A DNA stretch of 64,000 nucleotides from an uncultured Flavobacterium sp. Its GTDB lineage: Bacteria; Bacteroidota; Bacteroidia; Flavobacteriales; Flavobacteriaceae. The position numbers were made by a program, and so were the translations under genes. Shown piece after piece: positions 1-64,000 of the stretch. A model generated the notes under the pieces. That model searched no databases. It saw only the letters and a program-made list of their open reading frames with translations, and was not told the DNA's origin. The stretch lies in the NCBI GenBank assembly GCA_963511795.1, contig CAUPKP010000013.1, positions 9,279-73,278 of the forward strand, given 5' to 3'. The number at the start of each line of letters is the position of its first letter. Positions within the stretch are counted from its first letter, which is position 1.

Positions 1-195
1 AACCGTAAACCAGTTGTAGGTTTCATTGCAGGAGTTACTGCTCCAGCAGGACGTACAATGGGACATGCAGGTGCAATTGTTGGAGGTTCTGATGATACAG
101 CTGAAGCTAAAAAACAAATTATGAGAGAAAACGGAATTCACGTTGTTGACTCTCCAGCTGAAATTGGAAAGAAAGTAAAAGAAGTACTTGGATAA
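1..195 (+). CDS. sucD: Succinyl-CoA synthetase alpha subunit, C-terminal part (5' truncated by window)
   Basis: Frame 1 reads [29 protein letters not shown]...EVLG*, containing the MGHAGA phospho-His motif; TAA at 193-195. Confidence 0.95.
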
Positions 196-222
196 TTTCC
201 AAATATGAAAATAACAAATTCC

Positions 223-254
223 AAAAAAGTCTCAATATTTGTTGAGACTTTTTT
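223..254 (+). terminator. Intrinsic terminator after sucD
   Basis: AAAAAAGTCTCAA-tattt-gTTGAGACTTTTTT inverted repeat with T tail. Confidence 0.8.
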
Positions 255-286
255 ACATTTTTAAAATGTATGGAATTTTATTAAAA

Positions 287-323
287 ACTTAGCAACTTAG
301 ATCCTTAGAATCTTAGCAGCTTA
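287..323. repeat. Degenerate 8-nt-period CTTAG array
   Basis: ACTTAGCA/ACTTAGAT/CCTTAGAA/TCTTAGCA/GCTTAAAA. Confidence 0.8.
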
Positions 324-335
324 AAAATTAAAAAT

Positions 336-764
336 ATGTACAAAGAATTAGAAAAGTTTACAGTAAAAGGGAATTTTACGTTTACACAGGAAGATAGTTT
401 AGAAGAAGTTTGTAACGCTTCAGAATCAGGAAGCGGTGTCTTTGTTGTTTACGCTGTTACAAATGATACTAAAGAATTAATCATGGTTAGTTCTACAGGA
501 ACAGTTCAAAATGACGGAACTTTAAAAAGCAAAAATGGTGGTTTACACGACAAAATTGTAAACGGTCAGCAATTTGCAAAAACAGGAAGAAAATATTCTT
601 GGCCAGCACAAATGAAAAAAGAAAGTATTGACGCATTAGAAGTTTTATGGTTTGAAACTTTTAATGATGATGTAAAATCAATTCCAACAAGCGTTGAAGG
701 TCAGATTTTGCAAAATTTCTTAGATGAAACTGGTAAACTGCCAAGATGGAATGTAGCTTTTTAA
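336..764 (+). CDS. Hypothetical protein, possibly a degenerate GIY-YIG-fold protein
   Basis: 142 aa ORF; GVFVVY...LIMVSSTG...GGLHDKI...VEGQIL...LPRWN resembles the GIY-YIG layout with degenerate tyrosines and arginine. Confidence 0.55.
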   Translation: MYKELEKFTVKGNFTFTQEDSLEEVCNASESGSGVFVVYAVTNDTKELIMVSSTGTVQNDGTLKSKNGGLHDKIVNGQQFAKTGRKYSWPAQMKKESIDALEVLWFETFNDDVKSIPTSVEGQILQNFLDETGKLPRWNVAF

Positions 765-780
765 TACATTCTTAATTATT

Positions 781-820
781 CATAAAAAAAGCTTCACAAT
801 AATGTGAAGCTTTTTTTATG
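781..820. terminator. Bidirectional intrinsic terminator
   Basis: CATAAAAAAAGCTTCACA-ataa-TGTGAAGCTTTTTTTATG between convergent genes. Confidence 0.9.
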
Positions 821-836
821 GGTTTAAAACAAAAAA

Positions 837-1229
837 TTATTTTTCTTTAAAATCAACGGATAAAGAATTCACACAATACCGTTGTCCGGTTTTTGTTGGT
901 CCGTCTTCAAAAACGTGACCTAAATGTCCTCCGCAGTTTGCACAGACAATTTCGGTTCGGGTCATTCCATGTGTTCCATCATGGATATATTCTACTTTTC
1001 CAGGGATTGATTCGTCAAATGATGGCCAGCCGCAATGCGCATCAAACTTGGAGTTGCTTTCAAACAGGGGAGTACCGCAGCCACCACAGCAATAAAGTCC
1101 ATTTTCAAAATGCAGATTATATTTACCTGTATGCGGATATTCGGTTCCTTTTTGGCGAAGAATTCTATAACGCTCAGCACCTAATTCTTCTTCCCACTCT
1201 TTTTCTGATTTTATAAAAGGATAATTCAT
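837..1229 (-). CDS. msrB: Peptide methionine-(R)-sulfoxide reductase
   Basis: GTE.PHTG, two CxxC-type Zn motifs, GWPSF, GHLGHVF.DGP, RYCVNS. Confidence 0.97.
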   Translation of the reverse strand: MNYPFIKSEKEWEEELGAERYRILRQKGTEYPHTGKYNLHFENGLYCCGGCGTPLFESNSKFDAHCGWPSFDESIPGKVEYIHDGTHGMTRTEIVCANCGGHLGHVFEDGPTKTGQRYCVNSLSVDFKEK

Positions 1230-1231
1230 GA

Positions 1232-2101
1232 TTATTTTTTAATAAAATTAATTATTTTTTCAATCACTTGTTGTTCTGCAAGTATCTTTCTGTGACCTAA
1301 TTTCTCTGTCAGCATTAATTCTCCGTTTTTAAGATGCTTATGGATATTAATTCCTGCTTCTACTGGAACTTCAGGATCATTTTTGTCATGAATCACCAAA
1401 ATTGGAATCAAAGTTGTTTCCGCAGCTTTATAAGCACTATAATCATTCATTTTCCCTCCATACTTTTGTTCAAAACGGTCGCATAGCAGTTTACTAATTA
1501 TTGGTTTTAAACCCAATTTTGTAACAAAATCATCTGTAATATCCTGAACAATATCACCGCTTCCGATAATAACTGCTTTATCTGTAGTCAAGCCTTGTTT
1601 TATTGCATTCATTACAGACATCCCTCCTAAAGAATGACCAATGACAGCTTCAAAAGGACCAAACTGTTTATCAATTTCAATAATAGAAGCAATAAAATCT
1701 ACCATTATTGTAGAATTTCCTGGAGATTTACCATGCGCTGGAGCATCAAAACTCACGGTTTCAAATCCTAATTTAATTAATTCATCGGCAATTTTACACA
1801 ATTGTGTTCCCCTCCCGGACCATCCATGAACTAAAAGTACTTTTTTATCTATATCACTTTTACCATATTCATAAACATTAACTTTTCTATCTATAGCAGG
1901 AATTGTAATCATCTGCTGTCTGCTTTTTTCGTCCATTTCGATTTCACGTTTTGGAATCTTATGTTTTATTGGGGTAATGAATAATTTAGAGGCATAGACA
2001 ACAGCCCATTTTGTTGACAGAAACGCAATAACCTTACCAGAAAGTATTATAATTTTTGGAATTTTTAAAGGTTTAGTGTGTTTTGAGATATTTTTTGTCA
2101 T
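1232..2101 (-). CDS. Alpha/beta hydrolase
   Basis: LVHGWSG oxyanion motif, GHSLGG nucleophile elbow, HDKND, LGH catalytic His. Confidence 0.9.
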   Translation of the reverse strand: MTKNISKHTKPLKIPKIIILSGKVIAFLSTKWAVVYASKLFITPIKHKIPKREIEMDEKSRQQMITIPAIDRKVNVYEYGKSDIDKKVLLVHGWSGRGTQLCKIADELIKLGFETVSFDAPAHGKSPGNSTIMVDFIASIIEIDKQFGPFEAVIGHSLGGMSVMNAIKQGLTTDKAVIIGSGDIVQDITDDFVTKLGLKPIISKLLCDRFEQKYGGKMNDYSAYKAAETTLIPILVIHDKNDPEVPVEAGINIHKHLKNGELMLTEKLGHRKILAEQQVIEKIINFIKK

Positions 2102-2161
2102 ATCGTTAAATTTTTTAGAAGTCTTTATATATTAACTTTTTTTAACTAAATTTAAAAAACA

Positions 2162-2169
2162 CAAAAGTA
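2162..2169 (-). promoter_or_regulatory. Bacteroidota sigma-A -7 element (TAnnTTTG) for the hydrolase-msrB unit
   Basis: TACTTTTG on the minus strand about 60 bp upstream of the ATG; no clear -33 element. Confidence 0.5.
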
Positions 2170-2293
2170 CTATAAATTTAATGTTAATATAATTTAGTTT
2201 TTCGCAATAAAGTTTACATTTTTTTAAATTTTGTAACTTATTGTGATATTTAAAGAGTAGTAACATTTTAAGAGAATTTTAAATAATTAATTA

Positions 2294-3724
2294 ATGGAAA
2301 TACTTCACGTGGGTGCAGAATGTTACCCAGCAGCAAAAGTGGGGGGACTGGCAGATGTAATTGGGGCATTGCCAAAATATCAAAATAATGCAGGAAATAA
2401 TGTTAGTGTAGCTATTCCATGTTATCAGACAGCATTTAGGTTAGAGAATGATTTTGAATATATTCATTCGGGGAAATTAAAATTGGGACATTTCAATTTT
2501 CCATATAGCGTAATCAAAGAAACATCAAATAAACTGGGATTTGAGCTTTATTTAATTGAAATACCAGAGCTCTTTGATCGTCCAAATGTTTACAATTACA
2601 GAGATGATACAGAGCGCTTTTTATCCTTTCAGATTGCAGTATTGGACTGGATAACAGGACGAAGCGTGACACCTGATATTATTCATTGTCACGATCATCA
2701 TACTGGATTAATTCCTTTTATGAAAAAGTATTGTCCTAAATATGAAAAATTAAAAGATATACCCACAATTATAACAATTCATAATGGCATATATCAAGGA
2801 ATTTTTACGTTTAATAAATTGTATTATCTGCCTGAATTTGATTTAATTAACATAAAAGAATTAGAATGGAATAATTGTATTAATTCATTAGCGGCAGCGG
2901 TAAAATGTGCTGATGAAATTACTACGGTATCAACAAGTTATCTTAATGAAATTAATTATTCTGATAATGGGCTTGAAACTTTATTTCAGCGTATGAGGCA
3001 CAAATCAAGAGGAATTCTTAACGGAATTGATTTAGATATTTGGGATCCTAATAAAGACTCAATGTTAGAAACAAATTATTCGGTTAATACAGTTGATGAA
3101 GGAAAGCAAAAAAACAAAGAGCATCTGTGTTTTCTTTTTAACATGAATCCCGAAAAACCGCTTTTTAGTTTCATTGGAAGATTGTATAATGAAAAAGGAG
3201 CCGATTTATTACCCAAAGTTATATCATCGGTTTTGACAGCTTATAAAGATCAGATTAATTTTTTAATTTTAGGATATGGAGATATTGAGATAGAAAATCA
3301 TCTTAAACAGTTGCATGAGATTTACAATCATAACTATCACGTTCACATTGGTTATGATGAAAATTTAGCTCATAAAACTTATGCAGGATCAGATTTTATT
3401 TTAATCCCATCACGCATTGAGCCTTGTGGTTTAAATCAAATGTATGCAATGCGTTATGGAACAGTTCCAATAGTTAGAAGAACTGGAGGACTGAAGGATA
3501 CCATTACTGATTTTGAGGATGGTGGAAATGGAATCTGTCATGATCAGGCATCTGTCGAAGACATTTTTGATGCCATACAGAGGGCTTTCGATTTATATTC
3601 TGATAAATATACAATCAACCAAATTAGAATTAAAGGAATGAACACAGACCATTCTTGGAAACACGTAAGCCAAGAATATATAGAATTATATAATTTAATT
3701 ATTACAAAAGGACATGAAAACTAA
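2294..3724 (+). CDS. glgA: Glycogen synthase (GT5)
   Basis: KVGGLADV, HCHDHHTG, FIGRLYNEKG, EPCGLNQ motifs. Confidence 0.95.
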   Translation: MEILHVGAECYPAAKVGGLADVIGALPKYQNNAGNNVSVAIPCYQTAFRLENDFEYIHSGKLKLGHFNFPYSVIKETSNKLGFELYLIEIPELFDRPNVYNYRDDTERFLSFQIAVLDWITGRSVTPDIIHCHDHHTGLIPFMKKYCPKYEKLKDIPTIITIHNGIYQGIFTFNKLYYLPEFDLINIKELEWNNCINSLAAAVKCADEITTVSTSYLNEINYSDNGLETLFQRMRHKSRGILNGIDLDIWDPNKDSMLETNYSVNTVDEGKQKNKEHLCFLFNMNPEKPLFSFIGRLYNEKGADLLPKVISSVLTAYKDQINFLILGYGDIEIENHLKQLHEIYNHNYHVHIGYDENLAHKTYAGSDFILIPSRIEPCGLNQMYAMRYGTVPIVRRTGGLKDTITDFEDGGNGICHDQASVEDIFDAIQRAFDLYSDKYTINQIRIKGMNTDHSWKHVSQEYIELYNLIITKGHEN

Positions 3725-4994
3725 AAAGAAAAATGTTATTGCTATTATTTTAGGCGGAGGTCAGGGTTCGAGATTATTTCCCCTAACTGCTAGAAGATCA
3801 AAACCGGCCGTGCCGATTGGAGGAAAATATAGGTTAGTAGACATTCCAATTTCAAATTGTATCAATTCTGATATTTATAAGATGTTTGTATTGACTCAAT
3901 TCAATTCGGCCTCTTTAAATGCGCATATTAAAAACACTTATAATTTCAGCATCTTTAGTCATTCTTTTGTTGATATTTTGGCTGCTGAACAGACACCGGA
4001 TAACCCAACATGGTTTCAGGGAACAGCTGATGCAGTAAGGCAGTGTATGCCGCACTTTTTAAACCATGATTTCGATTATGCCTTAATTCTGTCTGGAGAT
4101 CAATTGTATCAGATGGATTTTAATGCAATGCTTGAAGCTCATATTGAAGCCGAATCCGATATCACTATTGCAACATTGCCAGTTAATGATAAAGATGCTC
4201 CCGAGTTTGGAATATTAAAAACCAATTCTGAAAGCTGTATAGAATCTTTTATAGAAAAACCTGCAAAAGAATTATTGCCTGATTGGACTTCAGAAGTTAG
4301 TGACGAGATGAAAAGTCAAGGAAAACATTATCTGGCTTCAATGGGTATTTATATTTTTAACAGAAAACTTTTAATTGAGCTGATGTCTGATACAGAAACG
4401 AAAGATTTTGGAAAAGAAATCATTCCGCAGGCTGTTGGGAATAAAAAACTGCTAAGTTATCAATATGAAGGTTATTGGACAGATATTGGAAATATCGATT
4501 CATTTTTTGAGGCAAACATTGGTTTAACAGATGATATCCCGCAATTTAATCTGTTTGACAATGACAATAAAATCTATACGAGACCACGATTACTGTCTCC
4601 TTCAAAATTCCACAATACATTAGTCGAGAGATCTTTAATTTCAGAAGGCTGTATTATTCACGCCAAAGAAATCACCAAATCAGTTATTGGCAATCGCTCT
4701 CGAATAGGAGAGGGAACAGTCATTCAGCACAGTTATGTAATGGGTAATGATTTATATCAAAGCATTGAAGACATCAGGGAAAATATTGAAAATAATATTC
4801 CATTGATTGGAATCGGTGAAAGATGCTTCATCCATAATGCAATTGTCGATAAAAACTGCAGAATCGGTAATGACGTATATATAAAAGGAGGTAAACATCT
4901 AGAGGATACTGTCAATGAATTATATTGTGTAAAAGAAGGAATTGTCGTGATTCGAAAAGGAGCTATAATTCCAGATGGTTTTACTGTCAAATAA
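3714..4994 (+). CDS. glgC: Glucose-1-phosphate adenylyltransferase
   Basis: GGGQGSRLFPLT...KPAVPIGGKYRL, WFQGTADAV, FIEKP, DFGKE, C-terminal beta-helix. Confidence 0.97.
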   Translation: MKTKKKNVIAIILGGGQGSRLFPLTARRSKPAVPIGGKYRLVDIPISNCINSDIYKMFVLTQFNSASLNAHIKNTYNFSIFSHSFVDILAAEQTPDNPTWFQGTADAVRQCMPHFLNHDFDYALILSGDQLYQMDFNAMLEAHIEAESDITIATLPVNDKDAPEFGILKTNSESCIESFIEKPAKELLPDWTSEVSDEMKSQGKHYLASMGIYIFNRKLLIELMSDTETKDFGKEIIPQAVGNKKLLSYQYEGYWTDIGNIDSFFEANIGLTDDIPQFNLFDNDNKIYTRPRLLSPSKFHNTLVERSLISEGCIIHAKEITKSVIGNRSRIGEGTVIQHSYVMGNDLYQSIEDIRENIENNIPLIGIGERCFIHNAIVDKNCRIGNDVYIKGGKHLEDTVNELYCVKEGIVVIRKGAIIPDGFTVK

Positions 4995-5026
4995 GTCAAC
5001 TATTTCAAAATTTTATATCTAAAAAA

Positions 5027-5082
5027 CTAATTACACCAAATTGACAGTCCAATTCATTGTACTTTCGATTTGGTGTTATTAG
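5027..5082. other. Long hairpin between glgC and glgE (terminator or processing site)
   Basis: CTAATTACACCAAAT ... ATTTGGTGTTATTAG, 15-bp stem with one mismatch. Confidence 0.45.
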
Positions 5083-5394
5083 CAATTATGTGCTTTAGCT
5101 TTATGAAAAACGAGAATTATTTTTTTTAGACTCAATTCTAAATTTTTCAATTGATAAGTTTATTAAAAGAAATAATTAAGATGTATTATAAAACGATTGC
5201 TGTCATTTTAAAAAATCAATCATTTTTATTTAGCGATAATGTCAAAAAAAAGTTGCTCAATACCATAATTTCATTTGTTATTCATAACAAATAATGCGTA
5301 TTGGCTCAAATTAATCGATTATTTACATTTCTTAAAATTAGTTTCTATAAACCCTTAATATTTACTAAATTTCATATTCAATTTAACTACTACT

Positions 5395-7329
5395 ATGCAG
5401 AATCAAACCCGTATAATTATAGAAAATGTTTTACCGCAGCTCAACAGCGGCAGTTTTGCCATTAAAAGAATAGTTGGTCAAAAAGTGATTGTCACTGCCG
5501 AAGTTTTTTCAGATGGACATGATGTTGTAGAAAGCTGTGTGAAATTCAAACACGAGTCTGAAGATAATTGGCAGGAAGTTCGAATGACACATATTCAAAA
5601 TGATGAATGGTCTGCTGAATTCCATGTTAAAAAACAAGGAAAATATACCTATTTCGTAGAAGGCTGGGTAGATTATGCATTAAACTGGCAGCATGGTACG
5701 GAACGAAAAATCAATGACAATCAATATGTAAAATCTGAGTTGCTGGAAGGCGCTGAATATGTTCGTGCTATTCTTAATTTGGTTGATGCTGCCGACAATG
5801 AATATCTTAATAGGTTAGTTTATTATTTTACAACAGAATCCGAATACGATAATGCGGTCAGAGAAACAAAATCGGAAGAACTTTTTAGAATTTTTAAAAA
5901 ATACCCAATCCGATTTTTAGAAAATAAATCAATTGATTTAGAAATATATGTAGACCGTAAAAAAGCACTTTTCAGTACTTGGTATGAATTTTTTCCGCGT
6001 TCGGCATCAGAAGAAGATGGAAAACACGGTACTTTTAAAGATTGTGAAAGATTATTACCGCGTGTTGCAGAAATGGGATTTGACACACTTTATTTTCCAC
6101 CAATTCATCCAATTGGTGAAGTAAACAGAAAAGGTAAAAACAATGCAACAAATGCCGAATATGGTGATGTTGGCTCCCCTTGGGGAATCGGTTCGCATCA
6201 CGGCGGACACAAATCCACTCATCCCGAACTTGGATCGATTGAAGATTTCAAAGAATTGGTACAAAAAGCAAAACATTTAGGAATCGAAGTAGCAATGGAC
6301 TATGCCTTGCAGGCCGCTCCAGATCATCCTTATGTCAAAGATTTTCCACAGTGGTTCAAATGGAGACCCGACGGAACGGTGCAGTATGCCGAAAATCCTC
6401 CAAAAAAATACCAAGACATTCAGCCTATTTATTTTGAAAGTTCCGACTGGAAAAATCTATGGAAAGAACTATTAGATGTTGCTTTATTTTGGATTGAGGA
6501 ATGTGATATTCAAATTTTCAGAGTTGATAATCCGCATACAAAACCTTTTTATTTTTGGGGCTGGCTAATCGCCGAAATTAAAAAGAAGCATCCGAATGTT
6601 TTATTTTTAGCTGAAGCTTTCACCCGCCCGAAAATCATGAATGAGCTGGCAAAACAAGGTTTCAGCCAATCATACACTTATTTTACGTGGAGAAATACCA
6701 AACAAGAATTGACAGAATACGTTGAAGAATTAACGCAATCAGAACAAAAAGAATTTTATAGACCTAATTTTTGGCCTAATACGCCGGATATTAATCCTTT
6801 TGCTCTGCAGTATGGAAATGAGTCTGTTCATCTGCAAAAGTACTTTTTGGCAGCAACATTAAGTTCCAATGTTGGGATTTACGGTCCCGTTTTTGAATAT
6901 ATGGTAAGTACGCCAATGGCTCCAGGCAAAGAAGAATATTTACATTCTGAAAAATACCAATGCTACAAATGGGATTGGAACATTCAAAACAAACTCACTA
7001 CGCTGATTACCCGAATTAATACCATTAGAAAAGAACAAATTTCGTTGCAGCAAACCAATAATATTGTTTTTTGCGAAACTAATAATGACCAAGTAATTGC
7101 TTATTATAAGTTTGATGATGATAAGCAGGACGAAACTTTAATGATAGTCAGTCTCGATCCACACCATACAGGCAAAGCATTGATTAAACTGCCTGTTGAT
7201 AAAATTGGAACACATAACATTCAGATTACTGATTTGATTACCGGAAATTTCTATTCATGGGATAATGAATGGAATTATATAGAACTTCCTTCAGAATTGC
7301 CTTTTCATCTTTTTAAAATCCATAAATGA
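5395..7329 (+). CDS. glgE: Alpha-1,4-glucan:maltose-1-phosphate maltosyltransferase (GH13_3)
   Basis: WYEFFPRS, NRKGKNN, GSPWGIG, FRVDNPHTKP, FLAEAFTRP, FWPNTPDI. Confidence 0.95.
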   Translation: MQNQTRIIIENVLPQLNSGSFAIKRIVGQKVIVTAEVFSDGHDVVESCVKFKHESEDNWQEVRMTHIQNDEWSAEFHVKKQGKYTYFVEGWVDYALNWQHGTERKINDNQYVKSELLEGAEYVRAILNLVDAADNEYLNRLVYYFTTESEYDNAVRETKSEELFRIFKKYPIRFLENKSIDLEIYVDRKKALFSTWYEFFPRSASEEDGKHGTFKDCERLLPRVAEMGFDTLYFPPIHPIGEVNRKGKNNATNAEYGDVGSPWGIGSHHGGHKSTHPELGSIEDFKELVQKAKHLGIEVAMDYALQAAPDHPYVKDFPQWFKWRPDGTVQYAENPPKKYQDIQPIYFESSDWKNLWKELLDVALFWIEECDIQIFRVDNPHTKPFYFWGWLIAEIKKKHPNVLFLAEAFTRPKIMNELAKQGFSQSYTYFTWRNTKQELTEYVEELTQSEQKEFYRPNFWPNTPDINPFALQYGNESVHLQKYFLAATLSSNVGIYGPVFEYMVSTPMAPGKEEYLHSEKYQCYKWDWNIQNKLTTLITRINTIRKEQISLQQTNNIVFCETNNDQVIAYYKFDDDKQDETLMIVSLDPHHTGKALIKLPVDKIGTHNIQITDLITGNFYSWDNEWNYIELPSELPFHLFKIHK

Positions 7330-8963
7330 TGGCTGAAAAAATTAACGAAGCCGAATATCAAAATCCATTTGTATTTCATACCAATTGGAGTGATGCTTTT
7401 GAAGACGAAAGTTTTGTTAAAATTTTTGCCTCCGATATTTTAGAAAATTATATTATCAATAAAAGATGGTACGGAGGTAAAGCAAGTACCCTAAAATATA
7501 TTGAAATTGTACATTCTTTTAAAATAAATTCAAGTGACAACACATACTACGGCGTTTTATTAGAAGTTAATTTTAAAGAAGCTTTTTATCAGCATTATTT
7601 TATGCCGTTGGCTTTTATGTCCGAAGAAGATTTGGATACAAATACAGTAATTGCACCAGTTGTAATGAATGAGCAGGAAGGTTATCTTGTTGATGCTTTA
7701 CATCAGGAGGATTTCAGGAAATTGCTTTTTGAGAAAATTATTCATTCCAAAAAGAGTGAAGAGTCAAAAGTAAAATACCATAAAGGTAAAGCATTACATG
7801 CTAAAGAATATGTTTCATCTCATTTTATGGGAGTTGAACAAAGTAATACTTCCATAATTTTCAATGATAATTTAGTTCTAAAAATTTTCAGGAGAATATA
7901 CATCAGCATGAATCCTGATTATGAAATAAGCCGTTTTCTAACTGAAAGAATGAATTTTGATCATTCCCCGGCATATACAGGAAGCATTAGTATTGTATCT
8001 TCTGACGGAAATATCACTCTTGGTCTAATGCAGGAATTAGTTCCTAATCAAGGCGATGCGTGGAAATATATGCTGGAAGAAGCCGATCGGGTTTTCGAGA
8101 ATTTGCACACCAAAAAAATCTCAATTGCCAAACTTCCTGACATTGATTTATTTAAACGGTTAAAATTAAATGATGTCCCCCATGAAATTATAGATTGGGC
8201 GGGATTGAGTATTTTTCTAAAAATAAAAACGTTAGCAACCCGAACAGCCGAAATGCATATTGCGTTGGGTAGTGACATTCATGAAACAGCATTTACACCG
8301 CTTACATACAATGGTGATTATTCGGTTTGGTTAAAAAACCGATTAACGTATCAGTTTCAAAACCGATTGAATATTTTAGAAAATAATCTGCATAAACTCG
8401 ATGGATTAGCATTAGAATTAGCCAATCAGTTTTTGGATCATAAAAAAGAAATCCGAAAAGTTTTTCTTGATTTTGACTGGACACAGATGAAATCAGAGCG
8501 TATTCGGATTCATGGCGATTATCATTTGGGACAAGTTTTAGTTAATGGAGATGATTTTTACATTCTTGACTTTGAAGGGGAACCCGAAAGTACCATTAGA
8601 GACAGAAAAGTAAAACAACCGCCATTGAAAGATGTTGCCGGGATGTTTCGTTCTTTTCATTATGCTATTTATGCGACTATCTTCAACAGCAATGATAAAT
8701 ATCCATATGAGCAGGATGAACTTTTTAAGGCTGGAGAAATTTTATACAAATATTTTGTAGGCGTTTTTCTGAATACCTACATCGAAGTGGCCCAAGCCGG
8801 CAATCTAAATATTGGATATCAAAAAGAAATTGATTTTTTACTGAAATACTGCCTTTTAGAAAAAGCAGTTTACGAACTGGGATATGAATTAAATTCCCGA
8901 CCGAGATGGTCTGTAATTCCGCTGACAGGAATTGCCAGCATAATGGAGTTTAATAAATTTTAA
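7326..8963 (+). CDS. mak: Maltokinase (Mak/Pep2-like)
   Basis: EQSNTS, HGDYHLGQVL, DFEGEP, DVAGMFRSFHY; ATGA overlap with glgE. Confidence 0.88.
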   Translation: MMAEKINEAEYQNPFVFHTNWSDAFEDESFVKIFASDILENYIINKRWYGGKASTLKYIEIVHSFKINSSDNTYYGVLLEVNFKEAFYQHYFMPLAFMSEEDLDTNTVIAPVVMNEQEGYLVDALHQEDFRKLLFEKIIHSKKSEESKVKYHKGKALHAKEYVSSHFMGVEQSNTSIIFNDNLVLKIFRRIYISMNPDYEISRFLTERMNFDHSPAYTGSISIVSSDGNITLGLMQELVPNQGDAWKYMLEEADRVFENLHTKKISIAKLPDIDLFKRLKLNDVPHEIIDWAGLSIFLKIKTLATRTAEMHIALGSDIHETAFTPLTYNGDYSVWLKNRLTYQFQNRLNILENNLHKLDGLALELANQFLDHKKEIRKVFLDFDWTQMKSERIRIHGDYHLGQVLVNGDDFYILDFEGEPESTIRDRKVKQPPLKDVAGMFRSFHYAIYATIFNSNDKYPYEQDELFKAGEILYKYFVGVFLNTYIEVAQAGNLNIGYQKEIDFLLKYCLLEKAVYELGYELNSRPRWSVIPLTGIASIMEFNKF

Positions 8964-9007
8964 TAATGATAATTGATTACAATTTCACAAGAAAATAAAA
9001 TACAAAA

Positions 9008-10921
9008 ATGAACAAAGTACAAACCTACTCACTCTTTACAGACTTCGATATTGATTTATTTAAAGCAGGTAAACATTTTAGACTTTACGAAAAATTTGGA
9101 GCACATCTTATAGAAGTTGATGGCGTAAAAGGCGTTTATTTTGCCGTATGGGCGCCATCGGCAAGAACGGTTTCTGTTGTCGGCGATTTTAATTACTGGA
9201 TTCAAGGAGAACATTCATTGCAGGTGCGTTGGGATTCATCCGGTATTTGGGAAGGATTTATTCCTGGAATTGAACAAGGAACTACTTATAAATATAAAAT
9301 ACAATCCAACAACGGTGGAATTATTACCGAAAAAGCAGATCCATTTGCTTTTTATTGCGAAAAACCGCCACATACAGCTTCTGTAATTTGGGATCTTGAC
9401 TACAAGTGGAAAGATAAAAAATGGATGCAGACCCGCAAAGAACATAATGATTTAGACAAACCATATTCGGTTTATGAAGTTCATTTAGGTTCATGGAAAA
9501 GACATGGAGAAGAAAATCGGTTTTTGACCTATCTGGAATATGCCGAAGATTTAGTGAAATATTTAAAAGAAACTGGTTTCACGCATGTAGAATTCATGCC
9601 TATTATGGAATATCCTTACGATCCATCGTGGGGCTATCAGTTAGTTGGCTATTTTGCTCCAACATCTCGTTTTGGAAACCCGCAGGATTTTATGGTATTG
9701 GTAGATAAGCTGCATCAGGCGGGTATTGGAGTTATTCTTGATTGGGTTCCTTCGCATTTTCCGGAAGATGCTCATGGATTAGGATTTTTTGATGGATCCA
9801 ATTTATTTGAACACCCAGACCGTAGAAAAGGATATCATCCTGATTGGAAAAGCTTAGTTTTTAATTATGGACGAAATGAAGTCCGTTCCTTTTTAATCAG
9901 TAATGCACTGTTTTGGTTACACCATTATCATATTGACGGATTGCGTGTAGATGCGGTTGCTTCAATGCTGTATCTGGATTATTCCAGAGAAGAAGGCGAA
10001 TGGGAACCAAATATTTATGGTGGTAGAGAAAACTTGGACACCATCAGCTTTTTGAAAGATTTTAATGAAGCTGTATATGCAAATTATGAAGGAGTGCAGA
10101 CAATCGCTGAAGAAAGCACCTCGTTTCCAATGGTTTCAAGACCTACATTTGCCGGTGGATTAGGTTTTGGAATGAAATGGATGATGGGCTGGATGCATGA
10201 TACATTAGAATATTTTCAGAAAGAAACAGTTTATAGAAAATACCATCAAAACGATTTAACTTTTTCTATGACCTATACTTACACAGAAAATTTTATGTTA
10301 CCGCTGTCTCATGATGAAGTAGTTTATGGCAAAAAATCTATTGCAGGAAGAATGCCTGGAGACGAATGGCAAAAATTTGCTAATCTCCGATTGCTTTATG
10401 GCTACATGTTTACCCATCCTGGAACCAAATTATTATTTATGGGATCCGAGTTTGGTCAAAGCAGTGAATGGGATTTTCAAAACAGCCTGGATTGGCATTT
10501 ATTACAGTACCCTTTTCATAATGGAATAAAAAAGACTATAACCAAGCTCAATAAGTTATACAAAACTGAACCTGCTTTACATGAAAAACAGTTTAGCCCA
10601 GAAGGATTTGAATGGATTAATTATTCAGATCATGAAAATGCGGTGATGTCTTTTATTAGAAAAGGAAATAATCCAAAAGATGATTTAATTATTGTTCTCA
10701 ATTTTACTCAGGTAGTAAGAGAAAATTATCAAATTGGAATTCCAAAATCAGGGAAATTGGTCGAAATATTTAATAGTGATGATACTGATTTTGGCGGAAG
10801 CGGAGTAAAAACAAATAAAAACCTAGCTGTAAATATCAATCCTTATGACGGCAAAGAATATTCTGTTTCACTGACACTTCCCCCTTTAGGAGTAATCGTT
10901 TTTAAAATGGATGATAAATAA
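9008..10921 (+). CDS. glgB: 1,4-alpha-glucan branching enzyme
   Basis: FAVWAP, YEVHLGSW, SWGYQ, LRVDAVASM, AEEST, SHDEVV. Confidence 0.97.
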   Translation: MNKVQTYSLFTDFDIDLFKAGKHFRLYEKFGAHLIEVDGVKGVYFAVWAPSARTVSVVGDFNYWIQGEHSLQVRWDSSGIWEGFIPGIEQGTTYKYKIQSNNGGIITEKADPFAFYCEKPPHTASVIWDLDYKWKDKKWMQTRKEHNDLDKPYSVYEVHLGSWKRHGEENRFLTYLEYAEDLVKYLKETGFTHVEFMPIMEYPYDPSWGYQLVGYFAPTSRFGNPQDFMVLVDKLHQAGIGVILDWVPSHFPEDAHGLGFFDGSNLFEHPDRRKGYHPDWKSLVFNYGRNEVRSFLISNALFWLHHYHIDGLRVDAVASMLYLDYSREEGEWEPNIYGGRENLDTISFLKDFNEAVYANYEGVQTIAEESTSFPMVSRPTFAGGLGFGMKWMMGWMHDTLEYFQKETVYRKYHQNDLTFSMTYTYTENFMLPLSHDEVVYGKKSIAGRMPGDEWQKFANLRLLYGYMFTHPGTKLLFMGSEFGQSSEWDFQNSLDWHLLQYPFHNGIKKTITKLNKLYKTEPALHEKQFSPEGFEWINYSDHENAVMSFIRKGNNPKDDLIIVLNFTQVVRENYQIGIPKSGKLVEIFNSDDTDFGGSGVKTNKNLAVNINPYDGKEYSVSLTLPPLGVIVFKMDDK

Positions 10922-11051
10922 TACTAAATCACATAAAGAGCTGAATACAAAACAGTAATAATATAGTATTGAAAAATTAATGCTGGAATACTTTAATTTT
11001 TGTTTTTCCAATTAAAAAATAAATAAATTAGCAGAAAATAAAAAGACAGAT

Positions 11052-12380
11052 ATGGCAGATTTAGCAAAGGGAAGCAAAAAATTATTAAACGCATGGGCAT
11101 TTTACGATTGGGCAAATTCAGTTTACACACTTACAATTGCATCTGCTGTATTTCCAATATTTTATGATGCTTTGTTTTCAGATAGTAATCATTATATTGA
11201 TGTTTTTGGATTTCATTTAAAAAACTCAGCTTTAATTAGTTTTACTACGGCAGCTGCCTTTTTAGTTATTAGTTTTATGTCTCCTTTGTTATCTGGAATT
11301 GCTGATTATGTTGGAAATAAAAAATCATTTCTGAAATTTTTCTGCTATTTAGGAGCGTTGTCCTGTATGGGATTGTACTGGTTTAATCTCGAAAACATTT
11401 ATATAGGCCTTGCTTTTTATTTTTTCGGATTGATAGGATATTGGGGAAGTTTAGTTTTTTATAATTCGTATCTGCCAGATATTGCTTTTCCAGAGCAGCA
11501 GGATAAAATTAGTGCTAAAGGTTATTCTTTAGGGTATATAGGAAGTGTGATTTTATTGGTCATCAATCTAGCAATGATTATGAAACCAAAACTTTTTGGA
11601 ATTACAGGAACTGATGGTGAAGCGGCAATGAAAGCCATGCGTTATTCATTTATAATGGTAGGAGTTTGGTGGATTTTATTCAGTCAGTATACTTATTATT
11701 ATTTACCAAAGGGAAATAAAAAAACAGGAGAAAAATTAACGAAGTCAGTTGTTTTTAACGGATTCAAAGAGTTGAAAAAGGTTTGGTTATTATTAAATGA
11801 AAACATTCCACTAAGACGTTATTTGGGAGGTTTTTTTGTTTCAAGTATGGGAGTACAGACTGTTATGCTGGTTGCAACTTATTTTGGAGCACAGGAAATT
11901 CAATGGTCATCGAAAGAAGAAAGCACAATAGGATTGATTATCTGCATTTTATTAATACAATTAGTAGCTGTTATTGGAGCTCTTTTAACTTCGAGAGCTT
12001 CCGCAAAATTTGGAAATGTTCCCACCTTAATTTTTATCAATAGTATTTGGGCTGTATTTTGTGGCCTTGCTTTTTTTATAACATTACCTATGCATTTTTA
12101 TATAATGGCAACAGTTGTCGGATTTGTAATGGGAGGAATCCAGTCTTTGTCACGATCCACCTATTCAAAATTATTGCCAGATACTGAAGACACTACTTCA
12201 TTCTTTAGTTTTTATGATGTTGCAGAGAAAATAGGAATCGTAATAGGAATGTGCGTTTATGGTATTATCGATCAAATTACAGGAAGCCCGAGAATGGCGA
12301 TCGTTGTTTTAGCAGTCTTTTTTGTAATTAGCATCTTTTTATTAAGACGTGTTCCAAAAAAAGAAGCTCTATCAAAATAA
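11052..12380 (+). CDS. MFS transporter (UMF1/Atg22-like)
   Basis: AWAFYDWANS N-terminal motif; about 12 hydrophobic segments. Confidence 0.85.
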   Translation: MADLAKGSKKLLNAWAFYDWANSVYTLTIASAVFPIFYDALFSDSNHYIDVFGFHLKNSALISFTTAAAFLVISFMSPLLSGIADYVGNKKSFLKFFCYLGALSCMGLYWFNLENIYIGLAFYFFGLIGYWGSLVFYNSYLPDIAFPEQQDKISAKGYSLGYIGSVILLVINLAMIMKPKLFGITGTDGEAAMKAMRYSFIMVGVWWILFSQYTYYYLPKGNKKTGEKLTKSVVFNGFKELKKVWLLLNENIPLRRYLGGFFVSSMGVQTVMLVATYFGAQEIQWSSKEESTIGLIICILLIQLVAVIGALLTSRASAKFGNVPTLIFINSIWAVFCGLAFFITLPMHFYIMATVVGFVMGGIQSLSRSTYSKLLPDTEDTTSFFSFYDVAEKIGIVIGMCVYGIIDQITGSPRMAIVVLAVFFVISIFLLRRVPKKEALSK

Positions 12381-12708
12381 ACTTTGCTAAAATTGTATCT
12401 TCTAAAGAAACTTTTAGGATTACAAAATTTAAATTCACAAAAACTCATATCCTAACTAACCTTGCAATATCTAATTGCAGAGTTAATTTAGGTATTGATT
12501 TTTGTAGTTATATTAATGCTTTTTTTAACTACAATTCATCTTGAAAAGATTCAAAAACAGCATTTTTATCCGTTTTTGACAGATAATTGACTTTTTAAAC
12601 ATAAAAAAATGAATAAATAAGTCATTGTTATTCAGTAGTTTATTGAATATTTTAATAAAATCAACAACTGTGTCCGTTTTTTTTTACAATAATTAAATTA
12701 CAGTCAAT

Positions 12709-12716
12709 TATATTTG
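12709..12716 (+). promoter_or_regulatory. Bacteroidota -7 promoter element
   Basis: TATATTTG in the long intergenic region upstream of the beta-barrel gene. Confidence 0.5.
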
Positions 12717-12940
12717 CACAAAAATAGCTTTAAAATGTTGGAAATAATTACGGAAATTTGAGGAAATAATTACGGTAATTTAGTTAAATATATCTTTCAC
12801 TTCTGCTTTTAAGTTGTGAACTTAATCAAATTATAATAACTATTTTCTTATGATTTTCAGATTAATTTAATGCTTATTTTATTAGAAATGTTTTTGTAAT
12901 AAACCCATTAATCTACTATTTATAAAAAAATAACTAAACT

Positions 12941-13576
12941 ATGAAAAAAATCGTTTTTGCATTTCTGCTAATGACCGCTATGTCCCAAGGACAATCCTTT
13001 AGATACGATAGACTATTCCTTGAAAGCGGAATTGGAGTAGGAATCCCATTATCTCAAGTTTCTCCCTCAGGAACAAGTAATGGAAGTATTTCTAAAAGAC
13101 ATTTTCAAGGAGCCTTACGCTATATGTTCAACGAAAATGTTGGATTATCAGGAAGCTTAAATTATGATCATTTTATAAATAATTTAAATCAAAGAAACGA
13201 ACAAAAACTAGCGGGTCTAGAATTAGTCTATAATATTGGTAAAACTCTTGAATTGTATGGTAATTCAGATAATTTTACATTATTAATGCACGGAGGTGTA
13301 CAAGCAGGCATAATGTCAGGTACATATAATGGTCGAGATTATATTGGAGCTGTAGTATTTGGTATTAAACCCGTATGGGCATTTAATGATAAGGTTTCAT
13401 TTTTTGCTGATTTAACATACAAAAATATTCTTAAACAAGATATTTATTATAATGGACAAAATACAACTTATCCTAATCCAGGCTCATTTTCCAGCGGTCA
13501 AATTGGTTTAACTTTTGGAATTATTGCTTCTTTAGGACAGAACCGTACGAATGCGGATTTTTTCCATATCAGATAA
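12941..13576 (+). CDS. Secreted outer-membrane beta-barrel protein (OmpA-type barrel without the periplasmic OmpA domain)
   Basis: Signal peptide MKKIVFAFLLMTAMSQG; alternating amphipathic strands (ALRYMFNENVGL, LVYNIG, VSFFADL, LTFGII). Confidence 0.65.
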   Translation: MKKIVFAFLLMTAMSQGQSFRYDRLFLESGIGVGIPLSQVSPSGTSNGSISKRHFQGALRYMFNENVGLSGSLNYDHFINNLNQRNEQKLAGLELVYNIGKTLELYGNSDNFTLLMHGGVQAGIMSGTYNGRDYIGAVVFGIKPVWAFNDKVSFFADLTYKNILKQDIYYNGQNTTYPNPGSFSSGQIGLTFGIIASLGQNRTNADFFHIR

Positions 13577-13622
13577 TAACAAAGAACATATATTGATAGA
13601 ATTATTAATTATTCTAAGACAC

Positions 13623-13657
13623 AAAGAGGCTATACTAATATTAGATAGCCTCTTTTT
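13623..13657 (+). terminator. Intrinsic terminator
   Basis: AAAGAGGCTAT-N11-ATAGCCTCTTTTT. Confidence 0.85.
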
Positions 13658-13865
13658 ATATTTTGCAATGCGATTTTCTATGTACTCTCGTTTTAAAAGC
13701 GCGAACAAAAATTTAAGAATTCACTTAATGAAATTACATATATTGTCTTTCGTAGTTTTAAATACATATGATATACAGTTAAAATAACATCTTTGCTGAA
13801 AAGTGATTTGAGGTGGTTTTATGAAAATAAAATATTCTCGATATTCTTAAAGTTGATGTGTACGT

Positions 13866-13912
13866 CTGAGTGATGGAAGCAAGTTACCGAAGTAACGCGT
13901 ACAGCACGACAG
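13866..13912 (+). repeat. Structured repeat copy A (Flavo-1-like, short form)
   Basis: GAGTGATGGAAG-CAA-GTTAC-CGAA-GTAAC-GCGTACAGCACGAC; ends shared with the 21796 copy. Confidence 0.6.
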
Positions 13913-13914
13913 TA

Positions 13915-13965
13915 TTAGAGAAAGGGGGCGACTAAGCGATGGTATGAGTTGCCCTCTTTTTCTAA
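13915..13965. other. 19-bp G:U-containing hairpin upstream of menB
   Basis: TTAGAGAAAGGGGGCGACT ... AGTTGCCCTCTTTTTCTAA, fully paired if three G:U pairs are allowed. Confidence 0.6.
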
Positions 13966-14120
13966 TGGTGGCACGCTCAATGTCTTTTTGATGTAAGAAA
14001 CTATGCGAGAAGTCTTGGTTTCTATTTATTGGTTAATATGTGCTGTTTAATTCTTTTTAAACTTTAGAAATGTAAAAAAATGGTTTATTTTTACACTAAA
14101 ATAACTTTAATACTCATAGA

Positions 14121-14951
14121 ATGGATTGGATAACTGCCAAAGAATTTGAAGATATAACTTATAAAAAATGCAATGGTGTTGCCAGAATTGCATTTAACAG
14201 ACCTAATGTACGCAACGCTTTTAGACCAAAAACAACGTCCGAATTATATCAGGCATTTTATGATGCTCAAGAAGATACTTCTATCGGGGTAGTTTTACTT
14301 TCTGCGGAAGGTCCTTCTTCTAAGGATGGTGTATATTCATTTTGCAGCGGAGGAGATCAAAATGCCCGGGGACATCAAGGCTATGTAGGGGAGGATGGAC
14401 AGCATCGGTTGAATATTCTTGAAGTGCAGCGTTTAATTCGTTTTATGCCTAAAGTAGTAATTGCAGTAGTTCCTGGTTGGGCTGTTGGCGGCGGACACAG
14501 TTTACACGTAGTTTGTGATATGACTTTGGCGAGTAAAGAACATGCTATTTTTAAACAAACGGATGCTGATGTAACTAGCTTTGACGGTGGATATGGCTCT
14601 GCTTATCTAGCGAAAATGGTTGGTCAGAAAAAAGCGCGTGAAATTTTCTTTTTAGGTCGAAATTATTCTGCTCAAGAAGCTTTTGAGATGGGTATGGTAA
14701 ATGCGGTTATTCCGCATGATGAGTTAGAAGATACTGCCTATCAATGGGCTCAGGAAGTTTTGGGTAAATCTCCTATGGCGATCAAAATGCTCAAATTTGC
14801 TATGAACCTTACTGATGATGGTATGGTAGGACAGCAAGTATTTGCTGGAGAAGCAACAAGGTTAGCTTATATGACAGAAGAGGCTAAAGAAGGCAGAAAT
14901 GCTTTTCTTGAAAAGCGCAAGCCAAATTTTGAGAAAAAATGGCTGCCATAA
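14121..14951 (+). CDS. menB: 1,4-dihydroxy-2-naphthoyl-CoA synthase
   Basis: RPNVRNAF, FCSGGDQ, VGGGHSLH, SFDGGYGS, EEAKEGRNAF.EKR.P. Confidence 0.97.
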   Translation: MDWITAKEFEDITYKKCNGVARIAFNRPNVRNAFRPKTTSELYQAFYDAQEDTSIGVVLLSAEGPSSKDGVYSFCSGGDQNARGHQGYVGEDGQHRLNILEVQRLIRFMPKVVIAVVPGWAVGGGHSLHVVCDMTLASKEHAIFKQTDADVTSFDGGYGSAYLAKMVGQKKAREIFFLGRNYSAQEAFEMGMVNAVIPHDELEDTAYQWAQEVLGKSPMAIKMLKFAMNLTDDGMVGQQVFAGEATRLAYMTEEAKEGRNAFLEKRKPNFEKKWLP

Positions 14952-15037
14952 AAAGGCTACGGATTTAATAGTCTAAATTGTATAAAAGTTTAAGGTTTTA
15001 AGTTTTATAACTTATTGCTGGAAACAAAAAATATTAA

Positions 15038-15553
15038 ATGGAAAATTTTATAAACGAAACTATCGATACTACACAGCTTCCAAAATTCGAAGAAGTACAA
15101 TTTTCTTTATTGCATCCTAATTATTGGAAGGTAATTTTGATAGGGCTGACTCTATTTTTTTTATTGATAGATATAGGAGCAGTTCTGGTTTTACAATTTA
15201 ATGAAGAACTTTCTCCATTTGTCATTGAACTAATTATTGTCTATGTAGTTTTGCTGTTATTGGTATTACTTGTGTCAAGAATAAGTTTTAGAAAAAAAGG
15301 ATTTGCATTTCGTACTCACGATGTGCTTTACAGACACGGAATCATCGCTACTAATACACTTATAATTCCTTATAATAGAGTACAGCATGTCGCTTTACAT
15401 GAAGGATTACTGTCTAGGTATTTTGGTTTGGCCAAAATTGAGATTTTTACCGCTGGAGGGAGTTCAAGTGATATTCAGATTCCTGGAATAGCCAAAGAGC
15501 AAGCCGAAAATATCAAACAGTTATTGATGGGTAAAATTCAAAAGCAATTATAA
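15038..15553 (+). CDS. bPH_2 (PH-domain) membrane protein, YdbS-like
   Basis: 2 TM helices then G.I....IIPYNRVQHV...GLL.R.FGLA.I.I.TAGG. Confidence 0.8.
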   Translation: MENFINETIDTTQLPKFEEVQFSLLHPNYWKVILIGLTLFFLLIDIGAVLVLQFNEELSPFVIELIIVYVVLLLLVLLVSRISFRKKGFAFRTHDVLYRHGIIATNTLIIPYNRVQHVALHEGLLSRYFGLAKIEIFTAGGSSSDIQIPGIAKEQAENIKQLLMGKIQKQL

Positions 15554-17082
15554 TGGGAGCCGATTTTAATCAGCCTCAGCGACAATCTATTGTTGGAATT
15601 TTTGTAATGTTTGTGTATTCACTGCAAAGATATGCTAAAGCTTTATGGCCTTTATTGGTCATATGTATTCTGAAATTTAATGAATTTGATAAATTTAATG
15701 TGTTAATAGGAATATTGGTTGTTTTTGCTTTTTTTGCTATTATGGGAATTGTTTCTTATTTAAAACACTTGAATTTTACGTTTTATATCGATTCCGAAAA
15801 TGATGAGTTTATCATAACAGAAGGAATTTTTAATAAAACTAAAACCGCGATACAGCTTTATAAAATTCAGCAGGTAAATATTAATCAGTCGTTAATACAA
15901 AGATTGGTAGGTGTTTATGAATTAGCTGTAGACACTGCAGGTTCCAATAAAAAAGAAGGAAATATCAAAGCCATTTCTCATGAACTGGCATTGGATTTAA
16001 AAGCTCGTTTATTGGAAAATGAAAGTAAAAAGTCTTTAAATACTGAGGAAACAGTTCTTTCCTTGGAAGAAAATTTAATAGAAAAAGTTATTGAATCGGA
16101 AGTTCCATTTATAAAGATTAGTTTTTTGAGTTTATTGAAAATCGGTATTACTTCTAACTATGTGAAAAGCTTTTTCGTCCTGTTAGCTTTTTTTATCTCA
16201 CTTTTTGACCATATCAAGCAAATTACTGGCAGAGACGTTTTGCACGATGAAAACATCGAAAATTATGTCGATAAAAGTCAAGTTACATCTGCTTTTTTGA
16301 TTTTATTTATTGCCTTTTTTTTGACGGTAATCATTATTAATTTAGTCCGAACTATATTTACTTATTTCGATTATAAAATCGCCAGACAAAAAGGTTCACT
16401 GTTGCTTTCTTATGGTTTGCTAAATACAAAAAGCGCTATCATAAAGCCTAAGAAGGTTCAGATTACCAGTATTACCCAAAATTTCTTCCAAATGAAGATG
16501 AATGTTTTAAATATCAAAATAAAACAGGCGACAGGCGGAGATGATGAAGGGAAAAAACAGCTTATTGAAATTCCAGGCTGTAATCAAACGGAAAAAGAAG
16601 CGATTCTTAAATTGCTTTTTCAGAAAATCCCTGAAAAAGGAGTTATGCTAAAACCAAATTTCAGAAAACTCGGTTTTTCTATTTTTCTTACAATTGGACT
16701 TCCGTTACTAGGATTTTATTTTGTCAGAGATTTGATTATTGAGCAACTGCCTACGATTGATTATTTAGTATTGTTATTTGTTGTTTTTATAAGTACAGTT
16801 CAGTTTTTTATATTCAAAAATAATCGGCTGTACATAAATCATGACTTTATAATTGTACAAGATGGTGCTTGGGATATAACAAATAAAATTATCCTGCCCA
16901 GTAAAATTCAGGCCATTACAACTTCACAGCTTTTTTGGCACAAAAATATCAATATTGGTTCCTTAACTTTGCATACCGCTGGAGGTAATATTAGTTTTCA
17001 ATTAGGTAATTTTACAACCATAAAACAATATGTCAATCTTTGGTTGTACGAAATGGAAACCTCCGACAGTAATTGGATGTGA
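15553..17082 (+). CDS. Multi-bPH_2 membrane protein, YdbT-like
   Basis: Three repeats of TM plus IQ.VNI.Q...R..G...L...TAG; overlaps the stop of the previous gene. Confidence 0.8.
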   Translation: MGADFNQPQRQSIVGIFVMFVYSLQRYAKALWPLLVICILKFNEFDKFNVLIGILVVFAFFAIMGIVSYLKHLNFTFYIDSENDEFIITEGIFNKTKTAIQLYKIQQVNINQSLIQRLVGVYELAVDTAGSNKKEGNIKAISHELALDLKARLLENESKKSLNTEETVLSLEENLIEKVIESEVPFIKISFLSLLKIGITSNYVKSFFVLLAFFISLFDHIKQITGRDVLHDENIENYVDKSQVTSAFLILFIAFFLTVIIINLVRTIFTYFDYKIARQKGSLLLSYGLLNTKSAIIKPKKVQITSITQNFFQMKMNVLNIKIKQATGGDDEGKKQLIEIPGCNQTEKEAILKLLFQKIPEKGVMLKPNFRKLGFSIFLTIGLPLLGFYFVRDLIIEQLPTIDYLVLLFVVFISTVQFFIFKNNRLYINHDFIIVQDGAWDITNKIILPSKIQAITTSQLFWHKNINIGSLTLHTAGGNISFQLGNFTTIKQYVNLWLYEMETSDSNWM

Positions 17083-17193
17083 TAAAAAGAGGTAAAAAAA
17101 ATAGAACTTAGAAAATAGAGATTAGAGTTGGCAGTTTAAACTATTAAACAATTTTAAACTGTTTCAAAATCCTTAAACAATCAAACAACAAAA

Positions 17194-18156
17194 ATGAAAC
17201 ACTGGATTGAAGCAGCAAGATTAAGAACATTACCGTTATCAGTTTCTGGAATAATTGTCGGAAGTATGTATGCACTGGCAAACCCTACTGAAAATGAACT
17301 CACACCATCAGAGAATTTTAGTTGGCAAATATTTGCTTTTGCATTATTAACAACTTTAGGATTGCAGGTGCTTTCTAATTTTGCTAATGATTACGGAGAC
17401 GGTGTAAAAGGTACCGACAATGAAGACAGAGTAGGGCCTAAGCGTGCCATTCAAAGCGGTGTGATTACACCGCAAGCCATGAAAAAAGCTTTGGTTATTA
17501 CATCAGTGCTTACATTGTTTTCGGCAGTATTCCTGATTTATGTAGCTTTTGGAGAGAGTAATCTTGTTTATTCTTTATTTTATTTAGGGTTAGGGATTTT
17601 AGCTATTGCTTCTGCAATTCGTTATACTGTTGGGAGTTCGGCTTACGGATATCGTGGATATGGCGATATTTTTGTATTTGTGTTTTTTGGATTGGTAAGT
17701 ACTTTGGGGGTTAATTTTCTGTATTCAAAACAATTGGATTTGGTACTTATTTTACCAGCTGTAGCAATTGGTTTATTGAGTGTAGGTGTTCTGAATTTGA
17801 ATAATATGCGTGACCAAGCTTCGGATGCTAAATCAGGAAAGAATACCGTTGTAGTGAAAATAGGTGCCGAAGCAGCAAAAAAATACCATTTCTTCTTAAT
17901 TATTGGTGCTATGGTTTCGGTTTTATTTTTTGCAGTATTAAGTGGTTTTAAGTTCGATCAATATTTATTTTTATTGGCATACATTCCGCTAACGAAGCAT
18001 TTAATTACAGTTTCCAAAAATCAAAACCCAAAATTACTTGATCCCGAGTTAAAGAAAGTGGCATTAAGCACCTTTTTGTTATCCATATTATTGTCATTAT
18101 GTATGATTTCATTGATTTCTGATCTTATTGTGAATATTTTCTTAGGAGGAAGATAG
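17194..18156 (+). CDS. menA: 1,4-dihydroxy-2-naphthoate prenyltransferase
   Basis: ARLRTLP, NFANDYGD..KGTD, NNMRD..SD..SGKNT; UbiA family. Confidence 0.95.
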   Translation: MKHWIEAARLRTLPLSVSGIIVGSMYALANPTENELTPSENFSWQIFAFALLTTLGLQVLSNFANDYGDGVKGTDNEDRVGPKRAIQSGVITPQAMKKALVITSVLTLFSAVFLIYVAFGESNLVYSLFYLGLGILAIASAIRYTVGSSAYGYRGYGDIFVFVFFGLVSTLGVNFLYSKQLDLVLILPAVAIGLLSVGVLNLNNMRDQASDAKSGKNTVVVKIGAEAAKKYHFFLIIGAMVSVLFFAVLSGFKFDQYLFLLAYIPLTKHLITVSKNQNPKLLDPELKKVALSTFLLSILLSLCMISLISDLIVNIFLGGR

Positions 18157-18272
18157 AGAGTAACATCAATAGCAATTTCAAAATTCAATGGCGATGTCAA
18201 AAGTCAATCGAAATAGTTTCTTTTAATTTTTTTAGATATTTTAGCTTTTTTTCAATTTAAAACATAACTAAA

Positions 18273-18950
18273 ATGAAAATAACATTCTACGGTCACGCCT
18301 CTTTGGGAATTGAAGTGAGTGGTAAACACATTCTTGTAGATCCTTATATTTCGGCCAATACTAAAGCCACGCATATTGATATCAATACTCTGAAAGCGGA
18401 TTTTATTCTGTTGACGCATGCTCACGGCGATCATATATTTGATGTTGAAGCTATTGCTAAACGAACCAATGCAGTGATTGTTTCCAATGCTGAAATTGCG
18501 GGTTATTACGCTGAAAAAGGGTTTCAATCGCATCCCATGAATCACGGCGGAAGCTGGAATTTCGATTTCGGAAAAGTCAAATATGTAAACGCGATTCACT
18601 CCAGTTCTTTTCCTGACGGAAGCAATGGCGGTAATCCAGGCGGTTTTGTAATCGAAGGCGAGCACAAGAACATCTACATCGCTGGAGACACTGCTCTTAC
18701 GATGGATATGAAATTGATTCCGATGCGAACTAAACTTGATTTAGCAATTTTCCCTATTGGTGACAATTTCACTATGGATGTTGATGATGCTATAATTGCT
18801 TCCGATTTTGTGGACTGCGATAAAATTCTGGGCATTCATTACGATACATTTGGCTATATTGAAATCAACCACGAAGAAGCTATCAAAAAATTTTTCGATA
18901 AAGGAAAAGATCTGATGCTGCTTGAAATTGGCGGTTTCATAGAATTATAA
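18273..18950 (+). CDS. Metal-dependent hydrolase (metallo-beta-lactamase fold, UPF0173-like)
   Basis: THAHGDH, AIHSS, IAGDT, GIHYDTF. Confidence 0.9.
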   Translation: MKITFYGHASLGIEVSGKHILVDPYISANTKATHIDINTLKADFILLTHAHGDHIFDVEAIAKRTNAVIVSNAEIAGYYAEKGFQSHPMNHGGSWNFDFGKVKYVNAIHSSSFPDGSNGGNPGGFVIEGEHKNIYIAGDTALTMDMKLIPMRTKLDLAIFPIGDNFTMDVDDAIIASDFVDCDKILGIHYDTFGYIEINHEEAIKKFFDKGKDLMLLEIGGFIEL

Positions 18951-18952
18951 TT

Positions 18953-19030
18953 AGGAGCTATTTCCTGCTATCCGTTTCAATCTTGCTGGCCGAACACCGG
19001 CCAACAAGGATTTTCACTTCTATCAGGGCT
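18953..19030 (-). repeat. Structured repeat copy B (Flavo-1-like)
   Basis: Reverse complement AGCCCTGATAGAAGTGAAAATC-CTTGTTGGCCG-GTGTT-CGGCCAGCAAG-ATTGAAACGGATAGCAGGAAATAGCTCCT. Confidence 0.7.
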
Positions 19031-19085
19031 AGGGCATTCGGGATTTCAAGATCATTTGTTTCAAACCAGACCAATTTTTTTAATA

Positions 19086-20288
19086 ATGACCAAACAGTTT
19101 CTTTCAATAATTACACTTTTATTTACAGCCCTAGCATTTCCTCAGCAAGACGGCTATTGGGACAAAGAGAGGTCCACTACCAAAGATATAAAGGTTTCAG
19201 CTAGAGACCGAATTGTGATTAAAATCGAGGATCTGCCTGTAGGGACTACCGAAATCGTTTATAGAATCACGCTTTTGGACGAAAATCAGCAATTGGCCAG
19301 CAGTTTGGTTTCGGTTTTAAAATCAATACCCGATCCTACAGGGATTAGTCAAGGTTCTGCTGGAGCTGTTTTTGTTCTGTCAAAAATATCAGGGGATGAT
19401 AAATGTACGTATGCTATTTTCTCCAAAGAAGATTTGGCTGAGCAATATAAAGATTCCGGTAAAACTTTAGAATCCTGCTTGATTCAAAATGAACCTGTAA
19501 GTAAAGATGCCAAACGGCTTTCTGTAGATAAATCTAGTTGTCTGAGTAATGATAACGGTTCTTTGTGGTTTGGTTTTGAAAGTAAAAACTGGATCATGAA
19601 CCAAAAAATTATATTGGAAGTTGTGCCTTGGGTGGATAGAAAATTAAGCCGAGGATGGAGTCTTGACAACCGAAAATCCATTATTGAACAATGTAAAACT
19701 TCCAGTTTGGCTCAAAAAATGACCAATTCGGATAATTTTTGTGTATGCGTATCGGAAAGAATTCAAGCCAAATACAAATTTCAAGAGTTTCAAAAGCTGT
19801 TACCGATGGAACGTTCCAAAATTTTTAAAGACGCGGGCGATGTTTGCTTAAGCGAAACAAATACATCTCCGACCGTTTCTGCTGATTTGCGCAAAGAAGC
19901 TTCACTTTTAATAAAAAATGGCAAATATGGTACTGCAATTGAGAAATTAGCCGTAATAATCAACAGTGGTAAAGCTACAGTCCTGGATTATAATTCTATC
20001 GGGAGCTGTTATCTTTTGACCAAACAATACGGAAAAGCATTAAAGTATCTTCAAGATGGTGAAAAATTGGATAACACGGAGCTTTTAGTTCAGTTAAATC
20101 TTGCTCATGCATATTTACTGAATAACAATTACAAAGAAGCCAAAAAAATCTACAAGAAATACCAAAATCAAAACGTTACAGACAGTTTAAGCTGGATTCA
20201 AAAAACCGAACAGGATTTCAAAGCTTTCCAAAAAGCTGGAATTCAAAACGAGGATTTTGAGAGAGTTTTAAAGTTGATGAAGGAGTAG
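19086..20288 (+). CDS. Secreted TPR-containing protein
   Basis: ATG at 19086 (the track's TTG at 19056 is less likely); signal peptide MTKQFLSIITLLFTALA; C-terminal TPR-like helices (YNSIGSCYLL..YGKALKYL, NLAHAYLL). Confidence 0.75.
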   Translation: MTKQFLSIITLLFTALAFPQQDGYWDKERSTTKDIKVSARDRIVIKIEDLPVGTTEIVYRITLLDENQQLASSLVSVLKSIPDPTGISQGSAGAVFVLSKISGDDKCTYAIFSKEDLAEQYKDSGKTLESCLIQNEPVSKDAKRLSVDKSSCLSNDNGSLWFGFESKNWIMNQKIILEVVPWVDRKLSRGWSLDNRKSIIEQCKTSSLAQKMTNSDNFCVCVSERIQAKYKFQEFQKLLPMERSKIFKDAGDVCLSETNTSPTVSADLRKEASLLIKNGKYGTAIEKLAVIINSGKATVLDYNSIGSCYLLTKQYGKALKYLQDGEKLDNTELLVQLNLAHAYLLNNNYKEAKKIYKKYQNQNVTDSLSWIQKTEQDFKAFQKAGIQNEDFERVLKLMKE

Positions 20289-20325
20289 AATTTGTTCTTA
20301 ACAAAAAAATAGAAAGAAGTAAAAT

Positions 20326-20694
20326 ATGCTTAAAAAATTAAACGAGATAAATACAAAAAAAAAATGTGAAAAAACTGCGAATGCTATTTTGATATTGTTG
20401 ATTCTTCATTTACTTTTTGTTTTTTTAATTTATTATTCTACAGCATTCATTTATGAAAATCCTTTTATCCCAAAATATTTAGCTTTTGAAATTTTTGCTC
20501 CATATGCAAGAAAAGGAGTTATTTTAACCCTTGGAGTATTGATAGCTACAATATTGAAAATGTTCAAGCAGAATTTATTCTTAATTTTAGTTTGCGTACT
20601 TTCTATTTCAATATATTATCTTACGAATTTTGAGCCTGATTTTACAGATTATAAGAAGTTAAAATCTGAATACCGAACAAAGGCAGTAAAATAA
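20326..20694 (+). CDS. AT-rich hypothetical membrane protein (about 3 TM)
   Basis: 122 aa ORF filling the gap between genes; hydrophobic segments. Confidence 0.55.
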   Translation: MLKKLNEINTKKKCEKTANAILILLILHLLFVFLIYYSTAFIYENPFIPKYLAFEIFAPYARKGVILTLGVLIATILKMFKQNLFLILVCVLSISIYYLTNFEPDFTDYKKLKSEYRTKAVK

Positions 20695-20720
20695 AAAGGA
20701 TAAAATCTAAAACTTAAAAT

Positions 20721-21764
20721 ATGTTTGCATCCTACCACAAATACATACTAAATTTCAAACATCCATCAGGAACTTCCCGTGGTGTGATGACCGAAAAAGA
20801 AACCTGGTTTATCGTTTTGGAAAAAGACGGTAAAAAAGGAATAGGTGAGTGCGGTATTTTGAGAGGTTTGAGTATTGACGATCGTCCTGATTATGAAGAA
20901 AAACTAAAATGGACTTGCGACAATATTCATCTTGGCAAAGACCAGCTTTGGGAAGCGTTATTAGAGTTTCCTTCAATTCAGTTTGGAGTCGAAATGGCGT
21001 TCCTGTCTTTGGCTAGTGAAAATCCTTTTTTACTCTTTCCTTCTAGCTTTACAAATGGTAAAAAATCAATCGCAATAAACGGGTTGGTCTGGATGGGAGA
21101 AGAGGCTTTTATGAAGCAGCAAATTGAAGAGAAATTAGCCGATGGATTTCGATGTATAAAACTTAAAATTGGAGCCATAGATTTTGAGAAAGAACTGCAA
21201 TTATTGCGTTATATTCGACAACATTTTAGTTCAGACCAGGTTGAAATAAGGGTCGATGCTAATGGTGCTTTTGATTCAAATGAAGCTTTATTTAAGATAA
21301 CACAATTAACTGAATTTAAATTACATAGCATAGAGCAACCGATTCAAAAAAACAACACTGACAGTATGGCAGAGCTGTGTAAAACCACTCCTTTTCCTAT
21401 TGCTTTGGATGAAGAGCTGATTGGAGTGTTTACTGTTACGGAGAAAGAAGATTTACTGATTAAAATCCAACCGCAATACATCATTTTGAAGCCTAGTTTT
21501 GTGGGTGGATTTCGTGGTACACAAGAGTGGATTTCGTTAGCTGAAAAGCATCATATTGGGTGGTGGATTACCTCCGCTTTAGAAAGTAATATTGGACTGA
21601 ATGCAATCGCACAATGGACATTTACACTTAATAATACGATGCCACAAGGATTAGGAACCGGAGCTTTATACACTAATAATTTTGATTGTCCTTTACAGGT
21701 TTCAAAAGGTCAGTTATGGTACAGTAGTGAGTTGAATTGGGACTTTGATATTGATGCATTTTAA
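20721..21764 (+). CDS. menC: o-succinylbenzoate synthase
   Basis: Enolase superfamily: IKLKIG, RVDANG, SIEQP, ALDEEL, ILKPS, TSALES; in a men cluster. Confidence 0.92.
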   Translation: MFASYHKYILNFKHPSGTSRGVMTEKETWFIVLEKDGKKGIGECGILRGLSIDDRPDYEEKLKWTCDNIHLGKDQLWEALLEFPSIQFGVEMAFLSLASENPFLLFPSSFTNGKKSIAINGLVWMGEEAFMKQQIEEKLADGFRCIKLKIGAIDFEKELQLLRYIRQHFSSDQVEIRVDANGAFDSNEALFKITQLTEFKLHSIEQPIQKNNTDSMAELCKTTPFPIALDEELIGVFTVTEKEDLLIKIQPQYIILKPSFVGGFRGTQEWISLAEKHHIGWWITSALESNIGLNAIAQWTFTLNNTMPQGLGTGALYTNNFDCPLQVSKGQLWYSSELNWDFDIDAF

Positions 21765-21795
21765 TTAAAACGAGAATTGCTTATATGAAGTTTTT

Positions 21796-21890
21796 GCGAG
21801 AGTGATGGAAGTGGAGATCTTTTTTTGAGAGGCTTTTTTTGCCTATCAAAAAAAAGCGGGAACGGACAGCACGACCCGTAGGGACTCGCC
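21796..21890 (+). repeat. Structured repeat copy C (Flavo-1-like)
   Basis: GAGTGATGGAAGTGGAGATC-[TTTTTTTGAGAGGC..GCCTATCAAAAAAAAG hairpin]-CGGGAACGGACAGCACGAC. Confidence 0.7.
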
Positions 21891-21936
21891 TAAATTAATA
21901 AATTTGTTTATTAGGTTATCAGATTCTGTATAAAAT

Positions 21937-21975
21937 AAAAAGGCTCAAAACGGTTTAATTGTTTTGAGCCTTTTT
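21937..21975. terminator. Bidirectional terminator between menC and satP
   Basis: AAAAAGGCTCAAAAC-ggtttaatt-GTTTTGAGCCTTTTT. Confidence 0.88.
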
Positions 21976-21999
21976 GTATGTTATAAAACTGAAGTTTGT

Positions 22000-22557
22000 T
22001 TAATAAGGCAATACTCTTTTGTTTTTTGCTTCTTCCAAAAGTTCGGCTACGGCCAAATAAAAGGCACTGCTTCCACAAATTACACCAATTGCTCCAGCAA
22101 CCGGGGCTAAAGATTCGATACCAGTGAATTTTTCTACAGCTAAAACAAAAAACAAAACAGTCAAGGATAGAAATACAAATTGCTGTACTTTGCTTCCTCC
22201 CCAGGTTCCCCACCACATAAAAGCGGTAAAAATACCCCAAAGAGTTAAGTAACACCCGAAAAAGGGTGCTGGAGTTTTTCCTGCCATTTCAAATCCGGTA
22301 TTTGGAAAAAGCCAAACGCCAACTAAGGTTAGCCAAAAGAAGCCATAAGAAGTAAAAGCAGTTCCTGCAAATGTTTTTCCGTTTTTATAAGATAGTATTC
22401 CTGCGATTATTTGGGCTAGACCACCATAAAAAATTCCCATTGAAATAATTACGGCACTTACTGGGAAAAATCCCAAGTTGTGAATGTTTAATAAAATTGT
22501 GGTCATTCCGAAACCCAAAAGGCCTAAAGGTGCAGGATTAGCTAATTTGTTTTCCAT
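22000..22557 (-). CDS. satP: Acetate/succinate uptake transporter (GPR1/FUN34/YaaH family)
   Basis: LANPAPLGLLGFGMTT signature; 6 TM. Confidence 0.93.
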   Translation of the reverse strand: MENKLANPAPLGLLGFGMTTILLNIHNLGFFPVSAVIISMGIFYGGLAQIIAGILSYKNGKTFAGTAFTSYGFFWLTLVGVWLFPNTGFEMAGKTPAPFFGCYLTLWGIFTAFMWWGTWGGSKVQQFVFLSLTVLFFVLAVEKFTGIESLAPVAGAIGVICGSSAFYLAVAELLEEAKNKRVLPY

Positions 22558-22680
22558 TTTTTTTAGTTTTTTTAATAGTTAGAAAAGTCGAATATAACGT
22601 TATAGTTCGTTACAGGTTGCTACAAAAATAACATTTTATGGTATTAAAATTTCATTTGTGTAAAAAATACAAATATTTTT

Positions 22681-23358
22681 TTAAGCGTCTAAATCCAAAC
22701 CAAAAGTGGTTCGCAATAATTCAATATTTGGATTTATTTCCAATAGGCGATTGTAGCGGTCTTGATCGGTAAAGCTTCTTTTGATGTCTATGCTTTCATT
22801 GACGGCCACTTCAATAGTAATGTCGTGATTGTGCAAATGACCGCGCAAGTGTCCCAAAAGACCAATCATTTCCTTTTCAAAATCTAATTTAGAACCTTCG
22901 TTGGGTAATTCGAAGGTGATTTTTGTACCGTTTAGTTTCGGATCATTAATTAGCAATAAGGATTCCATTATTTTATATCCTTTACTTCCAAGACGTTCTG
23001 CATATTTTGTCCATTGCAGAAGCATTTCGGTTTCTGTAAATGATTCAGTTGGAAGTATAGTGTTGTCTTCTTTAACAAATCCTTTTAAATTTTCTTCTAA
23101 AGCTTTTTTAGCTCGAATACTGGAAAGTGATAATGCTGAAAACTTGGTTTCGTTGCTTGGAGGAGCTGAAACTACTGGATTTGGAGTTTTCGGTTTTTCC
23201 TCTATTGGTGCAACAGGTTTAGCAATTTCAGTGTTTGAAACTGTTTTTGGAGTTTCTGGAGTAACAGGAATTTGGCTTTTCTCTTTTGAAACTTCAGCTA
23301 TCGAATAATCTGCAGTTTTTCTAAAATAAGTGGGTGGAATTATAAATTGCTCAACTTT
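22681..23358 (-). CDS. dnaX: C-terminal part of DNA polymerase III tau, reached by a -1 shift from dnaX
   Basis: The -1 frame is open from the A10 run (KVEQFIIPPTYFRK...P/T/E-rich linker...EMLLQW) to the stop at 22681; the track's 114 aa ORF is its distal end. Confidence 0.8.
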   Translation of the reverse strand, partial: KVEQFIIPPTYFRKTADYSIAEVSKEKSQIPVTPETPKTVSNTEIAKPVAPIEEKPKTPNPVVSAPPSNETKFSALSLSSIRAKKALEENLKGFVKEDNTILPTESFTETEMLLQWTKYAERLGSKGYKIMESLLLINDPKLNGTKITFELPNEGSKLDFEKEMIGLLGHLRGHLHNHDITIEVAVNESIDIKRSFTDQDRYNRLLEINPNIELLRTTFGLDLDA

Positions 23359-24425
23359 TTTTTTTCTCCATCATAAGAGATAGAGGCAAGCTGCATTAAG
23401 CAAAGTTCGACAAGCAGTCGCTGATTCTGGCTTGCTTTGTATTTTAAATCGCAATCATTTGCAATTTCGATTCCTTTTAATAAAAAGTCCTGACTGCATT
23501 TTTGGGCTTGAATTCCATACATTTTTTGAGCTTGCTCGCCAACTTCCAATAAAACAAGGGTTGAAGGTGTTTTGCTTACCAATAAATCTCTGAAATGACT
23601 GGCTAATCCAGAAACAAAGTGATGGCTGTCGAAGCCTTTTGCAAGAATATCATTAAACGCCATCAATAAGTCCGGGATTTTATTTTCCAGAATTAAATCG
23701 GTAACATTTATGTATGTTTCGTAATCTAAAACATTTAAGTTCTCGGTAACAGCCTGACGGGTTAGGTTATTTCCGCAAAAAGAAACCACTCTGTCAAAAA
23801 TAGACAAAGCATCGCGCATGGCGCCATCTGCCTTTTGGGCAATAATATGAAGCGCGTCATCTTCAAAAGCGACTCCTTGACTTGTTGCAACATCGGCAAG
23901 ATGTTCTTTAGCATCTTTTACGGTAATTCTTTTGAAATCAAATATCTGGCAACGCGATAATATCGTTGGTATAATCTTGTGTTTTTCGGTGGTTGCTAAT
24001 ATAAAAATGGCATGTTTTGGCGGTTCTTCCAATGTTTTCAAAAAAGCATTAAAAGCCGCAGAAGATAACATATGCACCTCGTCAATGATATATACTTTGT
24101 ATTGTCCTGTTTGTGGAGGAATACGAACTTGATCAATTAAATTTCGAATATCATCTACGGAATTATTAGATGCAGCATCGAGTTCGAATACATTAAAAGC
24201 AAAATCTTCATTTGGATCATCATATCCTGGCTGATTTATTTTTCGAGCCAGAATACGGGCGCAGGTTGTTTTTCCGACACCACGAGGACCTGTGAATAAA
24301 AGAGCTGAAGCTAAATGATTGCTTTCTATGGCATTAAGTAAAGTATTGGTAATCGCTTTTTGTCCCACCACATCTTTAAATGTCTGGGGACGATATTTAC
24401 GAGCCGATACTACAAATTGTTCCAT
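23340..24425 (-). CDS. dnaX: DNA polymerase III subunit gamma/tau, zero-frame (gamma-length) product
   Basis: ARKYRP, GPRGVGKTT, ELDAASN, IIDEVHML, TILSRC; ends DGEKKKLSNL* at 361 aa. Confidence 0.97.
   Translation of the reverse strand: MEQFVVSARKYRPQTFKDVVGQKAITNTLLNAIESNHLASALLFTGPRGVGKTTCARILARKINQPGYDDPNEDFAFNVFELDAASNNSVDDIRNLIDQVRIPPQTGQYKVYIIDEVHMLSSAAFNAFLKTLEEPPKHAIFILATTEKHKIIPTILSRCQIFDFKRITVKDAKEHLADVATSQGVAFEDDALHIIAQKADGAMRDALSIFDRVVSFCGNNLTRQAVTENLNVLDYETYINVTDLILENKIPDLLMAFNDILAKGFDSHHFVSGLASHFRDLLVSKTPSTLVLLEVGEQAQKMYGIQAQKCSQDFLLKGIEIANDCDLKYKASQNQRLLVELCLMQLASISYDGEKKKLSNL
23356..23365 (-). other. Slippery site: A10 run containing in-frame A_AAA_AAG
   Basis: Minus strand GGA GAA AAA AAA AAG TTG AGC AAT TTA TAA. 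Confidence 0.75.
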
Positions 24426-24444
24426 GTTTTTCTTTATTCGAAAG

Positions 24445-24475
24445 CAAATATAGGATTTGAAAATTCAAAAAACAA
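24445..24475 (-). promoter_or_regulatory. Bacteroidota sigma-A promoter of dnaX
   Basis: TTG-N20-TATATTTG on the minus strand, ending 19 bp before the ATG. Confidence 0.75.
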
Positions 24476-24602
24476 GTTCCGAAATTTTAATTTTTTTCAG
24501 TTGTTGATTTCCAATAAAATATAAGATAATTCGCTTTTTAGTGATTACATTTATGTATTTTCACGGAACTTTTATTTCCTGTGTTTATAAACTGGCTTTT
24601 AT

Positions 24603-25736
24603 ATGAATGTTTCAAAGAGAATTGTAATTGTCGGAGGAGGATTAGCTGGACTTACAGCAGCTATACATTTGTCTAAAATTGGATTAAAAGTAATTTTAAT
24701 TGAAAAAAACGAATATCCAAAGCATAAAGTATGCGGAGAGTATATTTCAAACGAAATTTTGCCATACTTTAATTGGCTTTCACTAGATATTTCTGAATTA
24801 AATCCTACTCAAATTTCAAAACTGGATTTCTCAACTGCTGATGGGAAAAGGATTCACTGTGATTTACCGCTTGGCGGTTTTGGAGTGAGCCGTTATGCTT
24901 TGGATGATTTTCTTTATAAAAAAGCAATACAAAATGGCTGTGAAATTATTCAGGACAGTGTGGATGATATTGTTTATAAAAATGAGATTCATACAATTTC
25001 GACTTTAAGCAATGGAATTTTTACTTCGGAAATTGTGATTGGAGCTTTTGGGAAACGATCTATTATTGATCTAAAATTAAAAAGAGAATTTATTCAAAAA
25101 AAATCGTATTGGCTGGCTGTGAAAGCTCATTATTCGGGTGTTTTTCCAAATGATTTAGTTGGACTGCATAATTTTGAAGGAGGATATTGCGGGGTTTCAA
25201 AAGTAGAAAATGATGCAGTGAATATTTGTTATCTGGCCAGTTATGACTCTTTCAAAAAATATAAAAATACAGATGAGTATCAAAATCATGTTGTTGCTGT
25301 AAATCCGCATTTAAAATCGATTTTTGAAAATAGTAAAATGATTTTTGAAGCGCCGTTAACTATTAGTCAAGTGTCATTTGATAAAAAAAACTTGATAGAA
25401 AATCATATTCTGATGATTGGAGATACTGCGGGTTTAATTCATCCTTTGTGCGGAAACGGTATGGCTATGGCGATTCATAGTGCAAAAATTATTTCTGAAT
25501 TGATAGGAAAATTTTATAACAATGAAATAAAATCGAGAGAAAAATTGGAAAAGAGATATTTAAAGGAATGGAACTTGAATTTTAAAATAAGGTTAAGAAT
25601 GGGGCGATTTTTAGTATTTATATTGCAAAAACAAAAAACTAGTGCTTTTTTGATGAAAATAATGATTAAATTCCCAAAGTTATTGCCAATTATAATAAAA
25701 CGAACTCACGGTCAGTTATTAGTTATGAATGAATAG
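24603..25736 (+). CDS. FAD-dependent oxidoreductase (geranylgeranyl-reductase/aromatic hydroxylase superfamily)
   Basis: IVGGGLAG...IEK Rossmann motif, HKVCGE, IGDTAGLIHPLCGNGM. Confidence 0.88.
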   Translation: MNVSKRIVIVGGGLAGLTAAIHLSKIGLKVILIEKNEYPKHKVCGEYISNEILPYFNWLSLDISELNPTQISKLDFSTADGKRIHCDLPLGGFGVSRYALDDFLYKKAIQNGCEIIQDSVDDIVYKNEIHTISTLSNGIFTSEIVIGAFGKRSIIDLKLKREFIQKKSYWLAVKAHYSGVFPNDLVGLHNFEGGYCGVSKVENDAVNICYLASYDSFKKYKNTDEYQNHVVAVNPHLKSIFENSKMIFEAPLTISQVSFDKKNLIENHILMIGDTAGLIHPLCGNGMAMAIHSAKIISELIGKFYNNEIKSREKLEKRYLKEWNLNFKIRLRMGRFLVFILQKQKTSAFLMKIMIKFPKLLPIIIKRTHGQLLVMNE

Positions 25737-25781
25737 CAAAATAAAATTTTCAGATTATAATATGGACAAATAAAAAGATAG

Positions 25782-26492
25782 ATGTTTATACAAACCAAGC
25801 ATAGAACTGATGATCCAGAAATAATGGATGATTTTGATTTGGAAGGTGATGTTTTGAAAGAATCACTTGACAAAATCGCAAAAATAAATCAGCTTTTGGG
25901 AGGGAATAAACTGACTTTAAAAGGCGTCAAGAAATTGCTTAAAAAAGTTCCTAATCTAAGTCTGATTACCATAGTTGATGTAGGCTGCGGTAATGGAGAT
26001 ATGCTGCGTAAATTAGCTGACTTTGGTTTTGAAAATAATTTAAGTTTGGAATTAATAGGTATTGATGCTAATGATTTTACTGTAAATTATGCAGTTGATT
26101 TGTCTATAAAATATCCAAATATCACATATAGATGTCAAGATATTTTTGACGAATCTTTCAGTGAGATAAAATATGATATTGTACTGTGTACATTAACGTT
26201 GCATCATTTTAAAAATAACGAAATTAACAAGTTGCTAACTGTTTTTTATGCTAATTCAAAACTTGGCTTCGTTGTCAATGATTTACACCGAAGTATTATT
26301 GCATATCGATTGTTTCAAGCGGTTTGTTTTGTATTTCAACTGAATGAAATGTCGCGGAAAGATGGATTGACTTCTATTTTGAGAGGATTTAAAAAGCATG
26401 AATTAATTGCGTTTTCAGAAAATTTAAAATTTAAAAAATATAGTATTCAATGGAAGTGGGCATTCCGATATCAATGGATAATTGAAAAATAA
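25782..26492 (+). CDS. SAM-dependent methyltransferase
   Basis: VDVGCGNG, IGIDAN, LTLHHF. Confidence 0.9.
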   Translation: MFIQTKHRTDDPEIMDDFDLEGDVLKESLDKIAKINQLLGGNKLTLKGVKKLLKKVPNLSLITIVDVGCGNGDMLRKLADFGFENNLSLELIGIDANDFTVNYAVDLSIKYPNITYRCQDIFDESFSEIKYDIVLCTLTLHHFKNNEINKLLTVFYANSKLGFVVNDLHRSIIAYRLFQAVCFVFQLNEMSRKDGLTSILRGFKKHELIAFSENLKFKKYSIQWKWAFRYQWIIEK

Positions 26493-26540
26493 AACAGGTT
26501 TAGATTTTATTGATTTCAAATATAACTATCAAATGAAATT

Positions 26541-27593
26541 ATGAGCGTAAAAATAAAATGTGTTGCTAAGCAATTGCCGAAGTTTTCAAGAACTACTGAG
26601 GAGATTCTTCCATTTTTGGATGTTTGGTTAGAAGGGCAGGAAGAACGTTTTATTCGAAAAGTAAAGAAAATATTTGAGGGAGCAGAGGTAGATAAGCGTT
26701 ATTCTATAATGGATCCGATTTCGGTTTTTGAAAACACTTCATTTGAACAGAAAAATGATATTTATATCAGGGAAGTAATTGATTTAGGAGAGAAAGTCTT
26801 GGATAAGGCTTTAAAAAAAGCGCTGTGGCAGCCAGAGGATTTGGATTATATCATCACGGTAAGCTGTACAGGCATTATGATTCCTTCTTTAGACGCTTAT
26901 TTGATTAACAGTTTGAAACTCCGTCAGGATATAGTAAGGCTGCCGGTTACAGAAATGGGTTGTGCGGCAGGAATTTCGGGGATTATATATGCAAAGAATT
27001 TTCTTAAGGCTAATCCTGGTAAAAAAGCGGCTGTTATTGCTATCGAAAGTCCGACAGCTACGTTTCAATTGGATGATTTTTCGATGGCAAATATTGTAAG
27101 CGCTGCTATTTTTGGTGATGGAGCAGCTTGTGTTTTACTTTCGTCAGTGGAAGAGGAAGAAGGTGTGGAAATTTTAGATGAAGAGATGTATCATTTTTAT
27201 AACAAAATTGATATGATGGGTTTTAAACTTACTAATTCAGGGTTGCAGATGATTTTAGATATTGAAGTTCCAGAAACTATTGCTTCTCACTTCGATGCTA
27301 TTGTGCATCCTTTTCTGCAAAAAAATAATTTAGAGATAGCAGATATTAGTCACTTGATTTTTCATCCGGGAGGAAAAAAAATTATACAAATCGTCGAAGA
27401 ACTGTTTTCTGGCTATGGAAAAAATATTGATGATACTAAAGAAGTTTTAAAACTATACGGCAATATGTCCAGTGCGACTGTATTGTATGTTTTAGAGCGA
27501 TTTATGGATAAAAATCCTGAAAAAGGTTCTAAGGGCTTGATGCTGAGTTTTGGTCCGGGATTTTCGGCTCAAAGAGTTTTATTGCAGTTTTAG
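26541..27593 (+). CDS. Type III polyketide synthase (chalcone/stilbene synthase family)
   Basis: Catalytic triad EMGCAAG (Cys), IFHPGG (His), YGNMSS (Asn); FGDGAA, SFGPGF. Confidence 0.95.
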   Translation: MSVKIKCVAKQLPKFSRTTEEILPFLDVWLEGQEERFIRKVKKIFEGAEVDKRYSIMDPISVFENTSFEQKNDIYIREVIDLGEKVLDKALKKALWQPEDLDYIITVSCTGIMIPSLDAYLINSLKLRQDIVRLPVTEMGCAAGISGIIYAKNFLKANPGKKAAVIAIESPTATFQLDDFSMANIVSAAIFGDGAACVLLSSVEEEEGVEILDEEMYHFYNKIDMMGFKLTNSGLQMILDIEVPETIASHFDAIVHPFLQKNNLEIADISHLIFHPGGKKIIQIVEELFSGYGKNIDDTKEVLKLYGNMSSATVLYVLERFMDKNPEKGSKGLMLSFGPGFSAQRVLLQF

Positions 27594-27612
27594 AATGAAT
27601 TTTAGTTGAAAG

Positions 27613-28044
27613 ATGGAAAAAATAGATATAATTTCAAGATTGCCTTATTCCAAACCGTTTTTGTTTGTTGATGAAATAATAAGGATTGATGAAGATGGAG
27701 TGGAAGGTGAGTTTACTTTTGATGAGAATCTTGATTTTTATAAAGGTCATTTCAAAGAGAATCCAGTTACGCCGGGAGTAATTCTAACGGAGGTTATGGC
27801 TCAGATTGGGCTAGTTTGTCTGGGTATTTTTTTGTTGAATGATGAATTTAGTAAAATATCAGTAATTGCCTTAACATCAGTTGCTATTGATTTTTTAAAA
27901 CCTGTTTTTCCAAACGAAAAAGTAACTGTGATTTCTGAAAAAATCTATTTTAGATTTGGAAAATTAAAATGCAAGGTAAGCATGAAAAATGAAAAGGATG
28001 AAATAGTCTGCAGCGGTGTAATTGCTGGAATTATGACATTTTAA
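27613..28044 (+). CDS. FabA/FabZ-like 3-hydroxyacyl-ACP dehydratase
   Basis: LPY..PFLFVD, GHF...PV.PGV...E.MAQ. Confidence 0.9.
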   Translation: MEKIDIISRLPYSKPFLFVDEIIRIDEDGVEGEFTFDENLDFYKGHFKENPVTPGVILTEVMAQIGLVCLGIFLLNDEFSKISVIALTSVAIDFLKPVFPNEKVTVISEKIYFRFGKLKCKVSMKNEKDEIVCSGVIAGIMTF

Positions 28045-28141
28045 TATTTAAATCTATAAAAGAAAGCAGCAATAGTTAATCTGAGTATTATTTAAAATTG
28101 CCATTGAAATTGCAGTTGATATTAAAAATTACAATATAAAA

Positions 28142-29416
28142 ATGAAAAATCGAGTTGTTATAACGGGTCTAGGCGTTGTTGCTCCAAATGGAGTAGGGCT
28201 TGATGCGTTTCAGCATGCGATAAAAAATGGAATTTCAGGAATAAGGCATTTTGAGGAATTGGAAAGATTAAAATTTTCATGCCAAATTGCAGGAATGCCA
28301 GACGTATCAACCGAACTGGCATTGCGATATTTTACAGAGCTGGAACTTAAGAATTTTAATTCTACAGGTATTTTATATGGTGTAATTGCAGGAATTGATG
28401 CTTGGAAAGATGCTGGTTTATCAATGGAGCGATTTGATGAACCCGATTGGGACAGCGGTACTATTTTTGGCTCTGGAACTTCTGGAATTGATAAATTTCG
28501 GGAGAGTATTTATAAGATAGACGATTTTAAAGTTCGGAATTTAGGAAGCACTTCAGTAATTCAAACAATGAACAGTGGTGTCAGTGCTTATTTAGGTGGC
28601 AAATTAGGATTGGGTAATCTAGTAACTTCAAATTCTTCGGCCTGTACGACTGGAACTGAAAGTATTATTCTAGGATATGAACGCATTAAGTCAGGGCAGG
28701 CTAAACGTATTTTGGCAGGAAGCACAAGTGATTCAGGGCCTTATATCTGGGGAGGATTTGACGCAATGCGGGTCTGTACTTATAAACACAATCAATCACC
28801 GGAAACAGGATCCAGGCCGATGTCAGCCAGCGCATCGGGATTTGTTCCGGCAAGCGGAGCAGGAGCTTTAGTTTTGGAAGATATGGAAACGGCTTTGGCA
28901 CGTGGAGCAAGAATATATGTAGAAGTGTTAGGAGGAGCCTTGAATTCTGGCGGACAACGTGGATTAGGAACATTGACAGCGCCAAATCCTGTGGCTGTTC
29001 AAAAATGTATTCAAAGCGCGATGATAAATGCAGGAATTACGGGTAAGGATATTGATGCTATTAATGGCCATCTTACAGCAACCGTTAAGGATGGTTTGGA
29101 AATTTTAAACTGGAGTAAGGCATTAAACCGAAATGGAATTGATTTTCCTTATATAAATTCGCTGAAATCGACTGTTGGACATTGTTTGTCAGCAGCGGGA
29201 AGTATTGAAAGCGTAGCTACGGTTTTACAGCTATATCATGGATTTGTATTTCCGAATCGGAATTGTGAAGATCTGCATCCGGAAATTGAAGCAATTATTG
29301 ATTCTTCCAGAATTCCTTTGAAACTAATCGAAACCGATTTGAATATTATTTTAAAGGCCAGTTTTGGTTTTGGAGATGTGAATGGATGTGTCGCTTTTAA
29401 AAAAATAATATCTTAG
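28142..29416 (+). CDS. Beta-ketoacyl-ACP synthase (FabF/FabB-like)
   Basis: RVVITGLG, SSACTTG (Cys), INGHLTAT (His), KSTVGHCLSAAG (His), SFGFG. Confidence 0.93.
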   Translation: MKNRVVITGLGVVAPNGVGLDAFQHAIKNGISGIRHFEELERLKFSCQIAGMPDVSTELALRYFTELELKNFNSTGILYGVIAGIDAWKDAGLSMERFDEPDWDSGTIFGSGTSGIDKFRESIYKIDDFKVRNLGSTSVIQTMNSGVSAYLGGKLGLGNLVTSNSSACTTGTESIILGYERIKSGQAKRILAGSTSDSGPYIWGGFDAMRVCTYKHNQSPETGSRPMSASASGFVPASGAGALVLEDMETALARGARIYVEVLGGALNSGGQRGLGTLTAPNPVAVQKCIQSAMINAGITGKDIDAINGHLTATVKDGLEILNWSKALNRNGIDFPYINSLKSTVGHCLSAAGSIESVATVLQLYHGFVFPNRNCEDLHPEIEAIIDSSRIPLKLIETDLNIILKASFGFGDVNGCVAFKKIIS

Positions 29417-29457
29417 TGATTTTAATATTAGATAGTTAATGTAAAAAAGATGATTTT

Positions 29458-29712
29458 ATGGATAGAGAACAAGCATTCGAGCAGTTAAAAAATATAGTGA
29501 AGCCTTATGTTCAAGATCAGGCAGCTTTTGAAACTATTTCTGAGGAAACAGATTTTATAAATGATTTAAAAATAAATTCGGCTAATCTGGTTGATGTGAT
29601 CTTGGATATTGAAGAAAAGTTTGATATCATAATCGATAACGAAGCAATGAAGCAGATGGTTAACGTAAAAGAAGCTATCGCCATTATTGAAACTGAATTG
29701 TTAAAAGAATGA
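29458..29712 (+). CDS. Acyl carrier protein
   Basis: 84 aa acidic protein; DLKINSANLVDVILDIEEKFDI (Ser attachment site in NS rather than DS context). Confidence 0.9.
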   Translation: MDREQAFEQLKNIVKPYVQDQAAFETISEETDFINDLKINSANLVDVILDIEEKFDIIIDNEAMKQMVNVKEAIAIIETELLKE

Positions 29713-30194
29713 TTGGGAATGACATTGTTGATCTAGATTTAGCCCGAAAAGAAAGCAATTGGAGAAGAAAAGGCTTTTTGGAGAAAATATTTTCCCAACA
29801 GGAGCAAAATTTGATTCTGAATGCTTTAAATCCAGAACTTATGGTTTGGAACTTATGGAGCAGAAAAGAAGCTGCTTATAAAATTTATAATCGCTTTACC
29901 GGGATAAAAGGTTATTTTCCCTGGTTGCTGCAGTGCTGTTATGATGATGAAAACACGGGAAAAGTTATGATTGATGATTTTGTTTTTCATACCAATACAG
30001 AAATAACGAATGCTTATATTTATACTATTGCTGTTTCTAAAAAGGCTTTTTTTTCAAAAATAAAACCTCTAGAAACAGCAGAAAATATAAAAAAGACCAA
30101 TGGAATACCTTATATTCTGGATGATTTTACGAATGCAGTTCAGCCAGTTTCTAAAACTCATCACGGACGTTTCCAAAAGATAATTTCGCTGTAG
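29709..30194 (+). CDS. 4'-phosphopantetheinyl transferase (ACPS superfamily)
   Basis: IGNDIVD and WSRKEAAYK motifs; overlaps the ACP stop. Confidence 0.9.
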   Translation: MIGNDIVDLDLARKESNWRRKGFLEKIFSQQEQNLILNALNPELMVWNLWSRKEAAYKIYNRFTGIKGYFPWLLQCCYDDENTGKVMIDDFVFHTNTEITNAYIYTIAVSKKAFFSKIKPLETAENIKKTNGIPYILDDFTNAVQPVSKTHHGRFQKIISL

Positions 30195-30197
30195 AAA

Positions 30198-30794
30198 TTA
30201 TTTAATTCCTAATTTCTTCTTCAGTGTTAAGAACAATAAAGCAATTGTATATGCATTTTCTGAAGGGGAATTGCGGTAGCTTTTTGGGAGTTTAAAGATT
30301 TCTGACAGTTCGTCCAGTGAAAACTGTTTGTCATTGATATCCATCAGTTTTCGGTACATCACATCAATATCCAACGCCTCATTTTTTAATCGGCCACAGC
30401 TGGATCTTGCCAAAGCACTATTGATCATGTCAACATCAAAATCAACATGATGTCCTATTAAAACAGCATTTCCGATATAATCTATAAATGCATGCATGGC
30501 TTCCGGCTCATTCAATTTTTTCATTTTGCTTTCCAGAATGAATTCATTCGAAAGTCCGTTGTCATGAAAATATTTGTACTGCAGAAGAACAGCTTCAAAA
30601 TTATCACCTATATAGATTCTATTGTTAACTATGGCAAAGGAACCAATGGATAAAATAACATCCTTTTCGGGGTTTAAACCAGAAGTTTCTGTTGTAAATA
30701 CAACATAGCGATTTGGTTTCTGATCAAACTTAGCAAGATAAGTTTTCCAAAATTCAGGGTGTTCTTTATTTATATTTTTTAGCCAATCCAGCAT
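30198..30794 (-). CDS. DnaQ/PolC-like 3'-5' exonuclease-fold protein, catalytically degenerate
   Basis: FTTETSGL (ExoI Asp replaced by Thr), GHHVDFD (ExoII), RNSPSENA (ExoIII His and Asp absent). Confidence 0.8.
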   Translation of the reverse strand: MLDWLKNINKEHPEFWKTYLAKFDQKPNRYVVFTTETSGLNPEKDVILSIGSFAIVNNRIYIGDNFEAVLLQYKYFHDNGLSNEFILESKMKKLNEPEAMHAFIDYIGNAVLIGHHVDFDVDMINSALARSSCGRLKNEALDIDVMYRKLMDINDKQFSLDELSEIFKLPKSYRNSPSENAYTIALLFLTLKKKLGIK

Positions 30795-30796
30795 CT

Positions 30797-32713
30797 TTAT
30801 GAAAATTGCGTTAGTTTGAAATTACTTTTAATTAATTCTTCTAATTCTCTCATTGGGGCTAAGGCATTCTTTAATTTTTCTTTTTCTAATTTATTCAATT
30901 CGCTCAGATTGATATATTGCCCTGCATTTTCATTTTTTAAACCCTCATTCACTCTAAACTTGGATAAGGTTAAGAATGCTTCAGCACAGTTTAGGTAAAT
31001 ATCAGCATTTTTAGAATCAATAATTGCTAATTGCTTGAAACGTAAATAGGTATTATTAAGTCCTTTGATTTTAAAATGAAGTGCAAATAATCGTGCTCCG
31101 TCAATAAGAGGCATTAAAGCTCTGGTTTTTATATCAAATTTATCTTTATGCGGTTCGTCTTCTTCTACTGCAAATTTCTTGAAAAATGTAAGAGGGGAAT
31201 TTTTTCTTAAAGCGTCATTTCCGAGGAAATCAAAGAACAAAGTGTTTTGTTCCAAATCTTTCAGAATGATATTTTCTATAGTTTCGAATATTTTTTTCTC
31301 GCCAAAAACAAGTTCTAAGTCAAAGAAAATACTGCTTAGGTCATTGCTGTTTTCACCTGGAGCATTCATCCAGCTGTTGTATTGTTTAGTCCAGTCTGTC
31401 AATGATTTACACCAAAGCATATTGCTCGCCATATGACCATTTGGACATAATTCATAACCAACTTTTTCCAAAGTTGAAGTAGTCCTTTTTCCTAATTTCA
31501 AAAAGTAATCTCTTACATCTCTGTATTTTTCCGGAGCAACATCTTCAAAGACTAAAATGCTGTCTTGATCAGTAAGCAGCAACTGTTCTTTTCTTCCTTG
31601 GCTTCCTATGCTCAGCCACACAAAACGAGCAGGAGGAGAGCCTAATTCTAAAATTGACAATTCGACTGCTCGTTTTAAAATTGCAAGGTTTATTTCGCTT
31701 GTAATATTGTTTATGTTGGAAAGCGGAATGTTTTTATGAATTGAATTCTGAATCAGTTCCGTTAAGCGGTCTCTTAGATTTTTTAGATCTTTACCATTAG
31801 AAGCTCGTTTAATTTCTTTGATTAAAACACCAGGATTATTTGCTTGGGCAGTAATCAGATCGTGTTCAGAAATCATTCCTTTAACAGCAGATTTGTCTGT
31901 TCCGTCCAAAGTAACACATAAATGGGTTACATTATTTTTTAGCATTATGAGCTGCGCTTCAGCTAGTGAGATATTTTCAACAACTGTTACTACAGGTGAA
32001 GACATGATTGCTTTCATGGTAACAGTTAACGGAAACAGCCCTGTGGCAATTTTGGAACACATATCCGTGTGGGTCACAATTCCGATAGGTAACTTGTTAT
32101 CGCAAATCACAGCACTGGTCGATAAATTTTCGGTCATCAAGAGCGCAACATCTTTAACGGAGTCATTGATAGTTACAGTAATTGGTGTTCTGTTATAGGT
32201 TAGAGACTGGAAATACTGCATTTCAGCTTTTTGATCTATATAAAACACATTGTCATTAGACAGTTTTTCTCTTAAGTTTTCTTTTTCTTTTGGATGCCAG
32301 GTATTTGTTGCAAAACTTTCCAAAAGAAAGTTCAGCACATCTGGATTATTGGCTACAAATGGTCTGAATGTCGCAATAGGAATAGCATATACGATAGATT
32401 CTTCACGGGATTTAGCCGTCATCATGTAATTGTTTTTAGCAAAAAACGGTCTTAGTCCAAAAACATCACCAGCGTGACATTTATTTAAAAGTGTTTCTTC
32501 AGCATCTGCAATGACTGATAAATTTACCGTTCCAGTAGCAACAACATAGAAGCAATCGTGAAGTTTATCGTCTATTTGAAATAAAGTTTCGTTTTTTTCT
32601 AAATTTAAAACCCTAATATTTGTAGCGATTGCTGACAGTTCCTGAAAAGTCAAGTTGTCAAAAGGCGGATATACCTTTAAAAAATCAGCAATATTCTCTG
32701 CAATTGTATTCAT
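30797..32713 (-). CDS. cNMP-binding / CBS-pair / DUF294 nucleotidyltransferase protein
   Basis: N-terminal cNMP-binding domain (GDVFG.R), CBS pair, GSQGRKEQLLLTDQD NTase motif, C-terminal FDIK.RAL.P..DGAR. Confidence 0.9.
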   Translation of the reverse strand: MNTIAENIADFLKVYPPFDNLTFQELSAIATNIRVLNLEKNETLFQIDDKLHDCFYVVATGTVNLSVIADAEETLLNKCHAGDVFGLRPFFAKNNYMMTAKSREESIVYAIPIATFRPFVANNPDVLNFLLESFATNTWHPKEKENLREKLSNDNVFYIDQKAEMQYFQSLTYNRTPITVTINDSVKDVALLMTENLSTSAVICDNKLPIGIVTHTDMCSKIATGLFPLTVTMKAIMSSPVVTVVENISLAEAQLIMLKNNVTHLCVTLDGTDKSAVKGMISEHDLITAQANNPGVLIKEIKRASNGKDLKNLRDRLTELIQNSIHKNIPLSNINNITSEINLAILKRAVELSILELGSPPARFVWLSIGSQGRKEQLLLTDQDSILVFEDVAPEKYRDVRDYFLKLGKRTTSTLEKVGYELCPNGHMASNMLWCKSLTDWTKQYNSWMNAPGENSNDLSSIFFDLELVFGEKKIFETIENIILKDLEQNTLFFDFLGNDALRKNSPLTFFKKFAVEEDEPHKDKFDIKTRALMPLIDGARLFALHFKIKGLNNTYLRFKQLAIIDSKNADIYLNCAEAFLTLSKFRVNEGLKNENAGQYINLSELNKLEKEKLKNALAPMRELEELIKSNFKLTQFS

Positions 32714-32886
32714 AGTTTTTTTGTAAAGTAATGTCCGTAAAAATAGTAAAAAATAGAAGCAAAAAAAAGGTATGAATTTTTAATTTGATTTAATGGAACT
32801 ATAGTTAATTTTATCATAAATAGCTGTTTAATAGCTATACATTAGATGTAAATATTTAATTTTAGTACTAAATAATTAAAGAAAAC

Positions 32887-33393
32887 ATGAAAAATTTAAA
32901 AAACACATTACTAGTATTATTTTCTTTCTTTGCTGTATCATTTGCAAATGCACAAGAAAAACCGAAGAGTACTCCAGAAAAAGCAACTGGAAAAATCAAT
33001 GGAGCCACTATTCAAATAAATTATAGCAGCCCGTCTGTTAAAGGCAGAAAAATATGGGGGGAATTAGTGCCATTTGATGCCGTTTGGCGTGCCGGCGCAA
33101 ATGACGCAACAACATTTGAAACAGATAAAGACCTTATGATTGAAGGCTCAAAACTGCCAGCAGGAAAATATTCTTTTTTTGTAATTCCAAATGAAAAAGA
33201 AAGCACGATTATTTTTAATACAGAAGCCAAACAATGGGGAGCTTATAAATATGATGAAAAAAAGGATCAGCTTCGCGTAAAAGTTAAGCCTAAAACTGCT
33301 GGTTCAAGTGCAGAAAAATTAGTTTATACAATCAATTCAAATGATATTGTTTTGAGCTGGGATACTTGGAATATTGGTTTCAAAGTAAAATAG
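32887..33393 (+). CDS. DUF2911-family secreted protein
   Basis: Signal peptide; I.YSSPSVKGR.IWGELVP...WRAGAN.AT, LPAGKYS. Confidence 0.85.
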   Translation: MKNLKNTLLVLFSFFAVSFANAQEKPKSTPEKATGKINGATIQINYSSPSVKGRKIWGELVPFDAVWRAGANDATTFETDKDLMIEGSKLPAGKYSFFVIPNEKESTIIFNTEAKQWGAYKYDEKKDQLRVKVKPKTAGSSAEKLVYTINSNDIVLSWDTWNIGFKVK

Positions 33394-33424
33394 TTTTTAA
33401 ATATTTTAGAAACAAACAATTTTT

Positions 33425-33459
33425 AAAATCATCGTCAATTATGGCGATGATTTTTTTTT
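33425..33459 (+). terminator. Intrinsic terminator
   Basis: AAAATCATCGTC-aattat-GGCGATGATTTTTTTTT. Confidence 0.75.
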
Positions 33460-33692
33460 AGATAATTATTAAAAGTTTTAGAGAAGGTCAGTGCAGTTAT
33501 CTAGTTAGCTAATATTAAATACAAATTCAACTAAAGGTAAAAGATAAACAGATATAGGTTCTATAAAAATTCTATTTTACATAATATAAATTATAGTTCA
33601 TTTTATATAACATAAAATAATGGCTAAAATGAGTAATTTATTCAATTGATGATAACTACATCGTTTTGTCTCAAAATAATTTTTTTTTTATT

Positions 33693-34154
33693 CTACAAAG
33701 TCATTTTTGTCAATTCAACTTCGAGCTTATCAAAGTTCTCTTCATTTTTATCGACAACAAATGGTTTTAATTTATTGCATTCTTCAGGTGTGTCAAAAAT
33801 CATTTTGAAAACAATTTTTGTTTTTTCGCTGGATACTTCTTCAAATGTTACAAGAACTTGAAAAAGCGGTTTTGAAATGCGTTTCCATGCGATTAGATTT
33901 GGCTTGTCAATTTTTATAAATTCACATTCATTTTGATAATTTCCTTTGTCTGGTCCGTGCATAATAAAAATCCATTTTCCGCCTGGACGTAAATCGAATT
34001 CATTAAAAGTATTTGTAAATCCTGCAGGTCCCCACCAGTTTTTTAAATGATTTGGATCAGTCCAAGCTTTAAAAGCAAGATTCATTGATGCGTTTACAAT
34101 TCGTGTAGTAACAATTTCGCAGTCTGGTGTTGATGAAAAAATATTTGATTCCAT
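33693..34154 (-). CDS. SRPBCC/AHSA1 (START-like) domain protein
   Basis: FKAWTDP.HLKNWWGP.GF, DLRPGG.W.F.MHGPD. Confidence 0.88.
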   Translation of the reverse strand: MESNIFSSTPDCEIVTTRIVNASMNLAFKAWTDPNHLKNWWGPAGFTNTFNEFDLRPGGKWIFIMHGPDKGNYQNECEFIKIDKPNLIAWKRISKPLFQVLVTFEEVSSEKTKIVFKMIFDTPEECNKLKPFVVDKNEENFDKLEVELTKMTL

Positions 34155-34185
34155 TAGTATGTTATTTTGTTAGGAAAAATTGGCT

Positions 34186-34220
34186 ACAGATTATACAGAT
34201 TAAAGAGATTGGCACAGATT
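34186..34220. repeat. Degenerate ACAGATT array (9-10 nt period)
   Basis: ACAGATT at 34186, 34195 and 34214, plus AGAGATT at 34204. Confidence 0.65.
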
Positions 34221-34343
34221 TTTTATTTTTAATAAACGGACAGAAAGTTAGTAAAAATAATAGAGAACCAAATTCTTAGACCAATATATTGTTGAAATTA
34301 CACGTTTATTTATCTTTCATTTATGCTTTCGTTCCTCTAAAAA

Positions 34344-34376
34344 TTGGGTTTATGAGATTTCTATGTCTTACCTTTG
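34344..34376 (+). promoter_or_regulatory. Bacteroidota promoter of the Bcr/CflA gene
   Basis: TTG-N22-TACCTTTG; the track's TTG start at 34374 lies inside this element. Confidence 0.6.
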
Positions 34377-34394
34377 CAAAAGACAAAAAGGATT

Positions 34395-35627
34395 ATGACA
34401 AAAGGAAAATACATTCAGCTGATACTGATTTTGGGTTCTATGACGGCTCTTGGGCCATTTTCGATTGATATGTATTTACCCAGTTTTTCGGGGATTGCAA
34501 AAGATCTGCATACTACAGTTACCGAGGTTTCTGCATCTTTATCCAGTTATTTTATCGGTATTTCATTTGGGCAATTGTTATATGGGCCTTTGCTGGATCG
34601 TTATGGACGAAAAAAGCCATTGTTCATTGGATTGCTGGTTTATATATTAGCGTCTTTAGGCTGTGCCGTTGTGGCAAATATCAATGTGTTTATAGGACTT
34701 CGCTTTATTCAGGCTGTAGGAAGCTGTGCGGCTACTGTGGCTTCGGTTGCGATGGTTCGGGATTTGTTTCCTGTGAAGGAAATTCCCAATGTTTTGTCCA
34801 AATTAATGCTGGTTCTTGGGCTTTCGCCAATGCTGGCGCCAACCATTGGAAGCTATGTAACGACTTATTACGGTTGGCATCCCATATTTTTTATACTAAT
34901 GTTCTTAGGTGGTTTTGTACTTATTGCATCACAATTGGGATTGCCTGATACACACAAACCTGATCCCACTATTTCATTGAAACCGAAGCCAATTATTAGC
35001 AATTTTATTGGGATTATCAAAGTGCCTCAGTTTTATACTTATGCTTTGACAGGTTCAATCGCATTTTCGGGATTGTTTACTTATGTTGCGGCTTCTCCTA
35101 TTTTGTTTATGGATATTTTAAAAGTGGATGCGACTGTTTACGGCTGGATTTTTGCTTTTATGTCGGTGAGTTTTATTGGTTCGAGCCAATTGAATTCCTT
35201 ATTATTGAGAAGATTCTCCAGTGAACAGATGATTTTTGGTGCATTGGTTGTTCAAATATTTATAAGTGTTGCTTTTTTGATTTTGGCAATAAATGATGAT
35301 TTAGGTTTGTACGGCACTATGGTGATGCTCTTTTTATTTTTGGCTTGTTTGGGTATTTCCAATCCTAATACTGCTGGATTGACCCTTGCTCCTTTTGCCA
35401 AAAATACCGGAAGTGCTTCGGCATTGATGGGCGCGACTCAATTGGGAATTGGTGCGTTATCTTCTTTTGCCGTGGGTGTTTTTGTTAAAGATTCAATGGT
35501 TCCTATGGTAGCAATTATGACCTGCACCACGATTATCGCTTTTATTGTTTTGAATCTCGGTAAACGAAATATTAAGGAAACCGTTGTAAATGATTATGGA
35601 GATGATGAAGTTACAATGGTTCACTAA
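34395..35627 (+). CDS. Bcr/CflA-family multidrug efflux MFS transporter
   Basis: IDMYLPS, GQL.YGP..DRYGRK, P..AP.IG; ATG at 34395. Confidence 0.9.
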   Translation: MTKGKYIQLILILGSMTALGPFSIDMYLPSFSGIAKDLHTTVTEVSASLSSYFIGISFGQLLYGPLLDRYGRKKPLFIGLLVYILASLGCAVVANINVFIGLRFIQAVGSCAATVASVAMVRDLFPVKEIPNVLSKLMLVLGLSPMLAPTIGSYVTTYYGWHPIFFILMFLGGFVLIASQLGLPDTHKPDPTISLKPKPIISNFIGIIKVPQFYTYALTGSIAFSGLFTYVAASPILFMDILKVDATVYGWIFAFMSVSFIGSSQLNSLLLRRFSSEQMIFGALVVQIFISVAFLILAINDDLGLYGTMVMLFLFLACLGISNPNTAGLTLAPFAKNTGSASALMGATQLGIGALSSFAVGVFVKDSMVPMVAIMTCTTIIAFIVLNLGKRNIKETVVNDYGDDEVTMVH

Positions 35628-35647
35628 TTTATTATTTGGATAAGGAG

Positions 35648-36064
35648 TTATAGCTTTTGTAAATAGACTGATTTTCCATTCACCATTACATCATACTGAC
35701 CTGAGGTTTCATTAAAAGTTGTTCGGACATAATTTCCTTTAAAAACAACAACTGCACCATAAATTTTTCCATTGCTGGCTGATACAAAATCAAATACTAC
35801 TCTTGTATTATCTGGGCTAATGCTCAGTTTGTAAGTGCTGAAGTCTGTGTTTTTTAGAATAAATTCTTGTTTTGTATCAATTATTTTATCATCGATATAA
35901 AAATTGACAACTTTATCACTTAAGCTGATATCTGGATAATATTCATTGACTTTTTTAAGCAATTCATACTGCGCTGGACTTGCATTCTCATTTTTAGATG
36001 AAATAGTTTGTGAAAATGAAGCTGCCGAAAACATAAAACTCAATAGTAAAATGTACTTTTTCAT
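35648..36064 (-). CDS. Hypothetical secreted protein
   Basis: Signal peptide MKKYILLLSFMFSAASFSQ; 138 aa. Confidence 0.65.
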   Translation of the reverse strand: MKKYILLLSFMFSAASFSQTISSKNENASPAQYELLKKVNEYYPDISLSDKVVNFYIDDKIIDTKQEFILKNTDFSTYKLSISPDNTRVVFDFVSASNGKIYGAVVVFKGNYVRTTFNETSGQYDVMVNGKSVYLQKL

Positions 36065-36197
36065 AATGCTGATTTTTAATTTTTTTAAGACTAGTTTAAA
36101 TTCTTAACTAATTTACGAATATTTTTTTTATAAATAATTGAAAATAAGGTAATTGTATTGTTTTTTTGGTGATATTTGCCATTCAAAATCTATTTCA

Positions 36198-37394
36198 TTA
36201 GGCACTTTCATCAGACATGATTTCCTCTGAGCTTCCTTTTTTATAAATGGGCTGTTCAAATGGTAATGTGAAATAAAAAGTAGAGCCTTCTCCTTCAATA
36301 CTTTCTACCCATATTTCGCCACCATTTTTTTCTAAAAAGCCTTTTACCAGTAATAGTCCGATTCCGGCACCTTTATTATTTTTTCTTGTTTCTGAAAGTG
36401 CTGTAATTTGCGGCGTGAAAAGTTTTTCGATTATTTCTTTTGACATTCCGATTCCAGTATCTTTAACCTGAATAATAACTTTATCCTCTTCCTTTTTTTC
36501 TGAAATTATTATTGATCCGTCTTTTTCAGTATATTTTATAGCATTTGAGACTATATTGTGAATGATGGATATTAACATTTTACTATCGGCAAACACATAG
36601 GTATTCTCTTCAACTTCGTGACGAAGATTGATATTATTTATCGAAGCGGTATCGTTTAAAGTGTCAAAAACTTTATCAATATAATTAATCAGTTTTAATT
36701 TTGCTGGCAAGAATGTGTCCGATGCATATTTTACTCTTGCCCATTCTACTAAATAGTCTAACATTTCCAATTCATCTGTTGAAGTTTCATAAACTAAGTC
36801 AAGCATTTCCTGCATAAGATCGGGATCCATTTCACGAAAATTATCTTTTAGAAATTTAGTCGTTCCTATAATTCCAGATAAAGGACTTCTTAAATCATGT
36901 GAAAGTACTGCCATAACGCTCTCTTTATGAGTGTTAAGATTTTCTAATTCTCTGATATAATTTTTTATCACATCCTTCGATTTCTTTCTATCAGTCAAGT
37001 CCCTCAAAACTTTAACGAAGCCCAGCCTCTCACCGTCTAAACCAATGAGCGGAAAAATAAATCCAGAGGCATAAAACAGGCGCTTATTTTTGGCAATATG
37101 CCATCTGTTATCTGTAGCTCTGCCTTTTTCCAAAGCGGTTTCAATATCTTTTTTTGGAATGCCGTTTTTTAAATCTTCATCAGTAAAAATTATATCAAAA
37201 GATTTCCCAATAACTTCATCAGTTTCGTAACCGAATATCTTTATAGATCCTGAACTCCAGCTGTTTATATGTAAGTCATTATCTAATGTAAAAATGGAAT
37301 AGTCATGTAAACTGTCTATGATCTGGCTATAGAAGTCAGCAGTTGGGATGTATTTATTTTTTAGAATTTTATTTTCGCTTAGTTTAGTCCCCAT
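36198..37394 (-). CDS. Cytoplasmic PAS-domain sensor histidine kinase (orphan)
   Basis: PAS (WSSG..KIFGY...EVIGK), LSHDLRSPL H-box, N-box NIVSNAIKY, DTGIGM, G.GIGL, GSTFYF. Confidence 0.92.
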   Translation of the reverse strand: MGTKLSENKILKNKYIPTADFYSQIIDSLHDYSIFTLDNDLHINSWSSGSIKIFGYETDEVIGKSFDIIFTDEDLKNGIPKKDIETALEKGRATDNRWHIAKNKRLFYASGFIFPLIGLDGERLGFVKVLRDLTDRKKSKDVIKNYIRELENLNTHKESVMAVLSHDLRSPLSGIIGTTKFLKDNFREMDPDLMQEMLDLVYETSTDELEMLDYLVEWARVKYASDTFLPAKLKLINYIDKVFDTLNDTASINNINLRHEVEENTYVFADSKMLISIIHNIVSNAIKYTEKDGSIIISEKKEEDKVIIQVKDTGIGMSKEIIEKLFTPQITALSETRKNNKGAGIGLLLVKGFLEKNGGEIWVESIEGEGSTFYFTLPFEQPIYKKGSSEEIMSDESA

Positions 37395-37656
37395 TTGATA
37401 GTCTTTAAGTCATTGTGTCGTAATATTCTCCATTCTGTCTACCGCCATTGCTTATAATGTTACTTAATTACCGCTGGATGATAGCTAATTTAAACCATAT
37501 CTTCAGATATGTTTTATATAATAACATTAAATGTTTTTAATTTTTACATGTTTTAAAAAGTTTAATATATTGATTAATAAGTAGTTTTGTTTTTTTTTCA
37601 TAGATGAATAAATTTTTTTGCAGTTGTAGATTTACGTTATGATGGAGCATTGAGTA

Positions 37657-37690
37657 CCTCACCCCCAGCCCCTCTCCCAAGGAGAGGGGA
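37657..37690 (+). repeat. C-rich REP-like palindrome
   Basis: CCTCACCCCCAG-CCCCTCTCC-CAA-GGAGAGGGG; related copies at 43164, 43386, 63869 and 63956. Confidence 0.8.
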
Positions 37691-37880
37691 GCTACTCAAC
37701 TAATTTACATGTGCTTTGTGTAATTGCAAATTATATTGCCTGCCTGTCAGATTCTTGTGTATTGTCGAGAAGCTTTTTTTGACTAAGTCCAGAAAATGAG
37801 TATCGAATTTGATAAAAATAAGAGCAATCATTGTACATTAGCAACCAGTTTATATCAAAGAATTTTAAGAAACATACATT

Positions 37881-39188
37881 ATGAAACACTTTAAAAGCAT
37901 CTTTTTATTTTTTTTATGCATGACCTATTTTTTCTGTGCTAATGCCCAAGATAATGCACCTATTAAAGAATTTAATTTTGGTGCAAATGCGGATAAAAAA
38001 TCCGGTACGGTCATAAATAAAGCTGTTGCGTATACTAAAGCTATTGGATACGGATTTGATTTACAATCTGATAAAAATGTAACATTTGACGAAAAATCAA
38101 TATCTGCTAAGAGTCCGTTCTATTTTTCGATAAAGCTTCCAGAAGGAAATTATAGTGTGGAGGTCGTTTTGGGTGGCAGCAACAGCGGCATTACAACTGT
38201 AAAGGCTGAGTCCAGAAGATTGATGCTGCGGGAAATTAAAACTGCTGCAAATGAAACCAAAACAGCACGTTTTGTGGTCAATGTCAGAACCGCGAGGTTT
38301 GATGTGAACAATACCATTAGTCTTAAACCTGCGGAACTTAAGGGGTTGAATTGGGATGAGAAATTAACCTTGGAGTTTTTGGGGACATCAATTGTTCAAA
38401 GCATTAAAATTTATCCTATTTCAAAAATCAAAACAATTTATGTGGCTGGAGATTCTACCGTTATGGAACATGATTTGGAGCCGTGGGCATCTTGGACACA
38501 GTTTTTTCCAAATTATTTGACATCAGATGTAGTGATGGCCAATTATGCTTGTTCAGGTTTAACGCTCAGTTCTTTTAAATCTGAATATCGATTAGAGAAA
38601 ATTTTATACTTGATGGAACCAGGTGATTATCTTTTTATTGCGTTTGGCCACAATGACCAAAAAGCAACAGGAGATGGAAAAGAAGCTTCAGGAAAGTATA
38701 CCGCGTTACTAAAGGATCTTATTACAAAAACCAGAAATAAAGGAGGTTCTCCAATATTGATAACTCCAATACAAAGACGTTATTTTAATCCTAATGGGAC
38801 TTTAAAGCCTACTCACGGCGAGTTTCCAGATGCAATGCGAAAAGTGGCTCAAGAGATGCAGGTTCCTTTGATAGATGTTACTAAACTGACAACTTCTCTA
38901 TACGAAAGCTGGGGTAATGAACTTTCAAAAAAAGCATTCGTTTATTATCCTGTCGATACCTTTCCTGGACAAATAAGTGCTTTGGCTGATAATACCCACT
39001 TAAATAGCTTTGGTGCCAATGAAGTGGCTAAATGTATAGTACAGAATATTAAAAACAAAGGTTTGCCTCTTGCTAAAAATATAAAACCTACAGTTCCTCA
39101 TTATGTTTTTAAAAACCCAAGCAAACCAAGTGATTGGACTGTGCCGATGAGTGCTCGAATTGAATTGACAAAACCTGATGGGGAATAA
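37881..39188 (+). CDS. Rhamnogalacturonan acetylesterase-like SGNH/GDSL esterase (CE12-like) with N-terminal beta domain
   Basis: Signal peptide; AGDSTV, FGHND, DNTH catalytic blocks. Confidence 0.85.
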   Translation: MKHFKSIFLFFLCMTYFFCANAQDNAPIKEFNFGANADKKSGTVINKAVAYTKAIGYGFDLQSDKNVTFDEKSISAKSPFYFSIKLPEGNYSVEVVLGGSNSGITTVKAESRRLMLREIKTAANETKTARFVVNVRTARFDVNNTISLKPAELKGLNWDEKLTLEFLGTSIVQSIKIYPISKIKTIYVAGDSTVMEHDLEPWASWTQFFPNYLTSDVVMANYACSGLTLSSFKSEYRLEKILYLMEPGDYLFIAFGHNDQKATGDGKEASGKYTALLKDLITKTRNKGGSPILITPIQRRYFNPNGTLKPTHGEFPDAMRKVAQEMQVPLIDVTKLTTSLYESWGNELSKKAFVYYPVDTFPGQISALADNTHLNSFGANEVAKCIVQNIKNKGLPLAKNIKPTVPHYVFKNPSKPSDWTVPMSARIELTKPDGE

Positions 39189-39279
39189 AAACTTAGATCT
39201 CTAAGCAGTCATGTTTTAAAGGAAAAAATATTTAGGATTATGACAAAAAAAGTTTTTTGCATTCCTATTTTATACAAAC

Positions 39280-39383
39280 TTGTCATTTCGACGGAGGAGA
39301 AATCTCAGCAAGCAGCTCCGCAATCAAAAGCATCAATCTTTGTCGATCTAGAGACTGAGATTCCTCCTCCGTCGGAATGACAA
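39280..39383. repeat. REP/MITE-like long inverted repeat
   Basis: 29-bp arms TTGTCATTTCGACGGAGGAGAAATCTCAG / CTGAGATTCCTCCTCCGTCGGAATGACAA with 2 mismatches. Confidence 0.85.
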
Positions 39384-39469
39384 TACTGGGTCTAGAAATG
39401 GATGAAGTATTAAACTTATGCTGTCGCGAAAGCCAGATTTGTAAATTTAGAAATTGTCAAAACTTTATT

Positions 39470-39694
39470 TTATAATCGCTTTACTAATTCTGCTATTGTA
39501 GCCCATAATCCAATTAATAGAGTAAATAAAACGCTATACAACCTATAATATGTAAAGAAGTTGAAATAATATTCGATATTTTCTTCCGCCTTTTTTTTAT
39601 TGCAAATTATCCATTTGACCGTGAAGAAAAAGGTAATTAAAAATACAATTGTATAAATTACTAATGCTGTTGTACTTTCATTTTGAATATTCAA
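39470..39694 (-). CDS. Small 2-TM hypothetical protein
   Basis: 74 aa, TTG start 3 bp after the upstream stop; two hydrophobic helices. Confidence 0.5.
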   Translation of the reverse strand: MNIQNESTTALVIYTIVFLITFFFTVKWIICNKKKAEENIEYYFNFFTYYRLYSVLFTLLIGLWATIAELVKRL

Positions 39695-39697
39695 GTC

Positions 39698-40405
39698 TTA
39701 TTTTATTTTACCTAAATTAATTGACGAAAAATTTTCTTGAACTAAAGTAGCCTTACTTTCAAAGTCTAAATGAACTTTTTGTATGTCATCACTTAGCTTT
39801 AAACATTTTTCACTTATAATGTTCGATAATGCTAAAATTTTTGGATTTTCAAGTTCCGATTCGGCTAATGTCTTTAAAATATTGGCACTAGTTTTAAGTG
39901 AGAAACTTAATAATTCTTCATAATTTGTTATAAATCCGTTTACAAGAAATCGTATATTCTCAATTTTTTCTATTCTTTTTTCATACTTCGAAACTAACAT
40001 TTTGAAGCATTTTAAAAATAAATTAAAGTATGCTTTTTCAAGTTTCTTTTCACTAAGATCATTAGTTTGTTCATCTAAAAAATTAAGAAGTTTATTTCTA
40101 ATTCCAGAATCGATAGTTTTTAATGCAATTTCAAAAGTTGAACATTCTAAATCGTGAAGAAATTTATTTCTAAAAACCATAAATATTTCTAAGTCATTAT
40201 GTTCTTCTTTCGTTAATACTTCTAAGTCATAAAGCAAGTCTATTTTATTCTTAAAAGATATTCCTGCTTTGCTACCAAAATTTTTACTTTTTATGTGATC
40301 ATTTATCTCAAAATGTACAACTAAAAATGTATTAACTGAATTTTCTATGTCTAGCGCATACTCAAGGACTTTTGTTCGCAGTTCTATATTTTTTTGTGAT
40401 TTCAT
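39698..40405 (-). CDS. AT-rich hypothetical protein with HEPN-like RNxxxH motif
   Basis: All-helical-looking sequence; FKNKIDLL...EIFMVFRNKFLHD. Confidence 0.6.
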   Translation of the reverse strand: MKSQKNIELRTKVLEYALDIENSVNTFLVVHFEINDHIKSKNFGSKAGISFKNKIDLLYDLEVLTKEEHNDLEIFMVFRNKFLHDLECSTFEIALKTIDSGIRNKLLNFLDEQTNDLSEKKLEKAYFNLFLKCFKMLVSKYEKRIEKIENIRFLVNGFITNYEELLSFSLKTSANILKTLAESELENPKILALSNIISEKCLKLSDDIQKVHLDFESKATLVQENFSSINLGKIK

Positions 40406-40470
40406 TTTGTTAATAATATGATGGGTTAACTAAGTTGTTATGAAGGTTTGTATTTTAAAGTTAGTTTTTT

Positions 40471-41739
40471 TTACACCTCCCCTTTCGTCCTCTTCTCAGG
40501 TCGAATAATCATTCGCAACGATTGATCTTTGGAAAAATAAGCAATCATCCAGTTATAGAATGTCTGCAGTCTATTGCGGTAGGTTATTAATGAGATAAGG
40601 TGAATGAATAACCAAATTACCCAAGCAAAAAAGCCTTTGAAATGTATTTTATTTGGTAAATCGACAACGGCTTTGTTTTTTCCAATAATCGCCATAGAAC
40701 CTTTGTCATTGTATTTAAAAGGTTTTAACGGTTTGTTTTGAAGCATTAATTTGAAGTTTTCGGCTAAATTCACTCCTTGCTGGATGGCGACTTGCGCTAC
40801 CTGCGGATGGCCTCCTGCGAAATTGGTATCATTGGTTTGAATGCAGGTATCGCCAATGGCGTAGATATTTTCGGTGCCGTTTACTTTATTGAAGGCATCG
40901 GTTGCCATTCGTTTGCCACGGCCGTAACTTTCTGCTGGAATTCCTTCAAATTCTCTAGCTGAAACGCCTGCTGCCCAAATTAAATTTTTGGTTTGTATGG
41001 TTTTTCCATCGGCAAAGAAAACGGTATCGTCTTTATAATCCACAACACGAGTGTTTAGTTTTACGATAACTCCAAGTTTGGTTACTGCTTCGAGCGTGTC
41101 TTCCTGTGATTCTTTACTCATTGGGGATAAAAGTGCATCTCCTCCATCGACTAAATAAATATTACTTACCGATGTATCTAATTCGGGATATTCTTTGAGC
41201 AGAATGTTTTTTCGCATTTCGGCAAACATTCCCGAAACTTCCACACCTGTAGGTCCACCTCCAGCAACTACTATGGTTAATAGTGTTCTTCGCTTACGGA
41301 TGTCTTTGCAGATTGCTGCTTTTTCGAGGTTTTTCAATAATGTATTGCGCATTTCAATCGCATCATTGAGCGTTTTCATTGGAATGGCATTTTTCTTGAC
41401 ATTTTCCATCCCGAAGTAACTGGTTTCAGCGCCTGTAGCAAAAACCAAGCGGTCGTAATGCAATTCTCCGTTATTGAGAATGATTTTGTTTTCGGAAGGA
41501 ATCACTTTTTGCAGTTCGCCCAAACGAAACTGCAGATTTTTTTTGCCTGCAAAAAATTTTCGGAAAGGATAACTAATACTTGAAGGTTCTAAGAAAGCTG
41601 TAGCCACCTGATAGATGAGCGGCGGGAAGAAATTATAATTGTTTTTGTCAACAAGGGTGACTTCAATGTCTGTTTGGTTGGTAAGTTCTTTGGCTAAATT
41701 AATTCCGGCAAAACCTCCGCCTATGATTACTATTTGCAT
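40471..41739 (-). CDS. ndh: Type II NADH:quinone oxidoreductase
   Basis: IIGGGFAG, FPPLIYQVAT, VVAGGGPTGVEVSG, IWAAGV, AIGD, AQVAIQQG. Confidence 0.92.
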   Translation of the reverse strand: MQIVIIGGGFAGINLAKELTNQTDIEVTLVDKNNYNFFPPLIYQVATAFLEPSSISYPFRKFFAGKKNLQFRLGELQKVIPSENKIILNNGELHYDRLVFATGAETSYFGMENVKKNAIPMKTLNDAIEMRNTLLKNLEKAAICKDIRKRRTLLTIVVAGGGPTGVEVSGMFAEMRKNILLKEYPELDTSVSNIYLVDGGDALLSPMSKESQEDTLEAVTKLGVIVKLNTRVVDYKDDTVFFADGKTIQTKNLIWAAGVSAREFEGIPAESYGRGKRMATDAFNKVNGTENIYAIGDTCIQTNDTNFAGGHPQVAQVAIQQGVNLAENFKLMLQNKPLKPFKYNDKGSMAIIGKNKAVVDLPNKIHFKGFFAWVIWLFIHLISLITYRNRLQTFYNWMIAYFSKDQSLRMIIRPEKRTKGEV

Positions 41740-41811
41740 ATTGAGACTTTTATGAGAAAGATTGTTTTTAATACTATCTCATAAAAGTACAATTTATATT
41801 AGGAGCAAAAA

Positions 41812-43146
41812 TTAGTTTTTAAATTTTTTAACAGGCTTTTCTGCTATTTCGGTTTTGTTCTGCAGCAAATAATTAGCCAACAATTTTTCAATCAGTTCGT
41901 CTTTGGTAAGATGATGAAAAATAGTTTTTATTTTTGTTTTTAATTCGGCATCCACATCGTGATTGGGTTTTGTCTTGAAGATTTGTTTCGCCCATAAAAG
42001 GGTGTTGTTTTCTTCGATACTCGCAACAGACGGTTTTTTGTATTTGGAAAACTGGATTCCCAATTCTCTTTCAAAATCAGCAATTTCAGATTCTTCTTCG
42101 GGCTGTAAAACGGTTAAAGAAAGTCCTTTGGCTCCTGCCCTAGCCGTTCTTCCGCTGCGGTGAACGTAAACTTCATAAACATCCGGCAAGTGATAATTGA
42201 CCACATAAGAAATCTCTTTTACGTCAATTCCTCTCGCAGCCAAATCGGTTGCCACCAAAATATTTATGTGTCCTTCACGGAATTGCTCCATAATTCGGTC
42301 ACGGATTCCTTGTGATAAACTTCCGTGCAATGCTCCTGATGAAAATCTGTTAATAGCTAAGTTTTTAGCCAATTTATTAACTGCAGCTTTGGTTTTACAG
42401 AAAATAATACCGCGTTCTCCTTCTTTCGAATTCAGGAAATGCATTAAAACATCCAGTTTTTCTATTGGATCTACCACAATATAGTTGTGATCAATCCCTT
42501 GATTACCGACAGTTTCCATGCTGGCGCTTACCGTCACTACGTTTTTGTTTAAGTAATTCTGGATTAACTGCTTAATGGTTCCTGGCATAGTCGCCGAAAA
42601 CAAAAAGGTTCTGTATGTTTTTGGTAATTCGGTTATGATTTCGTCCAAAGCTTCTTTTAGAATCGATACCATTTCATCGGCTTCATCGAGAACCAAGAAT
42701 TTGGTTTCTTTCAGGCTAATGGCTTTACGCTGCAGTAAATCGATTAAACGGCCTGGTGTTGCAACAACAATATGTGTCGGTGTTTTTAATCTTTCAATCT
42801 GAGGTTTGATTGGGATTCCGCCACAAACACTTGCAATCGAAACTTCAGGAAGATACTTTGCGTAACTTTCTAAATTATTGAAAATCTGCTGTCCCAATTC
42901 TCTTGTCGGCACTAGAATTACGGCTTGTACTGCTGAAATATTCGTATCGACTAATTGTAATAAAGGCAATCCAAAAGCAGCGGTTTTTCCTGTTCCAGTT
43001 TTGGCAAGTCCCACGATGTCAGTTGTGTTTGCTAACAATAACGGAATTGTTTTTTGCTGAATTTCGGTCGGGGTTACAATTCCCATTTCGGTAACCGCTT
43101 TTAGTATTCCTTTTGAAACTCCTAAATCTGAGAATTGTGCTGACAT
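41812..43146 (-). CDS. DEAD-box RNA helicase
   Basis: Q motif, AKTGTGKT, PTRELG, TPGRL, DEAD, SAT, TDLAARGID, HRSGRTARAG. Confidence 0.95.
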   Translation of the reverse strand: MSAQFSDLGVSKGILKAVTEMGIVTPTEIQQKTIPLLLANTTDIVGLAKTGTGKTAAFGLPLLQLVDTNISAVQAVILVPTRELGQQIFNNLESYAKYLPEVSIASVCGGIPIKPQIERLKTPTHIVVATPGRLIDLLQRKAISLKETKFLVLDEADEMVSILKEALDEIITELPKTYRTFLFSATMPGTIKQLIQNYLNKNVVTVSASMETVGNQGIDHNYIVVDPIEKLDVLMHFLNSKEGERGIIFCKTKAAVNKLAKNLAINRFSSGALHGSLSQGIRDRIMEQFREGHINILVATDLAARGIDVKEISYVVNYHLPDVYEVYVHRSGRTARAGAKGLSLTVLQPEEESEIADFERELGIQFSKYKKPSVASIEENNTLLWAKQIFKTKPNHDVDAELKTKIKTIFHHLTKDELIEKLLANYLLQNKTEIAEKPVKKFKN

Positions 43147-43163
43147 GCTTTTTTGTTTTTAGA

Positions 43164-43215
43164 CCTCACCCCCCAGCCCCTCTCCAAAAGAGAGGGGAGG
43201 TTGATAAGTATATTT
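43164..43215 (+). repeat. C-rich REP-like palindrome, left direct repeat of a composite element
   Basis: CCTCACCCCCCAGCCCCTCTCCAAAAGAGAGGGGAGGTTGATAAGTATATTT. Confidence 0.8.
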
Positions 43216-43257
43216 CTTTTTTAATTGTAATGCTAATGAATAGCGTAATGTTGTTTT

Positions 43258-43380
43258 AGCCCCGATAGTAGTGGAAATCCTTATGAGCCGGGGTTCGGCT
43301 TATAAGATTACTTCACTTAACTTTTATTTTAAGCGGAGTTCAGTGAACTTCGTTTGTAGTGGATAGCGGGATTAGCTCCT
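43258..43380 (+). repeat. Structured repeat copy D (Flavo-1-like, with internal insertion)
   Basis: AGCCCCGATAGTAGTGGAAATC-CTTATGAGCCG-GGGTT-CGGCTTATAAG-ATT...GTGGATAGCGGGATTAGCTCCT. Confidence 0.7.
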
Positions 43381-43385
43381 GAAAA

Positions 43386-43436
43386 CCTCACCCCAAACTC
43401 TTCTCCAAAAGAGGGGGGAGATTGATGCGTATATTT
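43386..43436 (+). repeat. Degenerate C-rich REP-like palindrome, right direct repeat
   Basis: CCTCACCCCAAACTCTTCTCCAAAAGAGGGGGGAGATTGATGCGTATATTT. Confidence 0.7.
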
Positions 43437-43467
43437 ACTGAATACTTATAACTGAATACTGAACACT
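43437..43467. repeat. 7-nt-period ACTGAAT array
   Basis: ACTGAAT/ACTTATA/ACTGAAT/ACTGAAC/ACT. Confidence 0.65.
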
Positions 43468-43469
43468 TT

Positions 43470-45008
43470 TTAATCGGCTTCGTTCATGATTTTCTCACGA
43501 TATTTTTTTCCGATTAATAAGGTCATTTTTAGTTTATAATCTTCCATTAGCCATTCTCTATAGTTTTTGCTGCATTGGCTAAGGCATTTTGAAAAACGTT
43601 TTACACGGTATTCAATATCGGCTTCCAGTTCTTTTGAAAGCGCTTTGGCTTCCTGCAGTTCTTCGGTATTGTCCACACACATGGCGGCGTGCTGATCAAT
43701 TGATTTATCTAAAACTACTTTGGATCTTAAGTTCTGAGCGATAGCAAGTTTGTGCTCTTCATCTACATCAAAAGTTACATCGGCAGTTTTACTGAATTTT
43801 GCACGTAAATCTGGAGGCATTGTGTATTTGAAATGTGTTTCAATTTCGCTGTCATCTCTTAAATTCTCCAAGTAAAACTCGGGAGATTTAAAGATATGCT
43901 GCCAGTTTACGGGATCACTCCACAATCCGAAACGTGCGGCGTTATTACCCAAATCAATCACGGCAAATTCGTCTTTTCCAGGTAATTTTCTAGAACCACG
44001 GCCTATCATTTGGAAATACAAAGTCAGGGATTTGGTTGCTCTGTTCAAAATAATGGTTTCAACAGTTGGCTCATCAAAACCGGTTGTAAGGATTCCGACA
44101 GAAGTCAAAATAGCATCTGGAGTGTGTTTGAACCAATGCAAAATCTCTTTTCGTTCTTCGGTACTGCTGGTATTATCAAGGTGACGAATACCGTAACCTG
44201 CTTCTCTAAACGTTTCATAAACATATAAAGAAGTGTTGATACCGTTGTTGAAAATCAAGGTTTTTTTGCCTAAAGATTTTTCGGTATAGGCATGCAGTAA
44301 TTTTTCCTGCATCGCCATATTGGTGTATAAATCGTCTGATGATTTTACGGTGTAATCTCCGTTTATACCAACTTTTAATGATGTTAATCCAACATCATAA
44401 CTGTAAGTAATTGCTTTTGCCAAGAAACCATTTTCTATTAATGAGCTAATGGTGTCTCCCACGATTAGTTCATCATAGCTTTGGTGCATTGGCAGTTTTA
44501 TGTTTGAACTCAATGGAGTTGCTGTTACTCCAAGTATGAATGCATTTTTGAACGATTTCAATAATTTTCTAAAGGAATTGTAATGCGCCTCATCGATAAT
44601 TACCAGACCTATATTATCTAAATGTAATTTTTCGTCATTGATACGGTTTTTCAAAGTTTCGACCATCGCAACAAAACAAGAATAATCATTTTGGTCCGGA
44701 AGTTCTTTTACCTTACTGTTGATGATTTTGTTTTTTACGTCAAATCCTTTCAACATTTTTGAAGTTTGTTTACACAGCTCGATACGGTGTGTAAGCACTA
44801 CTACTTTTTTGTTGTGCTGTGACAAATAACGGCGTACGATTTCGGAAAAAATAACGGTTTTTCCTCCACCTGTAGGCAATTGGTATAATAAATGATGTTG
44901 TGCAGGAGCATTATCTATACGCTCAAAAATGGCGTCAATGTCTCCTTGCTGGTAAGCGTAAAGTTCTTTTTTGGCTTCGATTTCAATTTCTAAACTCTCT
45001 TGATGCAT
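43470..45008 (-). CDS. SF2 DEAH helicase (RadD/Irc3/ResIII-like)
   Basis: YAYQ, LPTGGGKT, IIDEAH, VTATP, LTTGFDEP, YFQMIGRGSR. Confidence 0.88.
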   Translation of the reverse strand: MHQESLEIEIEAKKELYAYQQGDIDAIFERIDNAPAQHHLLYQLPTGGGKTVIFSEIVRRYLSQHNKKVVVLTHRIELCKQTSKMLKGFDVKNKIINSKVKELPDQNDYSCFVAMVETLKNRINDEKLHLDNIGLVIIDEAHYNSFRKLLKSFKNAFILGVTATPLSSNIKLPMHQSYDELIVGDTISSLIENGFLAKAITYSYDVGLTSLKVGINGDYTVKSSDDLYTNMAMQEKLLHAYTEKSLGKKTLIFNNGINTSLYVYETFREAGYGIRHLDNTSSTEERKEILHWFKHTPDAILTSVGILTTGFDEPTVETIILNRATKSLTLYFQMIGRGSRKLPGKDEFAVIDLGNNAARFGLWSDPVNWQHIFKSPEFYLENLRDDSEIETHFKYTMPPDLRAKFSKTADVTFDVDEEHKLAIAQNLRSKVVLDKSIDQHAAMCVDNTEELQEAKALSKELEADIEYRVKRFSKCLSQCSKNYREWLMEDYKLKMTLLIGKKYREKIMNEAD

Positions 45009-45028
45009 TGTATATTTTTCGATTTTTG

Positions 45029-45036
45029 CAAAAATA
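45029..45036 (-). promoter_or_regulatory. Bacteroidota -7 element for the helicase gene
   Basis: TATTTTTG on the minus strand 20 bp upstream of the ATG. Confidence 0.55.
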
Positions 45037-45098
45037 CGCCTAAAAAACAGTTATTCGGTCAAAAATTTTTAAAAAAATATAAGCTGGGATAACAAAGA

Positions 45099-45650
45099 TT
45101 AATTATAAAGGTCTTTTTCGTTATCCAAAAGTTCAACATTTGATTTAAAATCAGTGCGGTTCATCCATTTTTGATTTGAGGCTTCATCCGAAACGGCAAT
45201 TAATCGGCTCTTGAATTCATTGATAATTCCATTTGAGATTATGAAATTTAAGGCTTGTTCGAATGAATTAAACATGCTTTTGTAAAATAATTCATGTCTT
45301 ATAATGTTCTCTGAAGCAAAAGTCTGAGCAATTTCGATGTTATAAAGCATTACATCTGCAATAACGAATGGATCTACTCCTAAAACGATAAAGTGTTTGA
45401 TGTATTTTTGCGCGACCGAACGTCTCATTTTAGGTTTTTTTCTTTTGCCTTTTGTCTGCAGCGGAAAATACTCATGAGAGATTTTGAGTTTGCATTCCTG
45501 TAATAGTGTTTCTTCTTTTGGATTGAATACAAAATTGTAATATACTTTTACCGGAGGGAATTTTTCATATAATTCAAGAATCTGCTCTTCCAGCTGATCT
45601 TTGGTAAGTTCATTTAAATATTTTTTTAAATCGCGCTTGCTCATTTTCAA
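45099..45650 (-). CDS. Conserved hypothetical protein (DUF6155-like)
   Basis: MSKRDLKKYL.ELTK.QLEEQI.ELY.KF..VK.YY N-terminus; TACTTTTG promoter element at 45663-45670. Confidence 0.65.
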   Translation of the reverse strand: MKMSKRDLKKYLNELTKDQLEEQILELYEKFPPVKVYYNFVFNPKEETLLQECKLKISHEYFPLQTKGKRKKPKMRRSVAQKYIKHFIVLGVDPFVIADVMLYNIEIAQTFASENIIRHELFYKSMFNSFEQALNFIISNGIINEFKSRLIAVSDEASNQKWMNRTDFKSNVELLDNEKDLYN

Positions 45651-45745
45651 AGTTTAAGAATACAAAAGTAATTTAGTTTTTAAACGAATACAGTATTTAT
45701 GAATGTTATTACTTAATTTTGCCGATTATTATTAAAATATATAAA

Positions 45746-46015
45746 ATGCTTAAGATTTTTAGAATTACAGCCATTGTTGAAGGAATATCTGCTTTACTAT
45801 TATTTTTTTTTGCTATGCCGATGAAATACATTTTTAATGATCCTTTTTATGTTAAACATATTGGTATGGCGCATGGAGTATTATTTACTATTTATATTAT
45901 TCTTGCAACGATTTTGAAGTTTAGTGAAAAATGGAATCTTAAAAAATATTTTATCATTTGCATTGCATCCATCCCTCCTTTTGGAACTTTTTATGTGGAG
46001 AAAAAATATTTGTAA
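45746..46015 (+). CDS. DUF3817 family small membrane protein
   Basis: FR.TAI.EG.S.LLL...AMP.KY, G.AHG.LF, ASIPPFGTF; ATG at 45746 preferred over 45719. Confidence 0.8.
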   Translation: MLKIFRITAIVEGISALLLFFFAMPMKYIFNDPFYVKHIGMAHGVLFTIYIILATILKFSEKWNLKKYFIICIASIPPFGTFYVEKKYL

Positions 46016-46093
46016 AATTTTAGTCAATTAGTTGATAGTTATTATTTTTTAAATACTAATTACTAACAGCTAATTTATAAGCACTCATAAAAA

Positions 46094-47353
46094 ATGAACA
46101 AACTTATACATATCATTTTTAGTTTTCTCTACCCTGTTTTCAGGGATTGGGGAATGAGCCGAAGCGTCTCGACTTATGTGAGTTTGTTTTTCAATACTAT
46201 TTTGCTTTGCGTTTTGGCTTATTGGCTGTATGTGGTTTTCCGATTTGTATTGGTAACAATTTTGGCTATTGTTGCCCAAAAAACCAAAACTAAATTTGAT
46301 GATTTATTGGTGAGCAATAAAACGGCCAAGTATATTGCTTATTTGTTTCCGCTTTTTTTTGTTTTTAGGTCGGTTCCGGTAATTTTGGACAAATTCGAAT
46401 ACTGGGAAAATATTTTTGGTAAAACAGTTGCCACTTACATCATTTTACTGATTTTATGGATTATCCGAACCATTTTTAATTCCGTAAGGGATTATCTAAA
46501 ACAGATTCCGCGTTACAGCGACAAACCTATCGACAGCTTTATACAGGTTATTATGATTGTGCTGTGGATGTTTGGGATTACGTTTATAATTTCCAAATTA
46601 TTTGATATTGACCAAAAGGAATTGCTGACGATACTTGGAGCGGTTTCGGCTGTGATTATTTTGGTTTTTAGGGATACTATCTTGGGTTTTGTGGCAAGTG
46701 TTCAAGTGGCGATAAACGACATGGTGCGCATTGGAGACTGGATTACAATGGATCGTTATGGCGCAGACGGTGATGTTATTGAAATAAATCTGGCTACAGT
46801 AAAAGTTCGAAATTTTGATAATACTACAACTACGATTCCAACGTATAGTTTGAGTTCGGATTCTTTTCAAAACTGGAGAGGAATGTTAAATTCAGACGGA
46901 AGACGAATCAAAAGACACATCATAATTAAAAGTAACAGCATTCGGTTTCTTGAAGATGAAGAGCTGAATGACTTGAAAAAAATAAATCTTTTAAGTGCTT
47001 ATATTGACTCTCGAAAACTTGAAATAGACAACTATAACAGCACACATGAAATTGATAAAAGCTTAGCAATAAACGGCCGGCACCTGACCAACTTAGGATT
47101 GTTTCGAAAATATATTATTCAATACCTGCAGCAATATCCAGGATTGAATAAAGATATGCTGATGCTTTGCCGACAGTTACAGCCTACTCCTTATGGTGTT
47201 CCGCTGGAAGTATATGCTTTTTCCAAAGACAAGCGTTTTGAAAATTACGAATACATTATGGCTGATATCTTTGATCATATCATTGCAGCGGTTCCTTACT
47301 TTGACTTGGAGATTTTTGTAATGCCTTCTGAAAATGAAGCCAAGCCTTATTAA
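46094..47353 (+). CDS. Mechanosensitive channel, MscS family (YbdG-like)
   Basis: GAVSAVIILVFRDTILGFVAS, VRIGDWI, NFDNTTTTIPTY, GRRIKR, EYIMADIFDH. Confidence 0.92.
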   Translation: MNKLIHIIFSFLYPVFRDWGMSRSVSTYVSLFFNTILLCVLAYWLYVVFRFVLVTILAIVAQKTKTKFDDLLVSNKTAKYIAYLFPLFFVFRSVPVILDKFEYWENIFGKTVATYIILLILWIIRTIFNSVRDYLKQIPRYSDKPIDSFIQVIMIVLWMFGITFIISKLFDIDQKELLTILGAVSAVIILVFRDTILGFVASVQVAINDMVRIGDWITMDRYGADGDVIEINLATVKVRNFDNTTTTIPTYSLSSDSFQNWRGMLNSDGRRIKRHIIIKSNSIRFLEDEELNDLKKINLLSAYIDSRKLEIDNYNSTHEIDKSLAINGRHLTNLGLFRKYIIQYLQQYPGLNKDMLMLCRQLQPTPYGVPLEVYAFSKDKRFENYEYIMADIFDHIIAAVPYFDLEIFVMPSENEAKPY

Positions 47354-47366
47354 CAGTATTACAAAT

Positions 47367-47408
47367 AAAAAATCACTAAATCCAAATTATAGATTTAGTG
47401 ATTTTTTA
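47367..47408. terminator. Bidirectional terminator
   Basis: AAAAAATCACTAAATC-caaattata-GATTTAGTGATTTTTT. Confidence 0.88.
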
Positions 47409-47461
47409 TTTGTAACCATATTCTTTGCAGTTGAGAATCTCAGAGACTTGGCTGACTCCTC

Positions 47462-47848
47462 CTAGCCTATCCTGTCTTTTACATATTCTATCTCTGTTTT
47501 TCCGTGTGCTTTTGGTTTACCATCTTCACCTAAATTTACCATTACGGTGCTGTCGATAGTGATTATAGTCTCTCTGGTCATCATATTTCGAGCTTCGCAT
47601 TTTAGCTCCAATGATGTATGTCCAAATTTAACGACATCAATCCCAATTTCGATAATATCGCCTTGTCTTGCCGAACTTCTGAAATTGATTTCCGACATGT
47701 GTTTGGTGACAATTCTAGGGTTTTCTAATTGTATAATGGAATACAAGGCTAATTCTTCGTCTAACCATGCTAATAATTTACCTCCAAATAAGGAGCCGTT
47801 AGGGTTTAAATCTTCTGGTTTTACCCATTTTCTAGTGTGAAATCTCAT
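47462..47848 (-). CDS. Acyl-CoA thioesterase (hotdog fold)
   Basis: V.PEDLNPNG.LFGG.LL.W.DE. Confidence 0.9.
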   Translation of the reverse strand: MRFHTRKWVKPEDLNPNGSLFGGKLLAWLDEELALYSIIQLENPRIVTKHMSEINFRSSARQGDIIEIGIDVVKFGHTSLELKCEARNMMTRETIITIDSTVMVNLGEDGKPKAHGKTEIEYVKDRIG

Positions 47849-47917
47849 GTTTTTTCATTTATTAATGCTAAAATAATACATTGCTAACAGTAATTTTTAT
47901 ATTTTTAAAGAAAAAAG

Positions 47918-48316
47918 ATGGAACAGAGAGATATATTGATAAAAGGAATTCGCGGAGAATCATTAGGAAATATTAATATTCAATCGTCTTCAGATGAGCT
48001 GTTTCAAAATGAAGTACTTAGGCCGATTTTGAAATTACAGAATGATTTGTTTATTGCCTCTTTTTTAAATTACATCAGCAAATATAAAAGAGATTTTTAT
48101 ACCAAATCGGTTGAAAGTAAGCTGGCAATCATTGAAAATGCAATCCAAAAAGATATTAAATTTAGAAATGCTTTGAAAGGTATGATTATCGCACTGTTCA
48201 CAACTGACGAATATGCACTTTACATTAAAAATTCATCTAGTTTAAATAAAAGAATGATGAATTTATTAATCGAAAGACTGAAAAGCCAAGTACAGCTTTT
48301 TGATAAGGAAAATTAA
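47918..48316 (+). CDS. Conserved hypothetical protein
   Basis: 132 aa ORF (FQNEVLRPILKLQNDL...KRMMN); no motif I can assign a function to. Confidence 0.65.
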   Translation: MEQRDILIKGIRGESLGNINIQSSSDELFQNEVLRPILKLQNDLFIASFLNYISKYKRDFYTKSVESKLAIIENAIQKDIKFRNALKGMIIALFTTDEYALYIKNSSSLNKRMMNLLIERLKSQVQLFDKEN

Positions 48317-48591
48317 TTTATGCAGTTTTTTGTCGTATAAAATTAATTTTCTATTTCTTTTATATTTAAAGGGATGACACTTTTAAAACTTTGAATTTTC
48401 CTTCATTTGTTTTGATCAATGCTCACTAGTTTTTTAAATGTTCGCTAAAATATTTTATTAGCTCCAAAACGTGAATTATCTGCATTAATTAACATTAAAA
48501 AAATAAATATGTTTATTTTTTGCTTATTATTGTAATTAATTAATAATTGTATTATTTCTAATTTTTGCATAATATTTTAAATGTTAGTAAT

Positions 48592-49155
48592 ATGGAAAGA
48601 CGTGAGGCTCTGAAAAAAATAGCATATTTAATGGGTGGAGCAATTTCTGCTACAACAATGGGGGTTTTGTTTGAAAGTTTTACAATAATTGATCCTCAAC
48701 AAAAGAATAACTATAATTATTCAGCCACGGATGAGGAAATCTTTGGTGAGTTTTCTGAAATCATTTTACCCACAACTGCAAAATCACCAGGAGCTAAAGC
48801 CGCTGGTGTTGGTGTTTTAATACCATTAATTATAAAAGACTGTTTTCCTCCAGACCTTCAGGATCTTTTTAGAAAAGGATTTGAAGATATGTTAGCTCAA
48901 TGCAAAACTAAATTCAATAAAGAATTCCTGAGTCTTAATGCTGAAGAGAAAACACAGCTCATGAACGCAGTAAAACAAGACTCCATAGACAATAATAAAG
49001 AACCATCTTTCTTTTTAATAGCGAGAGATTTAACCATATTAGGTTATTTTTCTTCGGAAATCGGCTGTACCATAGCTAGAGAATATTTGCCAATTCCGGG
49101 ACGATATGACGGTAATGCCGATTACAAGCCCGACCAGAAAGCTTGGGCAATATAA
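48592..49155 (+). CDS. Gluconate 2-dehydrogenase subunit 3-like (small subunit of a GMC dehydrogenase), Tat substrate
   Basis: ATG at 48592: MERREALKK twin-Arg; IILP.T...PGA, LTI.GYFSSEIG..., Y.PIPGRYDG. Confidence 0.85.
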   Translation: MERREALKKIAYLMGGAISATTMGVLFESFTIIDPQQKNNYNYSATDEEIFGEFSEIILPTTAKSPGAKAAGVGVLIPLIIKDCFPPDLQDLFRKGFEDMLAQCKTKFNKEFLSLNAEEKTQLMNAVKQDSIDNNKEPSFFLIARDLTILGYFSSEIGCTIAREYLPIPGRYDGNADYKPDQKAWAI

Positions 49156-49203
49156 TTAACGAAGTATTTATAATTATTTTTATTAATTCCTAAAAAGAGA
49201 CTA

Positions 49204-50901
49204 GTGAATACTGATTTTAAAAAGAAAAATACTTATGACGCAATTGTTATAGGTTCAGGAATAAGCGGTGGATGGGCAGCCAAAGAATTAACAGAAAAAG
49301 GGCTAAAAGTCCTGATGTTAGAACGCGGTATGAACATAGAACATATTAAAGATTATGATTCGGCGATGAAAGCTCCCTGGGAAATTGCTTATTGCGGCAA
49401 ACTGACCGAAGAACAAAAGCGTACACATCCCGTGCAGACTAGAGATTATCCATACACTCAAGCTAATGAAAGCTGGTGGGTTAATGATTTGGAATGTCCT
49501 TATACTGAAGACAAACGTTTTGATTGGTACAGAGGTTTTCATGTAGGCGGAAAGTCTCTGATGTGGGGACGCCAAAGCTACCGTTTCAGTGATCATAATT
49601 TTGAAGATAATATTAAGGATGGTCACGGTAATGATTGGCCCATCCGATATAAAGATATAGCGCCTTGGTATGATTATGTGGAAAAATTTGCAGGAATCAG
49701 CGGTCAAAATGAAAATTGGCCTTTACTGCCTGATGGTCAGTTTTTGCCTCCAATGGATATGAACTGCGTTGAAAAATCAGTGAAAGAGCGTCTAGAAAAA
49801 CATTATAATAAATCCAGAATAATGACTATTGGACGTGTGGCAAATTTAACTGTACCCCATTTAGGAAGAGGAAGCTGCCAGTATAGAAATTTATGCAGCA
49901 GAGGCTGTCCATTTGGAGCCTATTTCAGTACGCAGTCTTCTACTTTGCCAGCGGCTATGGCAACTAAAAAATTAACTGTTCGCCCCTACTCGATTGTCAA
50001 TCATATTATTTATGATAAGGATACGAAGAAAGCCAAAGGCGTTATGGTGATTGACAGTCAGACTAATGAAACGATGGAGTTTTATTCCAAAATTGTTTTT
50101 GTAAACGGCTCAACTTTAGGCTCAACTTTTATTTTGCTGAATTCAACTTCTGAGGCTCACCCTAATGGATTGGGAAATAGCAGCGGACAGCTTGGACATA
50201 ATTTAATGGATCACCATTTTAGATGCGGAGCGGAAGGGACAGTCGAAGGTTTTGAAGATAAATACACCTATGGACGAAGAGCCAATGGTATTTACATTCC
50301 AAGATATCAAAATTTTAATGACGACAAAAGAGATTATTTACGTGGCTTTGGATATCAGGGTGCCGCAAGCAGAGGTCACTGGCATAAAGAAGTTGCTGAA
50401 TTAGACTTTGGTGCTGATTTTAAAGAAACGTTATCAAAACCAGCAGATTCGTGGACAATGGGATTAGGCGGTTTTGGAGAAATGCTTCCCTATTATGAAA
50501 ACAAAGTGTACATCGACCATTCTAAAAAAGATAAATGGGGACAACCTGTATTAGCTATAGACTGCGAGTACAAAGAAAATGAAGCTAAGATGCGTGAGGA
50601 TATGATGTATGATGCTGCCGAAATGCTAGAAGCTGCAGGTGCCAAAAACGTAAAGGCTTATGATAACGGCTGTTATCCGGGAATGACAATTCATGAAATG
50701 GGGACAGCCCGTATGGGGAATAATCCAAAAGAATCCGTGTTGAATAAATGGAATCAAATGCACGAAGTAAGTAATGTATTTGTTACTGATGGTTCATGCA
50801 TGCCTTCAAGTGCCTGCCAAAATCCTTCATTAACATACATGGCTTTAACTGCCAGAGCAGTGGATTATGCTGTAAAAGAATTAAAGAAAAAAAATATTTA
50901 G
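49204..50901 (+). CDS. GMC-family FAD dehydrogenase (glucoside 3-dehydrogenase-like large subunit)
   Basis: GTG start; IGSGISGG, VGGKSLMWG, C..RNLC.RGCP Fe-S motif, HEMGTARMG, NPSLTYMAL. Confidence 0.9.
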   Translation: MNTDFKKKNTYDAIVIGSGISGGWAAKELTEKGLKVLMLERGMNIEHIKDYDSAMKAPWEIAYCGKLTEEQKRTHPVQTRDYPYTQANESWWVNDLECPYTEDKRFDWYRGFHVGGKSLMWGRQSYRFSDHNFEDNIKDGHGNDWPIRYKDIAPWYDYVEKFAGISGQNENWPLLPDGQFLPPMDMNCVEKSVKERLEKHYNKSRIMTIGRVANLTVPHLGRGSCQYRNLCSRGCPFGAYFSTQSSTLPAAMATKKLTVRPYSIVNHIIYDKDTKKAKGVMVIDSQTNETMEFYSKIVFVNGSTLGSTFILLNSTSEAHPNGLGNSSGQLGHNLMDHHFRCGAEGTVEGFEDKYTYGRRANGIYIPRYQNFNDDKRDYLRGFGYQGAASRGHWHKEVAELDFGADFKETLSKPADSWTMGLGGFGEMLPYYENKVYIDHSKKDKWGQPVLAIDCEYKENEAKMREDMMYDAAEMLEAAGAKNVKAYDNGCYPGMTIHEMGTARMGNNPKESVLNKWNQMHEVSNVFVTDGSCMPSSACQNPSLTYMALTARAVDYAVKELKKKNI

Positions 50902-50919
50902 ATTTAGGATTATTAAATT

Positions 50920-52074
50920 ATGAGAAAATTAAAAATGGGAATGATTGGCGGTGGAAAAAATGCTTTTATTGGAGCAGTTCACCGCATTGCAGCCAACATG
51001 GACGGCTTGATTGAACTGCATTGCGGTGCTTTTAGTTTCAGTCCTGATTTATCCCTTGAATCTGGTAAAGAATTAGGGTTAACAGAAGATAAATGTTATG
51101 AATCCTTTGCCAAAATGATTGAAGCTGAAGCAAAATTACCTCTTGGAGAGAGAATGGATTTTGTTTCGATTGTTACTCCAAATCACGCCCACTTTGCTCC
51201 TGCAATGTTAGCACTAGAAAATGGTTTTCATGTCGTTTTGGACAAACCAATGACTTTGACTTTGGCGGAAGCTAAATTATTGGAACAAAAAGTTAATGAA
51301 ACCGGACTATATTTATGCTTGACACATACTTATGCTGGGTATCCAATGGTAAAACAAGCTAGAAACATGATAGCTGAGAATCAATTGGGCAGTATTCGGA
51401 AAATAATGGTAGAATATCCGCAAGGCTGGTTGAGTTCTGATTTTGAAAATGGTGGAAACAAACAGGCAGTTTGGAGAACTGATCCTTCTAAAAGCGGAAT
51501 TAGCGGTTGCATGGGAGATATTGGAACTCATGCGGCTCATTTAGCAGAATATATTTCAGGGTTGAAAATTACGCAGCTTTGTGCTGATATTAACACTGTA
51601 GTTGCCGGCAGAAGATTAGATGATGATGGGAATGTACTGCTTAAGTTTGATAATGGAGCGAATGGAATTTTGGTTGCCAGCCAGATTGCAGCTGGTGAAG
51701 AAAATAGCTTAAAAATTAAAGTGTATGGAGAAAAAGGAGGCTTAGAATGGCACCAAATGGAACCGAACACTTTAGTTGTAAAATGGTTAGATGCTCCTGC
51801 TCAATTATATCGCACAGGAAATGGATATTTATCGGCAATAGCAGCTTTCAATACTCGAACACCAAGCGGACACCCGGAAGGATATCTGGAAGCTTTTGGA
51901 AATTTATACAAAAGTTTTGCTCTGACTTTGCAGTCAAAATTGGAAGGCAAAGAACCATCAGCAAATATGCTTGATTTTCCAACAGTAAAAGATGGTGTTC
52001 GAGGAATGGCTTTTATAGAAAATGTAATCGCTTCAGGGAAGTCATCACAAAAATGGACAGAATTTATCATTTGA
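50920..52074 (+). CDS. Gfo/Idh/MocA oxidoreductase, cytoplasmic (putative 3-keto-sugar reductase)
   Basis: GMIGGG..AFIG.VH, VTPNHAH, DKP, GDIGTHA; no signal peptide. Confidence 0.88.
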   Translation: MRKLKMGMIGGGKNAFIGAVHRIAANMDGLIELHCGAFSFSPDLSLESGKELGLTEDKCYESFAKMIEAEAKLPLGERMDFVSIVTPNHAHFAPAMLALENGFHVVLDKPMTLTLAEAKLLEQKVNETGLYLCLTHTYAGYPMVKQARNMIAENQLGSIRKIMVEYPQGWLSSDFENGGNKQAVWRTDPSKSGISGCMGDIGTHAAHLAEYISGLKITQLCADINTVVAGRRLDDDGNVLLKFDNGANGILVASQIAAGEENSLKIKVYGEKGGLEWHQMEPNTLVVKWLDAPAQLYRTGNGYLSAIAAFNTRTPSGHPEGYLEAFGNLYKSFALTLQSKLEGKEPSANMLDFPTVKDGVRGMAFIENVIASGKSSQKWTEFII

Positions 52075-52079
52075 AGATA

Positions 52080-52108
52080 CTAAGTTTCTAAGGCACTAAG
52101 ATGCTAAG
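52080..52108. repeat. 8-nt-period CTAAG array (left arm)
   Basis: CTAAG at 52080, 52088, 52096 and 52104. Confidence 0.8.
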
Positions 52109-52199
52109 TATAGTTAGAAAGTTTAAAAGAACAAAATAATTATCTGGAAAATTAATACAATAATAATGCAGGAAGAAAACTGAAAACTATTTTTCTAAA

Positions 52200-52228
52200 C
52201 TTAGAGGCTTAGAAACTTAGCGACTCAG
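52200..52228. repeat. 8-nt-period CTTAG array (right arm, inverted relative to the left)
   Basis: CTTAG at 52200, 52208 and 52216; CTCAG at 52224. Confidence 0.8.
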
Positions 52229-52251
52229 TACCTCCTTAATAAACTCGACAA

Positions 52252-53304
52252 ATGACCACAATGCAAGGACCAGCCGTTTTTTTGGCACAATTTATATCTG
52301 ATGAAGCTCCTTTTAATTCTTTGGAAGGAATTTGTCAATGGGCCGCCAATCTGGATTTTAAAGGAATACAGATTCCAACTTTGGATTCCCGTTTTATTGA
52401 TTTGAAAAAAGCAGCTGAAAGTAAAACTTATGCTGATGAACTTACAGGAACTGTTGCTTCTTATGGTTTAAAAATATCCGAACTTTCTACCCATTTACAA
52501 GGTCAGCTGGTTGCGGTTCATCCTGCTTATGATGATTCTTTTGATGGATTTGCACCACAAGCCTTGCGAGGAAATCCCAAAGCAAGACAAGAATGGGCGG
52601 TTCAGCAGTTGCATTATGCAGCCAAGGCTTCTCAAAATTTAGGACTCAATGCTCATGCTACTTTTAGCGGTTCACTATTGTGGCAATATTTTCATCCTTG
52701 GCCACAGCGCCCGCCGGGTTTGATTGAGGAAGGATTCAAAGAATTGGCAAATCGCTGGTTACCAATCCTCAATGAATTTGATAAAAATGGTGTAGATGTC
52801 TGCTATGAAATCCATCCAGGTGAAGATTTATTTGATGGAGAAACTTACGAAATGTTTCTGAAAGCGGTAAATAATCATCAGCGTGCTTGCATACTTTATG
52901 ATCCGTCACATTTTGTTCTTCAGCAATTGGATTATATTCAGTACATCGATTTTTACCATGAACGGATTAAAGCTTTTCATGTAAAGGATGCTGAATTTAA
53001 TCCAACAGGAAAACAAGGAACTTTTGGAGGCTACCAAAGCTGGGTAAATCGTGCAGGCCGTTATCGATCGCCTGGGGACGGTCAAATTGATTTTAAAACT
53101 ATTTTCAGCAAATTAGCGCAGTATGATTATAAAGGCTGGGCTGTAATGGAATGGGAATGCTGTTTAAAAAATCAAGAAGACGGCGCACGTGAAGGAGCCG
53201 AATTTATAAAAAAACACATTATAAAAGTAACGGATAAAGCTTTTGATGATTTTGCTGCAGTCGAAACCAATACACAGCTTAACAGAAAAAATTTAGGAAT
53301 TTAA
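52252..53304 (+). CDS. Xylose-isomerase-like TIM-barrel protein (putative keto-glycal hydratase)
   Basis: LSTHLQGQL, CYEIHPGED, YDPSH, FHVKDAE, VMEWEC; no signal peptide. Confidence 0.85.
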   Translation: MTTMQGPAVFLAQFISDEAPFNSLEGICQWAANLDFKGIQIPTLDSRFIDLKKAAESKTYADELTGTVASYGLKISELSTHLQGQLVAVHPAYDDSFDGFAPQALRGNPKARQEWAVQQLHYAAKASQNLGLNAHATFSGSLLWQYFHPWPQRPPGLIEEGFKELANRWLPILNEFDKNGVDVCYEIHPGEDLFDGETYEMFLKAVNNHQRACILYDPSHFVLQQLDYIQYIDFYHERIKAFHVKDAEFNPTGKQGTFGGYQSWVNRAGRYRSPGDGQIDFKTIFSKLAQYDYKGWAVMEWECCLKNQEDGAREGAEFIKKHIIKVTDKAFDDFAAVETNTQLNRKNLGI

Positions 53305-53317
53305 AAAACAGTAAACA

Positions 53318-53683
53318 ATGAAAATTAAAATTTTAGCAGCGATAATAATTCTGGGCAGTTTAAGTTCTTTTTCAAAATATGAATCTATTCCGGTAAAGTA
53401 TAGTCATGGTAAAGATGAAGTACAGCCTTCCGAAGGAGAAAAAATAATGGCGAAACTGGATTGTGCGACTTGTCATAAAATTGATAAAAAAGTGATTGGC
53501 CCTTCCTATTTGGATATCGCAAAAAAATATCCAATGAATGATAAAAATATCAGCTACTTATCTGATAAAATTATCAAAGGCGGTTCTGGTGTTTGGGGGG
53601 CTATACCTATGGCACCACATAGCGCATTAAAAAAAGATGATGCAAAAAAAATTGCCAAATATATTCTATCATTAAATAAATAA
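53318..53683 (+). CDS. Monoheme class I cytochrome c
   Basis: Signal peptide, CATCH heme motif, IGPSY, WG.IPM axial Met. Confidence 0.93.
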   Translation: MKIKILAAIIILGSLSSFSKYESIPVKYSHGKDEVQPSEGEKIMAKLDCATCHKIDKKVIGPSYLDIAKKYPMNDKNISYLSDKIIKGGSGVWGAIPMAPHSALKKDDAKKIAKYILSLNK

Positions 53684-53698
53684 AATTCTAACTTATTT

Positions 53699-55162
53699 AT
53701 GGATCAAGACTTTAATCAAAAAAAAGAACCAGAATCTACTGTACGCAGGGATTTTCTAAAAAATGGAGTGCTGGCAACTGCCGCATTTATGATTATTCCC
53801 AGACATGTCATGGGAAGAGGTTTTACAGCACCTAGTGACCGATTATTAATTGCGAGTATTGGAGTTGGCGGAAAAGGAAGATCAGATGTTGGTTCTTTTG
53901 AAAAAAGCGGTCTTGCCAATGTTGCTTATTTATGCGATGTTGATACTAGAAGAGCGGCTGATGCTGTAAGAGCTTTACCGAAAGCTAAATTTTATAAGGA
54001 CTGGCGTGAAATGCTTGATAAGGAACATAAAAATTTTGATGCTGTATCCGTTTCTACACCCGATCATAATCATGCTATTCAGGCATTTTCGGCTATGCAG
54101 TTAGGTAAACATGTGTATGTGCAAAAACCTATGGCGCATGATATTTACGAAGCACACATGATGACTCAGGCAGCTTCTCGTTATAAAGTCGTTACACAAA
54201 TGGGAAATCAGGGTTCATCCAATGATGGTACCCGAATTTTAAAGGAATGGTACGATGCCGATTTAATTGGTGATGTGCATACGGTTTACGCTTGGACAGA
54301 CAGACCAGTTTGGCCGCAAGGAATTCCTTGGTCAACAGCAAAAACTGAAATTCCAAAAGAACTGGATTGGGATTTATGGCTGGGAACTGCTCCTAATAAA
54401 AATTATGTAGACAAATTAGTGCCTTTCAACTGGCGCGGCTGGTGGGATTATGGAACAGGAGCATTGGGAGATATGGGCTGTCATTTGATGGAAGCACCTT
54501 TTTCTGTTTTAAATCTAAAGTACGCCAAAGATGTGCAGTGCAGCGTTGGTTCAGTTTATATTGATGAGTTTAAAAGAGGATATTTTCCTGAAAGCTGTCC
54601 TCCTTCAAGTCATGTGACATTAACATTTCCAAAAACGGATAAAACTAAGGGCGATATCAAAATGCATTGGATGGATGGCGGTATTCAGCCTGACCGCCCA
54701 GAAGAATTAGGTGCTAATGAAATCTTTGGAGATGGCGGAAACGGTACTTTATTTATTGGAACAAAAGGAAAAATGATTTGTGATACGTATAGTGAAAATC
54801 CAAGATTACTTCCTTTGAGCCGTAATGAAAATCTAAAAATCGCCGAAAAATTTCCTCGAGTAAATGGCGGCGCGGGCGGTCATCAAAAACAATGGATAGA
54901 AGGCTGTATTGCCGGTTATGGTAAAAAAGAGCTGAGTTCCCCTTTTGAAATTGCGGGTCCTTTAACAGAGGCTTTATTAATGGCAAATCTTGCAGTAAGA
55001 GGTTATGATTTACACAAAGAATATTTAGGTGAAGATGTATATCCAGGCCGTTCGGTTAAACTGCTTTGGGATAATGAAGCGAAGAAAGTTACAAATGTTG
55101 ATGATGTAAATCAATTTGTAAAACGAAATTATAGAGAAGGTTGGAAAAACCTGAGTTTTTAA
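53699..55162 (+). CDS. Tat-exported Gfo/Idh/MocA oxidoreductase
   Basis: TVRRDFLK twin-Arg, IGVGGKG, STPDHNH, VQKP, GDMGCH. Confidence 0.9.
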   Translation: MDQDFNQKKEPESTVRRDFLKNGVLATAAFMIIPRHVMGRGFTAPSDRLLIASIGVGGKGRSDVGSFEKSGLANVAYLCDVDTRRAADAVRALPKAKFYKDWREMLDKEHKNFDAVSVSTPDHNHAIQAFSAMQLGKHVYVQKPMAHDIYEAHMMTQAASRYKVVTQMGNQGSSNDGTRILKEWYDADLIGDVHTVYAWTDRPVWPQGIPWSTAKTEIPKELDWDLWLGTAPNKNYVDKLVPFNWRGWWDYGTGALGDMGCHLMEAPFSVLNLKYAKDVQCSVGSVYIDEFKRGYFPESCPPSSHVTLTFPKTDKTKGDIKMHWMDGGIQPDRPEELGANEIFGDGGNGTLFIGTKGKMICDTYSENPRLLPLSRNENLKIAEKFPRVNGGAGGHQKQWIEGCIAGYGKKELSSPFEIAGPLTEALLMANLAVRGYDLHKEYLGEDVYPGRSVKLLWDNEAKKVTNVDDVNQFVKRNYREGWKNLSF

Positions 55163-55273
55163 AAACCTGTAAAATTAAAAAGTAAAACCATGAAATCGCC
55201 ATGATTCTAAAATACAAACAAAAATGAAGAATGGCGATTCCATAATTCCATTAAAAAACAAATATTATCTATT

Positions 55274-55984
55274 ATGAAAAAGATTATTACAGCAGTATTA
55301 GTATTTACTTTATTTCAAACCCTGCAGGCGCAGAAAGGATTTAAACCCATTTTTGACGGAAAGACAACAACAGGCTGGCATTCTTATGGAAAAACTTCAG
55401 CTAGTGCTGGGTGGAAAGTTGAAGATGGTGTTCTGTATTTTGATCCAGAAGCAGCCAAGAATGGTCAAGGAGGAGATTTAGTAACTGATACAGAATATGA
55501 AAATTTTCATTTAAAAATAGACTGGAAAGTTGCTCCTAAAGCTAACAGTGGCATCATTTTTTATGTGAATGACAATCCGAAGAAATATAAAAACACTTAC
55601 GAAACTGGTCTGGAAATGCAGGTTTTAGATAACGACGGTCATCCTGACGGGAAAATAAACAAACACCGTGCAGGAGACTTGTATGATTTAATCCAAAGTA
55701 AATCGGAGCCTGTTAAGCCTGTTGGAGAATGGAATACTGCCGAAATTGTTTGTAAAAACGGAAAACTGACTTACGTTTTAAACGGAGTTATTGTTGTTGA
55801 AACTGTACTTTGGGATGATAACTTTAAAGCATTGATTGCAGGAAGTAAATTTGCATCATGGCCTGGTTTTGGAACATTCAAAAAAGGAAAAATTGCTTTA
55901 CAGGATCACGGTGATAAAGTGTGGTATCGTAACATCTTGATAAAAGAATGGAACACTATGGAAACGACCACCGGCTGTAAATAA
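55274..55984 (+). CDS. DUF1080 (3-keto-disaccharide hydrolase/lyase) family protein
   Basis: Signal peptide; IFDGK...GW, NSGI.F, EMQVLD, GEWN, LQDHG..VWYRNI. Confidence 0.9.
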   Translation: MKKIITAVLVFTLFQTLQAQKGFKPIFDGKTTTGWHSYGKTSASAGWKVEDGVLYFDPEAAKNGQGGDLVTDTEYENFHLKIDWKVAPKANSGIIFYVNDNPKKYKNTYETGLEMQVLDNDGHPDGKINKHRAGDLYDLIQSKSEPVKPVGEWNTAEIVCKNGKLTYVLNGVIVVETVLWDDNFKALIAGSKFASWPGFGTFKKGKIALQDHGDKVWYRNILIKEWNTMETTTGCK

Positions 55985-56023
55985 TAGCTTCAAAATTAAC
56001 TTAATCAAAACCAACCTTTTTAT

Positions 56024-57253
56024 ATGAATACAACTGTCCGCATTAAATTATCTGTAATGATGTTTCTGGAATTTTTTATCTGGGGAGCATGGTTTGTTAC
56101 CCTAGGAACTTTTCTTGGAAACAATTTAAAAGCTTCCGGTTCAGAGACGGCAGCAATTTTTTCGACTCAATCTTGGGGAGCTATCATTGCACCTTTTGTT
56201 ATTGGTTTGATTGCAGATCGTTATTTTAATGCTGAGAAAATTTTAGGAATTTTACATTTGGCAGGTGCTTTTTTGATGTATCAAATGTATCAGTCGGAAG
56301 ATGTTGGTGTGTTTTATGCCTATGTTTTGAGTTATATGATTTTGTATATGCCAACATTGGCTTTGGTGAACTCTGTGGCATTCAATCAAATGAAAGATGC
56401 CGAGAAAGAATTTGCTAATATTAGAGTTTGGGGTACTATTGGCTGGATTTTAGCAGGATTATCGATTAGCTTCCTGTTTCATTGGGATTCTGCGGAAGCT
56501 GTTTCTAACGGATTACTTAAAAACACCTTTCTTTTGGCTGGAATTGCAGCTTTGGTTTTAGGTTTATTTAGTTTTACATTGCCGAAAACACCGCCTAAAG
56601 TTAGCGAGGGGAAAATTAAAATTGGCGATATAATTGGACTAGATGCTTTGAAGCTTTTAAACGATAAAAATTTCCTGATCTTTTTCATTTCATCGATTTT
56701 AATCTGTATTCCATTGGCGTTTTATTATCAAAATGCACATCCCTTTTTAACTGCCGCTGGTGTAGAAAACCCAACTGGAAAAATGGCAATAGGTCAAATA
56801 TCCGAAGCATTATTTTTATTATTAATTCCTGTGTTTTTTACCCGTTTTGGATTCAAGAAAACAATTCTGATCGGGATGATTGCCTGGGCAGTTCGTTACG
56901 TTTTATTTGCGTATGGCAATGGTGATGATTTAAGTTTTATGCTTATTCTGGGAATCGCTTTGCATGGAATATGTTATGATTTCTTTTTTGTTTCTGGACA
57001 AATATATACCAATTCAAAAGCCGGTGAGAAATACAAAAGCGCTGCTCAAGGTTTGATAACACTGGCTACTTATGGTATCGGAATGCTGATTGGTTTTGCA
57101 GTTGCAGGCTGGATTACGGATAATTATAAAACAGTTGAAGGGACAACTAACTGGCAAATGGTTTGGATAATTCCTGCGGGAATTGCTTTTGCAGTATTTT
57201 TGATTTTTGCTCTTCTATTTCAGGATAAAGACAATGTACAAAACGAAATTTAA
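56024..57253 (+). CDS. Nucleoside:H+ symporter-like MFS permease (NupG/XapB family)
   Basis: MMFLEFFIWGAW, IRVWGTIGW, GQISE, LHGICYDFFFV. Confidence 0.9.
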   Translation: MNTTVRIKLSVMMFLEFFIWGAWFVTLGTFLGNNLKASGSETAAIFSTQSWGAIIAPFVIGLIADRYFNAEKILGILHLAGAFLMYQMYQSEDVGVFYAYVLSYMILYMPTLALVNSVAFNQMKDAEKEFANIRVWGTIGWILAGLSISFLFHWDSAEAVSNGLLKNTFLLAGIAALVLGLFSFTLPKTPPKVSEGKIKIGDIIGLDALKLLNDKNFLIFFISSILICIPLAFYYQNAHPFLTAAGVENPTGKMAIGQISEALFLLLIPVFFTRFGFKKTILIGMIAWAVRYVLFAYGNGDDLSFMLILGIALHGICYDFFFVSGQIYTNSKAGEKYKSAAQGLITLATYGIGMLIGFAVAGWITDNYKTVEGTTNWQMVWIIPAGIAFAVFLIFALLFQDKDNVQNEI

Positions 57254-57273
57254 GAATTTAAACGCAGAAAAAA

Positions 57274-58167
57274 ATGAGTGCCTCTTTTGACAGAAGAACC
57301 GCTATAAAAGGAATTCTTGCAGGGACTGTATCTTTAGGTATTCCAGCAGGTTTATCTACTTTTGCTAATCATAAGGAAGAATTAAAATTGGAATCCAATA
57401 TGCTGAAAGGAAGAATTAACCATTCAGTAGCCCGCTGGTGCTTCAATGATTTTGACATAGAAACGCTTTGTCAGGAAGCCAAGAAAATTGGAATTACAGG
57501 AATTGATTTGGTAGGTCCAAAAGACTGGCCAATACTGAAAAAACACAATCTTGTTTCCACTATGTGCAATGGTGCCGAATTAAATTTAGTCGATGGTTTT
57601 AATGATGTCAAATTTCACGATCAGCTGATTAAAAATTATACCGAAATGATTCCATTAGTTGCTGAAGCTGGCTACAAAAACTTAATTTGCTTTAGCGGTA
57701 ACCGAAGAGGAAAAACGGATGAAGAAGGATGGAATAATTGTGCACTTGGATTGAAAAAATTAATTCCATTAGCCGAAAAGCATCAGGTGACTTTGGTTAT
57801 GGAACTGCTGAACAGCAAGATTAATCATAAAGACTATCAATGTGATAAAACATATTGGGGAGTAGAATTGGCAAAACGAATTAATTCGGAAAATTTCAAA
57901 CTGCTCTATGATATTTACCACATGCAGATTGATGAAGGTGATGTAATCCGGACTATAACAGAGAATTGCAAGTACATTGCACATTACCACACTGGCGGAG
58001 TTCCAGGGCGCAACGAAATTGATGAAACGCAGGAACTCAATTACAGTGCCATAATGAAAGTTATTGCCGAAACTGGATTTACTGGTTTTGTAGGTCAGGA
58101 GTTTATTCCTAAACAGAAAGATAAAATGGCCTCTTTGAAAAAGGCTATAGATATTTGTGATATTTAA
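57274..58167 (+). CDS. Hydroxypyruvate-isomerase-like TIM-barrel protein, probable Tat substrate
   Basis: FDRRTAIK, MELLNS..H.DY, YDIYHMQ..EG, HYHTGGVPGR.E, GQEF.P. Confidence 0.85.
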   Translation: MSASFDRRTAIKGILAGTVSLGIPAGLSTFANHKEELKLESNMLKGRINHSVARWCFNDFDIETLCQEAKKIGITGIDLVGPKDWPILKKHNLVSTMCNGAELNLVDGFNDVKFHDQLIKNYTEMIPLVAEAGYKNLICFSGNRRGKTDEEGWNNCALGLKKLIPLAEKHQVTLVMELLNSKINHKDYQCDKTYWGVELAKRINSENFKLLYDIYHMQIDEGDVIRTITENCKYIAHYHTGGVPGRNEIDETQELNYSAIMKVIAETGFTGFVGQEFIPKQKDKMASLKKAIDICDI

Positions 58168-58188
58168 TTTAAAAAAAAAATAAAAACC

Positions 58189-59061
58189 ATGATAAAGAGA
58201 AGAGATTTTATAATTAACAGCGGTTTGGTTTTAGGCGCATTGGCAATTGCTCCTTCCCTAGCCTTTTCAAGTAAATCAAAAAATATTGGCCTCCAATTAT
58301 ATACTTTGAGAGAGACATTTTCTAAAGATGTAAAAGGAGTTTTAGAACATGTGTCTAAGTCTGGATACAAGGAAGTCGAAACTTACGGCTTCTCCAGCGA
58401 AAAAGGATTTTTTGGCACTTCTCCAAAAGATTTCAAAAAAATACTTTCAGATAACGGATTAAAAGCTCCAAGCGGACATTATGATTTTAAATCGCTGATA
58501 AAAGATAATAATACCGATTTTCTGAAAGCATCTATTGAATGTGCTAATGTATTAGGCAGTGAATATGTGGTTGTCCCTTGGCTGGAAGAAAGTTTAAGAA
58601 GCAATTTAGACGATTACAAACGAATTGCGCAAAGAATAAATGAGGCGGCAGTTTTATGTAAACAGTCAGGTTTAAAATTAGCCTATCACAATCATGATTT
58701 TGAATTTACCAAGTATGGAAATCAAACAGGATATGATGTCTTATTACACGAAACTGATAAAAAATTAGTTGATTTTGAATTGGATTTGTATTGGGCTGTC
58801 CGTTCAGGAAACGATCCTTTGCAGTTGTTCAAGGCTAATCCGGGGCGTTTTACAATGTGGCATGTGAAAGATATGGATAAATCCAAAGCGGACTGGAATA
58901 CCGAAATTGGAGAAGGAAGTATCAACTTCAAAACCATTTTTGCCGAAGCTAAACTTTCAGGAATGAAGCACTTTTTTGTAGAACAGGAAACTAATTATTC
59001 TCCAAATCCAACTGATTCAATTAAAACGAGTTGGGATTACGTATCGAAACAGTTAATTTAA
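58189..59061 (+). CDS. Xylose-isomerase-like TIM-barrel protein, probable Tat substrate
   Basis: IKRRDFII, GLQLYTLR, AYHNHDFEF, ELDLYW, HVKD, FVEQE. Confidence 0.88.
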   Translation: MIKRRDFIINSGLVLGALAIAPSLAFSSKSKNIGLQLYTLRETFSKDVKGVLEHVSKSGYKEVETYGFSSEKGFFGTSPKDFKKILSDNGLKAPSGHYDFKSLIKDNNTDFLKASIECANVLGSEYVVVPWLEESLRSNLDDYKRIAQRINEAAVLCKQSGLKLAYHNHDFEFTKYGNQTGYDVLLHETDKKLVDFELDLYWAVRSGNDPLQLFKANPGRFTMWHVKDMDKSKADWNTEIGEGSINFKTIFAEAKLSGMKHFFVEQETNYSPNPTDSIKTSWDYVSKQLI

Positions 59062-59114
59062 TTCTGGTAGTTAATTTAATTCCTAGATAATAAGATTTAT
59101 TTAAAGTAATTATT

Positions 59115-59150
59115 ATACAAAAAGACCTGCAATTGCAGGTCTTTTTGTAT
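59115..59150. terminator. Bidirectional terminator (perfect 36-bp palindrome)
   Basis: ATACAAAAAGACCTGCAATTGCAGGTCTTTTTGTAT between convergent genes. Confidence 0.9.
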
Positions 59151-59168
59151 TCAGAAAATAGAGTGTTT

Positions 59169-60821
59169 TTAATTTACATTCTTAGAAAGAACATAAAAGT
59201 TTTTATCCAATTCTACTTTTTCAATTTTGATTGAATTGTCTAATTCAGTCCAATCTGATTTTGGTTTCAAGTTAACTTCAGTTCCGTTTATAGAAACTTT
59301 TACCGGCATGTCAAACCCGGAAACGGTATTTGTCCAACGGTATTTCAAAGTATTTTCCTTAAAAGAGTATTCTAGTGTCGGAATGCGGGTGTCTCTCAAG
59401 TATTGATTGAAGATTTTACTTAAATCCAATCCAACTTGATTACTCATATAATCTTCAATTTGTTTTGTTGTAACGGTTTGGTGGTAGAAAGTGCTGTTTA
59501 GACCTCTTAAAATCGATTTCCATTTGACATCATCATTCAAAATCTGACGGATTGTGTGAAGCATATTGGCTCCTTTTGGATACATATCCCCTGATCCTTC
59601 ATTATTCACATCATATTTTCCTACTATCGGAATATCGTTTTGAATGTTTCTTCTGCATCCTATTACATATTCTGCACCGGCTTCTTTTCCATAATAGTAT
59701 TCAACAAAAAGACTCTCAGAATAGTTAGTAAAACTCTCATGAATCCACATGTCAGCAATATCTTTATAGGTAATATTATTGGCAAACCATTCATGTCCTG
59801 ATTCATGAATAATAATAAAATCGAATTTCAATCCCCAGCCTGTCCCGCTTAAATCGTGACCTAAATAACCGTTTTTATATCCATTTCCATAAGTTACGCT
59901 GCTTTGGTGTTCCATTCCTAGATATGGCGCTTCTACCAATTTGTAGCTGTCTTCATAAAACGGATAAGGACCAAACCAGTTTTCTAAAGCTTTTAGCATT
60001 CTTGGAACATCTTTGAATTGTTCTTTGGCGATAGCCAAATTATCTCTTAAAACATAATAATTGCAGTCTAAATCGCCTTTCTCTCCTTTGTATTTCTCTG
60101 AGAAATTAACATAATCACCAATATTAATATTCACTCCATAATTATTAATTGGGTTCGAAACATACCAATTAAAGGTTCTAGTACCGTCTTTTTTCTTTTC
60201 AATGCTTTGCAGTCTGCCGTTAGAGACATTAGTCAAATCACCAGGAACATTTACGCTGATCAGCATGTTTTCGACTTCATCATACATGTGATCCTTGTTT
60301 GGCCACCAAACACTTGCGCCAAGACCTTGACAAGATGATGCTATAAAATCTTTTCCGTTTTTATCTTTTTTCCAAGTAATTCCTCCATCCCAAGGCGGTT
60401 TAATGGCCTCTTTAGGCTTTCCTCCGAAAGAGATTACTATTTCATTCGTTTCTCCCACTTTTTGAGCAGCAGATAATTCAATAAAAAATGCATTTCCTTC
60501 TCTTACAAATTTCTGTTCTTTACCTCCTTGCGTCACTTTGTAAAACTGCATAGGTTCCTGCAGATCAATCTGCATTCTATTAGATTGAGACAAAACTGTA
60601 TAACGAACTGTGTTCGAACCTACAATCGTTTTTTCGGCTGGGTTTACCTTAATATCTAAATGATAATATTTTAAATCCCACCAAACTCTTTCTTTTGTAA
60701 TGCTTCCGCGCAAAGTGTCCTGATGCGTAAAAACCGTTTGAGACTTGTCGAGAAGTCCTTGTGCTTTAATTCCATTAGAAACTAAAAATAGGAGAAGTAA
60801 TAGATTGCAGTACTGTTTCAT
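59169..60821 (-). CDS. Secreted M1 family zinc aminopeptidase
   Basis: Signal peptide, GMEH, HESGH-x18-E, GDMYPKG. Confidence 0.92.
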   Translation of the reverse strand: MKQYCNLLLLLFLVSNGIKAQGLLDKSQTVFTHQDTLRGSITKERVWWDLKYYHLDIKVNPAEKTIVGSNTVRYTVLSQSNRMQIDLQEPMQFYKVTQGGKEQKFVREGNAFFIELSAAQKVGETNEIVISFGGKPKEAIKPPWDGGITWKKDKNGKDFIASSCQGLGASVWWPNKDHMYDEVENMLISVNVPGDLTNVSNGRLQSIEKKKDGTRTFNWYVSNPINNYGVNINIGDYVNFSEKYKGEKGDLDCNYYVLRDNLAIAKEQFKDVPRMLKALENWFGPYPFYEDSYKLVEAPYLGMEHQSSVTYGNGYKNGYLGHDLSGTGWGLKFDFIIIHESGHEWFANNITYKDIADMWIHESFTNYSESLFVEYYYGKEAGAEYVIGCRRNIQNDIPIVGKYDVNNEGSGDMYPKGANMLHTIRQILNDDVKWKSILRGLNSTFYHQTVTTKQIEDYMSNQVGLDLSKIFNQYLRDTRIPTLEYSFKENTLKYRWTNTVSGFDMPVKVSINGTEVNLKPKSDWTELDNSIKIEKVELDKNFYVLSKNVN

Positions 60822-60996
60822 GTATTTGATAATTTTATAACAAAACTACACACTTTCTTTTGTTTTTTTAAATAAAAAAAGACCCAATAGCAATTAATTT
60901 ACTGTTAGGTCTTTTGAATATTATAATTGTTATATAAAAAAATAAAGATGAGTTTTCAATTCATAGGTTGTGTTTGAAAACTAAACGAAAACTATT

Positions 60997-61596
60997 TTAT
61001 TTCTGACGGCTTTTCAAAACATTAACCACATCATTCAGCAGAAAACCTTTAGCCTGCAGTAAAATCAGGTAATGAAAAAGTAAATCAGCACTTTCGCTCA
61101 AGAATAAATCATCGTTATCATCTTTGGCTTCAATTACGACTTCAATCGCTTCTTCTCCTACTTTTTGAGCAATTTTGTTAATACCTAATTTGAATAAAGA
61201 TGCCACATAGCTTTTTTCAGAATCGGCATTCTCTCTACGGGTTTTTATGGTTTCCTCTAATTTAGAAATAAAACCATAAGAAGAATCATTAGGTGTTTGC
61301 CAGCAAGTATCAGCTCCTGTATGACAAGTCGGTCCAACAGGTTTTGCTTGTATCAAAAGTGAATCTTCATCACAATCATTCTTGATGCCAACCAAATTTA
61401 AAAAGTTACCGCTTTCTTCTCCTTTTGTCCAAAGCCTTTGCTTCGAACGGCTGTAAAAAGTTACTTTTCCTGTTTCAACTGTTTTTTGATAAGCTTCTTT
61501 GTTCATATAGCCTAGCATCAAAACATTTTTAGTTTCGCTATCTTGAATGATGGCCGGAATTAATCCGTGTGCCAATCTTGAAAAATCTATTTCCAT
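60997..61596 (-). CDS. hisIE: Bifunctional phosphoribosyl-AMP cyclohydrolase / phosphoribosyl-ATP pyrophosphatase
   Basis: SRSK.RLW.KGE.SG, DCD.D, CHTG...C, KVGEEA.E, ADLLFH. Confidence 0.97.
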   Translation of the reverse strand: MEIDFSRLAHGLIPAIIQDSETKNVLMLGYMNKEAYQKTVETGKVTFYSRSKQRLWTKGEESGNFLNLVGIKNDCDEDSLLIQAKPVGPTCHTGADTCWQTPNDSSYGFISKLEETIKTRRENADSEKSYVASLFKLGINKIAQKVGEEAIEVVIEAKDDNDDLFLSESADLLFHYLILLQAKGFLLNDVVNVLKSRQK

Positions 61597-61640
61597 TTTT
61601 TTAAGTCTAAAGTTGTAAAGCCGAATGTCTTAAAGTAAAA

Positions 61641-62396
61641 CTAAATCCGAACTTCAATATGGTTATTTTTTAATTCTTTTTTCAAGGCTTTAATTTCGAT
61701 TTCCTTGAAATGAAATACGCTTGCTGCCAAAGCCGCATCTGATTTTCCTTTTACAAAGGTATCCACAAAATGCTGTATATTTCCCGCTCCACCAGAAGCA
61801 ATAATTGGAATATTTACTAATTCCGACAGTTTAGCCAAAGCTTCATTTGCAAAACCGTTTTTGGTTCCGTCGTGGTTCATTGAAGTAAAAAGGATTTCTC
61901 CAGCTCCTCTTCGCTCTACTTCTTGTGCCCAATCAAATAATCTGATTTCGGTTGGAACTTTTCCTCCTACCAAATGCACAATCCATTCGCCGTCAATCTG
62001 CTTAGCATCAATAGCAACAACCACACATTGGCTTCCAAATTTTTGTGCCAAATTATTTATCAACTGCGGATTTTTTACTGCCGATGAATTGATAGAGACT
62101 TTATCTGCCCCGTTTTGAAGCAAAACTTCTACGTCTTCCACAGCTGAAATTCCACCTCCAACGGTAAACGGAATATTAATCGTCGAAGCTACTTTTCGAA
62201 CCAAATCAACTAAAGTTCTTCTTCTTTCTTCCGTTGCCGAAATATCAAGAAAAACCAGTTCGTCAGCTCCTTCATCCGAGTAGATTTTGGCCAATTCGAC
62301 AGGATCTCCGGCATCACGCAAATCTACGAAATTAACGCCTTTTACGGTTCTACCGTTTTTGATGTCCAGACAGGGTATTATTCTTTTTGTAAGCAT
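61641..62396 (-). CDS. hisF: Imidazole glycerol phosphate synthase cyclase subunit
   Basis: [35 protein letters not shown]. Confidence 0.98.
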
Positions 62397-62409
62397 CTTT
62401 ATATTGTTA

Positions 62410-62495
62410 TTACACAGAGATTCGCAAAAGTTTCACAGAGATACACAAAATTCTTTAGCGAATCTTTTTGTCTTCTTTGTGGGTCTTTGTGAAAT
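62410..62495. repeat. Palindromic CACA(G/A)AG array element with about 10-nt period
   Basis: CACAGAG/CGCAAAA/CACAGAG/CACAAAA at 62413-62450, followed by inverted CTTTAGCG/CTTTTTG/CTTTGTG/CTTTGTG. Confidence 0.7.
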
Positions 62496-62498
62496 AAT

Positions 62499-63221
62499 CT
62501 ATCGTATTATAAATTCTTCTAATTGTTTCAAAGAAATTCGTCCTTCGTATATCGCTTTTCCGATAATCGTTCCTTCACAGCCCAATTCGGCTAATTTAGG
62601 CAATTCATCAAATGTAGAAATTCCTCCTGATGCGATTAATTTTATTCCTTTGGCTTCTGATAAAATTTTAGCATACAAATCAAAACTTGGTCCTTCTAAC
62701 ATTCCGTCTTTGGCAATATCGGTGCAAATTACGTACTGAATTCCTTTGTTCTGATAATCCTGGATAAATGGTACCAAATCTTCATCAGAATCTTCCAACC
62801 AGCCCGAAACAGCTACTTTTTCATTATTGGCATCCGCTCCCAAAATGATTTTATCCGAACCGTATTCTGCAATCCACTTTTCGAAAATAGCTCTGTTTTT
62901 TACGGCAATACTTCCACCTGTAATTTGGTTAGCACCACTTTCAAAAGCTATTTTCAAATCAGAATCAGCTTTTAAACCACCACCAAAATCAATTTTTAAT
63001 TTGGTTTGTGAAGCGATTTGTTCCAATATTTTATAATTGACGATTTTGCTTGATTTAGCACCGTCCAAATCCACCAAATGCAAATATTCGATTCCATGCG
63101 CTTCGAATGATTTTGCTACTTCGAGCGGGTTTTCGTTGTATATGATTTTGGTATTGTAATCGCCTTTCGATAAGCGAACACATTTTCCTTCTATGATGTC
63201 TATTGCAGGTATTATTCTCAT
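62499..63221 (-). CDS. hisA: ProFAR isomerase
   Basis: [35 protein letters not shown]; start at 63221 (the ATG at 63233 lies inside a repeat). Confidence 0.97.
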
Positions 63222-63228
63222 TCTATTT

Positions 63229-63256
63229 GTCATTGCGAGGAACGAAGCAATCTCAT
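63229..63256 (+). repeat. Half REP-like element related to the 39280 inverted repeat
   Basis: TGTCATTGCGAGGAACGAAGCAATCTC versus TGTCATTTCGACGGAGGAGAAATCTC. Confidence 0.65.
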
Positions 63257-63294
63257 TCCATTAGTTTTTAAATATTGATTTTTGCCATTGAAAT

Positions 63295-63924
63295 TTATAA
63301 CTTCAAAAAGTTTCCAAGGATTTTCTCCCCAACATCACCACTTTTTTCAGGGTGAAATTGAGTTCCGTAGAAATTATTATTTTCTAAAGCAGAGGAATAT
63401 TCCAGCTCATATTCGGTAGTAGCGATAGTTTCTTTGCAGATAGGCGCATAGAAGCTATGAACCAAATACATATACTCGTTCTCGGCAATTCCTTTGAATA
63501 AATCTGATTTAAGATTGTAAATGTTGTTCCAGCCCATTTGTGGTACTTTTACTTTTGAAGTGAATTTAACCACATCAACATCAAAAATACCCAATCCCTC
63601 AGTATTTCCTTCCTCTGATGAATTACACATCAACTGCATGCCCAGACAAATTCCGAATACGGGTTGTTTCAATGTAGGAATCAAAGTATCCAAACCGCTT
63701 TCTTTAAGCATTTTCATTGCATAACTTGCTTCTCCAACTCCAGGAAAAATCACTTTATCAGCAGACTTTATTTCTTCTGGATTATTGCTCAAAACTGCTT
63801 TGTATCCCAATCTTTCGATAGCAAACATAATGCTTTGAATGTTTCCTGCTCCGTAATTTATGATTACAAGCCCCCCAGCCCCCGAAGGGGGAGTTGATGT
63901 AGTTTGTGTTTTATTTTGATTCAT
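63295..63924 (-). CDS. hisH: Imidazole glycerol phosphate synthase glutaminase subunit with REP-derived N-terminal extension
   Basis: YGAGN, IFPGVG, GICLGMQ, VHS, QFHPEKS; N-terminus MNQNKTQTTSTPPSGAGGL precedes VIINYG. Confidence 0.95.
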   Translation of the reverse strand: MNQNKTQTTSTPPSGAGGLVIINYGAGNIQSIMFAIERLGYKAVLSNNPEEIKSADKVIFPGVGEASYAMKMLKESGLDTLIPTLKQPVFGICLGMQLMCNSSEEGNTEGLGIFDVDVVKFTSKVKVPQMGWNNIYNLKSDLFKGIAENEYMYLVHSFYAPICKETIATTEYELEYSSALENNNFYGTQFHPEKSGDVGEKILGNFLKL

Positions 63925-63981
63925 AAATATATTATTCTATTAAGACAGATTAGTTATTCCCCCTTCGGGGGTTAGGGGGCT
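63869..63981. repeat. Inverted pair of C-rich REP-like palindromes (REPIN-like)
   Basis: AGCCCCCCAGCCCCCGAAGGGGGAGT (63869-63894) and the reverse complement AGCCCCCTAACCCCCGAAGGGGGAAT (63956-63981). Confidence 0.85.
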
Positions 63982-64000
63982 ACAACATCCCTTTCGTACT
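63980..64000 (-). CDS. hisB: Probable C-terminal end of HisB (truncated by window)
   Basis: Reads STKGML*, matching the PSTKG.L C-terminus of IGP dehydratases; position directly upstream of hisH. Confidence 0.75.
   Translation of the reverse strand, partial: STKGML

Follow-up and report, generated by a model that had tools for sequence, protein, structure and literature searches.

A two-frame dnaX gene in Flavobacterium whose tau product is probably reached by RNA polymerase slippage on a conserved A10 run

In the window, a stretch of 64,000 nucleotides from a contig of an uncultured Flavobacterium sp., the dnaX gene is laid out in two reading frames, and we estimate at roughly 70% the probability that programmed slippage of RNA polymerase on a run of ten adenines (A10) is the main route to its long product, tau. 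The zero frame encodes a gamma-like protein, and the part specific to tau continues in the -1 frame. The original prediction, which was made from the sequence of this locus, had left the mechanism of recoding open; the comparative evidence presented here leans towards transcriptional slippage. The relevant features, all on the minus strand, are as follows.

24425 to 23340, minus strand: dnaX zero-frame ORF, ATG at 24425, TAA at 23340-23342, 361 aa, gamma-like
23366-23385, minus strand: predicted hairpin directly 5' of the run, with arms CTCTATC (23385-23379) and GATGGAG (23372-23366) and the loop TCTTAT
23356-23365, minus strand: A10 homopolymer (T10 on the plus strand), read from the sequence as the putative slippage or shift site at the gamma/tau boundary
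23355-23361, minus strand: A_AAA_AAG heptamer in zero-frame phase, with AAA in the P site and AAG in the A site (codons GAA AAA AAA AAG)
23351-23353, minus strand: TGA in the +1 frame directly past the run, which would end the product of an A9 or A12 transcript as ...EKKKS*
22681-23355, minus strand: tau-specific part in the -1 frame, 224 codons and TAA (22681-22683)

Across the site the zero frame reads GGA GAA AAA AAA AAG TTG ... TAA and the protein ends in ...ISYDGEKKKLSNL*, with the stop TAA 4 codons past AAG and 5 codons past the last all-A codon. As had been predicted, this frame closes at 361 aa just past GAA AAA AAA AAG, the -1 frame is open down to 22681 and yields a joined product of 581 aa, and the site is an A10 run and an in-frame A_AAA_AAG heptamer at once. 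The third (+1) frame ends immediately (KKKS*). The 361-aa ORF consists of the AAA+ domains I-III and the tail LSNL; it matches the Pfam families DNA_pol3_delta2, DNAX_ATPase_lid and DNA_pol3_gamma3, the NCBIfam model TIGR02397 (dnaX_nterm, 382 bits) and positions 1-370 of the NCBIfam profile NF011531, for which the short ORF alone reaches 615 bits (cut-off 685).

The protein of the -1 frame begins KKKVEQFIIPPTYFRK... and comprises, in this order, the conserved stretch VEQFIIPPTYF, a disordered linker rich in P, T, E and K, and a folded C-terminal domain (about 22684-23037). It matches positions 415-614 of NF011531 (E 3e-22), the profile that the continuous homologue P0002 spans from position 1 to 614 with 692.7 bits, and single-ORF relatives of 586-587 aa exist. 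Since both ORFs cover one full-length model, we take the C part on the basis of these profile matches to be the true C-terminus of DnaX. As it is also devoid of a start codon, with no ATG, GTG or TTG in the tau frame upstream of 23025 at this locus, the view that the DNA itself encodes gamma, with tau dependent on recoding at the A10, was borne out. A Pfam search of the C part gave no match; PF28557/DUF8439 is among the precomputed matches of full-length homologues. In the AlphaFold model of the C part the linker has a pLDDT below 50 and the C-terminal domain 70-89, and a fold search with this model returned weak matches only, with DciA as the best (E 0.015) and DnaA domain I also listed. These matches are suggestive of a small KH-like replication-protein domain and no proof of a tau domain V.

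The split layout is fixed in the genus Flavobacterium. When the locus was compared across relatives, the identical A10 was found, with the C part likewise in the -1 frame, in 77 of 80 named Flavobacterium genomes, which were sequenced independently, and the arrangement extends to the great majority of the genus, complete genomes included. Likewise, the open frame is split in 149 of the 150 best matches of a survey of 401 species of the genus, with a C-part ORF of 214-262 aa. The C part is kept as protein across the genus, and so is its stretch VEQFIIPPTYF, the proline codons of which vary synonymously. A zero-frame stop lies close to the run in all of the 101 unique genus sequences, and a +1-frame stop directly past it in 99 of them; the codon ATA, which makes the zero-frame TAA, follows the run in 101 of 104 sequences.

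These numbers bear on the trivial explanation that the A10 is a homopolymer error of sequencing or assembly and that the genome in fact carries A11 within one continuous ORF. Runs of ten are indeed error-prone, A11 is seen in a MAG that hardly differs from a close relative, and the same draft genome is frameshifted at an A9 in a pectate lyase-pectinesterase gene which is intact in relatives. However, the same run and the same frame break recur in independently sequenced and in complete genomes, the codon choice past the run keeps stops in both non-tau frames, and the same A10 has been published for two Flavobacterium species, and we regard such an error as having next to no probability.

Equally negligible, in our estimation, is a truly split gene or a decaying tail, i.e. 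a C part which is translated separately or is the remnant of a pseudogene. The fact that gene callers report two ORFs would agree with this, but the tau frame of this locus is free of start codons as far as 23025, its first 11 codons contain none in 101 of 101 relatives and its first 50 codons none in 85 of 101. Moreover, at the protein level the first 11 residues are strongly conserved and their codons vary synonymously, and the C part is stop-free in nearly every species listed; a single internal stop was seen in 2 of the 150 best genus matches and in 1 of 36 relatives in a second listing. From the recurrence of the layout in the named genomes and the best matches, the conservation of VEQFIIPPTYF, the lack of a start codon and the single full-length model we conclude that the split is real and, as judged from its conservation, selected.

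Other pairs of ORFs that are split at A/T runs of at least 9 in this genome were rejected as candidates, since most of them are neighbouring genes and not cases of recoding (a nadE-like gene and a response regulator; SusC/SusD; a 147-aa ORF beside a 434-aa ORF which has a start codon of its own and is apparently a relaxase/mobilisation gene). The split pectate lyase-pectinesterase gene represents a non-conserved frameshift.

The frame configuration itself is less stable than the run. Three genomes with A11 and tau in frame fall into three separate clades, which corresponds to three changes (AU test, p 2e-53), and in a further genome (L175) the frame is restored by an indel downstream of an intact A10. 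Together with A12 and tau in the +1 frame in G010 and A11 with +1 in L026, this suggests that the frame has flipped repeatedly and that the run stayed. The A12/+1 case and some of the A11 cases were each seen in one genome only and could reflect homopolymer errors. An apparent +1 shift with A10 in a 76%-complete MAG (L180) was set aside as a probable upstream assembly error.

The presence of both A10 and A11 alleles among close relatives could also point to phase variation at the DNA level, whereby slipped-strand mispairing during replication creates a subpopulation of A11 cells that supplies tau. However, every cell needs tau, the essential dnaX product in E. coli, and a population which is nearly all "off" for an essential subunit would not be viable; in addition, the A10 allele is the one present in 77 of the 80 named genomes. 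We therefore consider phase variation very improbable.

In order to cover the phylum, 161 genomes were sampled and 40 dnaX loci were fetched. All 40 carry a run of A9-A11 at the gamma/tau boundary, irrespective of whether tau is in frame (14 loci, with A10-A11 in all but one) or out of frame (26 loci), and both non-tau frames stop within 9 codons past the run in all of them with one exception, in which the distance is 16 codons. From this comparison, the conserved element appears to be the run and not the frame configuration.

Programmed -1 ribosomal frameshifting at dnaX of E. coli uses A_AAA_AAG together with an upstream SD-like element and a downstream stem-loop. The same chemistry with swapped outcomes, in which the mRNA stays A10 and the ribosome shifts on the heptamer, is the most serious competitor as the main route to tau, although we regard it as rather unlikely. 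An in-frame X_XXY_YYZ heptamer (A_AAA_AAG) is present here and in all A10 sequences of the genus, and the only tRNA-Lys found here, as in five complete relatives, has the anticodon UUU, which is the situation that makes AAG shift-prone in E. coli; in a BLAST search with the UUU gene for a tRNA-Lys(CUU) the next matches were Asn, Met and Ala tRNAs only, a search that a very divergent CUU gene could escape. Furthermore, the bare dnaX heptamer shifts at about 14-16% in vitro with E. coli components (bioRxiv 10.1101/2025.10.02.679949), and the review of Atkins (2016) presents reversed dnaX genes as cases of ribosomal frameshifting and mentions E. coli-like signals in one Chlorobium.

The anatomy of the site nevertheless does not seem to fit a cassette of the E. 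coli type, because a downstream structure is missing, the SD-like element is misplaced and a hairpin lies 5' instead. No consensus structure was obtained downstream of the run (RNAalifold 0.0, 101 sequences), where the positions +4 to +48 have a mean MFE of -2.0 kcal/mol and a mean z of +0.49 in the same number of sequences. About 10 nt upstream of the heptamer there is no SD-like element; the sole GGAG ends 3 nt before it and lies within the 3' arm of the hairpin. According to a published report (PMC6321510), -1 ribosomal frameshifting is weakened by an upstream hairpin that adjoins the shift site, and this likewise speaks against the ribosome, as do the run kept in the 14 phylum loci with tau in frame, where no shift from the heptamer to tau is needed, and the orthologues which require the opposite direction of shift. 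Finally, a homopolymer of 10 nt is longer than ribosomal shifting requires, and slippage of RNA polymerase on it is inevitable.

The hairpin ends at the base before the run, with a stem of 7 bp here and of 8 bp in most relatives. The region upstream of the run has a mean MFE of -8.5 kcal/mol (z -2.8), 97.9% of cells are paired in the hairpin compared with 26-62% in slid controls, and such a hairpin occurs in 71% of 56 unique upstream 30-mers, whereas among 3542 control windows the share is 3.2%. It is exactly along the two arms that synonymous sites are frozen; codons -7 to -1 have an entropy of 0.08-0.64 bit, compared with a mean of 1.09 further upstream. Within the genus the arms are almost invariant, and evidence of covariation is thin, with double changes in two pairs in one sequence each. 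In deeper lineages the hairpin arms have another sequence at the same position.

Transcriptional slippage could produce tau as follows. When the T10 template is copied, the whole RNA:DNA hybrid of 9-10 bp would consist of rA:dT, and the transcript could realign; bacterial RNA polymerase slips efficiently on A/T runs of 9 or more (PMC5009743). A fraction of the mRNAs would thereby carry A11 (or A8 or A14) and give tau (...GEKKK-VEQFIIPP...) by ordinary translation, A10 mRNAs would give gamma (...EKKKLSNL*), and A9 or A12 mRNAs a second short form (...EKKKS*). The conserved hairpin in the nascent RNA probably tunes the frequency of realignment, and -1 slippage of the ribosome on A_AAA_AAG may contribute a smaller share of tau. 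We favour slippage of RNA polymerase since the run is kept whichever product is in frame, both non-tau frames stop, there is no conserved downstream structure, and the synonymous sites of the 5' hairpin are frozen. Orthologues needing both directions of shift are, moreover, what Antonov et al. took as a criterion for transcriptional realignment (PMC3711429).

The split A10 layout of Flavobacterium dnaX has been known since 2013, when Antonov, Coakley, Atkins, Baranov and Borodovsky described a two-ORF "reversed" dnaX with a poly-A recoding site (NAR 41:6514, PMC3711429). Among the entries of their Supplementary Figure S3 are Flavobacterium johnsoniae (...AAAAAAAAAAGTTGAGCAAT) and F. psychrophilum, both with A10, as well as Cytophaga, Capnocytophaga, Chlorobi and Coraliomargarita. 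The published layout agrees with that in the window in the gene, the boundary and the A10, and in assigning gamma to the zero frame and tau to the -1 frame; only the species differs. Antonov et al. presented an alignment of the poly-A motif and, by analogy, suggested realignment during transcription, without testing dnaX; the hairpin, the stops in both frames and the A10/A11 flips were worked out here. In the accessible literature we found no description of a hairpin adjoining the run, of the stops in both other frames or of the repeated flips between A10 and A11.

Three known systems can be compared with this site. In Thermus thermophilus, dnaX undergoes programmed transcriptional slippage on A9 (Larsen et al. 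2000, as cited in PMC5009743 and PMC3711429). Both systems share an A run at the gamma/tau boundary, near stops in both alternative frames and one gene with two products. The run with stops in both non-tau frames, as the layout of Thermus is outlined in PMC5009743, is common to the phylum loci, and in-frame A10/A11 relatives (other genera of Flavobacteriaceae and some Chlorobi-like genomes) have exactly this layout. In contrast to Flavobacterium, the DNA of Thermus encodes tau and slippage leads to gamma; there are also two tRNA-Lys species in Thermus, and tRNA-Lys(UUU) is the only one found here. Compared with E. coli, the gene, the in-frame A_AAA_AAG and the sole tRNA-Lys(UUU) are alike, but the outcome is reversed, the downstream stem-loop is missing, GGAG lies at 3 nt and not at about 10 nt, and the homopolymer has 10 nt.

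The third system is IS630 of Roseiflexus, in which a 5'-adjacent hairpin stimulates slippage of RNA polymerase (Penno et al. 2015 PNAS, as cited in PMC5009743). Both have a hairpin of the nascent RNA immediately before the slippage motif, in terminator-like geometry. The motif of IS630 is T5C5, its product is one base short and the gene encodes a transposase; in Flavobacterium the motif is A10, tau needs one extra base, a core replication gene is concerned and the role of the hairpin is putative. The direction of the shift is a counterpoint to slippage, as the known hairpin-stimulated case of Roseiflexus is a deletion of one base and tau here needs an insertion (or a deletion of two).

For annotation, the layout means that standard gene callers truncate dnaX to 361 aa and leave a startless ORF of 225 codons, so that the linker is missed as had been foreseen, a point which is already in the literature. 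What our analysis adds is the comparison across the phylum: irrespective of which product is read in frame, dnaX retains the A run with its adjoining hairpin and a stop in each of the two other frames, which argues for slippage of RNA polymerase and offers a concrete candidate for its stimulator. More tentatively, and with less confidence than for slippage itself, the hairpin, an A run as long as the full hybrid and the stops in both other frames may form a cassette that is conserved in dnaX of the Bacteroidota, Chlorobi-like lineages included, in which the hairpin sets the ratio of tau to gamma via the frequency of realignment. If this is true, dnaX would be the first essential cellular gene with a transcriptional slippage site tuned by a stem-loop, and both products would come from a mixture of transcripts, so that lineages could flip between tau in frame (A11, or A10 with an indel) and gamma in frame (A10) with neither protein being lost. 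Since tau binds both the polymerase core and the helicase and thereby organises the replisome, an essential replication protein would in Flavobacterium depend on a deliberate decoding "error".

The dnaX locus lies on the minus strand of the window and comprises the following features:

24425 (ATG) to 23340-23342 (TAA), minus strand: zero-frame ORF of dnaX, 361 aa, protein ending in ...LMQLASISYDGEKKKLSNL
23385-23366, minus strand: hairpin CTCTATC / TCTTAT / GATGGAG, adjoining the A10 run on its 5' side
23356-23365, minus strand: A10 run containing an in-phase A_AAA_AAG heptamer
from the run to 22681-22683 (TAA), minus strand: -1-frame part of dnaX, 224 further codons, reading KKKVEQFIIPPTYFRK...

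The zero frame, which encodes the short product gamma, ends with GGA GAA AAA AAA AAG TTG AGC AAT TTA TAA, and the third frame stops immediately at the run (KKKS, then stop). The original prediction of a zero frame that stops at 361 aa after GAA AAA AAA AAG, of a long open -1 frame past the run and of a site that is both an A10 homopolymer and an in-frame A_AAA_AAG can be read directly from the window DNA; joined at the run, the two parts give 581 aa, the full-length product tau. The earliest possible start in the tau frame is at 23025. Three more 10-nt A/T runs are present in the window (20355-20364, 33680-33689, 58171-58180), and the whole genome contains 91 runs of 10 versus 68 expected, which is near the composition prediction; they are mostly located outside long ORFs.

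The 361-aa ORF harbors the DnaX AAA+ module, the lid and domain III (Pfam), matches NCBIfam TIGR02397 (dnaX_nterm) and spans positions 1-370 of the full-length DnaX model NF011531 (614 positions), of which the -1-frame part spans positions 415-614 (E 3e-22). The 361-aa ORF alone is below the curated cut-off of this model (615 vs 685 bits); the continuous DnaX homologue P0002 (581 aa) spans positions 1-614 and is above it. In the AlphaFold model of the -1-frame part, a disordered linker precedes a folded C-terminal domain of alpha/beta type (pLDDT 70-89), and a fold search gave weak matches to DciA and DnaA domain I (E 0.015 to 0.5).

The source organism is a Flavobacterium, with Flavobacterium sp. 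A45 and F. aquicola as nearest relatives. When the site was compared across relatives, the run was precisely A10 and the C part lay in -1 in 77 of 80 named Flavobacterium genomes, and the other three showed A11 with a single continuous dnaX ORF; among the 150 best C-part matches from a genus-wide survey (401 species), 149 had an open frame limited to 214-262 aa. An assembly error is ruled out by this conservation of the split. ATG, GTG or TTG did not occur within the first 11 tau-frame codons in any of 101 unique A10 sequences, which rules out a separately translated C-part gene, and 85 of them lack a start codon through the first 50 codons. The first tau-frame residues, VEQFIIPPTYF, are conserved at the protein level and their Pro codons vary freely, which rules out a pseudogene; since they are conserved yet without start codons, they are likely translated by ribosomes coming from the upstream ORF. 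The claim that tau needs recoding is thus supported by the conserved split, the start-less tau frame and the match of both parts to one DnaX model, and judging from these comparisons the recoding site in dnaX is real and strongly conserved.

Another split ORF was found outside the window, on contig C4, where an A9 run (C4:210899-210907) separates a signal-peptide pectate lyase ORF (Pec_lyase, 1.9e-108) from a -1-frame pectinesterase ORF without a start codon (Pectinesterase, 1.2e-76; both Pfam). This run does not appear to be a programmed site: it lacks conservation, and five relatives have a continuous orthologue (665-691 aa). More likely, the split arose by a recent frameshift or is an error in the homopolymer, with slippage perhaps providing partial rescue.

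For the phylum, 161 genomes were drawn and 40 dnaX junctions fetched (14 continuous, 26 split). The gamma/tau boundary has an A9-A11 run in every one of the 40, and both non-tau frames stop within at most 9 codons, with a single exception of 16. In other Flavobacteriaceae genera (loci L151 and L152) dnaX is continuous, yet A10 or A11 and the same hairpin are kept. Run conservation is therefore independent of the frame layout, and a continuous dnaX with the run and close non-tau stops has the layout of Thermus dnaX, in which slippage gives gamma (PMC5009743). Ile at codon 5 of the tau frame is encoded by ATA in 101 of 104 sequences, creating the zero-frame TAA. In 99 of 101 sequences, a T closes the first tau codon and the next two bases are GA or AA, creating a +1-frame stop; the stops in the non-tau frames are actively maintained. 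Split (~400 aa) and continuous (620-720 aa) dnaX are mixed in a Chlorobi-like family with 2-3 Mb genomes (f32; L130-L147, L158-L160), whose fetched loci all have A9 or A10, then GCC/GCA...TGA.

In most relatives, the hairpin 5' of the run has the form CTCTATCA / CTTT / TGATGGAG. Codon entropy at columns with a conserved amino acid has a mean of 1.09 bit beyond 12 codons upstream and drops to 0.08-0.64 bit precisely at codons -7 to -1; Leu codon -8, adjoining the hairpin, is fully free (1.92 bit). Within the hairpin, GCC encodes Ala in 99 of 100 sequences (vs GCA 53, GCC 44 at another Ala column) and Ile is ATC in 102 of 103, other Ile columns shown being mostly ATT. Among 41 distinct sequences, 97.9% of cells are paired, vs 26-62% with a slid partner, and double-sided changes occur at two pairs, in one sequence each. 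Deeper Flavobacterium branches, like other families, have arms of other sequence at the same place (CGTCTTT/GAAGGCG, CGTCTCT/AGGAGACG, AGCTTCCG/CGGAGGCT, CCTGCAG/CTGCAGG). A hairpin with a free energy of -5 kcal/mol or lower, ending in the last 2 nt, was found in 71% of 56 unique upstream 30-mers and in 3.2% of 3542 windows taken from the same genes as controls, counts that are phylogenetically non-independent and hence indicative only. In Roseiflexus IS630, RNA-polymerase slippage is known to be stimulated by a hairpin immediately 5' to the slip motif (Penno et al. 2015, as described in PMC5009743). However, that hairpin promotes base loss, whereas tau here needs the gain of one base or the loss of two.

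A11 with continuous dnaX was found in F. polysaccharolyticum N6 (L097), Flavobacterium sp. ST-87 (L109), Flavobacterium sp. P3160 (L114) and a MAG scaffold (L040), each surrounded by A10 relatives in a clade of its own; they may reflect natural switches to the layout of Thermus or errors in the homopolymer. The frame has changed several times around a constant run: the three A11 genomes among the named Flavobacterium sit in three separate clades (minimum of 3 changes on the tree), a single A11 clade being rejected (AU test, p 2e-53), and a MAG has A11 vs A10 in a near-identical isolate relative. In one species (L175), a 1-nt indel downstream of an intact A10 restores the tau frame, and a group of database proteins reading EKKNDFIIPP implies what would be the same kind of event. 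The shift direction is opposite to that of the rest of Flavobacterium in a genome of the same genus (G010, locus L024 on G010:C1), with A12 and tau in the +1 frame, and in one of another family (G035, L026), with A11 and tau in the +1 frame, both single genomes in which assembly error is possible; in L176 and L177, the run is A11 and the shift is -1. Opposite directions among orthologues, a criterion used by Antonov et al. (PMC3711429), are easier to reconcile with a polymerase that can gain or lose bases than with ribosomal slippage by -1.

From this comparative anatomy we infer programmed transcriptional slippage at the A10/T10 tract as the best-supported mechanism; gamma would be the default product of A10 dnaX, and A11 transcripts would give tau. 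Ribosomal frameshifting is an unlikely main route to tau. All A10 sequences of the genus have the heptamer in phase, and the bare dnaX heptamer gives about 14-16% shifting in vitro (bioRxiv 10.1101/2025.10.02.679949). tRNA-Lys occurs only as UUU in the draft genome (ARAGORN); in five complete relatives, tRNA-Lys(UUU) is present in two or three copies and a CUU isoacceptor was not detected. This constellation makes AAG shift-prone in E. coli, Thermus being the opposite (PMC5009743); a ribosomal contribution is therefore possible. However, an E. coli-type stimulator is absent: only 3 nt separate the sole SD-like element (GGAG) from the downstream heptamer, RNAalifold gave no downstream consensus structure for the dnaX sequences of the genus, and the +4 to +48 segment folds worse than shuffles (z +0.49). 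Moreover, according to the PMC6321510 abstract, -1 ribosomal frameshifting is attenuated by a hairpin that adjoins the shift site upstream, and some orthologues require the opposite shift direction. The draft set comprises 41 tRNAs, with C at the wobble position only in tRNA-Met (CAU) and tRNA-Leu (CAA); it lacks tRNA-Trp, Ile-GAT and Ala-UGC, which probably lie in regions that did not assemble.

Reversed dnaX genes, with gamma in the DNA-encoded frame, were found by Antonov et al. in 2013 (17 genes from 12 genera, nine with A10), who proposed transcriptional realignment by analogy to Thermus, dnaX being absent from their tested constructs; their Supplementary Figure S3 shows the motif AAAAAAAAAAG(T/C)T... 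shared by F. johnsoniae and F. psychrophilum (PMC3711429). These genes were also mentioned in a 2016 review (Atkins et al., PMC5009743). The site is hence of a kind described for the genus and its novelty is low; only the putative cassette of hairpin and run and the recurrent switching between A10 and A11 go beyond the literature consulted.

Follow-up and report, generated by a model that had tools for sequence, protein, structure and literature searches.

A conserved seven-gene type III polyketide synthase operon with its own acyl carrier protein module in an uncultured Flavobacterium, and its candidate phenolic lipid product

In Streptomyces, Mycobacterium, cyanobacteria and Planctomycetota, operons that combine a type III polyketide synthase (PKS), a methyltransferase (MT) and an oxidoreductase yield lipids derived from alkylresorcinols (PMC10896814, PMC9927152). 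Direct transfer from the acyl carrier protein (ACP) of a fatty acid synthase (FAS) to a type III PKS is established for ArsA and ArsB (Miyanaga 2008, as cited in PMC3098273). Of the closest solved relatives of the PKS described here, Pks11 takes long-chain acyl starters and CylI a starter bound to an ACP (PMC8086630). No characterised equivalent of the present seven-gene cluster was found in the literature, nor a paper characterising its product, in agreement with the earlier note on this DNA, which had assigned it no known product.

Organisation of the locus

The window, i.e. the whole stretch of 64,000 nucleotides analysed, contains seven co-oriented open reading frames on the + strand at 24603-30194 (Table 1), with boundaries exactly as claimed beforehand. 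Open reading frames, profiles and residues also confirm the gene families named at that time and the intact Cys-His-Asn of the PKS and Cys-His-His of the beta-ketoacyl-ACP synthase (KAS). Catalytic residues are intact in all seven gene products, and the sites of the PKS, KAS, dehydratase (DH), ACP and phosphopantetheinyl transferase (PPTase) are invariant across 88-97 orthologous loci. The ACP stop and PPTase start overlap by 4 bp (ATGA). As previously stated, the seven-gene block of the window holds no ketoreductase (KR), enoyl reductase (ER), exporter or regulator. Its GC content is that of the flanks and thus gives no pointer to recent foreign insertion. Scans of the presumed promoter region for sigma-70 and Bacteroidetes -7 motifs gave no enrichment, so no promoter is mapped there. 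Judged from sequence, the best explanation of the seven genes is a single operon with a phenolic lipid as product.

Table 1. Features of the operon and its surroundings in the window.
Feature	Position	Strand	Remarks
MenB	14121-14951		upstream of block
MenA	17194-18156		upstream of block
MenC	20721-21764		upstream of block
dnaX	23340-24425	-	flank
Presumed promoter region	24426..24602	.	177-bp divergent intergenic stretch, dnaX vs FAD gene, read from sequence
FAD-dependent oxidoreductase, 377 aa	24603..25736	+	TIGR02032 best match
Class I SAM-dependent methyltransferase, 236 aa	25782..26492	+	Methyltransf_25/31/11 above cut-off
Type III PKS, 350 aa	26541..27593	+	Chal_sti_synt_N and Chal_sti_synt_C above cut-off
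FabZ-like 3-hydroxyacyl-ACP dehydratase, 143 aa	27613..28044	+	PF07977 above cut-off
Elongating beta-ketoacyl-ACP synthase, KAS I/II, 424 aa	28142..29416	+	ketoacyl-synt N and C domains above cut-off
Dedicated ACP, 84 aa	29458..29712	+	PP-binding above cut-off
AcpS-type 4'-phosphopantetheinyl transferase, 161 aa	29709..30194	+	PF01648, 47.6 bits, above cut-off
RNase_T-fold exonuclease gene	30198-30794	-	flank

Conservation and the private acyl-ACP module

Gene order is the same in 80 of 80 species-level related loci and in 17 loci from whole genomes, and the block is therefore no chance arrangement. In all 97 loci it is intact as far as the contigs reach, except for the PPTase gene, which is missing in some relatives with an eight-gene version (L018, L077, L098, L105, L108). 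Purifying selection acts on all seven genes (dN/dS 0.03-0.18); the PKS is the most conserved (mean 83% identity, dN/dS 0.03-0.06) and the PPTase the least (mean 53%), though still constrained (0.12-0.18), with values of 0.06-0.10 for the methyltransferase gene and 0.13-0.17 for the FAD gene. The block had been described as inserted between dnaX and the exonuclease gene. The flanks are correctly named, but the insertion does not hold: the dnaX/menC flank is common to just the 4 nearest relatives of the 80 and the exonuclease/DUF294 flank to 48, and on these comparisons the block is ancestral in Flavobacteriaceae and not a strain-specific insertion. The genes are translationally coupled in relatives: Kaistella (L098) has overlaps of 1 nt between FAD and MT genes, 4 nt between MT and PKS and 7 nt between PKS and SDR, and its SDR and DH genes abut.

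Among 401 Bacteroidota genomes, with orthologues taken at identities of at least 67% (PKS) and at least 57% (KAS), PKS and KAS occur in the identical 27 genomes, in every case adjacent, on one contig and separated by 1.5-3.6 kb. The KAS and its module are likewise absent from all 6 PKS-negative Flavobacteriaceae of the sample, so that the proposed tie between a private ACP/KAS/DH/PPTase module and the PKS is upheld. Both operon halves are also present in a genus of another family (g59), by apparent joint transfer.

The DH scores below the cut-off of the FabZ equivalog models, with FabZ as its best PDB matches, and its hotdog residues H46 and E60 (FabA/FabZ) are invariant in 97 loci. The KAS is below the cut-offs of both the FabF and FabB models and matches FabB and FabF structures alike (~1e-52); its C168, H310 and H347 are invariant in orthologous loci, and it is an elongating enzyme from a deep branch of KAS I/II. 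The ACP scores below the AcpP models and carries an N-S rather than a D-S attachment motif, with S41 invariant in 93 loci; D5 and E54 of the PPTase are invariant in 88. The sole other KAS I/II of the genome is the housekeeping fabF, to which the operon KAS is 31% identical, and tblastn of the ACP against the genome did not pick up the housekeeping AcpP at 1e-4; the module is thus an extra, private copy. The single fabF also bears out the separation from the DarAB/flexirubin route made by the earlier note. The operon is devoid of a KR, a malonyl transferase, a loading enzyme and an acyl ligase, and for this reason the priming of the ACP is wholly a step that we infer.

Most other Flavobacteriaceae genera carry an extra gene between PKS and DH, encoding a FabL-type (Y-x6-K) enoyl-ACP reductase whose best solved match is B. 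subtilis FabL (3oic), with the Y-x6-K dyad aligned. This marks the module as reducing and FAS-like. The ER gene is lacking in 77 of 80 Flavobacterium-type loci, and a search of the window's genome for an orthologue of it found none; by this comparison its absence in Flavobacterium, where it is largely lost, is a secondary loss. No relative has a KR in the operon. An ER-DH-KAS-ACP cassette free of type III PKS was found in 13 sampled genomes, beside Spt-like and other genes; its neighbour in other Bacteroidota is a serine-palmitoyltransferase-like AOS (NF047600, 607 bits). Set beside a different lipid-building enzyme, the cassette looks like a portable private acyl-ACP supply. Both the FabL-type ER of relatives and the PKS-free cassette go beyond the first reading of the locus.

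Proposed pathway and alternatives

The favoured reading, considered probable, is that an acyl-ACP starter is passed to the type III PKS, and that the resulting alkylresorcinol or alkylpyrone is methylated and tailored by the flavoprotein. It builds on seven enzymes that are intact, co-inherited and under purifying selection. The dedicated ACP would be made holo by the PPTase, and the KAS would join malonyl and an acyl primer, probably an acyl-ACP of the housekeeping FAS II, on this ACP. Keto-reduction would fall to the housekeeping FabG, acting in trans because no relative has a KR, and dehydration to the private FabZ-like DH. Saturation would be carried out by the operon's FabL-type ER in most Flavobacteriaceae genera; in Flavobacterium, which lost the gene, a housekeeping ER may substitute or the double bond may be retained. 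The acyl-ACP, insulated from primary metabolism, would then serve as starter for the PKS, which would extend it with two or three malonyl-CoA and close the ring of a 5-alkylresorcinol (or alkylresorcylic acid) or an alkylpyrone. The ring would be methylated by the methyltransferase and oxidised or reduced by a membrane-facing FAD enzyme, giving a methylated alkyl-(hydro)quinone-like or methoxy-alkylphenol envelope lipid. In its logic the pathway would be a discrete (type II) counterpart of the ArsA/ArsD to ArsB/ArsC hand-off in Azotobacter, joined to tailoring in the style of Srs, Pkq and Hid.

The best solved relatives of the PKS are M. tuberculosis Pks11 (1e-48) and then CylI (1e-38), and its catalytic C141, H275 and N308 are invariant in orthologous loci. 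Whether a PKS of this clade accepts acyl-ACP is not readable from sequence; by analogy, ACP hand-off is most likely. A product of the alkylpyrone or methyl ether kind (BpsAB-like, as in Bacillus and Negativicutes) in place of a resorcinol or quinone is possible, though clearly less probable than the broader pathway. The deposited entry of Pks11 describes an alpha-pyrone synthesis PKS, and pyrone O-methylation by methyltransferases encoded next to type III PKSs is known (PMC8730385, PMC9827899). The enzyme has F228 where a Trp is reported as conserved in the resorcinol-forming ArsB and PkqA (PMC9927152), the position being equated with ArsB W281 by offset through Pks11 W230 and not by a tool alignment with ArsB. 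A Phe here leaves both resorcinol and pyrone possible; it is still bulky compared with the Gly of the pyrone-forming ArsC, both product types are made in vitro by many such enzymes, and an oxidisable aromatic ring accounts more easily for the conserved flavoprotein.

The FAD protein matches best the geranylgeranyl-reductase (GGR) subfamily TIGR02032 (109 bits, under the cut-off of 159) and UbiH-type families more weakly. Its AlphaFold model (pLDDT 86) has the group-A flavoprotein fold, and in a fold search halogenases, 3HB6H, UbiI and GGR score equally. C44 (K-V-C-G-E) and D274 (GD motif) are invariant among orthologous loci, and the Asp of the DG motif is replaced by F/Y149, which is non-canonical. 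It is GGR-like and is predicted to act in tailoring, by hydroxylating the ring or as a reductase. The methyltransferase matches NF004851/PRK06202 over its full length (126 bits, below cut-off), and its SAM motif D66-x-G68-x-G70 is kept without change in 97 loci. Outside Flavobacteriales, the nearest relatives of the PKS (41-46% identity) have hydroxylases of PF01494 and methyltransferases of the UbiE type as neighbours; the FAD protein is ~22% identical to these FAD_binding_3 (PF01494) enzymes, and BLAST of the methyltransferase against the UbiE-type neighbours gave no match. At the sequence level neither tailoring enzyme has detectable orthology to those neighbours. This lack of orthology and the departure of the FAD enzyme from a canonical aromatic hydroxylase both count against the favoured reading. 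The analogy to SrsABC drawn by the earlier note stands as to enzyme class only.

On a clearly less likely reading, the architecture is the same and the chain is deliberately unsaturated. The DH and KAS would act like FabA/FabB, FabN/FabO or a polyene type II PKS; the type III PKS would start from an enoyl- or cis-unsaturated acyl-ACP and make an alkenyl-resorcinol or -pyrone, and the target of the GGR-like flavoprotein would be a C=C bond and not the ring. The loss of the ER from an ancestral cassette that has it agrees with this, as do the GGR family match with its GGR-type K-x-C-G-E Cys and a DG motif non-canonical for NAD(P)H-dependent hydroxylases. However, the eight-gene version, which has the ER, contains the FAD gene just as well, so that this gene is no substitute for the ER; a housekeeping ER could work in trans, as FabG must; isomerase activity of the FabZ type is not predictable from sequence; and hydroxylases and halogenases equal GGR in the fold search.

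A product that, like the PkQ of mycobacteria and Streptomyces, is a polyketide quinone and carries respiratory electrons as an alternative alongside menaquinone is improbable. The enzyme classes fit pkqABC (type III PKS, methyltransferase, oxidoreductase; PMC9927152), MenB, MenA and MenC lie 3-10 kb upstream in the window, and predicted hydrophobic C-terminal helices of the flavoprotein suggest membrane association. The men flank is found in only 3-4 of 80 loci, however, which makes the linkage incidental; neither tailoring enzyme is a detectable orthologue of those adjoining the nearest pkq-like PKS relatives; and the operon is missing altogether from some 20-25% (a fifth to a quarter) of the genomes of Flavobacterium and Flavobacteriaceae. 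The earlier proposal of a second redox carrier rested on men-gene proximity that relatives do not conserve, and its link to respiration is without support. As a whole, the earlier interpretation is partly supported.

Two independent neighbours, with FAD-MT-PKS using ordinary acyl-CoA or acyl-ACP and DH-KAS-ACP-PPTase serving another lipid (e.g. amino- or sphingo-type), would agree with the PKS-free cassettes and with most characterised bacterial type III PKS operons needing no private FAS (PMC10896814), but are very improbable given the joint presence and absence of PKS and KAS, the tight or overlapping gaps across the PKS-(ER)-DH junction and the joint movement of both halves in the g59 transfer.

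Comparison with known systems

DarABC/flexirubin and aryl-polyene (APE) clusters are Bacteroidota lipid-pigment routes with discrete KS, DH and ACP, and also make resorcinol-containing lipids. The Dar route uses FabH-like DarB and the aromatase DarA and no type III PKS, and APE clusters encode KS/CLF pairs along with a KR of their own; the operon has none of these components (DarA, DarB, KS/CLF, KR), and the genome has no KAS I/II beyond those named above. CylI (cylindrocyclophane) and the germicidin synthase Gcs are type III PKSs that take an ACP-tethered starter. That of Cyl comes from a fatty acyl-AMP ligase, an ACP and type I PKS modules, and that of Gcs from the primary FAS, in both cases without a private KAS/DH/ER cassette.

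The operons srsABC (Streptomyces griseus), pkqABC (Mycobacterium smegmatis, Streptomyces sp. MNU77) and hidABC (picocyanobacteria) and the MT-oxidoreductase-T3PKS operons of Planctomycetota share the combination of type III PKS, SAM methyltransferase and FAD oxidoreductase and the expected chemistry, in which a long-chain alkylresorcinol undergoes methylation and oxidation. They differ in having three genes, without private ACP, KAS, DH, ER or PPTase, and in gene order, which is FAD-MT-PKS in Flavobacterium. The likeness to SrsB/C, PkqB/C and HidA/B is one of enzyme class, the sequences compared being those of the neighbours of the nearest PKS relatives. The arsABCD operon of Azotobacter vinelandii (cyst phenolic lipids) resembles that of Flavobacterium in its dedicated FAS, from which, in the account cited, the ACP-bound chain passes directly to the type III PKSs. 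The ars FAS proteins, ArsA and ArsD, are of the large multidomain type I, unlike the discrete type II module, which has no KR or acyltransferase, and ars has two PKSs and neither methyltransferase nor flavoprotein. The PKS-free Bacteroidota cassettes L118 and L122 have the same four homologous genes in the same order (KAS 48-54%, DH ~48% and ER 41-47% identity); in place of a type III PKS, their consumer is an alpha-oxoamine synthase that depends on PLP, accompanied by an epimerase-type reductase and a 375-aa protein, and by analogy their role is presumably the same, a private supply of acyl-ACP.

Organization and conservation of the operon

Seven plus-strand open reading frames fill the interval 24603-30194 exactly, with intergenic gaps of 45, 48, 19, 97 and 41 bp and a 4-bp overlap between the ACP and PPTase genes, and the seven-gene block delimited in the earlier note is borne out at these bounds and with the expected families (see table). 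The flanks are likewise as described there, with dnaX divergent upstream and a convergent RNase_T-fold exonuclease gene downstream, next to a DUF294 nucleotidyltransferase gene; MenB, MenA and MenC are encoded 3-10 kb upstream. The dnaX frame stops at 361 aa; a separate ORF of 114 aa, for which Pfam gave no match, comes after it on the same strand. Promoter and terminator scans and a scan for the Bacteroidetes TAnnTTTG motif gave counts no different from those in shuffled sequences.

Coordinates of the operon genes, of neighboring features and of features read in related genomes (L, locus; G, genome; C, contig)
Feature	Location	Strand	Remark
SatP-type permease (GPR1/FUN34/YaaH)	window 22000-22557	-	upstream of operon
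dnaX and 114-aa ORF	window 22681-24425	-	
FAD	window 24603-25736	+	FAD oxidoreductase
MT	window 25782-26492	+	SAM methyltransferase
PKS	window 26541-27593	+	type III PKS
DH	window 27613-28044	+	FabZ-like dehydratase
KAS	window 28142-29416	+	
ACP	window 29458-29712	+	
PPT	window 29709-30194	+	AcpS-type PPTase
DUF294 nucleotidyltransferase and exonuclease	window 30198-32713	-	downstream of operon
Homologue of ~375-aa protein	C2:69129-70199		genome of the window
FAD gene of F. omnivorum	L040:7181-8293		
KAS gene of one other genus	G202:C11:90679-91941		
DUF7793 gene and histidine kinase gene	L018:7477-10143		G039, another family of the order
Acetyl-CoA synthetase	L098:4883-6790		Kaistella
635-aa ORF	L094:5133-7040		Flavobacterium MAG
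Cassette operon	L118:3959-11327		G254
Cassette operon	L122:8214-14247		G238

Orthologues of the PKS are present in 16 of 24 genomes of the same genus (77-85% identity), and a single genome from a different family within the order has an orthologue at 64%. A scan of GTDB species representatives, built on an alignment of six PKS sequences, found that at least 584 of them encode a relative of the PKS. The best 80 loci are all close relatives, nearly all from Flavobacterium, with the addition of Kaistella gelatinilytica and Myroides guanonis. When searched by tblastn with the seven window proteins, all 80 showed the order FAD-MT-PKS-DH-KAS-ACP-PPT; genes were missing only at contig ends, except that two loci lack the PPTase. 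Relative to the window, mean identity is highest for PKS (83%), followed by KAS (78%), DH (73%), MT (67%), FAD (64%), ACP (62%) and PPT (53%), and dN/dS against four relatives lies between 0.03 and 0.18 for every gene.

The flank formed by dnaX and menC is common to only the four closest relatives among the 80 loci, and the exonuclease/DUF294 flank to 48. The block is therefore not, as had been proposed, inserted next to dnaX, and that it lies near the men genes is incidental. A recent horizontal island was rejected, since the GC content of the operon is no different from that of its flanks, PKS identity drops as relatives become taxonomically more distant, and those 48 loci retain the downstream flank. 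Against a close relative, locus L022, dS is 0.5-1.1 for FAD, MT and PKS and 0.24-0.38 for DH, KAS, ACP and PPT, whereas against locus L021 it is 0.6-1.2 across all genes; this contrast suggests that strains have recombined within the operon. One in-frame stop in the FAD gene of F. omnivorum and one internal TAA in the KAS gene of another genus may be errors of sequencing or signs that the operon decays occasionally.

Acetate-related genes often lie around the operon. In the window the SatP-type permease is found upstream; in Kaistella an acetyl-CoA synthetase gene is located directly upstream, and an ORF of equal length occupies the matching position in a Flavobacterium MAG. In G039, a gene for a DUF7793 (SpoIIAA-like) protein and one for a PAS-domain histidine kinase, which could serve to regulate this operon specifically, stand between PKS and ER-DH-KAS-ACP, ER being an enoyl-ACP reductase gene.

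The fatty-acid module and its distribution

Pfam and NCBIfam assign the four downstream proteins to the FabZ-like hotdog dehydratases, KAS I/II, ACP and the AcpS-type PPTases. Their catalytic residues (KAS C168/H310/H347, DH H46/E60, ACP S41, PPTase D5/E54) are invariant in 88-97 orthologous loci. The PKS operon carries dedicated fatty-acid synthase genes for KAS, DH, ACP and PPTase, to which relatives add a FabL-type ER. A complete type II cycle (KS, KR, DH, ER, ACP and malonyl transferase) is not encoded: neither a KR nor a FabD-like gene occurs in any of 97 loci, and the module must therefore borrow FabG and FabD.

The additional gene encodes an SDR of 255-280 aa and lies between PKS and DH in all seven of the other Flavobacteriaceae genera read, as well as in G039, in Kaistella and in two Flavobacterium-like MAGs; in some relatives the PKS stop and the start of this gene overlap. 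FabL is the top NCBIfam family for the SDR, with a score under the cut-off, and among solved proteins its best relative is FabL of B. subtilis (3oic). The motif NY(G/A)AVSxAK contains the Tyr-x6-Lys dyad of enoyl-ACP reductases, aligned with that of FabL, and not the YxxxK of FabG. The window lacks this gene, as do 77 of the 80 closest loci, and no orthologue was found elsewhere in the genome of the window. Its presence in relatives implies that the ancestral operon encoded KS, DH, ER, ACP and PPTase. The absence of an enoyl reductase, correctly noted earlier for the window, is accordingly a derived state, ER having been lost from Flavobacterium in those 77 loci. The seven-gene and eight-gene versions offer a natural contrast for the contribution of the enoyl reductase.

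The joint occurrence of PKS and KAS was examined in 401 evenly drawn Bacteroidota genomes, the orthologues having 67% identity or more for PKS and 57% or more for KAS. PKS orthologues were present in 27 genomes, comprising 13 of 16 from Flavobacterium, 10 of 13 from other genera of the Flavobacteriaceae and four from one genus of a different family. KAS orthologues occurred in exactly these 27 genomes, on the same contig and 1.5-3.6 kb from PKS, and none was found in the six PKS-negative Flavobacteriaceae sampled. The strongest argument for a joint function of the PKS and the fatty-acid-like module is this shared occurrence and adjacency, which also upholds the earlier proposal of a private module tied to the PKS. 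In the four genomes of the different family the PKS is 77-79% identical and the operon has the seven-gene form, which points to a probable transfer from Flavobacterium.

A KAS of 48-54% identity, unaccompanied by an orthologous type III PKS, is encoded in thirteen further sampled genomes from other orders and another class. Six of them were read, and all showed the order DH-KAS-ACP, preceded by ER in five; a PPTase gene comes next in two. Upstream of the cassette, two genomes encode an alpha-oxoamine synthase resembling serine palmitoyltransferase (NF047600, 607 bits versus a cut-off of 640) together with an NAD-epimerase-type reductase and a conserved protein of ~375 aa. In two others the cassette follows the ~375-aa protein, with a family-2 glycosyltransferase beyond that protein in one and a GT2-like gene downstream of ACP in the other. 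Judged by gene order, the ER-DH-KAS-ACP cassette looks like a private acyl-ACP supply coupled to different acyl-consuming, lipid-building enzymes, and this variety of partners supports the type III PKS as the consumer in Flavobacteriaceae. At L118 and L122, ER-DH-KAS(-KAS)-ACP shares one operon with the alpha-oxoamine synthase, the reductase and the ~375-aa protein, an arrangement that may amount to a pathway of sphingolipid or aminolipid type, equipped with its own source of acyl-ACP. The ~375-aa protein has a weak GNAT match, and a 43%-identical homologue is encoded on contig C2 of the window's genome.

The type III PKS and its tailoring enzymes

Type III PKSs were recognized by a Cys-His-Asn triad, a thiolase fold of ~350-400 aa and matches to both the N and C domains of CHS. 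The window protein scores 68.8 bits for PF00195 and 66.3 bits for PF02797 (both cut-offs 27), and neither 17 diverse relatives nor 97 orthologues show any change at C141/H275/N308. The window is from a Flavobacterium, and its PKS shares 96% identity with proteins from Flavobacterium sp. A45 and from an uncultured Flavobacterium. The closest solved relatives are Pks11, which takes long-chain acyl starters, and CylI, which takes an ACP-bound starter. The top match of an all-protein search, P0121 (4818 aa), contains 12 separate type III PKS-like stretches at 25% identity and could be a tandem array of another organism, either fused or mis-called.

The pyrone-forming ArsC has Gly at the position of Trp281 in ArsB. 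The window PKS has F228, invariant in 97 loci, which is bulky like Trp without being Trp. The Trp is reported to be conserved in the resorcinol-forming ArsB and PkqA (PMC9927152), and F228 was equated with it through an alignment to W230 of Pks11 together with that statement, not through an alignment to ArsB. The bulky Phe leans towards a resorcinol and is not decisive.

The best family of the FAD protein is the geranylgeranyl-reductase (GGR) subfamily (109 bits, below the cut-off), with weaker UbiH-type matches and a PF01494 score of 33.7 bits. Its K-V-C-G-E motif, with the GGR-type Cys, is invariant and the GD motif is kept; the Asp of the 'DG' motif is replaced by Phe or Tyr. A fold search with the predicted model (pLDDT 86) returned halogenases, 3-hydroxybenzoate 6-hydroxylase, UbiI and GGR about equally. 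A halogenase role was rejected because the WxWxIP motif is missing at the aligned position. From its sequence and model, the protein is a candidate ring hydroxylase or double-bond reductase.

MT is a class I SAM methyltransferase, PRK06202-like. Both tailoring proteins were compared with the neighbors of the nearest PKS representatives, as a stand-in for SrsBC, PkqBC and HidAB. The closest representatives outside the Flavobacteriales are 39-46% identical. Among those with enough context, three belong to Srs/Pkq-like sets: each of the three has a PF01494 flavoprotein as neighbor, and in two a UbiE-type methyltransferase is encoded as well. A further representative lacks adjacent tailoring genes. 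No DH, KAS or ACP gene was found beside these PKSs. The FAD protein is ~22% identical to two of the three flavoproteins and has no match to the third, and BLAST at E<=0.01 returned no similarity between MT and the UbiE-type methyltransferases encoded next to the PKS relatives in the sample from outside the order. The analogy with SrsABC drawn earlier therefore holds for enzyme class and is not demonstrated orthology.

Proposed pathway and comparison with known systems

The most likely reading, and a fairly probable one, is that a private, FabG-dependent elongation module would charge the dedicated ACP with a fatty acyl chain, which in turn would prime the type III PKS, and that the resulting alkylresorcinol or alkylpyrone would be methylated and modified by the flavoprotein. 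This part of the original interpretation stands. A respiratory quinone, which had also been put forward as the product, is improbable and has no support from the gene context. A broader and rather unlikely proposal is that ER-DH-KAS-ACP(-PPTase) is a portable private acyl-ACP supply for differing head-group enzymes, namely the type III PKS in Flavobacteriaceae and serine-palmitoyltransferase-like enzymes elsewhere, and that the operon makes an undescribed phenolic lipid of the envelope, which could be a redox-active polyketide quinone in a phylum thought to use menaquinone only. If the favored pathway is correct, its product is likely a new lipid of the envelope in bacteria that are abundant in freshwater, soil and the sea, fish-associated Flavobacterium among them, and the compact, orthogonal ACP/PPTase/KAS set may be of use in engineering.

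Type III PKS clusters recur in genome-mining studies of Flavobacteriaceae without a MIBiG match (PMC7440613, PMC9860996); they are among the commonest clusters reported in the family, make up 9% of those in PMC7440613 and were assumed to give a novel product (PMC9860996). The literature search returned no paper characterizing the flavobacterial cluster and no reported product. None of the seven window proteins belongs to the families of the DarAB/flexirubin route (FabH-like DarB and the aromatase DarA). Characterized analogues are srsABC and pkqABC (PMC9927152), hidABC and a planctomycete operon (PMC10896814), arsABCD, for which direct transfer from ACP to PKS is described in work cited in a passage of PMC3098273, and CepAB of Entotheonella, as cited in a passage of PMC7313196. 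As described in these sources, all are without a discrete KAS/DH/(ER)/ACP/PPTase set. The Srs, Pkq and Hid systems have a methyltransferase (SrsB, PkqB, HidA) beside the PKS; the methyltransferase gene of the window operon encodes a class I SAM enzyme. The Ars system uses type I FAS proteins, whereas the window operon encodes discrete type II proteins, likewise together with the PKS; a PKS shown to be fed by its own fatty-acid module would, if true, represent a new coupling of fatty-acid synthesis to a type III PKS. The type III PKS system itself is of a known kind, and what is new is that it is joined to a private FAS cassette of discrete proteins, and that this cassette is reused in other parts of the phylum.

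Follow-up and report, generated by a model that had tools for sequence, protein, structure and literature searches.

A BoxC/PIT-type palindromic repeat is predicted to encode the N-terminus of HisH in Flavobacterium

REP and REPIN elements, which are associated with RAYT transposases, are short GC-rich hairpins, frequently paired in inverted orientation at the ends of genes. ORFs to which a repeat has been fused, at the 5' or 3' end or internally, have already been described (review, PMC3184786). Rickettsia palindromic elements (RPE; Ogata et al. 2000, listed in Delihas 2011, PMC3184786) are given in that listing as lying in frame within working genes as well as in intergenic DNA. The same source summarises the Neisseria REP2 repeat (Morelle et al. 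[quoted passage not shown] 1997, via PMC3184786) as 40-100-bp tandem units with small ORFs of their own. BoxC/PIT/TM_ECO sequences consist of a pyrimidine block, N3, a purine block, N3 (TTA in 'type A') and a further purine block (Holder et al. 2015, PMC4666352). In E. coli this motif is 'always intergenic', and its sites are hot spots of intergenic variability between strains (PMC4666352).

Here we describe a repeat at the hisB-hisH junction of a Flavobacterium genome of 5.15 Mb and 34% GC; the junction lies within a 64,000-nt stretch of DNA referred to as the window. Both genes are encoded on the minus strand. A repeat search placed an inverted pair of 24-nt arms between them (63869-63892 and 63958-63981; 92% complementary, 65 nt apart), and the window contains two occurrences of the 13-nt core CCCCCTTCGGGGG, where 0.00 are expected (100 shuffles). 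An earlier reading of the sequence alone had proposed such a C-rich pair, together with an overlap between the hisB TAG and the outer copy and a lone in-frame ATG in the spacer between the copies; all three features were recovered. The outer arm opens with the A and G of the stop codon; the inner arm, ending ...GGGGGGCTT, adjoins the VIINYG codons with no gap. In gene orientation the junction reads TAG overlapping AG-CCCCC-TAA-CCCCC-GAA-GGGGG-AA, 32 nt of AT-rich sequence, the ATG at 63924 and nine codons, followed by ACT-CCC-CCT-TCG-GGG-GCT-GGG-GGG-CTT and then GTA-ATC-ATA-AAT-TAC-GGA. The sole open frame of hisH spans 63295-63924 (209 aa) and opens MNQNKTQTTSTPPSGAGGLVIINYG, with position 1 of the Pfam GATase profile aligning to residue 20. 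Its ATG is the only one in any frame from the end of hisB (...ATGTTGTAG) to hisH codon 33; between the inner repeat and codon 33, no in-frame ATG, GTG or TTG was found.

Table 1 Features of the hisB-hisH junction (coordinates in the window).
Feature	Position	Strand	Basis or remark
hisB 3' end (…STKGML) and stop TAG 63982-63980	63980..64000	-	378-aa gene continues past the window end; G000 C13:73258-74394
Upstream (5') repeat unit AG-CCCCC-TAA-CCCCC-GAA-GGGGG-AA, non-coding	63957..63981	-	Conserved in orthologous cassettes
AT-rich non-coding spacer 5' of the start codon	63925..63956	-	Variable length and stops across species
hisH start codon ATG (inferred)	63922..63924	-	Lone junction ATG; in-frame ATG in relatives
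Extension codons 2-10 (NQNKTQTTS), from the spacer, weak constraint	63895..63921	-	Codon-position differences
Downstream (3') repeat unit, predicted codons 11-19, T-P-P-S-G-A-G-G-L	63868..63894	-	Near-invariant third positions, codons 11-18
HisH core VIINYGAGN… to stop, class-I glutamine amidotransferase domain	63295..63867	-	Pfam GATase; relatives 80-97% identical
Entire repeat doublet ('cassette')	63869..63981	.	Inverted-repeat search

Searching the genome with the 23-mer of the unit (up to four mismatches) revealed 44 copies, arranged as 19 convergent doublets (18 of 61-163 nt and one of 424 nt) and six single copies. The logo of these copies is (A/T)AG-CCCCC-TA(A/G)-CCCCC-GAA-GGGGG-AA-YT, with the complement CCCCC-TTC-GGGGG-TTA-GGGGG; read on the opposite strand, the outer AAG of the unit is the CTT (Leu19) of HisH. 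Nearly all doublets occupy junctions of co-directional genes. With respect to MITE criteria, the doublet ends are inverted, the cores vary in sequence and length (15-120 nt) between loci, and no conserved duplication was seen past the (A/T)AG edge. Three further elements, at 37657, 43164 and 43386, had been assigned to the same family in the sequence-only reading. This assignment failed: their stem differs and the 23-mer search misses them. They take the form CCCCAGCCCCTCTCC-loop-GGAGAGGGG, have their block architecture in common with the hisH repeat, and belong to a sister family, CCCTCTCC-N3-6-GGAGAGGG, with 26 copies in the genome. A literature search found no published description of this Flavobacterium repeat family; RepRanger tables two Flavobacterium genomes only.

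Judged by its block architecture, the hisH repeat classes as BoxC/PIT-type and, by likeness to that type, is a candidate for intrastrand triplex formation. It follows the same block plan as BoxC/PIT/TM_ECO, with conserved stems, variable loops and some palindromic pairs, but is built of 5-nt homopolymers rather than 9-nt CCCTCNCCC blocks. Unlike the strictly intergenic E. coli motif, around 20 of its 44 copies overlap coding sequence. In this last respect it resembles the RPE, since a short palindromic family again stands in frame within working genes as well as between them, with the peptide apparently tolerated at surface or terminal positions. A multi-copy palindrome was found in frame in conserved, selected genes: HisH, TrpG-like, HemE and BioA at the N-terminus, MetH and a GSCFA-family protein internally, and three C-terminal tails. 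The two systems differ, however, in unit length (105-146 bp in RPE, a doublet-forming 25-28 nt here), in host (an obligate intracellular alphaproteobacterium and a free-living member of the Bacteroidota, respectively) and in placement, the present repeat lying mostly at operon junctions and displacing both start and stop codons. We claim no membership of the Rickettsia families RPE-1 to -10, from which unit length and host set it apart. As in Neisseria REP2, a dispersed repeat would provide the ATG of downstream genes, although the hisH ATG lies in a locus-specific spacer between units and the repeat itself would be translated. MIRU are likewise small intra-operon intergenic repeats whose ends overlap the flanking stop and start codons, but they are tandem rather than inverted hairpin doublets and are not known to join an enzyme. 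The short GC-rich hairpins and inverted doublets at gene ends recall REP/REPIN, yet the family consensus bears neither a GTAG nor a CGTC tag. A RAYT was considered as the partner transposase and rejected, as the three strong PF01797 (Y1_Tnp) genes of the genome are flanked by other hairpin families.

To place the HisH start in context, we drew on 19 relatives obtained by whole-genome searches and on 80 Flavobacterium loci at species level. Approximately 75 other Flavobacteriales loci possess a canonical HisH start directly 5' of the conserved core, most commonly ATG-AAA-AT(A/T)-GT(N)-ATC-ATA-AAT-TAC (MKIVIINYGAGN); a few have GTG or TTG, or begin MI- or MD-, and two loci (L011 and L018) bear unrelated N-terminal extensions of their own. 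Residues 1-18 of the window HisH had no match in the canonical-start loci. The ATG-AAA-ATA is absent from the window gene, where the repeat end stands in its place, so the claim that the usual M-K-I start is missing was borne out by these N-termini.

The cassette is not private to the strain of the window. Dozens of 90%-identity protein clusters, with named sources that include F. succinicans and Flavobacterium sp. 123, contain M(N/E)(Q/K)N(K/I)TQxxS-TPPSGAGG-(L/I)VIINYG and vary in length by whole codons only. A repeat-derived HisH segment was present in 15 other species-level loci, 13 of which combine a complete doublet with hisB directly upstream and a spacer ATG (among them sp. A45, F. succinicans LMG 10402, sp. 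ZT3R18, sp. RSSB_23, sp. ACAM 123, F. degerlachei and F. shii). Of the remaining two, L100 has the ATG, extension and downstream repeat below a longer and partly different upstream region, and L038, a MAG locus near a contig end, has the repeat-encoded segment with differing upstream sequence and a TTG but no ATG in frame. L100 also retains …GGGGGG-CTT-AAA-ATA-GTC (AGG-LK-IVII), relative to which the two common forms are alternative 6-nt in-frame deletions, CTT-GTA (window) and ATA-GTA (sp. A45 and others).

Fourteen of the 15 other loci, all except L038, have an in-frame ATG 5' of the (L/I)VIINY anchor, followed by an open frame. The distance from ATG to anchor is 18 codons, save for 17 in L088 and 20 (60 nt) in L100. 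We then aligned 14 complete cassettes with MAFFT (the window and 13 others; because the history of the cassette is recombinant and patchy, these 14 species do not constitute 14 independent tests). The sequence from the upstream repeat to the ATG is 15-50 nt long, with every mod-3 class represented (3, 5 and 6 loci), and contains 0.128 stops per codon. From the ATG to the anchor, 13 loci measure 54 nt and one 51 nt, always 3n and stop-free. This difference between a spacer of free length and a stop-free segment of 3n is the strongest argument that ribosomes read from the spacer ATG. Codons 2-10 of the extension show pairwise differences of 0.30/0.24/0.31 at codon positions 1/2/3 and a single indel, of one whole codon; such near-free evolution is expected of a dispensable tail. 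Furthermore, in two genomes with 0 and 1 copies of the repeat family, the hisH arms have drifted (TPLSGDGG and TPPFGAGE) while the ATG and the frame are kept. We therefore consider it highly probable, on comparative grounds, that translation of HisH starts at ATG 63924 and reads through the downstream repeat. The proposal that the repeat displaced the hisH start codon and now encodes a peptide (TPPSGAGG) gains support from this retention of ATG and frame across species. For annotation, the consequence is that start calls which seem over-long in such genomes can be correct.

The alternative that the repeat is non-coding and HisH begins beyond it without an AUG (at the ATC or ATA of codons 21/22, or at a codon on the repeat edge), with the upstream frame an accident, appears very unlikely. 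ATC and ATA are permitted, though rare, as starts under table 11. Codon 19 is ATA, ATT or ATC in six cassette-bearing species, and boundary starts exist within the family (a TTG at the repeat edge in an LptF/G-like gene, a GTG inside the repeat in FixH). However, codon 19 is CTT or CTC, which is not a start, in the window genome and eight others, and beginning at codon 21 or 22 would truncate strand beta-1. Nor would an accidental frame be expected to hold an ATG at 54 nt with 3n-only indels beside upstream sequence of any length that bears stops. Initiation in Flavobacterium proceeds without a Shine-Dalgarno sequence and relies on unstructured AU-rich start regions, A at -3 and few nearby AUGs (Baez et al. 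2019, PMC6847099). A site just 3' of a GC hairpin would be unfavourable for such Shine-Dalgarno-less initiation in Bacteroidia (PMC6847099), whereas the lone AUG of the junction, within an AT-rich loop, fits the pattern. In the alignment, A occupies -3 of the spacer ATG in 10 of 14 cassettes; the window has T. Counting against a start at 63924, a 23-bp GC-rich stem, if formed, would need to be melted some 30 nt past initiation. An AlphaFold2 model (23-sequence alignment; mean pLDDT 52) was too poor to inform on the tail, with residues 1-16 under pLDDT 50 and beta-1 at residues 19-22.

It might also be supposed that the insertion killed hisH, leaving a histidine auxotroph or a strain dependent on a HisH-like paralogue. 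The canonical start is indeed gone, and the genome has a second, HisH-like gene of 42% identity at another place (G000 C19:64345-64956). Nevertheless, the 209-aa frame is intact and retains the core motifs GICLGMQ and QFHPEKS, and the same state occurs in cultured species, for example F. succinicans and F. degerlachei. Across 13 repeat-bearing species, the hisH body differs by 0.096/0.041/0.404 at codon positions 1/2/3 and is clearly under strong purifying selection. The operon hisG-D-C-(lipoprotein)-B-H-A-F-IE is complete, its other his genes being intact. Together, the selection on hisH and the completeness of the operon argue against a dead gene, and we regard loss of function as extremely improbable.

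We sought to understand what holds the repeat arms constant. Each of the eight codons 11-18 (ACT CCC CCT TCG GGG GCT GGG GGG) is four-fold degenerate. The pairwise difference at their third positions is nevertheless just 0.056, 7 times less than at those of the hisH body (0.404). Frozen third positions of this kind show that the repeat is kept as DNA or RNA and not as peptide. Across the cassette, divergence amounts to 0.10 in the upstream arm, 0.475 in the non-coding spacer, 0.28 in extension codons 1-10 and 0.10 in the downstream arm. Changes within the arms cluster in the 3-nt loop and the linker, while the local 5-bp stems endure; L045 carries one C-G to T-A double change in a local stem. 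As RNA, the doublet is predicted to pair its arms over 23 bp and to place the AUG at the centre of a 65-nt loop (-55.5 kcal/mol, z = -5.7).

These observations raise the possibility that the doublet acts locally in the his mRNA, where a long-range stem or local hairpins would couple translation of hisH to that of hisB, or would stabilise or process the transcript, and that the arms are not kept only through upkeep of the family. The sequence-only reading had likewise suggested that the hairpin may tune hisH translation. The low divergence of both arms beside the spacer, the stems that persist as loops change (with the double change in L045) and the energy of the predicted stem are all in its favour, as is the occurrence of some palindrome at the hisB-hisH junction in nearly every Flavobacterium. 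Conversely, a loop or linker change in one arm has no counterpart in the other, and no covariation between the two arms was found among the aligned cassettes that would support a selected long-range stem. PIT elements in E. coli, according to the summary in PMC4666352, possess neither promoter nor terminator activity. Additionally, the arms decay in exactly the two genomes that otherwise lack the family, which points to a cause at the level of the family. For this last reason we lean towards the arms being upheld at family level, by gene conversion or a hairpin-acting enzyme, more than by a his-specific RNA function, and hold the local role to be possible but somewhat doubtful.

From the above, the following picture may be drawn. 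A BoxC/PIT-type hairpin doublet fills the hisB-hisH junction of the his operon; the native start ATG AAA ATA has been lost and its site taken by the outer end of the downstream repeat (…GGGGGGCTT). Initiation would now occur at the lone AUG of the AT-rich spacer, giving the predicted N-terminus MNQNK… or (M)NQNKTQTTSTPPSGAGGLVIINYGAGNIQSIMFAIER, after which the ribosome would traverse the downstream repeat, decoded T-P-P-S-G-A-G-G-L, before entering strand beta-1 (VIINYGAGN). HisH would thus bear an N-terminal tail of 18-19 residues, probably disordered. The repeat within the gene is maintained as a nucleic-acid element, by the local hairpin or by homogenisation of the repeat family, and not as a peptide.

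HisH does not appear to be an isolated case, for other genes of this genome would likewise owe their N-terminus to a repeat. The first ATG lies in the doublet spacer upstream of the repeat in the TrpG/PabA-like gene (MNNNISTPTVPPEGARG-LKKILVIDNY) and in HemE (MNNNDIQIPLSGARG-LKNDLFL), and upstream of a single repeat in BioA (MSTTNIPPSGARG-LIERD); none of the three has an alternative start. The FixH-like and LptF/G-like genes mentioned above have a similar layout with an alternative start available (the GTG and TTG, respectively), and in a FAH-family gene its own ATG and a spacer ATG are both in frame. Elsewhere, three genes read out through the repeat into C-terminal tails (…SPLTPEGG…), several take their stop codon, TAA or TAG, from it, and the GSCFA-family protein contains one internal unit in frame. 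In the N-terminal cases, the Pfam domain begins at profile position 1-3 right after the repeat, and relatives have an ATG exactly at the position of the repeat end (CTA or CTT). TrpG of relatives reads ATGAAAAAAATACTAGTC where the window genome has GGGGG-CTA-AAA-AAA-ATA-CTA-GTC, and HemE of relatives reads M(I/L)KNDLFL where it has GGG-CTT-AAG-AAC. In three relatives the trpG ATG is intact and is preceded, at a distance of 3 nt, by another BoxC-like doublet, possibly a precursor state.

Insertion of palindromic repeats into ORFs is itself a known event; what is new is the Bacteroidota host, the BoxC-like type and the involvement of several genes at once. Also new are the repeated displacement of start codons in core biosynthetic genes, with a new ATG lying in the doublet spacer, the frozen synonymous sites within a gene, and a patchy, cassette-like distribution across species. 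'Selfish DNA inside genes' is accordingly not limited to reduced intracellular bacteria. In a free-living member of a Shine-Dalgarno-less phylum, a 25-nt hairpin would routinely rewrite the ends of housekeeping genes (the starts of hisH, trpG, hemE and bioA, the stops or tails of others) and the genes survive.

The repeats within MetH lie in frame at G000 C10:41981-42404. This methionine synthase holds an in-frame DUF559 domain (PF04480, E = 3.5e-36) between inverted copies of the hisH repeat (…PPAPEGG … APPSGAGGAG…), and a second DUF559 gene (C28:7425-7739) sits between related double hairpins. We hypothesise that a DUF559 nuclease may be linked to the repeats. Among 26 Flavobacterium genomes, DUF559 counts and repeat counts were not correlated: some have 19-21 repeats with no DUF559, others 0 repeats with 3-6 DUF559. 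The family adds a data point on the nature of BoxC/PIT-type repeats and on this possible nuclease partnership.

Finally, we examined the distribution of the cassette on a tree of 81 loci computed from hisH-hisA-hisF (2.3 kb). On this tree the repeat state must change 15 times, well-supported branches forcing at least 12 of the changes, and is as scattered as shuffled labels; uniting the 16 repeat loci costs 1885 log-likelihood units (AU p = 1.6e-10). On these figures, a single ancient insertion inherited vertically was rejected. In the sister of the window's locus, HisH starts canonically with MKIVII, and a SnoaL-like gene separates hisB from hisH. Sister species whose HisH has or lacks the tail, and coding sites frozen by a constraint that is not on the protein, provide a natural test case.

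Distances between cassettes hardly track those between flanks (Mantel r = 0.17, p = 0.09). Sp. A45 and F. succinicans differ by 0.09 in the spacer and 0.42 at third positions of the flanks, while F. succinicans and RSSB_23 differ by 0.126 in the flanks and 0.43 in the spacer; the cassettes themselves are mosaic. Spread by homologous recombination carrying the flanking genes was also rejected, as no hitch-hiking was seen (ratio of REP-REP to REP-non distances of about 1, dropping to 0.86 solely over the final 60 nt of hisB). The scattered states, the uncoupled distances and the lack of flank hitch-hiking indicate that the cassette is often gained, lost or exchanged, with breakpoints at or within the repeat arms. 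A more far-reaching reading, based on the scattered loci (15 changes, AU p = 1.6e-10), the Mantel r of 0.17 and the mosaic cassettes, is that the doublet is a self-contained, mobile 'junction cassette' of stop, hairpin, AT-rich AUG-bearing spacer and translated hairpin, which would replace the native stop and start signals between operon genes and would move or be exchanged at the same site between Flavobacterium species, independently of the flanks. We regard this as speculative and rather unlikely; such exchange might be driven by a hairpin-acting nuclease, for which DUF559 is a candidate, or by recombination in the identical arms.

The same junction is occupied in other species by around 10 other classes of AT-rich palindrome, likewise scattered, one of which accompanies GTG or TTG starts. 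This variety of palindromes fits the reported character of triplex-motif sites as hot spots of intergenic variability (PMC4666352).

Besides hisH, where the repeat is probably translated from the spacer ATG, six more genes of the genome holding the window have an N-terminus encoded by the repeat. The TrpG/PabA-like, HemE and BioA genes have no alternative start; in the FAH-family gene the native ATG survives and shares its frame with the spacer ATG, which may represent an intermediate state. A HisH-like paralogue elsewhere in the genome is presumably a member of another pathway.

Features of the host genome (C, contigs) and of the window.
Feature	Position	Remark
TrpG/PabA-like	C8:39129-39746	repeat-encoded N-terminus
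HemE	C5:149761-150828	repeat-encoded N-terminus
BioA	C5:9864-11168	repeat-encoded N-terminus
FixH-like	C23:77192-77707	repeat-encoded N-terminus
LptF/G-like	C44:10638-11771	repeat-encoded N-terminus
FAH-family	C36:43924-44583	both ATGs
HisH-like paralogue	C19:64345-64956	42% identity
Three read-out genes and one GSCFA-family gene	C2:21699-22373, C10:25262-25708, C10:29843-30574, C33:42364-43329	
Methionine synthase (1028 aa)	C10:40755-43841	outside window; insertion 41981-42404
Second doublet of the hisH repeat family	C13:77336-77449	hisG-hisD junction, same operon; ~4 kb past window end
Sister repeat family	window 37657-37695, 43164-43200, 43386-43420	CACCCC(C)AGCCCCTCTCC-loop-GGAGAGGGG
CCTAYTAGGGGTRARTAGG hairpin	C1:105095-105115, C4:97268-97290, C5:86109-86130, C13:86005-86026, C25:18467-18488, C44:22545-22565	
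RAYT/IS200-like Y1_Tnp	C5:138125-138469, C7:118759-119130, C4:178423-178767	

Repeats were also found at gene ends and within genes. The frames of three genes run out through the repeat to give C-terminal …SPL(T/A)PEGG… tails, and several others take their stop codon from its TAA or TAG. A single unit lies in frame inside the GSCFA-family protein (GVPPSGDRG). Methionine synthase has an in-frame insertion of 424 nt coding for a complete DUF559 (PF04480) nuclease domain, with inverted copies of the hisH repeat on either side (…RPPAPEGG… / …APPSGAGGAG…); many DUF559 matches in 26 other Flavobacterium genomes are likewise held in open frames of 800-1300 aa.

Within the his operon, the hisG-hisD doublet begins 1 nt past the hisG stop, ends 5 nt ahead of the hisD ATG and is untranslated. 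The hisB-hisH junction carries some palindromic element in nearly every other Flavobacterium species (loci L040-L110). These palindromes fall into approximately ten sequence classes (including GTTGATAGTTGTTGG…, GGAAGTTCGAAGTGGGAAGTT…, TTTAAAGTTTCAGGTT… and CCTGCAAGGTTTTTT…), each spread patchily across the tree; the GTAAGAAGTAAGTTGTAAGT class is accompanied by GTG or TTG start codons. In the lineage nearest the host genome and some others, a SnoaL_2-like gene of ~115 aa separates hisB from hisH (L120-L123, L042, L047; also L075, L089); the HisH proteins of these loci begin canonically with MKIVII. Some HisH homologues of other strains possess repeat-encoded C-terminal tails (P0002, …NFLKIPPTPEGGVRK; P0032, …NFLAPQPPKGE); the hisH-hisA junction has therefore been invaded too.

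Other hairpin families are present in the genome. The sister family shares an identical block plan with the hisH repeat, with arms of 8-9 nt, and its CCCTCTCC-N3-6-GGAGAGGG pattern occurs 26 times. A second small hairpin, CCTAYTAGGGGTRARTAGG, lies immediately inside the start-proximal repeat of six doublets; three relatives (L125, L127, L133) also carry it at their trpG junction. Each RAYT/IS200-like gene has its own distinct flanking hairpins (GAGCCATCGGCTC / GTTCCTACAGAAC; CTCCAGCTTTAGCTGGAG; ACCCCGCTGGGGT).
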